A DNA stretch of 23,005 nucleotides from the IMG/VR virus record IMGVR_UViG_3300047667_001391, one strand, 5' to 3'. How positions within the stretch are numbered: the stretch's first letter is position 1; each line of letters starts with the position of its first letter. Both the position numbers and the translations under genes were made by a program. Origin of the DNA: a virus (taxonomy: Duplodnaviria > Heunggongvirae > Uroviricota > Caudoviricetes). Shown in pieces: positions 1 through 23,005 of this stretch. The notes below the pieces were generated by a model that saw only the letters and a program-made list of their open reading frames with translations, was not told where the DNA came from and made no database searches.

Positions 1-1
1 T

Positions 2-85
2 TGTTTGTTTATTTATATTAAGTATGTTAGAAATTTCAGGTGTGTTGCGCCAGTAAATAAAATTAGTTACATACCAGAAGAATAA
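2..85 (+). CDS. possible 3' end of an upstream CDS (partial)
   Basis: Frame 2 is open from the window start to TAA at 83-85 (CLFIYIKYVRNFRCVAPVNKISYIPEE*). Same strand as the downstream genes, and it ends in a hairpin. Confidence 0.35.
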   Translation, partial: CLFIYIKYVRNFRCVAPVNKISYIPEE

Positions 86-99
86 TCTTCTGGTATTTT
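71..99 (+). terminator. putative intrinsic terminator / stem-loop
   Basis: 11-bp perfect stem ATACCAGAAGA-ATAA-TCTTCTGGTAT followed by a short T run. Confidence 0.5.
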
Positions 100-117
100 A
101 AACAACGAGGGGATAGT

Positions 118-663
118 ATGAGATATACAGTTGATTTTTATCGTAAGTTATTGGTGTTAGTTAGTGTCGGTGATATTACGTCCAGAGAGTTTCAGGGTAT
201 TGCGAATAAGCTACCTGAAACAAAAGGTAATGGTGGTGCAGTGAAGTCTATATTACCAAGAATAGAAAGAGCACTGAGTGGGGATTTCAGAGAAAGTGAC
301 AAGAAGCGAATAGCTACATTATATCGAATTAGACAAGCTCATTATGGATTGGGTGGTTGTAAACTCGCGCCAATAACTGGAAGATTTGATGCCGCTATTG
401 ACTACACAAGATCAAAATGTTTTAATTTTGAGTCTTACACCAATAGTTATCATGCAACGGAACGGGAATACGTGCTTCAAATAATAAATCTTAAATCAAA
501 TCTCAGTAACCAAGGTTTGATTGCAGGTAACACACAAGAGTTATTTAATCCATCTGGAGTAAAATCTTTTGATGCACCAATAAAAGATTTACGTGGACCG
601 AAAACTAAAGTGCATATTTTCTTTAGTAAAATCATCAAATACATTAAGTCTATATTCTGCTAG
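118..663 (+). CDS. hypothetical protein (181 aa)
   Basis: ORF with RBS GAGGGG at 107-112. Basic amphipathic C-terminus. No family recognised. Confidence 0.8.
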   Translation: MRYTVDFYRKLLVLVSVGDITSREFQGIANKLPETKGNGGAVKSILPRIERALSGDFRESDKKRIATLYRIRQAHYGLGGCKLAPITGRFDAAIDYTRSKCFNFESYTNSYHATEREYVLQIINLKSNLSNQGLIAGNTQELFNPSGVKSFDAPIKDLRGPKTKVHIFFSKIIKYIKSIFC

Positions 664-691
664 AATACGATTTTAAATAACTGAGGTACAT

Positions 692-1330
692 ATGAAAGAT
701 AGTCCACAACACATTATTTATGACTTTGAAACGGTCGACACTAAACCGACGTCGGCGGTGGCATCAGTAGCTTTTATTCTCTTTAGACCAGAAGAATTAA
801 AGACATTTGATGAATTGGTGTCGGGTGCATTGAGAATTAAGTTTGACTTAAAAGAACAATTATCTACACTCAATAGAACATTCTCAAAGGAAACCATAGA
901 GTGGTGGAAATCTGAAGAAAATGCAGAGGCATACAAAAAAGTTATCATGCCATCACCACAAGATGTTTCAATTAGATTTTTTAATCAAATTCTGACAAAG
1001 TGGCTGGCTGATAATAAATATGTAGCTAATTGCGGGGAAAAGGTTTGGACTCGTGGTAACAATTTTGATCCTCCAATTTTTGACAATATATACCAGCAGT
1101 TTGGTTGGGAGGCTAACTACCCATGGTGGAATGTAAGAGACGTTCGCACTGAGATAGATGCTGTTGTACCTTATTGGGATGATGAGCACGAAGGTCGCGG
1201 TTATATTAAAGAGTTTCCATATGACGATAAATTTATGAAGCATATGGAAACTCATGATTGTGCTCGTGATATATTAATGATGCAATATGCCCATATTGGG
1301 TTAGCACATAAACTTTCAGGTGAGAGGTAA
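692..1330 (+). CDS. dexA: DEDD-family 3'-5' exonuclease, T4 DexA-like (exonuclease A)
   Basis: Motifs YDFET (ExoI), TFDELVSGALRIKFDLKEQ, TIEWWK, WTRGNNFDPPI (ExoII), WNVRDVRT and HDCARDILMMQYA (ExoIII) closely parallel T4 DexA as recalled. RBS GAGG upstream. Confidence 0.88.
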   Translation: MKDSPQHIIYDFETVDTKPTSAVASVAFILFRPEELKTFDELVSGALRIKFDLKEQLSTLNRTFSKETIEWWKSEENAEAYKKVIMPSPQDVSIRFFNQILTKWLADNKYVANCGEKVWTRGNNFDPPIFDNIYQQFGWEANYPWWNVRDVRTEIDAVVPYWDDEHEGRGYIKEFPYDDKFMKHMETHDCARDILMMQYAHIGLAHKLSGER

Positions 1331-1332
1331 TT

Positions 1333-1695
1333 ATGATAAACGAAAACATGAAAAAGGTTTTGGTTGCCTTACGTTCCGGTGAATATAATCAATCTAAGCT
1401 TAATTTACAGAATATTAGTGGGTATTGTTGTTTGGGTGTTATGTGTGAAGTTTACGAAAAGGAAACAGGAAATACACTTGACCGTGATACTCTTGGAATA
1501 ATAAAAGGATCGGACCTTAGAGACCAAGAACATGTACAAAATTGGGTCGGACTTAGGACATTTATAGGTGAAGTTTTTTTAGACACCAATGAGCTGAATG
1601 CGCAGGACTTAACTATGATGAATGATCACTCAAACAAAACATTCCTAGAAATTGCTGATTTCATTGAATCTGAGCCAGAAGGTTTATTATTATGA
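1333..1695 (+). CDS. conserved phage hypothetical protein, ALRSG-CCLGV family, array copy 1
   Basis: ALRSGEYxQ...CCLGVMC...WxGL...MND...FxEIADFIE, a motif set seen in many phage hypothetical proteins. RBS lies in the 3' end of dexA. Confidence 0.88.
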   Translation: MINENMKKVLVALRSGEYNQSKLNLQNISGYCCLGVMCEVYEKETGNTLDRDTLGIIKGSDLRDQEHVQNWVGLRTFIGEVFLDTNELNAQDLTMMNDHSNKTFLEIADFIESEPEGLLL

Positions 1696-2066
1696 TAAAC
1701 GAAAACATGAAAAAGGTTTTAGTTGCCTTACGTTCCGATGAATATAAACAAACTAAGCTTATGTTACATAACACTGAAGGTCACTGTTGTTTAGGTGTTA
1801 TGTGTGAAGTTTACGAAAAGGAAACAGGAAATACACTTGACCGTGACACAACAGGTTTTATTATTGGGGGAGACCTCGACGACCAAGATAAAGTACAGGA
1901 GTGGGTTGGTCTTAGAACTTCTGAAGGTGATCATCGAATGAAAAGGTATGCTGCTGATAAAGATCCTATTACCAGAGACCTGACCCAATTAAATGACAGC
2001 AGCAATTACAATTTCTTGCATATCGCTGATCACATCGAATCTGAGCCAGAAGGTTTATTATTATGA
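1692..2066 (+). CDS. ALRSG-CCLGV family, array copy 2
   Basis: Paralogue of 1333-1695. ATGA start/stop overlap. Confidence 0.88.
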   Translation: MINENMKKVLVALRSDEYKQTKLMLHNTEGHCCLGVMCEVYEKETGNTLDRDTTGFIIGGDLDDQDKVQEWVGLRTSEGDHRMKRYAADKDPITRDLTQLNDSSNYNFLHIADHIESEPEGLLL

Positions 2067-2410
2067 TAAACGAAAACATGAAAAAGGTTTTAGTTGCCTT
2101 ACGTTCCGGTGAATATAAACAAACTCAAGAATCGTTACAAGATGGGCAAGGGCATTGTTGTTTAGGTGTCATGTGTGATGTCTTCGCGAAAGAGACGGGC
2201 AGTACTCTCAGAACGTTTGATGACACAGGTCACATATACGGGGTCAGCCTTAATGAGCATAATGATGTACAAGAGTGGGCGGGACTCCAGCATTGCACCG
2301 GAGAAAGTCAATTTAAATTTAGCTTAGTGCAGCTAAATGATATTGAGGGTAAAACATTCTCAGAAATCGCTGACTTCATCGAAACTGAGCCAGAAGGATT
2401 ATTAGTATGA
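2063..2410 (+). CDS. ALRSG-CCLGV family, array copy 3
   Basis: Paralogue. ATGA overlap. Confidence 0.88.
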   Translation: MINENMKKVLVALRSGEYKQTQESLQDGQGHCCLGVMCDVFAKETGSTLRTFDDTGHIYGVSLNEHNDVQEWAGLQHCTGESQFKFSLVQLNDIEGKTFSEIADFIETEPEGLLV

Positions 2411-2772
2411 TAAACGAAAACATGAAAAAGGTTTTAGTTGCCTTACGTTCCGGTGAATATAAACAAACTAAGGAAGCACTTCAAAATTCTAGTGGTCACT
2501 GCTGTTTAGGTGTCATGTGTGAGGTCTACGAAAAGGAAACGGGGGATATTATAGACCGGAGAACATCTGGTAATATTATGGGAGGTAATTTAAGTAGGCA
2601 TGAAAAAGTACAGACGTGGGTTGGTCTATTGACATCATCAGGGGATATAACGATTGTCTCGCCAAATAGCTCAAAACATATCTCACTGGCACATATGAAT
2701 GATAGTGAGGGTAAAACATTCTCAGAAATTGCCGATTTTATTGAGTCTGAGCCAAAAGGATTATTAGTATAA
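2407..2772 (+). CDS. ALRSG-CCLGV family, array copy 4
   Basis: Paralogue. ATGA overlap at the start. Ends in TAA with no coupled ATG. Confidence 0.88.
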   Translation: MINENMKKVLVALRSGEYKQTKEALQNSSGHCCLGVMCEVYEKETGDIIDRRTSGNIMGGNLSRHEKVQTWVGLLTSSGDITIVSPNSSKHISLAHMNDSEGKTFSEIADFIESEPKGLLV

Positions 2773-2779
2773 TCAATCC

Positions 2780-2807
2780 TTTACATCTTAGTTCAGTAGT
2801 GTAATAT
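2780..2807 (+). promoter_or_regulatory. putative sigma70-type early promoter
   Basis: TTTACA-N16-TAATAT in the intergenic region after the array. Confidence 0.55.
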
Positions 2808-2821
2808 GCACCTGAGCTAAG

Positions 2822-2854
2822 GGGTTGTCCCGAAGCAGTTCGAAAGGAAGACCC
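2822..2854 (+). promoter_or_regulatory. 5'-UTR hairpin covering the RBS of the 2860 ORF
   Basis: GGGT-TG-TCC-CGAA-GCAG-TTCG-AAA-GGA-AG-ACCC folds into a long GC-rich stem containing GGAAG. Confidence 0.45.
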
Positions 2855-2859
2855 AGATA

Positions 2860-3069
2860 ATGAGACAATATGCCGTAACTAAAATAAAAAACAGTGATTG
2901 CGAAAAATTTAAAAATATCCATGTGGGTATGGAAATGGACCAGCAGACGATATCTGAGAATTTTGATGATTGTGATTTGATTTCGTTTAGGTTTCATTAC
3001 GGAAAAAGAACTGTTGTTGTGGGAAATTCATTATCTTTTATTTACTTTACTGAATTAGAGAATTATTAA
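2860..3069 (+). CDS. hypothetical protein (69 aa)
   Basis: ORF with RBS AGGAAG 9 nt upstream. Packed against the next gene. Confidence 0.7.
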   Translation: MRQYAVTKIKNSDCEKFKNIHVGMEMDQQTISENFDDCDLISFRFHYGKRTVVVGNSLSFIYFTELENY

Positions 3070-3070
3070 C

Positions 3071-3571
3071 ATGCAAAATAAATTAAAAATCGCTTCAGAT
3101 TTGGCCGTAAAATTAGGCGCGAACATTAACTTACTTGAGTTACGCGCAGAATCACAAACACTAACACCACACAATACATTAATTACCACATTTTACTATA
3201 ATGATGAATTGTTTGTACACTCCTACTTATATATCAATACTGGTTATTTTGGTACATGTCTGCGCGTAGGCGAAGAACAAGAGGATATAGCGGCATCTGG
3301 TACTATAGAATCTGGTACTATAGAAGCGGCATCTGGTACATCTGGTACTACAGAAACAGTTGATTGGGACTCATTACCAGAGATGGTGACTATTTGGGTT
3401 TACAAGAGCTTGTGGGCAACGGATGGTAAGACATTGGAACGGGTTGCGCATAAATTCGGTGAGTGGTATAGATTAGAAATTGGAGTGCCAGCATCTGGCT
3501 GTAAAAAAATTACATACATGGTACATGAGTCAAGGGTAGATAAAATAATCAAAGCTGGCAAGATTGGATAG
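3071..3571 (+). CDS. hypothetical protein (166 aa) with Ser-Gly-Thr repeat linker
   Basis: Closely packed ORF with internal AASGTIESGTIEAASGTSGTTE. Confidence 0.8.
   Translation: MQNKLKIASDLAVKLGANINLLELRAESQTLTPHNTLITTFYYNDELFVHSYLYINTGYFGTCLRVGEEQEDIAASGTIESGTIEAASGTSGTTETVDWDSLPEMVTIWVYKSLWATDGKTLERVAHKFGEWYRLEIGVPASGCKKITYMVHESRVDKIIKAGKIG
3290..3355 (+). repeat. short in-frame tandem repeats (TCTGGTAC x4)
   Basis: gcggcatctggtactatagaa / tctggtactatagaa / gcggcatctggtaca / tctggtactacagaa. Confidence 0.85.
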
Positions 3572-3851
3572 ATTTCCGTTAATTGAATTAATAGATGCAT
3601 TAGATGATGATTTATGCAATACTCCTCTTGTCGTCAAGGCGATGCCAGCAGAAGGCGAACGAAAATTGTGTTTTTTTCGAGGAGAATGGATAGTGCTTCA
3701 GGTTGATCTTGAGTCCCCAACATTTGAAGAAAACTTTATGCCGTTTTTGTATTGGCGGGAACCGTTTTCGGATACACTTTGCATTGAACACCATGACGTG
3801 TCAACATGGGTAGACTTACCCGAAATACCAACAGAAGAGATAACATTATGA
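3564..3851 (+). CDS. hypothetical protein (95 aa), weak DUF551-like C-terminus
   Basis: Overlaps both neighbours. C-terminal DVSTWVDLPEIP resembles the VTHWxxLPxxP motif. Confidence 0.7.
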   Translation: MDRFPLIELIDALDDDLCNTPLVVKAMPAEGERKLCFFRGEWIVLQVDLESPTFEENFMPFLYWREPFSDTLCIEHHDVSTWVDLPEIPTEEITL

Positions 3852-4264
3852 TGGAAAAAGACCAATTCAAAAAAATGATTACTGATGCAGCTGATAAGTT
3901 GTTTATCCAAAACAAACAAAGTAAGAGAGTGAGCACTTCAGCTGACGGTGCAACTACTATAAAATGTTCATATAGAGGTGATGGTGGTACATGTTGTCCA
4001 GTGGGTTTCATGATGGATGACGAGAGTGCTAGATTGGCAGATCTAGAAACAAATAGTGGCGTGACTGCTATATACAAAAAAGGTATTTGGGGTACGGAAC
4101 TAACGGAGTACCAAGTTGGTATATTATCTCGTTTACAGGCGACACATGATAAGGCAGACAAGGTCAGTATTAGTTTTCAAGTCCAATTCATAGAAAAACT
4201 TAGGATAAATTCTTTGGGGTGGGTAGCTGATTATATTGAAGGAAATAATGATGGCCAAGTATGA
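3848..4264 (+). CDS. conserved phage hypothetical protein (CxYRG...CxVG family); start revised from 3806 to 3848
   Basis: ATGA overlap with the upstream stop at 3848-3851. Motifs KCSYRGDGGTCCPVG and LQATHD. Confidence 0.78.
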   Translation: MMEKDQFKKMITDAADKLFIQNKQSKRVSTSADGATTIKCSYRGDGGTCCPVGFMMDDESARLADLETNSGVTAIYKKGIWGTELTEYQVGILSRLQATHDKADKVSISFQVQFIEKLRINSLGWVADYIEGNNDGQV

Positions 4265-4526
4265 GCCTATTTTTTTATCTGGGAATGGTGGTTACCCCCG
4301 ATCTACATTGCGGGATCGCGTTGCTGCACTCCAAAAAGAAAATAAAGAATATAAGCATAAGGTAGATGTTCTCACTAAGTTAGTTGAAGGATTATGTGAG
4401 ACCGTATCTATTGCAGTGGTCACCATAGAAGGTCACGAGCATGATGATAAAGAATTAATGCTACTTGAAGCTGACCTTACAGAATTAATATCAATGGCCA
4501 ACGATGAAGTTTCATCGTTGTCATAA
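4248..4526 (+). CDS. hypothetical coiled-coil protein; start revised to ATG 4248 (or 4251)
   Basis: RBS GAAGGA precedes ATGATG at 4248. The TTG at 4236 overlaps that RBS. Confidence 0.75.
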   Translation: MMAKYEPIFLSGNGGYPRSTLRDRVAALQKENKEYKHKVDVLTKLVEGLCETVSIAVVTIEGHEHDDKELMLLEADLTELISMANDEVSSLS

Positions 4527-4543
4527 ATTTATAGGATAAAATA

Positions 4544-4834
4544 ATGGAAATATTTACATTGTTCGTCGGTCAATTTTTGATGATTTATGTGTTAGGATTG
4601 CAGTCATTAATGGTTCGAGACAATAACTACATCGGTGCGGCGATAGGTTCTACCCTAATTGGAATCTCGCAGTTTTACTTAACTTCATTGATTGCCGATA
4701 TGGGTTTAGAATCAATTGGCACAATAGCTTGGTATGTTTTTATTATTGCTGGACCACTTGCGATAGTGACCTCGATGAAGACTCATCCGTTTATTGCACA
4801 ATTAACAAAGAAGAAAATCAAAAAAGCAGATTAA
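4544..4834 (+). CDS. small integral membrane protein (~3 TM)
   Basis: Three hydrophobic segments and a basic C-terminal tail. RBS AGGA. Confidence 0.82.
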   Translation: MEIFTLFVGQFLMIYVLGLQSLMVRDNNYIGAAIGSTLIGISQFYLTSLIADMGLESIGTIAWYVFIIAGPLAIVTSMKTHPFIAQLTKKKIKKAD

Positions 4835-4848
4835 TTTGTGGGTTATAC

Positions 4849-4876
4849 TTTACATGATAAATATATTATGTATACT
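4849..4876 (+). promoter_or_regulatory. putative sigma70-type promoter
   Basis: TTTACA-N16-TATACT upstream of the 4914 ORF / ligase operon. Confidence 0.6.
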
Positions 4877-4913
4877 CACCCCATCGAAATAAACAACATA
4901 GTAGGAATACACA

Positions 4914-5255
4914 ATGAGTCTAAAGACTGCAATAGAACAAGAATGCAAGAACTGCACATATGACCAATCGTCTGACGGTAGCTGGAGACAGCAAATCAAA
5001 GGGTGTTGTGGCAGTAAGTGTGAATTGTACAAAGTCCGTCCGTTACCAATTGGGGATAGACATGAAATTCTTTCTAGTCGCCGCAAAGCTGTCGATGCTC
5101 AATGCAAGGCCTGTATATACGATGTGGGTGATTTAGATGCAGTGGGTACATGGAGACAACAAGTTCGAGATTGTAAGTCTACTGGGTGTGGCATATATAA
5201 AGAAAGACCAATGCCTATCTCCAGCAATGAAATACAAATAGTGGAGTTACACTAA
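4914..5255 (+). CDS. Cys-rich protein with two tandem putative Zn-binding domains
   Basis: Two copies of AxxxxCKxCxYD...GxWRQQxxxCxxxxCxxYKxRPxP. RBS AGGA. Confidence 0.82.
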   Translation: MSLKTAIEQECKNCTYDQSSDGSWRQQIKGCCGSKCELYKVRPLPIGDRHEILSSRRKAVDAQCKACIYDVGDLDAVGTWRQQVRDCKSTGCGIYKERPMPISSNEIQIVELH

Positions 5256-6661
5256 TGTCACTTGTTTATGAAGCAATAAAAAGTTTAACTGCCGCCAAGG
5301 GCGCAAATAATAAATTACTTATATTGCGCGAAGAGCTAAGCACACTACAAAGTAAAGCATTAATGGAAATTGTCATTTATACATATGACAATATGAGAAG
5401 TTACCATGTATCCAACATCATAGAAGAGCCATGTAGTTTTGCTGGCAGTATATTTGATGATGTAACCACGAAGAACTATGCACTGACTGACGTGCTAAAA
5501 TACCTTAGATATCTAAACGAAAAGGGTAGCGCAAACAGCGAAGATAAGAGAATGCTCGGTAAAATTAAGGCTGGTCTATCTCATGAAAATAAGACAGTCA
5601 TGGACCTAATCATCAGAAGAGATTTACGTTGCGGCCTCGGCCTTAAAAGTTTCCGTAAGGTGTGGGGCCAAGGATTCCTACCTGACATGAGTTATGCGCT
5701 GATGGCCTCATTCAATGAAAAAAAGGTAAAGAAGTCCATCAACTTTAAAGTGGGTGCATTTAGTCAATTAAAGTCTGATGGCAAACGTAGTATATTAACA
5801 TGTAGAAATCGTTCGTTTGTATCTCGCTCACGTAATGGGATACCAAACGGTCAAGTTGACCAGATTACCGAAATGGCTAAGCAATTTAAAATTGCCGGAG
5901 ACTTTGACCTAGATGGTGAGCTAGTAGTATTAGACGAAAATGGCGATATTTTGCCACGAACCACTGGCAATGGCATTGTAGCTAAAGTAGCGGCAGGGTC
6001 TGCATCTAAAGATGAATTAGCTAGGGTTAGATATGTAGTTTGGGACTTAATCTTACATGACGAAGAACCAATGGTGTACGAAGAACGTTTTGATATGCTA
6101 AAAAAAGAACTTGCTCGTCTATTTCTTAATGGTTACCCAGAAGAAAGTATAATATTAACGGATAGTAAATTTGTATACTCACTGAAGGAAGCAAAAGATC
6201 ATTATCGTGAGCTAGTTAAATCAGGCAAAGAAGGTACAATTTTAAAGGACAGAAGCAGTTTATGGACGTGTGGTGATAGCGATAGCTGCCGAGAAGTTAA
6301 TGGCTTCAAATTCAAAGAATTATTAGAGGGTGACTTCGAGATTACTGGTTGGTATTATGGAAAGAAAGGCACAAAGTACGAAAATGCTATTGGTGGCCTA
6401 GAATGTAAGTCATCTTGTGGGCAGATAGTGTTTAATGTCGGTAGTGGTCTAACGGACGATGTTAGATTCATGGATGACCCAGACAAACTAATAGCAACTA
6501 TAGTCGAGTGTTTGTATAATGCACGAACGATGGTCGAAGGCAGGGGGACTTGGTCGTTGTTCTTACCGCGTGTAACTGAGTTTAGGACGGATAAGTCGGT
6601 TGCTGATGACTTAGATAAAATAATCAAAGCTGAAGAAGCTTATAGAAATTTGGAGGAATAA
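5255..6661 (+). CDS. lig: ATP-dependent DNA ligase (T4 gp30-like)
   Basis: Motif I KSDGKR, III DLDGELV, IIIa YVVWDLI, IV EGTILK, V KFK, OB-fold FNVGSG, VI LFLPRVTEFRTDK. Confidence 0.97.
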   Translation: MSLVYEAIKSLTAAKGANNKLLILREELSTLQSKALMEIVIYTYDNMRSYHVSNIIEEPCSFAGSIFDDVTTKNYALTDVLKYLRYLNEKGSANSEDKRMLGKIKAGLSHENKTVMDLIIRRDLRCGLGLKSFRKVWGQGFLPDMSYALMASFNEKKVKKSINFKVGAFSQLKSDGKRSILTCRNRSFVSRSRNGIPNGQVDQITEMAKQFKIAGDFDLDGELVVLDENGDILPRTTGNGIVAKVAAGSASKDELARVRYVVWDLILHDEEPMVYEERFDMLKKELARLFLNGYPEESIILTDSKFVYSLKEAKDHYRELVKSGKEGTILKDRSSLWTCGDSDSCREVNGFKFKELLEGDFEITGWYYGKKGTKYENAIGGLECKSSCGQIVFNVGSGLTDDVRFMDDPDKLIATIVECLYNARTMVEGRGTWSLFLPRVTEFRTDKSVADDLDKIIKAEEAYRNLEE

Positions 6662-6663
6662 TC

Positions 6664-6915
6664 ATGTCAATAAAAACAGCAGTGCTATCAATAATCTCGG
6701 ACGTTCTGTATATCGCACCTAGCTTTAATCCAGAACAACAAATAGTTGATGACTTGGGTGCCGATGAGATTGATATATTAAATATAGTTACGGAACTAGA
6801 AAATCATTTTGATGTTGTAATATTAGATAAACAAATTTTTGAAAGTATGCGAGCTATGCATTTAGTTGGGGTAATTGAAGATTTAGTCGACGAAAAAAAT
6901 AACAGTCGTTCCTAA
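6664..6915 (+). CDS. acyl carrier protein-like protein lacking the phosphopantetheine Ser
   Basis: Acidic 83-aa protein with DDLGADEIDILNIVTELENHFDVVI versus the ACP consensus DLGADSLDxxELxMxLEEEF. Confidence 0.8.
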   Translation: MSIKTAVLSIISDVLYIAPSFNPEQQIVDDLGADEIDILNIVTELENHFDVVILDKQIFESMRAMHLVGVIEDLVDEKNNSRS

Positions 6916-7092
6916 TTAAGCTCTTGATAAATTAGGTGTATGTATGCATGCATGCACCGTGTTGTTTTAAGGAGGGAATGGATAACTACCGGAAATTTAC
7001 GGTATATGTCATATTATGAAGCCATGCGTAATATGAATAGGTTTAATAATGGGGAATGATCACCCCGTAACATTTAACATTAGGAAAAAATA

Positions 7093-8091
7093 ATGGCTAA
7101 ACTTCGAAAACTTTTTAAAGATGATGAAATTCTGGACTCCATAGCAGCAACAAAAAGTGATGGGGCCGCCGGAAGAAAGTTATCCGAATTAGGTCGTGGG
7201 AAAATATCAAAACAGTTGATGCGCTATTGGAGACGTCAACTGACTGAGATAACAAAAAAAGATGGGACGCCATATTCGGGATCTGGTAAATTAGATAAGA
7301 AAATTCAGTTAGAAGAAGTGAAATTACGTACACCGAGTCAATCGGACGATGACCGGACAACAGTAGTTACTTATGATGACACAAGAATACTTAATATACC
7401 AGACCAGCATGCACCGTACCAGCACCCAGATGCACTAGATTTCTTGATGGCAGTCAAAAAAGAAATTGAGCCTACAAGAATAGTAAATTTGGGAGATGAG
7501 ACGGACGGACACGGATTATCGATGCATGACTCAGATCCTAACCTAGACTCAGCTGGTGTTGAGCTGGTTAGGGCTAGAGAGTGGCTACAATCACTCGAAG
7601 AAGAATTTCCAATTATGGATATATGTCACAGTAACCACGGCAGCCTAATTTATCGTAGAGCATTTAAATTTGGTATACCAGCTCAGTACATAAAATCATA
7701 TAGAGAAATAATTTTTCCGGATGGAAGTGGCCAAGGTTGGGACTGGAAAGGTCGACATAGAGCAGTATTACCGAACGGCGAAGATGTTATTTTTCAACAT
7801 CAATCTGCTGGTGATACTCTGATTAACGCAGGGCATGAAAGGGCTAGTATCGTAGAGGGACATGAACACGGTAAATTTGAAATACAATACCGTAAATCTA
7901 CCAATGCGCTATACTGGACTATCATATCTGGTTGTTTGATTGACCCCGATGCCATGGCGTTTGCGTATGGTAAATTGTTCCCAAAAAGACCAATTTTGGG
8001 CTGTTCCGTCATCATCGATTCAATACCTAGGTTAATACCCATGGTCTTGGATAGACGAGGCAGATGGATACGAACACTTAGCGGTTTTTAA
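7093..8091 (+). CDS. calcineurin-like metallophosphoesterase with basic N-terminal (HTH-like) extension
   Basis: Motifs DQH (DxH), GDETD (GDxxD), SNH (GNH-like), FQH and GHEH (GHxH). Confidence 0.9.
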   Translation: MAKLRKLFKDDEILDSIAATKSDGAAGRKLSELGRGKISKQLMRYWRRQLTEITKKDGTPYSGSGKLDKKIQLEEVKLRTPSQSDDDRTTVVTYDDTRILNIPDQHAPYQHPDALDFLMAVKKEIEPTRIVNLGDETDGHGLSMHDSDPNLDSAGVELVRAREWLQSLEEEFPIMDICHSNHGSLIYRRAFKFGIPAQYIKSYREIIFPDGSGQGWDWKGRHRAVLPNGEDVIFQHQSAGDTLINAGHERASIVEGHEHGKFEIQYRKSTNALYWTIISGCLIDPDAMAFAYGKLFPKRPILGCSVIIDSIPRLIPMVLDRRGRWIRTLSGF

Positions 8092-8092
8092 A

Positions 8093-8120
8093 AAAAAGGC
8101 ACCCAATTGGGTGCCTTTTT
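8093..8120. terminator. intrinsic terminator (symmetrical)
   Basis: AAAAAGGCACCC-AATT-GGGTGCCTTTTT directly after the phosphoesterase stop. Confidence 0.92.
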
Positions 8121-8135
8121 ATTTTCTATTAATTA

Positions 8136-8164
8136 TTGACATACAATATGTTTTTGGTTAATAT
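8136..8164 (+). promoter_or_regulatory. sigma70-type promoter
   Basis: TTGACA-N17-TAATAT immediately after the terminator. Confidence 0.75.
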
Positions 8165-8202
8165 GTACTCACTCAAATAAACAACTAGATACGGGAAATA
8201 CA

Positions 8203-8568
8203 ATGGCACAATTATTAAAACGGAGAGTGACAATGGATATAAAGGCACAATTATTAGAACAAGTGGCAATGCTTGAACGTTACATCAAAGACGGTTCTTG
8301 TAATGACAACTCACGTGGATTATGTGATAATGTGTTACTTGACTTTGAGGAAAGCACTGTTTACTTTTACTGGACTGATGTATTTGGGAGTTGGTCACAA
8401 TTCAGGGATGATTCGAATTCGACTTTTCCTATTGAAGGGGATTGGTTAAATTATCACGAAAATGATTTAAAGCATGATAGAAGAACTATATGGGGTAATC
8501 TTCGTTTATCATTAGCCAAGCATTGTTTAGAACATACACAAAAAGTGTTGGCAGAACTAAATGAATAA
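8203..8568 (+). CDS. hypothetical protein (121 aa; alternative start 8233)
   Basis: ORF downstream of the promoter. RBS-like GGGA before 8203 and GGAG before 8233. Confidence 0.78.
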   Translation: MAQLLKRRVTMDIKAQLLEQVAMLERYIKDGSCNDNSRGLCDNVLLDFEESTVYFYWTDVFGSWSQFRDDSNSTFPIEGDWLNYHENDLKHDRRTIWGNLRLSLAKHCLEHTQKVLAELNE

Positions 8569-8761
8569 TAAAATGTGCGAAACCATTGAGAAAGTATCGC
8601 CTATGGGACTGAGTAATATTAACTACTCTAGATATGGCACAATAACGAATGTAACAATAACGTGGATTAGATATACCCCGAAACTAAATAGTAAACGGGG
8701 GCGTTTTGGGTTACGTAATCGTAATAGAAAAGTATGTGTCCTTAAATTTGTTTTTGACTAA
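8561..8761 (+). CDS. hypothetical basic protein (66 aa)
   Basis: Overlap-coupled to both neighbours. Confidence 0.65.
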   Translation: MNNKMCETIEKVSPMGLSNINYSRYGTITNVTITWIRYTPKLNSKRGRFGLRNRNRKVCVLKFVFD

Positions 8762-8946
8762 TGACAAACTCTCAACTAAAGAAAATGAAGGCCAGAGAAT
8801 TTAATCTACGACGCGATGAGGTTCTGGCTTATCAAATTGATAGGAAACTTTTTCCTCCAATTGAACTACCACGCACTGCATCAGAAGAGGCCATCAGGCA
8901 TAAATTAATGACTTATCTTGCATTTGGCTATGGATTTATTAATTAA
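8761..8946 (+). CDS. hypothetical protein (61 aa)
   Basis: TAATG stop/start overlap. Confidence 0.68.
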   Translation: MTNSQLKKMKAREFNLRRDEVLAYQIDRKLFPPIELPRTASEEAIRHKLMTYLAFGYGFIN

Positions 8947-8957
8947 TAAAGGATAAA

Positions 8958-9344
8958 ATGATGGACAAAGAATTACTAAAGAAAGAACGTGATGCTAAAA
9001 CTAAATTATATTATTCGTTAAGAGAAGATTGTTATATATTTAAACATAAATTAATGGAGCTAACAAAACACAGAGGGCATAGTGGTGCATTTAGAGTTAT
9101 GGTAGCTGCACTCGACGTATTCGATGATCAAATTAATAATGATCATCAGAGGTACGTAAGGCGTATTAGATTAATTGATGACAAACCAATCATTAAAGAA
9201 TTACAGAACAGTCTAAATCGGGAGCGAGCTAAGCGAGAAGAGTTAGAAAAACAAATTAAAGAAGCCACGACATCTAGTGGTCTGTTCATTAAATACGTTA
9301 AGGATGCATTGAGCATAGGTACCAAAAATAAAAATAATAATTAA
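8958..9344 (+). CDS. hypothetical coiled-coil protein (128 aa)
   Basis: RBS AAGGA. Helical, charged composition. Confidence 0.8.
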   Translation: MMDKELLKKERDAKTKLYYSLREDCYIFKHKLMELTKHRGHSGAFRVMVAALDVFDDQINNDHQRYVRRIRLIDDKPIIKELQNSLNRERAKREELEKQIKEATTSSGLFIKYVKDALSIGTKNKNNN

Positions 9345-9358
9345 TGATGATTTAAGAC

Positions 9359-9386
9359 TTGACTCCACAGAATAATAGCTCATAAT
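9359..9386 (+). promoter_or_regulatory. putative sigma70-type promoter
   Basis: TTGACT-N16-CATAAT in the intergenic region. Confidence 0.6.
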
Positions 9387-9420
9387 AACCACAATCTTAA
9401 TTTACTAAATAGGAAAGAAA

Positions 9421-9795
9421 ATGCAGTTAATAAATTTAGAAGATCGCATGGTCGTTAGACAAAGAAGTGGTGATTACAAAATTGTAATGGGTGAATGTCT
9501 AGCTGGCCTAAAGCATTATTTGTCGTTATCTTCACTTGATAATAATATGAAATGTAAAAGTAATAGAATGTCCAGCAGTGATATTATGGCAGTATATAAA
9601 ACAGATTATCACAGCACAATAACGGATTATTTGGCTGGTAACGGGCTATTTCTATTATGGGAAAGACAAGAAAAAACACCGAGGCAACTAGAATTGGATG
9701 ATTTAAATGGTAGAATGAGTGGACTTATACAAGAATATAAAAAGTTAGATTCATTTAGTGCTGCCGTAAAATTACTCAATGATTCAGTGTCATGA
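9421..9795 (+). CDS. phage hypothetical protein (MxVxQRxG..KIV..DIxxVYK..WE family)
   Basis: RBS AGGA. Paralogous to the C-terminal 126 aa of the next ORF. Confidence 0.82.
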   Translation: MQLINLEDRMVVRQRSGDYKIVMGECLAGLKHYLSLSSLDNNMKCKSNRMSSSDIMAVYKTDYHSTITDYLAGNGLFLLWERQEKTPRQLELDDLNGRMSGLIQEYKKLDSFSAAVKLLNDSVS

Positions 9796-10367
9796 ATATA
9801 ATCGAAACTGGCGATACCGTATTCTTTCGGAATATCCAAACAAAAATCCATGAGATACAACACAAGAAAATGGAAAAAGGATTGGTCGTAAGTGACGATA
9901 ACGATGAATTTGTTGTTGTACAGTGGTCGATTAGACGAACTTGGTGCAGAAAAAAAGATTTAGTTCTAATTAATAAAGGAAAACACATGTTTAATAAATC
10001 TGCACTAGAAACTGGGATGTTTGTCAAACAAAGAAATGGAAAATTTAAAATTGTTCTGGGGGATATTATATGCGGCGAAGATTCTAATTTCGGGAGATTA
10101 TCCGAGTACTCGGATAATTTAAAAAATATATCACATGAAAGATTTGATATTGTTGGTGTATACAAACCAAACGGCGAAGCACCCCTCTCTAAATTTTTAT
10201 TTGGGCAGAAATTAACTGCTATCTGGGAAGACAAGACACCGAAGCAGATAGAAATAGAATCTTTGCATTTGCAATATTTTGAGTTAGTCCAGAAATACAG
10301 GGATTTGGGTGCGATAGGGGATTTACAGTCGTTACTTAATGCATATGGGTACCAATACACTGATTAA
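9792..10367 (+). CDS. two-part hypothetical protein: ~65-aa N-terminal domain fused to a paralogue of 9421-9795
   Basis: ATGA overlap at the start. Internal AAGGA RBS before the in-frame ATG at 9987. Confidence 0.8.
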   Translation: MNIIETGDTVFFRNIQTKIHEIQHKKMEKGLVVSDDNDEFVVVQWSIRRTWCRKKDLVLINKGKHMFNKSALETGMFVKQRNGKFKIVLGDIICGEDSNFGRLSEYSDNLKNISHERFDIVGVYKPNGEAPLSKFLFGQKLTAIWEDKTPKQIEIESLHLQYFELVQKYRDLGAIGDLQSLLNAYGYQYTD

Positions 10368-10424
10368 TTTTATAGTAAAGCGTTTATCAATAATGGTGGC
10401 GCTAACAAAAAGAGGAAGAGACAG

Positions 10425-10709
10425 ATGAGTATGTTCAAGAAAAAAAGTAAAGTAAGTGATATCGTAGCTACGTTGGTTAAAGTTCGCATTGAGTTAGATA
10501 ATGCGGTCGAGCAAAATAAACAAAAAATAATTAAAAGTATGAACGTTGTGCAAATTGGAACAGATGCCATGTATGCCGCAATCAATAAAGCCAAATCAAT
10601 CCAAGATGAATTAACTTCAGATGAAGGTGTAATTACTGAAGCAGCAGAAGCGGAAATCAAAGAAGCTAAGTTGTGGATTGAATCACTCCCTTCCCCAGAT
10701 AAAAAATAA
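10425..10709 (+). CDS. hypothetical helical protein (94 aa)
   Basis: RBS GAGGA. Last + strand gene before the terminator. Confidence 0.78.
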   Translation: MSMFKKKSKVSDIVATLVKVRIELDNAVEQNKQKIIKSMNVVQIGTDAMYAAINKAKSIQDELTSDEGVITEAAEAEIKEAKLWIESLPSPDKK

Positions 10710-10745
10710 TTAATATATAAATAAAAGAAATCAGTGCCGAAGAAA

Positions 10746-10773
10746 AAAAAACCCCTCATAAGAGGGGTTTTTT
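10746..10773. terminator. bidirectional intrinsic terminator between convergent early and late units
   Basis: AAAAAACCCCTC-ATAA-GAGGGGTTTTTT at the strand switch. Confidence 0.93.
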
Positions 10774-10793
10774 GGTTCTAGTAATAGTCAAAA

Positions 10794-11219
10794 CTATAGT
10801 TTTTCTCTACCAAATAGAGCAAGAATGAAATTAGCTATGCCTTTGGTTGGGATATATACAGTAGACTTAAAAATGTCAGTAATTAGCCACTTAGCGCCTG
10901 TGTAAGTTTCTTTTGGGCTAGGTATACACCAACCCCCAAGTAACACCATAATCAGCAAATACTCCATTGGGATATTTTCAGTTATTTGTGTTACTGTATC
11001 TGCAGTGTATGACGTATCATTAGATATCTCATCAGCTGTCTGACTAGTTGCACCTTGGTCTACAGAAACTACGGATTTTTCTTGCTTGACATTCTTACCA
11101 ACATTAGCATTTACTTCAAGTGAGGGTTTCTCTTTAAGTATAGATAGAGGGTCCAGTGCTGCGCACCCACTAAATCCTAATGACAGAATGAGTGCAATTG
11201 TCTTTATGTAATTTCTCAT
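10794..11219 (-). CDS. putative unimolecular spanin (u-spanin, T1 gp11-like); start revised to 11219
   Basis: ATGA overlap with the lysozyme stop. Signal peptide with lipobox FSGC, then PSLEVNANVGKNVKQ (similar to PDVTAQVGAENTKQ of T1 gp11 as recalled) and a C-proximal TM (YLLIMVLLGGWCIPSP). Directly downstream of the endolysin. Confidence 0.75.
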   Translation of the reverse strand: MRNYIKTIALILSLGFSGCAALDPLSILKEKPSLEVNANVGKNVKQEKSVVSVDQGATSQTADEISNDTSYTADTVTQITENIPMEYLLIMVLLGGWCIPSPKETYTGAKWLITDIFKSTVYIPTKGIANFILALFGREKL

Positions 11220-11761
11220 TCTATGGCCATTATACGCCCAGCTAATCTGGATGCCCGAGATGGTGTCTGCATTGCCCAACGTGACGTTAGCATTTCGCCA
11301 GCAGATAAATCATATTGCTTAGATTTTAGATTAGATATAGTTTTCTTAAATTCCAACAAACCACTATTTCCGAGCTGATATGTCATGTTAATTAAAACTA
11401 ATCTGACTTCACCTTCAGCCCACGGATGCAATCTACTTACGCTTTCCTGTGCTAATGCATAATCATGGCGTAATATCTCAACTGCTTTGTGTGGCGTCAA
11501 ATCATGGAATGTCTCACCTTCCTTAATTAGGTGCCCAAAACCTACGGTCAGTTTACCAAGAGAGTCTTTATATGGCTTGGAACGATAGCCTTCGTCCATG
11601 ACTATCTGTGCTATCTCTGACTTGGTGACTCGTTCGGCTTTAAGGCCACTAATATCATCGATGAGTGGCTTTATTGAACTAAAACCGATATAGACTACCA
11701 ATATCATAAGAATAGTGTTTAGACACCTATGAATTGCTTGTGCTTTTTCGTTTTTTAACAT
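11216..11761 (-). CDS. endolysin, T4-type (GH24) lysozyme with N-terminal TM anchor (SAR-like)
   Basis: Catalytic triad E-X8-D-X5-T (DEGYRSKPYKDSLGKLTVGFGH), NMTYQLG, SRWAMQTPSRA. Hydrophobic residues 13-30. Confidence 0.92.
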   Translation of the reverse strand: MLKNEKAQAIHRCLNTILMILVVYIGFSSIKPLIDDISGLKAERVTKSEIAQIVMDEGYRSKPYKDSLGKLTVGFGHLIKEGETFHDLTPHKAVEILRHDYALAQESVSRLHPWAEGEVRLVLINMTYQLGNSGLLEFKKTISNLKSKQYDLSAGEMLTSRWAMQTPSRASRLAGRIMAIE

Positions 11762-11764
11762 TTG

Positions 11765-12103
11765 TTATTTCTCTTGTTTTAACAATGCGTCCAGACGTAC
11801 CGTATTGACTGTTGTAACTCTTACGATCTTATCGAGACTCGTGTCAATTTTTGTTAGTGTTAAATTAAGGCGATTTATTACAGAGTTAGTAACAGCACCT
11901 TCTCTTGTGTTCTTTTCTACTTTTTCTTCGATAATGTTTAGTTTATTATGTAAAGTTTTATTATCTTCGATTAACATCATTTGATTTGTCTTCATTTCTG
12001 TTATGGTGTTGGAATATGCCATCCACGCAGAACCGAATGAAATGAGCCAAGTCACTAAACATGTTGCAATGATTGCTTTGGTTTGGCCGTCTTTATTAAA
12101 CAT
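11765..12103 (-). CDS. putative holin (single TM + coiled coil); start revised to ATG 12103
   Basis: GGGA RBS 6 nt before the ATG. One N-terminal TM. Positioned immediately upstream of the endolysin. Confidence 0.5.
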   Translation of the reverse strand: MFNKDGQTKAIIATCLVTWLISFGSAWMAYSNTITEMKTNQMMLIEDNKTLHNKLNIIEEKVEKNTREGAVTNSVINRLNLTLTKIDTSLDKIVRVTTVNTVRLDALLKQEK

Positions 12104-12183
12104 TATTATTCCCAATGTAAACGAGTATATTTACTCATGTGTTATGGTGATGAATCAAATATATCTGACTCTATTTTTTAATT

Positions 12184-12765
12184 CTACTCGACTGATATAA
12201 CTTTATAGTAAAAACCCTCAACCACAATAGTTGCAGCTCCAGCTGATTTAAGCCTAAGTCTTGCACTGTTATTAACAGTATCTTGTGAAATCATAGGCAG
12301 TTCAAAAAATGCAGTTACTGTCACATCGTTTGTTGCAGTCACATAGTAATCATGTGTAAGATTTAACGTATACGGCGAAATCGAACCTTCTGCTAAATCA
12401 ATTACTAAATTAAGTTCTTGTGCCGCCGCGTGATCAACAACTAAATCAACTCTAAAATTAACAATGTCATTAAGTTTTAAGCTACTAAAATTAAAAGAGT
12501 TAGTTACTGGATTCCATATATCATCTTTCCCCCTAGGATTATATGAGTAAGTCCTTGAGCCTTCAGAATTGTTGGTCAAAAAGGTTGTGTTTGATCCAGC
12601 GACGTGAGTTATTTTAGTTCCACCGTCTGCTGGATTGGTCGCAGTGTCATTAGAATAAAACCAATATACTTGGTGAATACTCTCCGCTAAAGTTTTGATT
12701 TGGTTAATTATAGTTGCAATATCACCGCCTTCAGTTACATTACATACTATATCTTCAATTGGCAT
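12184..12765 (-). CDS. hypothetical, probably virion-associated beta-rich protein (193 aa)
   Basis: Beta-strand-rich composition (DIWNPVTNSFNFSSLKLNDIVNFRVDL). Located in the late operon. Confidence 0.72.
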   Translation of the reverse strand: MPIEDIVCNVTEGGDIATIINQIKTLAESIHQVYWFYSNDTATNPADGGTKITHVAGSNTTFLTNNSEGSRTYSYNPRGKDDIWNPVTNSFNFSSLKLNDIVNFRVDLVVDHAAAQELNLVIDLAEGSISPYTLNLTHDYYVTATNDVTVTAFFELPMISQDTVNNSARLRLKSAGAATIVVEGFYYKVISVE

Positions 12766-12771
12766 AATTTA

Positions 12772-13107
12772 TTATACTCCACATGGGATTGTTTCTGAAA
12801 ACGACAATGTGCCGTTACATGTTAAAACTCCACTTTCGTTAAATAGTGGGATTGTGTCAACTGATGGACCATCGTGGTTATCTGAATGAACTATGTATGT
12901 ACCTGTAGTAACCACTTCAATTGTAGTATTGGCACCTTTTGCAGAAAAATAAATACCCGATGATGAAAGCGGAATTAATCCGCCGCCATCACCAAACTCT
13001 ATTGTCCCCGTACCAGATATCATCACTACATAAAAAAATGAACGGCGTTTACCACTATTTGGGTGACCAAATAGCTTATTTCCGGTGTACTCATTACTAG
13101 TACTCAT
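12772..13107 (-). CDS. small virion-associated protein, shared 78-aa module plus 33-aa Cys-containing tail
   Basis: 67/78 aa identical to 13148-13390. Homologous to the N-terminus of the 998-aa protein. Confidence 0.85.
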   Translation of the reverse strand: MSTSNEYTGNKLFGHPNSGKRRSFFYVVMISGTGTIEFGDGGGLIPLSSSGIYFSAKGANTTIEVVTTGTYIVHSDNHDGPSVDTIPLFNESGVLTCNGTLSFSETIPCGV

Positions 13108-13147
13108 TATTTTGTGTTTCCTATTTATATATAAAAAAATAAATATT

Positions 13148-13390
13148 TTAGGTTTCGTGGTTATCTGAATGAACTACATATGTTCCGGTGGTTACCACTT
13201 CAATTGTAGTATTGGCACCATCTATCGTTTGATATTCACCATTAATCCCGAGAGGAATTAATCCTCCACCATCACCAAACTCTACTGTCCCAGTACCAGA
13301 TAACATCACCACATAAAAAAATGAACGACGTTTGCCACTATTTGGGTGACCAAATAGTTTATTCCCAGTGTACTCATTACTAGTACTCAT
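13148..13390 (-). CDS. small virion-associated protein, stand-alone 78-aa module
   Basis: RBS GAGGA. Tandem paralogue of 12772-13107. Confidence 0.85.
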   Translation of the reverse strand: MSTSNEYTGNKLFGHPNSGKRRSFFYVVMLSGTGTVEFGDGGGLIPLGINGEYQTIDGANTTIEVVTTGTYVVHSDNHET

Positions 13391-13417
13391 TGTTGTATAT
13401 TCCTCATTGTTTTTATG

Positions 13418-13747
13418 TTAGATTATTTCTTCCGTATCTGGAAACCTTGTTTTTCTTATGTAATTAGCTTGAGCTTTACTAATCCACACTTCGTCCGACG
13501 TCGGCGGTGGCGTGTCTGCTAGCAACTCATCAACCATTGCGTCAAGTTGCTCTGCAGTCAAACCTGTATTTTCTGCATCAAAGGGGTAATTAAACCCCAT
13601 TGATGCTAAATCTACTATACCCGAAGGTTCCGTAGCACCTGTAATAAATAACGTTATTGTTCCATAAACAGCAGCGTATTTATGCAGGTTTTTTAGCTCT
13701 TCTGGTGCATGATTTGTATCATATACGAAGTACTTTGGTGTGTTCAT
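13418..13747 (-). CDS. hypothetical acidic protein (109 aa), downstream partner of the 998-aa protein
   Basis: RBS AAGGAG. Closely packed. Confidence 0.8.
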   Translation of the reverse strand: MNTPKYFVYDTNHAPEELKNLHKYAAVYGTITLFITGATEPSGIVDLASMGFNYPFDAENTGLTAEQLDAMVDELLADTPPPTSDEVWISKAQANYIRKTRFPDTEEII

Positions 13748-13762
13748 TATATTACTCCTTCA

Positions 13763-16759
13763 TTAGTTTTGTGTTGCTACTATTGTGTTAGATTTGATTG
13801 AGATACCTGCATCGATATCGACGTAATCATCTGGATCTTGCCCTGTAACAATAGTGCCTACATACATCGTAGTTGCAGTAGCTACAAAAGTACTATCTAC
13901 TGAATGAGACCCAGAAGACGAGGTATTAATAGCAAGCTCTACGCCTAATTGCGAAGAAGGAGCTACCCTTAGCCTGACTTCGGCAGCTGGATTGTTACTA
14001 GCTGCGCTCATTAATATCGAATACTCACTACCAATTATCATATTTTGAAGTGCGGATACTGAGCCAAATGTGTCTGTGTTTTTTGCGGTAGCTCTGAGTT
14101 TATTATTCACAGCACTAATAATTGTAGGTTCTGTGGGGGTTCTAGCTGGTGACCAGTCTACAGCACTATCAAATGTGTTATTCGTAATTTCTTCACTGCC
14201 AACATAGACGCCATCGATTAATGTGTTTGTATCACGGTCTTCTAGGGCTATGTTTTCGTATGTTATGTAGTTGGTTACTTCACGTAGCGATATACTTGCC
14301 ACTGTATTTTCCGACGAACTCACAACCCGAATTGCATTGTATGCGATTGAGCTGTTTGTCTTAAGCACCCCTTTGTAAGTACCAGCAAACATTGATGGAC
14401 TTATATTATTACCATCAGATGTTGCGCCTCCTAACTGCAATTGAACCGCCCCTGAGCCACTAACAACAATTGCGTATTCATATGTTGTAGACGGTGTAAG
14501 AGGGCTACCTGTAGTGATTCTCAGCTCAGAACTTCCACCAGTGTGTGTATAACTTCCATCGCCATTGTCTGACCAACCTGTTTGGATTGTCGTAGGAGGA
14601 TTAGCCCACAATTCACTACCGAACACGTTACCAACAGGTAGTTCATACTCTTTAGTCAACTCATTGAGCTTGAATTCTAAAGTGTTAGCCGGAGTAGTTA
14701 GGTCTATTAGATTGGGTCTTGATAGCATGCCGTTGAATTTCCTACCGTGACCACCTCCAATTTCACCACTAAACGTTAGCGCGTCGTTTATTGTTGTGGT
14801 TGTGCCTAGTGGCGTACCGTTTAATCTAGCAGTAATCACACCACCAACTCGCTTAATACTAACTAAGTTGAGTTTTCCGTCTAGTATTCCCGCTTGTCCG
14901 CCGAAAATCTTACGGAAGAAACTACCTGCTCCATCGCTAACTAGAAATTGAAGTCCATCTGGGTTATCAATATATACTAAGACACTATTGGCGGGGGCGA
15001 ATGCTATATCTTCGTCATTTAATGCCATATCACTTGTTAAATGTGTTGAGGATACATAGCAGCTGAACTCGAAATCAGCAAGAGCAACGAAAGGCTTACC
15101 TAATAAAGCATGAGAGTTAGCAGTAGAGTCAAAGTGAAACATTACCACAGTTTCATCGAACAAGTCAGTTATTTGAGATGCTTTATGAATTAACTCTTTA
15201 AACGAAGGCTTACTTAAGGTTGTGTCCACGTATCCAGTAAACCGCTTAAATTGCTGGTTGCCGTCTACTGCCAATTCAGCATCTATGATGAATGGCCCAG
15301 CAGATTCTATTCTCGCACTATCCGTGCCTGTTGCAAAAGCCGTAAGCCCAGTCCCCGTACCACTCAAAGCTTCAACAACACCTTCAAGTCTAGAAAACCT
15401 AGGTTGGTTGCCTCCATACAAAAGCTGCAAAGACGAGAAACTTCCGTCACCTACCATCGACCACTTATTATCTGCAAAGCTCCATATGTCGTCGGGTGAG
15501 TTCTGTGGATTCTCCCATAAATCTTGAGTAAACAAATCGCTACCAATATGCAAGCCAGTAGCTGAGGTGTAAGTATCACGGTCTTCTACGTCTATGTTTT
15601 GGTAGGTTAAGATGTTAGTTACTGATTTAACTGAAATATCATCCCAGTTAATTGTCCCTGCAACACTACACCGTAAATACACGTAACTTGTTGTGCTAAT
15701 AGCTACAAATGATACGAAATGCTCAGATGGTACTGATGTCTCAAATGAGTCGGCTATGCCTGCATCTGCGTATGCTCCGTCACCTACTCTAATTAAATGA
15801 GCAGTAGATGCAATTGTAGATTTACCAGTTATAAGATACCTTTTACCTATTTCTGTTGTAAATACTTGATGTGAACCCCTGCCTGACCCAGCTGAAATAA
15901 TTTCTATTGTTCCATTATCCCAAGATGCAGTTGAAGATCCCTCATCCCAGTTATTAATATTTGTAAAAAAGTTACCGTTAATGGCTAGTTCACTACCGAA
16001 CACGTTACCAACAGGTAGTTCATACTCTTTAGTCAACTCATTGAGCTTGAATTCTAAAGTGTTAGCCGGAGTAGTTAGGTCTATAAAGCTAGGTCTAGAT
16101 ATCAGGCCACCCGAAACCGAGCCACTTTGTAGCCCTATCCCCTCCACATTTAATGCAGTGGTAAGTACAGTTTCAATTGAAACTTCATAACCGTTAATAA
16201 AGATTTGGCCAGTAGCTCCAATTCTCCTTACTCTGATAAAAGAAAACTTATCTACTAGAACTGATCCTGCTAAGGAATCTATACCCGCATCACTTAGAGA
16301 TGTGGGTCTCCAATTTATAGAGCCGTCTGGATTTATCGTTAGTCTCCCATCGTAGTTTGAAAGATTACCCCAAACTCTAATTTCATCACCGATAAAATAT
16401 ACATAGAAACTAATTGAGTAGTCAGCAGCGGCAACCCATGGTGTACCTAATCGGTAATGAGAACCTGCAGTACTATTTAGCTTAATAAATCTTTCTAATA
16501 TTAAAAATGAATAATCAGAACCAAGATGCAAATCAGTAAATACTACATAATCACCAATGGATTCGACGTTTATTTCTGTGTTCATTCCTATGCTGCGAGA
16601 GAAATTTTCTCCACCTATTACAGGAAATTTAAAGCTATCAACACCACCAAATTGGATTGTGGTATCAAGCTCTGTTATTAATTTAAAAAATTTACGGCGT
16701 TGACCACCAACCCCCTTTTCGAATTTTCTACCACCTGTGTATTTTACACTCTTTGACAT
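13763..16759 (-). CDS. large modular beta-sandwich protein (LamG/ConA-like and CBM-like domains), putative virion glycan-binding/decoration protein
   Basis: Two LamG-like segments (FSFIRVRRIGATGQIFING; LNLVSIKRVGGVITARLNG) each followed by the same linker and two CBM-like segments (GSELAINGNFFTNINNW...TTEIGKRYLI). RBS AAGGA. Confidence 0.72.
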   Translation of the reverse strand: MSKSVKYTGGRKFEKGVGGQRRKFFKLITELDTTIQFGGVDSFKFPVIGGENFSRSIGMNTEINVESIGDYVVFTDLHLGSDYSFLILERFIKLNSTAGSHYRLGTPWVAAADYSISFYVYFIGDEIRVWGNLSNYDGRLTINPDGSINWRPTSLSDAGIDSLAGSVLVDKFSFIRVRRIGATGQIFINGYEVSIETVLTTALNVEGIGLQSGSVSGGLISRPSFIDLTTPANTLEFKLNELTKEYELPVGNVFGSELAINGNFFTNINNWDEGSSTASWDNGTIEIISAGSGRGSHQVFTTEIGKRYLITGKSTIASTAHLIRVGDGAYADAGIADSFETSVPSEHFVSFVAISTTSYVYLRCSVAGTINWDDISVKSVTNILTYQNIDVEDRDTYTSATGLHIGSDLFTQDLWENPQNSPDDIWSFADNKWSMVGDGSFSSLQLLYGGNQPRFSRLEGVVEALSGTGTGLTAFATGTDSARIESAGPFIIDAELAVDGNQQFKRFTGYVDTTLSKPSFKELIHKASQITDLFDETVVMFHFDSTANSHALLGKPFVALADFEFSCYVSSTHLTSDMALNDEDIAFAPANSVLVYIDNPDGLQFLVSDGAGSFFRKIFGGQAGILDGKLNLVSIKRVGGVITARLNGTPLGTTTTINDALTFSGEIGGGHGRKFNGMLSRPNLIDLTTPANTLEFKLNELTKEYELPVGNVFGSELWANPPTTIQTGWSDNGDGSYTHTGGSSELRITTGSPLTPSTTYEYAIVVSGSGAVQLQLGGATSDGNNISPSMFAGTYKGVLKTNSSIAYNAIRVVSSSENTVASISLREVTNYITYENIALEDRDTNTLIDGVYVGSEEITNNTFDSAVDWSPARTPTEPTIISAVNNKLRATAKNTDTFGSVSALQNMIIGSEYSILMSAASNNPAAEVRLRVAPSSQLGVELAINTSSSGSHSVDSTFVATATTMYVGTIVTGQDPDDYVDIDAGISIKSNTIVATQN
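14612..14707. repeat. perfect 96-bp direct repeat, copy A
   Basis: Identical to 15989-16084. Encodes IDLTTPANTLEFKLNELTKEYELPVGNVFGSE. Confidence 0.97.
15989..16084. repeat. perfect 96-bp direct repeat, copy B
   Basis: Identical to 14612-14707. Offset 1377 bp = 459 codons. Confidence 0.97.
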
Positions 16760-16773
16760 TATGATTCCTTTTT

Positions 16774-16878
16774 TTACCCAACACGCCTTACGTGGGGAAT
16801 ATTTTGAAATACGCGTATTACGTAATTGTTATTTTTTTTGGATTTTACTTTACTTTGAATACTTACTGATAATTTCAT
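16774..16878 (-). CDS. small basic ORF (34 aa), not in the supplied track
   Basis: GGGA RBS 5 nt before the ATG. MKLSVSIQSKVKSKKNNNYVIRVFQNIPHVRRVG*. Fills the gap between two late genes. Confidence 0.5.
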   Translation of the reverse strand: MKLSVSIQSKVKSKKNNNYVIRVFQNIPHVRRVG

Positions 16879-16901
16879 TAGATTCCCAAATGGTGTGTTA
16901 G

Positions 16902-17267
16902 TTATTGTATTGGAGAAAATAATACAGTGAGTGATCCATAGAGAATGGTTGTTTTATATCCTACCGTATTATTTGAGTCTGACAGATCAGTCACATGCTC
17001 AAAACGTATCTGATATGTATATTCACCCACCTCTAAGTTCTGTGTTACACTTGAGTCTACTATCGCGTGGATTTTGTTTGTGTCATTCTCTGAGTTTATG
17101 AAGGTAAATGATTCAGCGAATGTATCATCTACATCCAATACAAATTGCCCTTCTATGGTAATATCTGCAGGGCTAATTAGGGCTGAGTTTAGTGATATAT
17201 CGAAGGCAACATCTAATGTGTCGCCTTTTATTACCGATAAAGGTATAAATAATCCTTTTGTTGACAT
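16902..17267 (-). CDS. Ig-like / BppU N-terminal-like virion protein
   Basis: Pattern IKGDT...GEYTYQI...ILYGSLTV typical of BppU-like Ig folds. Strong RBS GGAGG. Confidence 0.65.
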   Translation of the reverse strand: MSTKGLFIPLSVIKGDTLDVAFDISLNSALISPADITIEGQFVLDVDDTFAESFTFINSENDTNKIHAIVDSSVTQNLEVGEYTYQIRFEHVTDLSDSNNTVGYKTTILYGSLTVLFSPIQ

Positions 17268-17318
17268 GGATGTCCTCCAAATAATTTATAACCACATCCA
17301 TGTGGTTAATATTTATTT

Positions 17319-17458
17319 TTATAATATATGTAATAATATAGAAGCAGTTTCTGTTCTAGCTTCTGATGTGTTAATTAAACAAGTCACTGTATATTTGGCA
17401 TTTTTTTTAAAAAATCTCCTTTTGTGGATATATATATAGTGATTAATTTAGTAGACAT
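17319..17458 (-). pseudogene. 5'-truncated, frameshifted remnant of a small Ig-like virion protein gene
   Basis: MSTKLITIYISTKGDF in one frame joins NAKYTVTCLINTSEARTETASILLHIL* in the -1 frame across a T6A8 run. Together they resemble the phage motif TIWLSGG..G..YxVTCxIxT..GRT. Confidence 0.45.
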
Positions 17459-17480
17459 AAACCCACTAATTAATTCTGAT

Positions 17481-17948
17481 TTACATCTCTTTACTAATAA
17501 GGTAATGTGCGGTATCATATGTAATATTTAGATTATAGGCAATTGATAGCACATTAGCGTACTTGGCTATATACGCAATTTTTTGAGAGGAATTAGATTT
17601 ATTTTCCTCGCACAAAAACTTAATTTGTTTAGCGAATGCTTTGACTTCTTTGTACTGCCTGTATGCAGTGTTGTGTGTGTAAACAAATCCATCTACTGTA
17701 GAGCAGAGAAAAAACACACAACTATGTATAACGAAACTCGTCAATAATGATGGTAAAAATACAGCGCCCATTAAGCACACAATAAAGTAAAGTAAAAAAG
17801 TTAATTGGTACCACTGCCGTACATGCTCGTGTTCGTGTATAGCTAAATCTATATGATATTTATATTTTGGATTAATGCGGATGAACGGACCGTAACTGTC
17901 ACCATAAGGGACTTTATCGGTAAATGTTGTGTAAGATGGAAACTTCAT
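17481..17948 (-). CDS. HExxH putative zinc metallopeptidase-like membrane protein; start revised to ATG 17948
   Basis: GPFIRINPKY...HEHEHVRQW, a hydrophobic stretch of ~2 TM, then YRQYKEVKAF (candidate third ligand Glu). RBS GAGG. Confidence 0.7.
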   Translation of the reverse strand: MKFPSYTTFTDKVPYGDSYGPFIRINPKYKYHIDLAIHEHEHVRQWYQLTFLLYFIVCLMGAVFLPSLLTSFVIHSCVFFLCSTVDGFVYTHNTAYRQYKEVKAFAKQIKFLCEENKSNSSQKIAYIAKYANVLSIAYNLNITYDTAHYLISKEM

Positions 17949-18001
17949 TTTATGTACCTCTTTATATGATACAAAATGTACCAAAAATCATTTTGATTTG
18001 A

Positions 18002-18051
18002 GTGAAATTACCTGAATTGATGTAGTTTCATTCATTCAGGTAATTAGTCAC
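18002..18051. other. long intergenic inverted repeat
   Basis: AATTACCTGAAT (18006-18017) / ATTCAGGTAATT (18034-18045) perfect 12-bp arms, extendable with bulges (GTGA/TCAC). Confidence 0.75.
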
Positions 18052-18098
18052 TAATGTATTAGAATTTAAAGCGTAACACACCAAATAAATTTTATTTT

Positions 18099-18734
18099 TT
18101 AAACGCCCCAGACTGCCGACATATGAATTTGCGCTAGTTTTCTTGCCAGTTTTAAATCTGCAAGCGTTACATTAGTCATAAAGCCCGATGGGGTACCATA
18201 TAAAGACCACTGAACCGTATCTGTATCTAAAGCACCATCCTCCCACAATACTGCAATGGCTTCGCTCATTTGGGTTTTACTCCAAGTATCAGCGTGAAAT
18301 AAGTGGCCGTTGGCATTAACCACTTTATTTTGTATCGAGGTTTCACGAGTTGCTTTAAATTCTGCAAGTGCAGCTGCGTCTTCTTCCTCTGCAAGATAGT
18401 CGGACATAATCAACCAAGTAACCAATTCAGGGTCAAGTTCATCCCAAGGCGAATATTCTTCATCAACAAATTTAGTTTGAGTTTCAAATACGTCTTGAGT
18501 TTCGAAAATAGGGATAGTTTCAAACAATTCAACATCTTCTTCATCAAAACCAATTGATACTTGTTCAGTTCCAATCTGTACTTGTTCAGTTCCAATTTTA
18601 ACTTCTTCGGTTCCGTCTTGTACCTGTCTAGTTTTAGTTTCAAATCTGCGGATTATCCCGCTTGTGCGTGAACCGTCTTCGTGAGTTTCGGAGGTTTGAA
18701 TAAAATCAGGTTCTATTTGTAGATATGTTTTCAT
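18099..18734 (-). CDS. DUF4376-like tail-fibre-associated protein (possible assembly chaperone)
   Basis: C-terminal FKATRE...NGHLFHAD..SKTQM..AI...VQW...VTLADL..A..LA...W pattern. Directly downstream of the tail fibre with a 1-nt overlap. Confidence 0.72.
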   Translation of the reverse strand: MKTYLQIEPDFIQTSETHEDGSRTSGIIRRFETKTRQVQDGTEEVKIGTEQVQIGTEQVSIGFDEEDVELFETIPIFETQDVFETQTKFVDEEYSPWDELDPELVTWLIMSDYLAEEEDAAALAEFKATRETSIQNKVVNANGHLFHADTWSKTQMSEAIAVLWEDGALDTDTVQWSLYGTPSGFMTNVTLADLKLARKLAQIHMSAVWGV

Positions 18735-20092
18735 TAGTAATTCACCTTAATTGACGCACCCGTCGAGCTTGAAAGGAAGTTATAAGCGACATTCGTTGTA
18801 ACAGTTAATCCAGTAACTCGTAACACAAGAACGTTAGCAGAAGTCTTAGCGTCTAAAGTTACATCAGCGGGTAGGACTGAACCCTCAATGACACCCCCAT
18901 CCATAGTTCTAATCTGGAAATTTCCCGAACCTAGTGTAATATCTGATGGTGCCCCCCCAAGGCTGATTATTGGAATATAAACTAATACACTCGTAGAGTT
19001 TATAGCATATCCAGTACCTAAAACTGTTCCGGCATCCCCTTCCCAAGTGTCAAAATTGGTGTTGCCCGTATTAAAGATTTCATGCCACACAGACCAACTG
19101 CCAGTGTTTTTAGTTCTAAACTTTTTTTGTGAGCCATCACCGGACAAACTCGTGACGAATTGAGCCACATAATTGGTGCCCGTATTAAGACCGCCACCAG
19201 TTGCAGTTAGGTGAAATGCACCGCCCGAGGCTGGAAACGGGTTTTCCCCTATTGAGGCATTACCATGAGAACCACCATAACCTACAAAATTACCAGACTT
19301 GTAATGAGTGTCTAAATCATAAGCTGGTGGTAATAAAACACTTTTATCCCCGAATCCATAGTCAAGCGGATTTATTGAGTTACCTGAGTGAAAAAGTTCT
19401 TCATCAACCCAAGTTAAGCCAGCGTCAAGACTTGCTGATACGTAAGCTGTTACGCTGCCGTTCTCTGGACTAAGATATATTCTGGTGTGGCTATCTGAAT
19501 TAGTATTTCTTTCCATATTAATAAACGAACTGTATTCTGCATTATGTGGAAAATTAACACCACTACCACTACCACCTGAAAAAATTCCGTTGCTCAATGT
19601 TGTATTGGCATCATTTACAGTTGGACCTGCAGCGCCGATACCAAAACCCGCCAACGCACTATCAACCGTTGCATCTAATTCTGATTTAACTACTACTTCG
19701 TCTGCTTGACTTGATGCAGTTGCTTTAATTCTACCAGCTGCTGTACGTTTTACTAAACTGTCGGCGGCATTGGATACAGCGACACTGTCGGCCAACCCCT
19801 CATATGTTACTCTAAGGGTTCTAATTTCCGCCGCTGCTTCTTTAATTTCCGCTTTTGTTGGAGCTGAGATAGCGCCTTGCCCTGATGCTGTAGCGCCATT
19901 CCAGTTGTAGTATAATTCGATAGTCTGGGGTGACGCTGAAGTATTAACCGTTTTCACTTCAACAAATTGGTTTGTGCCAATCTGTAAAAATGAATTAGGA
20001 GAAATCAGCGACACATCATCCCCCGTAACCACTTGGACAAAGGCATTGCCTGAAGTGGTTGTTACTGCTGTTGCTTTCCAAAATTGTGACAT
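18734..20092 (-). CDS. tail fibre protein
   Basis: N-terminal attachment-type segment (WKATAVTTTSG...VEVKTV...WNGATASG), SLVKRTAAGRIKA linker, and two knob-like repeats (DLDTHYKSGNF...KFRTKNTGSWSVWHEIFNTGN). Confidence 0.85.
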   Translation of the reverse strand: MSQFWKATAVTTTSGNAFVQVVTGDDVSLISPNSFLQIGTNQFVEVKTVNTSASPQTIELYYNWNGATASGQGAISAPTKAEIKEAAAEIRTLRVTYEGLADSVAVSNAADSLVKRTAAGRIKATASSQADEVVVKSELDATVDSALAGFGIGAAGPTVNDANTTLSNGIFSGGSGSGVNFPHNAEYSSFINMERNTNSDSHTRIYLSPENGSVTAYVSASLDAGLTWVDEELFHSGNSINPLDYGFGDKSVLLPPAYDLDTHYKSGNFVGYGGSHGNASIGENPFPASGGAFHLTATGGGLNTGTNYVAQFVTSLSGDGSQKKFRTKNTGSWSVWHEIFNTGNTNFDTWEGDAGTVLGTGYAINSTSVLVYIPIISLGGAPSDITLGSGNFQIRTMDGGVIEGSVLPADVTLDAKTSANVLVLRVTGLTVTTNVAYNFLSSSTGASIKVNY

Positions 20093-20095
20093 GTC

Positions 20096-23005
20096 TTATT
20101 CCTCTGTGCTGACTACGCTTAGCGTCTGTGAATTTATATTTAATGTACTGTGATATCTTTGTTGACTGCTAATTGTAAGTCGGTAGTAATAATTACCAGC
20201 AGTGGTATTTGTATCTGTAGTAGTAAATGAGTTGGCCAACCCTTCAGTGACGATACAACCTAACTCAGGTTCTTCGTTCGTAATGGTCGTTCCGGTTAGG
20301 TTATTAGTTATCATATGAGTCCACGTAGAACCATTCGTGCTTCTTTCTAGAGTCATTGTTGCACTGGGTTGCACTGGGTTGGTTGGACAAGAATTACCAC
20401 TACCCGTTGTACTATTTGCAGCAAAACTAAAACTATAAACTACACTATGGTTTGCGCCTGTTGCACTAAAAGGACCAACCACTATAGACGGATTAAGGGT
20501 TTTTAAAGTCGTATTGCCTGCATTTTTATTTAGACCTGCAGACAAAGTGCCACCGAAGTATGCATCGCCGTTTTCTTTTAGAAAGAAAGTCGCATTGGTG
20601 TCTGTTTTGCTGCCCGTCCCAGACCATATCATATACCCCTCTGGTCCCCCGACTTCTGTTCGTCGGCCAGTGTCTGCTGTCCTAACCAAAGCACCGATTA
20701 CCTCCCCACCGATTACCTTTCCTGCCTTCAAGACGCCACTAAATGCCGCGGAATTTTCAACACTATCGAAAGTGATAAACGGGTTGTTGTTGTTATCTAA
20801 AAACTGGGTCTGATCAGTTTTTATTATAATCACACTATTGTTTGGGGTAGCGTCTAGTTGAATAAAACTTAAATTGCCGTTAGCGTCCACTGCCAATTGA
20901 GCGGATGCTCTGTATTCAGCCAACCCGTCGTTTAGGGCAGTAGAAAGTGTTAGTGCGCTGCTGGCGGTACTACCCACACCACCTAACGTAGAAGCTATAT
21001 TACTTATTGCAGTAGCGTTATCATCTGCGTCAATTTCAACAGCATCGATTCTAGTAACTGCAGCAGTAACGTTTGTGTTGGTGTTATCAACTCTTAAATC
21101 GACACTACTTATTGCAGAAGCATTATCATCTGCATCGATTTCAACAGCATCGATTCTAGTGATCGCTGATGTAAGGCTTGTGTTGGTGTTATCAACTCTT
21201 AAATCGACACTACTTATTGCAGAAGCATTATCACTTGCATCGATTTCAACAGCATCGATTCTAGTGATCGCTGATGTAAGGCCTGAATTCGTATCCAGAA
21301 CTTCAAGTTCAAGTTGACTTATCGCAGATGAATTACCATCAATAATTATATTGACCTGAATAATTTCATTGGCGTTAGCGGTCATACCTATGTCATTATT
21401 GCTAACAACAGCAGATAAATTGGTAATTGATTCTGCAATTGCGCCAGTGGGACTAACATCGATATTTAGTTGGCTAATGGCATCAGCGAATATTACATCT
21501 CTATCCAAATCATTCTTTTTGATGTTGGCTATATCAATTTCTGACAATAGAGCAACTAACCCTTCATCCTCTGATTGATCACGTGATGTAATCAAACCAA
21601 AAACGTTATTGGTGATTCGACCACCCACACTATCGATATCAAGCACGGCCTGTTGGATTGAAGTAAAGTTCTCGTCTTGGTTATCAGTTACTGTCTGGGC
21701 TAATGCCGTAATTGTTCCCGTATATCCATCTATAGTAACTTTTGCTTCATTTGCCCTAGTGATAGTTTCATTATCAACTAATAACTGTCTACTGGCTTCC
21801 AGTGCAATTATACTATTTAGACCATCGATAGTTGCTGCGGCGTTACTAAATGTAACAGTATTGTTGTTGTAATCAGTTACTGTGACTCGCTGGGTAATTG
21901 CTCCGTTGTTAGCGTCGATGTCTATTTCGGCTTGGCTCACTCTAGCAGTTATGTTTTGTAAGTCCTGAGTGCTTGCGTCAGCTTTTCCTATTGATATAGA
22001 TGTAATGTCAAATGCATCTGCAGTCGTTGTCCCTAATATTAAGCGCACACCCGTTATAGTACCAGAGTAAGTAAGTAATGATGTAAAATCAATTAATAAT
22101 GTGGTTTGTGTTCCGGTTGGTTCGGTGATATAATTCGAGAAAGTCTCAGTACTTGCATCATCTCTTGTTATAATAACTGATCCGTCCCAGCCATCACCAG
22201 ATGTCCTTTCTAGTGTGACCCGTATTAATTTATTATCTGTTGAGGAATAACCCAATGATGTGTTTTGGATATCACCCAACACGACAGAAATTTTATTGGT
22301 ACTTTCGGTCAAGGTGCCGTTCACTGCCACCCAACCCTGAGCACTATCAAAAAAGTTGAATGAATAAACTGGCTGAAGGGCTGCTAATGACTCACTGACA
22401 ATAGCAGTGGCAGTGGCAGTTATTTGAGCGGGTACTAATAATAACTCGGACGTGAGAACATTTATATCATTATCATTAAGGTCTATTCTTTCAGTCACCG
22501 CTGAAACCTGAGCTTCGACACCATCAATAAGAAATACAGCCTGATTAAACGAATCGTCAATAAAACTAAAGGCTCGATTTGTTATAGTACCAGTTATAGG
22601 ATCGACCAGCACGGTGGCATCAATTAGGATGTCATTGTTCTCCAACCGTAGCCGTAAATCTTCGCGACTCGAAGCATCTTTTGTGATTGCCTGCAGTAAC
22701 TGTAAATCTGAGTCTTCGGTCGTGGAATCGTTTATTTGCAATCGATATGCGATGTTCCTAGCTTCTGAATCGATCAAATCAATGTCAGTAACAATATCGG
22801 TTATGTCACCTTCAACACCAAGCAAAGCCGAGTCGGTTTGTAGCTCATAATCATCTATTTGTTGCTTTGTGTCATTGATACTGGCAACAATATCGGTTAT
22901 GTCACCTTCAACACCAAGCAAAGCCGAGTCGGTTTGTAGCTCATAATCATCTATTTGTTGCTTTGTGTCATTGATACTGGCAACAATATCGGTAGTATCA
23001 AACAT
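20096..23005 (-). CDS. central tail fibre / host-specificity J-like protein (possibly 5'-truncated at the window edge)
   Basis: Long heptad-rich coiled coil with tandem repeats, a CBM-like insert, Gly-rich beta segments (FFLKENGDAYFGGTLSAG) and a C-terminal beta-sandwich. The ATG coincides with the window end, so no RBS is visible. Confidence 0.72.
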   Translation of the reverse strand: MFDTTDIVASINDTKQQIDDYELQTDSALLGVEGDITDIVASINDTKQQIDDYELQTDSALLGVEGDITDIVTDIDLIDSEARNIAYRLQINDSTTEDSDLQLLQAITKDASSREDLRLRLENNDILIDATVLVDPITGTITNRAFSFIDDSFNQAVFLIDGVEAQVSAVTERIDLNDNDINVLTSELLLVPAQITATATAIVSESLAALQPVYSFNFFDSAQGWVAVNGTLTESTNKISVVLGDIQNTSLGYSSTDNKLIRVTLERTSGDGWDGSVIITRDDASTETFSNYITEPTGTQTTLLIDFTSLLTYSGTITGVRLILGTTTADAFDITSISIGKADASTQDLQNITARVSQAEIDIDANNGAITQRVTVTDYNNNTVTFSNAAATIDGLNSIIALEASRQLLVDNETITRANEAKVTIDGYTGTITALAQTVTDNQDENFTSIQQAVLDIDSVGGRITNNVFGLITSRDQSEDEGLVALLSEIDIANIKKNDLDRDVIFADAISQLNIDVSPTGAIAESITNLSAVVSNNDIGMTANANEIIQVNIIIDGNSSAISQLELEVLDTNSGLTSAITRIDAVEIDASDNASAISSVDLRVDNTNTSLTSAITRIDAVEIDADDNASAISSVDLRVDNTNTNVTAAVTRIDAVEIDADDNATAISNIASTLGGVGSTASSALTLSTALNDGLAEYRASAQLAVDANGNLSFIQLDATPNNSVIIIKTDQTQFLDNNNNPFITFDSVENSAAFSGVLKAGKVIGGEVIGALVRTADTGRRTEVGGPEGYMIWSGTGSKTDTNATFFLKENGDAYFGGTLSAGLNKNAGNTTLKTLNPSIVVGPFSATGANHSVVYSFSFAANSTTGSGNSCPTNPVQPSATMTLERSTNGSTWTHMITNNLTGTTITNEEPELGCIVTEGLANSFTTTDTNTTAGNYYYRLTISSQQRYHSTLNINSQTLSVVSTEE
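21001..21281. repeat. 105-bp (35-aa) tandem repeat, ~2.7 units
   Basis: TACTTATTGCAG recurs at 21001, 21106 and 21211. Unit TSAITRIDAVEIDAxDNASAISSVDLRVDNTNTSL. Confidence 0.93.
22790..22993. repeat. perfect 96-bp (32-aa) tandem repeat, 2.1 units
   Basis: 22790-22885 is identical to 22886-22981. A third partial unit runs to 22993. Confidence 0.97.

What the first reader, a model, noticed from the sequence alone, without database searches (positions are those of the whole stretch)
1333..2772. Four-gene cassette array with homogenised junctions and hypervariable middles (candidate diversifying effector / anti-defence accordion)
Seen: four head-to-tail paralogues, each chained to the next by an ATGA overlap. 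The junction DNA is nearly identical even at silent sites: 72 identical nt across junctions 1/2 and 2/3, and the first 63 nt identical in copies 3 and 4. Three internal windows differ in sequence, and two of them also in length: after Y-x-Q, after KETG, and especially between W-x-GL and L-x-x-x-ND. Shared blocks are patchy (copies 1+2 share 53 nt internally; copies 3+4 share TGAGGGTAAAACATTCTCAGAAAT), which looks like recombination or gene conversion. The last copy ends GTATAA instead of GTATGA, which removes the coupled ATG. Known: I recognise the ALRSG..CCLGV..LND..IAD motif family from phage genomes, mostly as single genes of unknown function. Inference: a conserved Cys-containing scaffold displays variable surface loops, and the junction repeats let units be gained, lost or swapped in frame while staying translationally coupled. 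This pattern is expected of host-interaction or counter-defence gene families, comparable to the T-even internal-protein locus.
Basis: partly seen in the sequence, partly recalled or inferred. Interest (0 to 1): 0.78.

Follow-up and report, generated by a model that had tools for sequence, protein, structure and literature searches.

The report
Four-copy DUF8296 phage gene array
An uncultured marine or ice phage carries four back-to-back, diverged copies of a very common but unstudied small phage protein (Pfam DUF8296); recombination keeps the gene starts alike while whole copies come and go between related phages, and what the proteins do is still unknown.

Summary
Four head-to-tail ORFs (1333-2772, + strand) are joined by ATGA overlaps, directly behind a DexA-type exonuclease gene. 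The 72-nt, 63-nt, 53-nt and 24-nt identical blocks are all present.

The genes belong to Pfam PF26948 (DUF8296) / PHROG 18067. This is a huge family (47,617 clusters at 50% identity) of unknown function, found almost only in phages. This scan has already reported DUF8296 arrays in at least 10 genomes, including an eight-copy array 9.2 kb upstream in this same genome.

New here:
- **Concerted evolution, confined to the first 63 nt.** Silent divergence between paralogues is 0.04 there. It is 0.71 in an equally protein-conserved core. Orthologues in other genomes differ at those same silent sites.
- **Cassette turnover at the dexA locus.** Relatives carry 4, 3, 3 or 1 copies with different unit types, and types move between the genome's two arrays.
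- **Near-neutral variable windows.** Between orthologues pN/pS is about 0.9 in the windows and 0.34 in the cores. Diversifying selection is neither shown nor excluded.

The AF2 model is very confident (pLDDT 96) but matches no solved fold. Function stays inferred: a constant polar site flanked by three variable loops, probably an early accessory binder or enzyme. This is an ordinary member of a catalogued but uncharacterised kind.

The parts
692..1330 (+). DexA-type 3'-5' exonuclease gene, 2 nt upstream of the array; probably the same transcription unit
   Evidence: Pfam PF16473 E 1.2e-19. PHROG 255 exonuclease E 1e-41. 39-42% identical to annotated DexA of Vibrio phage henriette 12B8 and T4-like phages.
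1333..1695 (+). DUF8296 copy 1 (120 aa); a diverged B-like unit with no clear orthologue in the relatives examined
   Evidence: PHROG 18067 E 6e-17. Identical protein P0005 carries a precomputed PF26948 tag. Groups loosely with the B-type clade.
1692..2066 (+). DUF8296 copy 2 (124 aa), type B; orthologues are L003 copy 2 and a unit in the other (dCMP-deaminase-adjacent) array of L004
   Evidence: PHROG 18067 E 6e-17; tree; orthologue silent divergence 0-0.12 in the middle.
2063..2410 (+). DUF8296 copy 3 (115 aa), type C; a singleton with no orthologue among the relatives fetched
   Evidence: PHROG 18067 E 4e-18; P0018 tagged PF26948; tree.
2407..2772 (+). DUF8296 copy 4 (121 aa), type D; the terminal unit, conserved as last unit in L003 and L086/L087; ends TAA, not TGA
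   Evidence: PHROG 18067 E 4e-20; P0001 tagged PF26948; clade support 95/95; AF2 pLDDT 96.2.
1666..1737 (+). 72-nt junction repeat (junction 1/2), identical to 2037-2108 (junction 2/3); contains the SD-like GAAGG, the ATGA overlap and the first 46 nt of the next gene
2407..2469 (+). 5' homogenised segment (codons 1-21). The same segment lies at 1333-1395, 1692-1754 and 2063-2125. It differs at 0-3 of 63 nt between the four copies (one of them a silent change in copy 1); silent divergence is 0.04
1435..1487 (+). 53-nt block identical to 1794-1846 (copies 1 and 2); a conversion tract or shared ancestry across the CCLGV core
2629..2685 (+). Variable window V3 of copy 4 (residues 75-93), predicted as a beta-hairpin. 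V1 is residues 21-29 (2467-2493) and V2 is residues 47-65 (2545-2601)
   Evidence: Entropy and indel profile; secondary structure of the model.

Best explanation
The locus is an accessory operon of four old, intact paralogues of the phage protein family DUF8296. It is packed directly behind dexA and is read by translational coupling: ATGA overlaps, with an SD-like GAAGG/AAGGA inside the conserved C-terminal EPEGLL codons.

**Evolution (shown, about 0.85).** The conserved gene ends act as roughly 60-70-nt direct repeats, one unit apart.
- Homologous recombination between them homogenises the first 63 nt within a genome.
- It also adds, deletes and swaps whole units or segments in frame, both within this array and between it and the genome's second DUF8296 array.
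- As a result, related phages carry different numbers and types of unit at the same spot.

**Protein (inferred, about 0.35).** Each protein is a compact alpha/beta domain of a fold with no solved relative. It has an invariant polar set (Arg14, Cys32, Asn98, Asp99, plus near-invariant Ser15, Tyr18, Gln20, Cys33, Asp110, Glu113). Each of the three variable segments adjoins a conserved block, and V1 and V3 directly precede invariant residues of this set. The most likely reading is one constant binding or catalytic site with unit-specific specificity loops. On this reading the array is a repertoire of early proteins, each aimed at a different variant of a host or competitor target (host takeover or counter-defence).
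For: Anatomy:
- Searches give the ORFs, overlaps and identical blocks.
- Family assignment: PF26948 tags on the identical proteins and on relatives; PHROG 18067 at E 1e-17 to 1e-20; Atlas cluster 'DUF8296 98%' at TM 0.79.

Concerted evolution:
- Paralogue pS is 0.042 in codons 1-21, against 0.71 in the CCLGV core. The two regions are equally conserved as protein (pN 0.029 vs 0.049).
- Orthologues in other genomes differ at silent sites in that same 5' segment (pS 0.40-0.49) but hardly in the middle (0-0.12).
- All four window copies share C15, G24 and C45, where all copies of L003 and L086 share T15, A24 and T45.
- In the quartet W2, W4, L003-2, L003-3, the first 4 informative sites group by genome. 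Of the remaining 97, 93 group by orthology and none by genome. The chance of that ordering is about 2e-7 (my calculation, 1/C(101,4)).
- Codon-column test: p = 1e-5.

Turnover:
- Unit types at the dexA locus are [B', B, C, D] in the window, [E, B, D] in L003, [E, E', D] in L086/L087 and [E] in L004.
- Flanks are 75-90% identical.
- Type B sits in the other array in L004. A type E protein (P0015) is listed on an 87,005-bp contig, as are the window's own proteins.
- L084 holds an internally deleted 82-aa copy.

Selection:
- Core1 pN/pS is 0.07 between paralogues.
- Between orthologues, core2 plus C-terminus is 0.34 and V2+V3 is 0.89 (Fisher p = 0.001).

Protein:
- pLDDT 96.2, pTM 0.90.
- Invariant polar residues.
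- Variable windows and indels sit at residues 21-29, 47-65 and 75-93.

Generality:
- At least 26 of 83 loci hold 2-6 copies.
- Cultured Synechococcus phage B23 has four copies with the same conserved-start, variable-middle layout.
Against: - No functional evidence of any kind. There is no match in PADLOC, the local Pfam, PDB sequences or PDB folds: best Foldseek E 0.35 and best VIA Z 3.4.
- pN/pS in the variable windows is not above 1, so relaxed constraint explains them as well as diversifying selection does.
- The 5' homogenisation is strong in this array and in the L004 dcd array (p = 0.002). It is weak or absent in L003, L086 and L084, so it is episodic rather than a fixed property.
- The relatives compared are at species or genus level (75-90% identity). 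No population-level copy-number variation was shown.
- Clustering of the variable windows around the conserved site is inferred from sequence adjacency only.
Confidence: 0.55

Rival explanations
1. The proteins are small enzymes that use the invariant Cys32 as nucleophile. Cys32 sits at the N-terminus of helix 2, with Arg14, Asn98 and Asp99 as helpers. The variable loops set substrate specificity. On this reading the array is a set of isoenzymes acting on nucleotides, nucleic acids or host proteins, next to other nucleotide and DNA enzymes (DexA, dCMP deaminase, ligase).
For: - About ten invariant or near-invariant polar residues in a 120-aa domain.
- Cys32 directly precedes helix 33-45.
- The arrays sit beside DexA and dCMP deaminase genes in several relatives.
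Against: - No conserved His.
- No fold or sequence similarity to any known Cys enzyme. The weak NlpC/P60 rows have TM 0.23-0.31 and rmsd of about 10-11 A.
- Neighbours differ in other phages, for example primase-helicase in L001 and L088.
Confidence: 0.2
2. The neighbouring paralogues are subunits or modules that work together. Translational coupling would give matched amounts, and the products would assemble into a hetero-oligomer or act as a multi-domain unit.
For: - ATGA coupling at every junction.
- Many family members are single polypeptides with 2-3 DUF8296 domains: P0114, and about 30 of the top 150 representatives.
Against: - Copy number at the same locus ranges from 1 to 4, and 4 to 8 in the other array. 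Unit types are swapped freely.
- Many phages have a single copy.
- Both facts argue against a fixed stoichiometric complex.
Confidence: 0.12
3. The array has no specific adaptive role. Duplicates arise easily by recombination between the conserved ends and then drift, and the variable windows simply reflect relaxed constraint on surface loops of a dispensable protein.
For: - pN/pS of about 0.9 in V2+V3.
- A decayed 82-aa copy in L084.
- The array is absent from the closest cultured relative at this locus, Vibrio phage henriette.
Against: - All four ORFs are intact although silent sites are saturated.
- The cores are under clear purifying selection: 0.07 between paralogues and 0.34 between orthologues.
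- The family persists in 47,617 clusters (50% identity) from many habitats (habitats) and in phages of hosts from several bacterial phyla.
Confidence: 0.13

Closest known systems
Pfam PF26948 (DUF8296) / PHROG phrog_18067
   Same: - The same family by sequence. The identical proteins carry precomputed PF26948 tags, and PHROG 18067 matches at E 1e-17 to 1e-20.
- The same motifs: ALRSGxYxQ, CCLGV, WxGL, LxxxND, FxxIADxIE.
- The same predicted fold (Atlas TM 0.79).
- Tandem multi-copy layout is common in the family.
   Different: Nothing categorical. This array stands out only for its strong, 5'-restricted homogenisation and for being one of two arrays in one genome. The family has no known function, and no paper names it.
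T-even phage internal-protein (ip) locus
   Same: Small accessory genes in a row with conserved 5' ends and variable bodies. Content differs between related phages through recombination at the conserved ends (from my own knowledge of the T-even literature, not tested here).
   Different: No sequence relation. The conserved N-terminus here is helix 1 of the folded domain and carries invariant Arg14. It is not a cleavable capsid-targeting leader. There is no evidence of packaging into the virion.
Gene accordions (poxvirus K3L-type amplification)
   Same: Copy number changes by recombination between direct repeats at a host-interaction-type locus.
   Different: Accordions are recent, near-identical amplifications. 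These copies are old: silent divergence is 0.6-0.8 outside the 5' end and protein identity is 59-69%. No population-level copy-number variation was shown.
Diversity-generating retroelements
   Same: A conserved scaffold with localised variable segments in phage accessory proteins.
   Different: No reverse transcriptase was found among the ORFs scanned, and there is no template/variable repeat pair. The variation includes indels and whole-segment swaps.

Membership tests
Pfam PF26948 (DUF8296) | Significant match to the family HMM | tested here: met
   The local Pfam copy lacks this model (0 hits). The database's precomputed Pfam column gives PF26948 for proteins identical to copies 1, 3 and 4 (P0005, P0018, P0001; identities checked). 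Copy 2's closest relative, L003 copy 2 (P0025), carries the tag too. A profile built from tagged members scores all four copies at E 1e-64 to 1e-68.
Pfam PF26948 (DUF8296) | Family motifs and invariant residues (Arg14, Cys32, Gly35, Asn98, Asp99) | tested here: met
   All are present in all four copies.
Pfam PF26948 (DUF8296) | Same predicted fold as family members | tested here: met
   AF2 model at pLDDT 96.2. Best Atlas match is a cluster with 98% DUF8296 members, TM 0.79 over 110 residues.
PHROG phrog_18067 | HMM match over the full length | tested here: met
   E 6e-17 to 4e-20, profile positions 1-127 of 129.
T-even internal proteins | Sequence homology to IPI/IPII/IPIII | tested here: not met
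   No such PHROG or Pfam match. The only family hit is PHROG 18067.
T-even internal proteins | Cleavable N-terminal capsid-targeting sequence and packaging in the head | not testable with these tools
   The N-terminus is predicted as a confident helix within the fold, which argues against a leader. Cleavage and packaging need experiments.
Diversity-generating retroelement target | Nearby reverse transcriptase and template repeat matching the variable region | tested here: not met
   No RT among the scanned ORFs. The only repeats of the variable regions are the paralogues themselves.
Known anti-defence or defence protein families (PADLOC-DB) | HMM match | tested here: not met
   Only chance-level rows (E 0.017-0.042). 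PADLOC holds defence proteins, not anti-defence proteins, so this is a weak test.
Cysteine peptidase, NlpC/P60-like | Papain-like fold with a Cys-His dyad | tested here: inconclusive
   Weak Foldseek rows to MepS/Spr (E 0.35-1.7, TM 0.23-0.31, rmsd about 10-11 A). VIA gives Z 2.1-2.8. There is no conserved His.

The most novel reading that the evidence does not exclude
DUF8296 arrays are a phage-encoded combinatorial repertoire. One constant binding or catalytic pocket is flanked by three loop cassettes. Segmental gene conversion within and between arrays reshuffles these cassettes, so a single phage carries a dozen specificities against variable host targets such as defence proteins. This would be a recombination-based diversification system in one of the largest uncharacterised phage protein families.
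Probability: 0.15. Interest if true: 0.8.

Novelty: new member of a known kind. Interest (0 to 1): 0.38.

Why it matters
DUF8296 is one of the largest phage-specific families with no known function. A profile search found 47,617 clusters at 50% identity, and no paper in the library names it. It has a confidently predicted fold with no solved relative.

This locus gives a clean, quantified example of how such arrays evolve. Gene conversion is confined to the first 63 nt, whole-unit turnover occurs at a fixed genomic spot, and units are exchanged between two arrays.

It also points to cultured phages in which the function could be tested: Synechococcus phages B3 and B23 with four copies, Ralstonia phage RSP15, and Alteromonas AD45 phages with one. 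As a discovery it is incremental, because the scan has already reported the same family and layout in at least ten genomes, including this one.

Tried and rejected
- **Near-identical DNA in cultured phages:** none.
- **Whole genome of the window:** not held. Exact-protein look-ups of P0015 and P0001 found no record, so the second array of this genome could not be read directly.
- **IMG/VR scan:** gave only two loci, both in other genomic contexts.
- **Local Pfam:** lacks PF26948.
- **PADLOC:** chance-level rows only.
- **PDB:** the sequence profile gave nothing below E 1. Foldseek PDB best E was 0.35, and VIA-align wide best Z was 3.4. BFVD returned only uncharacterised phage proteins. Atlas feature search outside the family gave a best score of 0.78, below the lead threshold.
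- **Longer (fused) relatives:** only self-fusions or unknown extensions, with no informative partner domain.
- **Homodimer prediction for copy 4:** no support (score 0.00). This is not evidence either way.
- **Sequencing runs:** no RNA holder is listed. The runs are kept as contigs only. In two ice-metagenome runs every unique middle of the four copies is present at about the depth of the flanks, but contigs break at the repeats. The few joints look like other paralogues, so copy-number polymorphism could neither be shown nor excluded.
- **RNA structure at the junctions:** z-scores from -1.0 to +0.8, so no sign of a structured element.
- **Promoter/terminator scan:** promoter-like hits at shuffle level and no terminators.
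- **ORF 3806-4264:** it has CCPVG and VADYIE motifs in the same order as the family. It is not demonstrably related: HMM E 0.097 and hhalign probability 2-4%.
- **DGR, accordion and internal-protein readings:** considered and rejected as memberships (see membership tests).
- **Mapping variable windows on the 3D model:** not possible, because model coordinates are not exposed.
Full report
**1. Observation**

The window holds four + strand ORFs: 1333-1695 (120 aa), 1692-2066 (124 aa), 2063-2410 (115 aa) and 2407-2772 (121 aa). Each is joined to the next by an ATGA overlap. The last ends TAA (GTATAA). The first starts 2 nt after the stop of a DexA-type exonuclease gene at 692-1330. That gene matches Pfam PF16473 at E 1e-19 and PHROG 255 at E 1e-41, and is 39-42% identical to annotated DexA proteins.

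Protein identity to copy 1 is 59-69%.
- a 72-nt identical run across junctions 1/2 and 2/3 (1666-1737 = 2037-2108);
- the first 63 nt identical in copies 3 and 4;
- a 53-nt internal block shared by copies 1 and 2 (1435-1487 = 1794-1846);
- the 24-mer shared by copies 3 and 4 (2344-2367 = 2706-2729).

An HMM scan of all six frames found no further copy in the window.

**2. Identity**

PHROG 18067 (unknown function) matches all four copies over its full length, at E 6e-17 to 4e-20. The large protein database tags the identical proteins and all 113 homologues with PF26948. The contig tables name this DUF8296. My local Pfam copy lacks the model.

A profile of 111 members finds 47,617 clusters at 50% identity with E <= 0.001, and 37,222 with E <= 1e-10. 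Only about 13 of 50,697 cultured-phage records carry the family. They are Synechococcus phages B3 and B23, Alteromonas AD45 phages, Ralstonia RSP15, Alishewanella Slicko01, Bradyrhizobium ppBjS10J-1, Tunturiibacter Tunturi_3 and two partial Stenotrophomonas hits. No paper in the library mentions DUF8296, PF26948 or the PHROG.

This scan has already filed DUF8296 arrays from at least 10 genomes. One is an eight-copy array 9.2 kb before this window in the same genome. Consistent with that, five further family proteins (P0015, P0030, P0035, P0038, P0062) are listed on an 87,005-bp contig, as are the window's own proteins.

**3. The phage**

The nearest cultured relatives, by ligase and DexA, are the roughly 100-kb Vibrio phages henriette 12B8, 2.058.O and V6Aob, at 34-42% amino-acid identity. 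Henriette has no DUF8296 gene behind dexA. The DNA is found in ice-metagenome runs. The window also encodes an ATP-dependent DNA ligase, a metallophosphoesterase, a lysozyme-like protein and large tail proteins.

**4. Relatives at the same locus**

Four metagenomic relatives share the synteny dexA - array - ... - ligase, with flanks 75-90% identical. A tree of the middle and C-terminal columns defines unit types.

| Locus | Units behind dexA | Copies |
|---|---|---|
| Window | B', B, C, D | 4 |
| L003 | E, B, D | 3 |
| L086 / L087 | E, E', D | 3 |
| L004 | E | 1 |

- Type D is the conserved terminal unit (support 95/95).
- Type C has no orthologue in the relatives fetched.
- L004 and L084 also carry a second array behind a dCMP deaminase gene, with 4 and 6 units.
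- Type B sits in that second array in L004.
- Type E (P0015) appears to sit in this genome's second array.
- L084 holds an internally deleted 82-aa copy.

Units are therefore gained, lost, duplicated and moved between arrays.

Arrays are general in the family. At least 26 of 83 fetched loci have 2-6 copies, although many contigs are short. Cultured Synechococcus phage B23 has four copies (gp84, 85, 86, 88) with the same conserved-start, variable-middle layout. Many representatives are single polypeptides with 2-3 domains.

**5. Homogenised ends: gene conversion, not constraint**

With a codon alignment and Nei-Gojobori counts, silent divergence between the four paralogues is as follows:

| Region | pS | pN |
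|---|---|---|
| Codons 1-21 | 0.042 | 0.029 |
| CCLGV core | 0.71 | 0.049 |
| Other regions | 0.59-0.82 | - |

The core is a matched control. It is just as conserved as protein but saturated at silent sites. Counting amino-acid-invariant degenerate codon columns, 15 of 16 in codons 1-21 use one codon in all four copies. In the rest of the gene the figure is 10 of 36 (p = 1e-5).

Nucleotide-level selection is unlikely, for four reasons:
- Orthologues in other genomes differ at silent sites in that very segment (pS 0.40-0.49), while their middles are nearly identical (0-0.12).
- Orthologue sets show no excess codon identity at the 5' end.
- The silent states are genome-specific. All window copies share C15, G24 and C45, where all L003 and L086 copies share T15, A24 and T45.
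- In the quartet (window copies 2 and 4, L003 copies 2 and 3), the first four informative sites group the sequences by genome. Of the remaining 97, 93 group by orthology and none by genome. By my calculation, the chance that the only four 'genome' sites are the first four of 101 is about 2e-7.

Other quartets show further switches at the conserved blocks, with V1 and core1 grouping differently from V2-V3. The units are therefore mosaics.

RNA folding of the junctions shows no unusual structure (z from -1.0 to +0.8). The effect is strong here and in the L004 dcd array (p = 0.002). It is weak in L003, L086 and L084, so conversion is episodic.

On the 3' side only copies 1 and 2 share a long identical tail (30 nt, of which 26 precede the next gene's start codon). 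The C-terminus otherwise follows orthology.

**6. Selection on the variable windows**

Residues 21-29, 47-65 and 75-93 have entropy 2.6-3.3 bits, against 1.1-1.4 bits elsewhere.

Between paralogues the windows are saturated (pN 0.43-0.58). Summed over six orthologue pairs, V2+V3 give pN/pS 0.89, which does not differ from neutrality (binomial p 0.3-0.76). Core2 plus C-terminus give 0.34 (Fisher p = 0.001). Individual close pairs reach 1.2-2.0, but on very few changes. The middles are therefore not under plain purifying selection, but diversifying selection is not demonstrated.

**7. Protein**

AlphaFold2 with the 111-row alignment gives pLDDT 96.2 and pTM 0.90. The order of elements is:
- helix 4-14;
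- a small hairpin (V1);
- Cys32 at the start of helix 33-45;
- a loop (V2);
- helix 66-72;
- a beta-hairpin 80-93 (V3);
- helices 94-99 and 105-114.

Invariant residues are Leu13, Arg14, Cys32, Gly35, Asn98, Asp99 and Ala109. Near-invariant polar residues are Ser15, Tyr18, Gln20, Cys33, Asp110 and Glu113.

No solved structure matches. The best Foldseek E is 0.35, the best VIA Z is 3.4, and the PDB profile search is empty. Predicted-structure libraries return only DUF8296 or unnamed phage clusters.

So many conserved polar residues in 120 aa suggest a constant ligand or catalytic site. V1 ends just before the invariant Cys32, V3 ends just before Leu94 and the invariant Asn98/Asp99, and V2 starts right after helix 2. 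This suggests specificity loops around that site.

**8. Mechanism and verdict**

- **Shown:** a tightly packed, translationally coupled four-gene array of old DUF8296 paralogues.
- **Shown:** within-genome gene conversion of the first 63 nt.
- **Shown:** unit turnover, and exchange between two arrays in related phages.
- **Shown:** purifying selection on the cores and near-neutral evolution of the loops.
- **Inferred:** recombination between the 60-70-nt end repeats is the engine of in-frame gain, loss and swap.
- **Inferred:** the proteins are constant-site, variable-loop modules used early in infection.

Rivals are a Cys enzyme family, co-operating subunits and neutral drift. They are listed with their tests.

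Noticed in passing
window 3806-4264 (+): A 152-aa ORF about 1 kb downstream of the array has a GGTCCPVGFMMDD motif and a C-terminal VADYIEGN motif, in the same order as the DUF8296 CCLGV and IADFIE motifs. Relatedness is not supported: HMM E 0.097 and hhalign probability 2-4%. Only three homologues were found, all in the same phage group.
   Followed up: yes
window 22790-22981 (gene on - strand, 20096-23005): A perfect 96-nt tandem duplication (2 x 32 codons) lies inside a large tail-protein gene. Three 105-nt repeats (71-87% identical) lie at 20992-21340 in the same gene.
   Followed up: no
window 12872-13408 (- strand): Two repeat pairs, 88-91% identical and spaced 283 nt apart (12872-12936 with 13155-13219; 12968-13125 with 13251-13408), partly overlap the 111-aa ORF 12772-13107. 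This looks like a recent tandem duplication.
   Followed up: no
window 13763-16759 (- strand): The 998-aa ORF has no Pfam or PHROG match. It contains an internal duplication with a period of about 1344-1377 nt (blocks 74-93% identical).
   Followed up: no
L084 2679-2927: The first unit of the dCMP-deaminase-adjacent array is an 82-aa copy with two internal deletions that remove the CCLGV core. It keeps the conserved start and end, so it is a decaying or recombinant unit.
   Followed up: partly
L089 (Synechococcus phage B23, MN695335.1) 3001-4931: The cultured cyanophage B23, and B3, carry four DUF8296 genes (gp84, 85, 86, 88), interrupted by one unrelated gene (gp87). Their 5' ends are near-identical. 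This is a tractable system for testing function.
   Followed up: partly
P0114, P0120-P0145 (protein database): Many family members are single polypeptides with two or three DUF8296 domains, 225-377 aa long.
   Followed up: partly
L003 7015-7266 and L086 8129-8380: An 83-aa PP-binding (acyl-carrier-like) gene directly follows the DNA ligase gene in the relatives. It was not checked in the window.
   Followed up: no

Follow-up and report, generated by a model that had tools for sequence, protein, structure and literature searches.

Acyl carrier proteins (ACPs) are among the most connected proteins of bacteria. An ACP without its attachment serine receives no phosphopantetheine and hence carries no acyl chain, and enzymes of the AcpS and Sfp types act on that one serine position. 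Apo-ACP inhibits glycerol-3-phosphate acyltransferase more than holo-ACP does, with a stop in growth, and SpoT reportedly fails to bind the apo form (PMC3896788). AcpP carrying the S36T substitution loses IscS binding (PMC13343975), and MukB shows the same ATPase stimulation with apo- as with holo-AcpP (PMC8602292). In the literature on phage acyl carrier proteins, phage ACPs appear as auxiliary genes; neither there nor in work on serine-to-glutamate mimics did we find a study of serine-less phage ACPs. ACP or auxiliary genes are reportedly listed in the genome papers on Erythrobacter phage R6L and Vibrio phage R16F. One phage-borne protein annotated “acyl carrier protein”, MAM_092 of Serratia phage phiMAM1 (Ackermannviridae), is very acidic, has ~80–90 aa and carries Glu at the serine position (FDELD).

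The ACP-like gene described here lies on a 23,005-nucleotide stretch of phage DNA from an uncultured marine phage (IMG/VR record IMGVR_UViG_3300047667_001391), which we refer to as the window. The plus strand encodes an exonuclease, four DUF8296 paralogues, a holin-like protein, an ATP-dependent DNA ligase, the ACP-like protein, and a metallophosphoesterase, and the minus strand encodes lysis and tail genes. The upstream neighbour is the ligase (5255–6661, plus strand; Pfam DNA_ligase_A_M, 5e-19; PHROG 114, 6e-89), whose best cultured relatives, from Vibrio phage henriette 12B8 and phages akin to it, are 36% identical. The downstream neighbour is the metallophosphoesterase (7093–8091, plus strand; PHROG 221, 5.5e-76), a protein with homologues in 642 phage records, including Klebsiella, Escherichia, Pectobacterium, and Vibrio phages of ~40–45 kb. 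A link between this enzyme and the ACP-like gene, with the former as a PptH-like phosphopantetheine hydrolase, was considered and appears unsupported; the enzyme belongs to a family spread over those 642 records and itself has no sequence match in the PDB. Megablast of the whole window against 50,697 phage records gave no match, and tblastn of the ACP-like protein against the same records gave nothing at E 1e-3 and only weak ACP-like matches at E 0.05 to 10. The ligase–ACP synteny is absent from henriette-like Vibrio phages and from Ackermannviridae, the gene neighbourhood in phiMAM1 being unlike that of the window.

The ACP-like gene (6664–6915, plus strand, from the list of open reading frames) encodes 83 aa with a net charge of -11 and a pI of 4.1, 16 residues being Asp or Glu versus five Lys or Arg. 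Its start codon follows the ligase stop (6659–6661) by 2 nt, a directly readable Shine–Dalgarno sequence, GGAGG (6652–6656, plus strand), precedes the ATG by 7 nt, and a consensus scan placed a terminator-like hairpin with a T-run at 6935–6968 (plus strand; hairpin part 6935–6958), at the end of what would be an orf113–ligase–ACP unit. Relatives differ there in bases and length but have hairpin-compatible sequence at the corresponding position, as judged from an alignment by eye. The GGAGG, the 2-nt spacing from the ligase, and the hairpin are expression signals of the kind implied by the operonic expression noted in the initial annotation.

By homology and predicted fold, the protein is a member of the PP-binding superfamily. 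It matches Pfam PF00550 with 28.7 bits (E 1.6e-6, residues 6–61) against a gathering cut-off of 20.8, and also PHROG 5934 and 4154, both labelled “acyl carrier protein” and composed of PP-binding proteins that are likewise found on phages. In a phmmer search of the PDB its best sequence matches were bacterial ACPs, among them the Helicobacter ACP 8jfg_G (E 4.6e-6). These matches agree with the initial annotation, which had called the gene a phage ACP homologue with Glu in place of the phosphopantetheine-bearing Ser. The motif reads DDLGADEIDILNIVTELENHFDVVI, and alignment to solved ACPs and to orthologues places Glu35 (GAG, 6766–6768, plus strand) at that position, exactly paired with the Ser of DLGADSLD in 8jfg_G.

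The residue that defines a holo-ACP as a carrier is thus absent, and, judged from the sequence, the window protein is not a functional carrier ACP. Canonical loading, which the initial annotation had likewise discounted, appears excluded by the replacement of the attachment serine through a multi-base change. The protein has seven further serines (positions 2, 9, 12, 20, 61, 81, and 83), so it might in principle have stayed a carrier through modification of a different residue or through an unusual transferase of the phage. We consider this highly improbable, as none of the seven opens helix II within a D-S-L-type motif, the known transferases are confined to the canonical position, and searches of the 23-kb window, part of a genome whose longest recorded contig is 87 kb, detected no phosphopantetheinyl transferase, nor any enzyme that uses acyl-ACP.

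A single-sequence AF2 model was uninformative (pLDDT 47). With an alignment of 64 homologous sequences AF2 gave a pLDDT of 92.7 and a pTM of 0.80, with helices at 3–15, 35–49, and 64–81 and a short turn at 55–57, and in Foldseek this model superposed on ACPs, AcpP of Escherichia coli among them, at TM scores of 0.79–0.90 and rmsd values of 1.4–1.5 Å. The ACP fold presupposed in the initial annotation is therefore recovered by structure prediction. The protein is predicted to have the four-helix fold of ACPs, with helix II beginning at the attachment position, Glu35 being its first residue.

Among known systems the closest is bacterial type II AcpP (PF00550; TIGR00517; PDB 1l0i, 4etw_B, and 8jfg_G), above all in its unmodified apo form; it is homologous, shares the modelled fold, and is similar in size and strong negative charge. 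It has in common with the window protein the pattern DLGAD-x-(I/L)D in which helix II begins at x. The two differ in that x is the cofactor serine in AcpP and Glu in the window protein, and in that the window gene is phage-borne and sits beside DNA-metabolism genes rather than in a fab operon. Identity to AcpP-type proteins is ~27–30% in the Foldseek matches, and the NCBIfam TIGR00517 score is 32.5 bits, less than half the equivalog cut-off of 70.45, which the Ser-bearing orthologues (36–45 bits) also miss. On these scores the window protein is not an AcpP equivalog, and with so low an identity and score it does not closely copy any ACP of a host. The acidic helix II, initially described as intact, is so only in part: aligned to the numbering of AcpP, D34, D37, and E46 are retained, but N, N, and H occupy positions 40, 47, and 48. 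The acidic docking face is thus partly replaced (N40, N47, H48, and K56), which together with the low identity makes close mimicry of host AcpP doubtful.

The close family is small. A word-indexed search of 5.8 billion proteins returned only four clusters including that of the window protein (P0001), the others being 86% (P0002), 82% (P0003), and 54% (P0004) identical to it. The orthologues, which belong to related uncultured marine phages, are 83–84 aa long, P0002 and P0003 come from TARA and other metagenomes, and all four clusters lie between the same DNA ligase and metallophosphoesterase genes. P0002, P0003, and P0004 all keep Ser in DS(I/L)D, encoded by AGC, and P0003 differs from the window protein further in retaining an acidic DDD loop like that of canonical ACPs. 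Since all three other clusters carry Ser, we infer that Ser is ancestral and Glu recent. The window allele is accordingly a recent derivative of a small ACP-like gene that is specific to phages, and Glu is one allele among Ser-bearing orthologues, not a fixed state of the family.

GAG is at least two changes from any Ser codon and three from the AGC found in all four orthologous alleles, and the initial annotation had argued from its codon distance that a single-base error was unlikely. The same Glu allele is present on two further contigs from separate runs (SRR28417390 and SRR28417389), with 100% DNA identity over the ACP-like gene in both and over the flanking genes in L008, the one contig in which these were compared. 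Recovery of an identical allele from separate runs excludes errors of sequencing or assembly, which in any case do not typically span three bases; with no point found in its favour, an artefact has a negligible probability. Further alleles were sought by IMG/VR and metagenome scans, which yielded no close relative, and by a back-translated pattern of the Glu helix II, which matched nothing in IMG/VR, so that the Glu haplotypes found number one. Among the four alleles it has the lowest Pfam PP-binding score, 28.7 bits versus 33–49.

The way in which the serine codon changed bears on whether the Glu allele is simply decaying. Between the window and its relative L001, 24 of 249 coding sites differ in the ACP-like gene, and nine of these differences sit in three runs of adjacent bases. 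Besides the serine codon, adjacent changes cluster at codons 26–27 (6739–6744, plus strand), which alignments show as CAA ATA (Gln-Ile) in the window and ACG CTA (Thr-Leu) in relatives. Under random placement, the probability that the serine codon is fully substituted is 0.0007 for the 24 pairwise differences and 0.0001 for the 14 changes assigned to the window branch with L095 as outgroup; the probability of at least two fully substituted codons, the other being codon 26, is 0.0015 and 0.00006, respectively. Because all three bases of the serine codon have changed, random drift is improbable (P ~0.0007). The codon seems to have undergone repeated changes, one multi-base event, or replacement by a short recombination patch from a Glu-bearing allele, and none of these three routes amounts to a nonfunctional gene simply decaying under neutrality.

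The rest of the window branch is less decisive. It comprises approximately six protein-changing codon events (E4K, N/K20S, T26Q, L27I, S35E, and V65M) and two or three silent ones, giving a protein-changing to silent ratio of ~0.65–1 compared with ~0.3 on the sister stem, both based on a handful of sites. This ratio fits a mixture of positive and purifying selection or relaxed constraint alike. A relaxed or null allele, in which the Ser orthologues are true carriers loaded by a host transferase and the Glu allele has lost that function and persists because the gene is dispensable to this lineage or in this habitat, is the main rival reading but somewhat unlikely; it would account for the elevated ratio, for the retention of DS(I/L)D by the closest orthologues, and for the low family score and single known haplotype of the Glu allele. 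It accords poorly with three changes falling in the one critical codon, with the arrival at the same acidic residue that other conserved serine-less phage ACP-like proteins have, and with the state of the reading frame, which is free of stops and frameshifts and of changes that would break a helix. L27I and V65M, which make up two of the six protein-changing events, retain a hydrophobic residue, and E4K, N/K20S, and T26Q alter polar or charged ones. Phages, moreover, usually delete useless DNA. Decay relative to Ser-bearing relatives, raised in the initial annotation as a possible objection, is therefore countered by the intact frame and the codon statistics and not by the branch ratio, which suits relaxed selection equally.

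The ACP-like gene is the fastest-changing gene of its block. Protein identity between the window and L095 is 85% for the ligase and 97% for the phosphoesterase, as opposed to 53% for the ACP-like protein. The near-identical phages L001 and L006 differ at 14 of 252 sites inside the gene and at six of 6,226 outside it (odds ratio 61, P 4e-16), and all 14 differences fall in a patch spanning codons 36–61, which covers helix II, the loop, and the short helix III (6769–6845 in window-equivalent positions, plus strand). The dN/dS in this patch is ~2.7, from few sites. Both of these TARA/ENA contigs carry Ser-type alleles, which differ from each other (VVILDKQIFKN vs. VNISDDDFFES), and within the patch L001 is closer to the window than to its near-twin L006, which suggests short-patch recombination inside the gene. 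Silent divergence of the ACP-like gene between the window and L001 is 0.18, compared with 0.5–0.85 for the neighbours, and both ends of the gene are identical across alleles, a combination that also suggests within-gene recombination.

The variable segment corresponds to the partner-docking face of ACPs, and rapid local change there is what we would expect of a binding protein under shifting selection. The extreme local diversity between near-identical phages, and a divergence much faster than that of the neighbours, would equally be expected of an escape allele, whereby the ACP-like protein of the phage, perhaps in its holo form, is recognized by a host defence or enzyme, the loss of serine and the variable patch are the means of evasion, and the protein's own job is another or a minor one. 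The data do not separate such escape from selection on a binding surface. To our knowledge, no defence system senses phage ACP-like proteins, and none that senses ACP appears in the literature on phage acyl carrier proteins and serine-to-glutamate mimics. We regard escape as improbable.

Glu at the serine position is found in other proteins, and the tabulation of this residue called for in the initial annotation shows that it recurs. Among ACP-like open reading frames on IMG/VR viral contigs, 76 of 80 have Ser and four have Glu, in a sample biased by a query that itself carries Glu and so favours Glu-bearing matches, and by one search pattern that admitted only S or E. The four Glu proteins form three unrelated groups; two are 73% identical to each other and both retain Glu. 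The genes of this pair (L058:6856-9012 and L076) directly follow an AAA_24 (Sak4-like) ATPase gene, with an HNH endonuclease nearby, and are a second case of a Glu-type ACP-like gene placed in a DNA-metabolism module. The phiMAM1 protein adds a further instance. The window protein, which would work in a similar way, matches it only at E 0.4 at database level, which makes common descent of the Glu state with Ackermannviridae unlikely, the pairwise comparison giving 35% identity over 51 aa (E 2e-8) from helix II to helix IV. In all, viral ACP-like proteins appear to have acquired Glu independently in at least four lineages besides that of the window.

Several of the 103 matches in a representative library of 1.8 billion proteins also lack the serine, mostly with Glu in its place, again in a search favoured by the query's own Glu, and some of the serine-less ones carry signal peptides. 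P0009, P0013, P0034, and P0105 look cellular, with N-terminal signal or lipoprotein-like sequences, and each has between one and three ACP-like domains in which another residue stands for the serine (GADELD, GADESD, GGDELD, and GADWYD). ACP domains without the serine are thus also part of multi-domain proteins that are apparently secreted.

Taken with the known behaviour of apo-ACP, our best reading, held tentatively, is that the window protein is a cofactor-independent binding protein or a competitor of host ACP. A stable, strongly acidic protein of ACP fold would be translated as the last cistron of the orf113–ligase–ACP unit. With Glu in place of the sole attachment-motif serine, AcpS-type transferases of the host could not load it and it would carry no acyl chain. 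It would instead bind without the cofactor, blocking the site at which ACP docks on a partner tolerant of the unmodified form, such as the PlsB acyltransferase, AcpS, a MukB-type SMC protein, or some phage or defence protein, and so compete like an apo-ACP that can never be converted. Selection may favour Glu or Asp at this position because an acidic N-terminus of helix II stabilizes the helix and keeps a negative charge at the phosphate site. An acidic residue there is structurally favourable in itself, so Glu need not mean phosphate mimicry. SpoT, one of the targets named in the initial annotation, is poorly supported given its reported failure to bind apo-ACP (PMC3896788). As SpoT and IscS are reported to need the modified Ser36 or the cofactor, partners of the PlsB, MukB, or AcpS type, or other phage or defence proteins, are more plausible.

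A cofactor-independent binder is supported by ACP homology and fold, by Glu35 within an intact reading frame with expression signals, by the presence of the allele in two extra runs, and by a fully substituted serine codon accompanied by a second such codon. Fast divergence relative to the neighbours, variability of the helix II–III patch, the recurrence of Glu in viral proteins, and a 23-kb window in which neither a transferase nor an acyl-ACP enzyme was detected point the same way, and there is precedent in the action of apo-ACP on glycerol-3-phosphate acyltransferase and in the acceptance of apo-AcpP by MukB. Against this reading, a single Glu haplotype makes selection after the change unmeasurable, and the branch ratio of ~0.65–1, the lowest Pfam score, and the partial loss of the acidic docking surface weigh in the other direction. 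The adjacent-base changes could also represent one short recombination patch rather than repeated selection, and the Glu counts are biased by the S/E pattern and the Glu of the query. On balance, the decoy role initially suggested for this candidate ACP mimic is plausible from its sequence.

A more ambitious proposal, which we regard as unlikely, is that Ser-to-Glu replacement in ACPs is a recurrent, convergent phage strategy. Its product, permanently barred from loading and imitating the phosphate charge, would compete for a host protein on which ACP docks, be it PlsB, AcpS, an SMC protein of the MukB type, or a defence that depends on ACP. The present phage group would then have been caught in transition, its natural Ser and Glu alleles and diversifying docking surface reflecting an ongoing arms race. 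More generally, a phage protein that copies the fold of so highly connected a protein but can never be loaded would give phages a new kind of means for host takeover or counter-defence, and would serve as a natural test of which ACP partners work without the cofactor. Database labels such as “acyl carrier protein” and “auxiliary metabolic gene” are misleading for serine-less forms. New here is a natural allelic series at one locus, consisting of the Glu allele, two Ser alleles (Ser-A and Ser-B), and the 54% identical Ser orthologue, in which revertant controls already exist and which shows how fast a phage population can lose the serine. The weakness of the case lies in its one Glu haplotype and in its origin from an uncultured phage.

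Several other features of the window deserve mention. The intergenic leader at 6916–7092, downstream of the ACP-like gene and upstream of the phosphoesterase gene, is ~90% identical over four phage lineages and is better conserved than much of the surrounding coding DNA. It contains the terminator-like hairpin, followed by AAGGAGGG and then by two more hairpins (TACCG..CGGTA near 6988–7006 and GGGG..CCCC near 7051–7068). A search of Rfam with this leader returned no family, and it may be a promoter or leader of the phosphoesterase gene.

The four tandem paralogues at 1333–2772 all match PHROG 18067, the Pfam assignment to DUF8296 coming from the related locus L006. On the minus strand, a 192-aa protein (12184–12765) matches PHROG 2725, “acetyl-CoA acetyltransferase”, at E 4e-11, a label that is probably unreliable as the protein has no Pfam or NCBIfam support. 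Compared with L001 and L006, the block is otherwise 80–95% identical to the window, with replacements or indels (identity 15–50%) at ~3300–3640 and from ~8180 (8180–8900), and these two stretches are mosaic boundaries of accessory genes.
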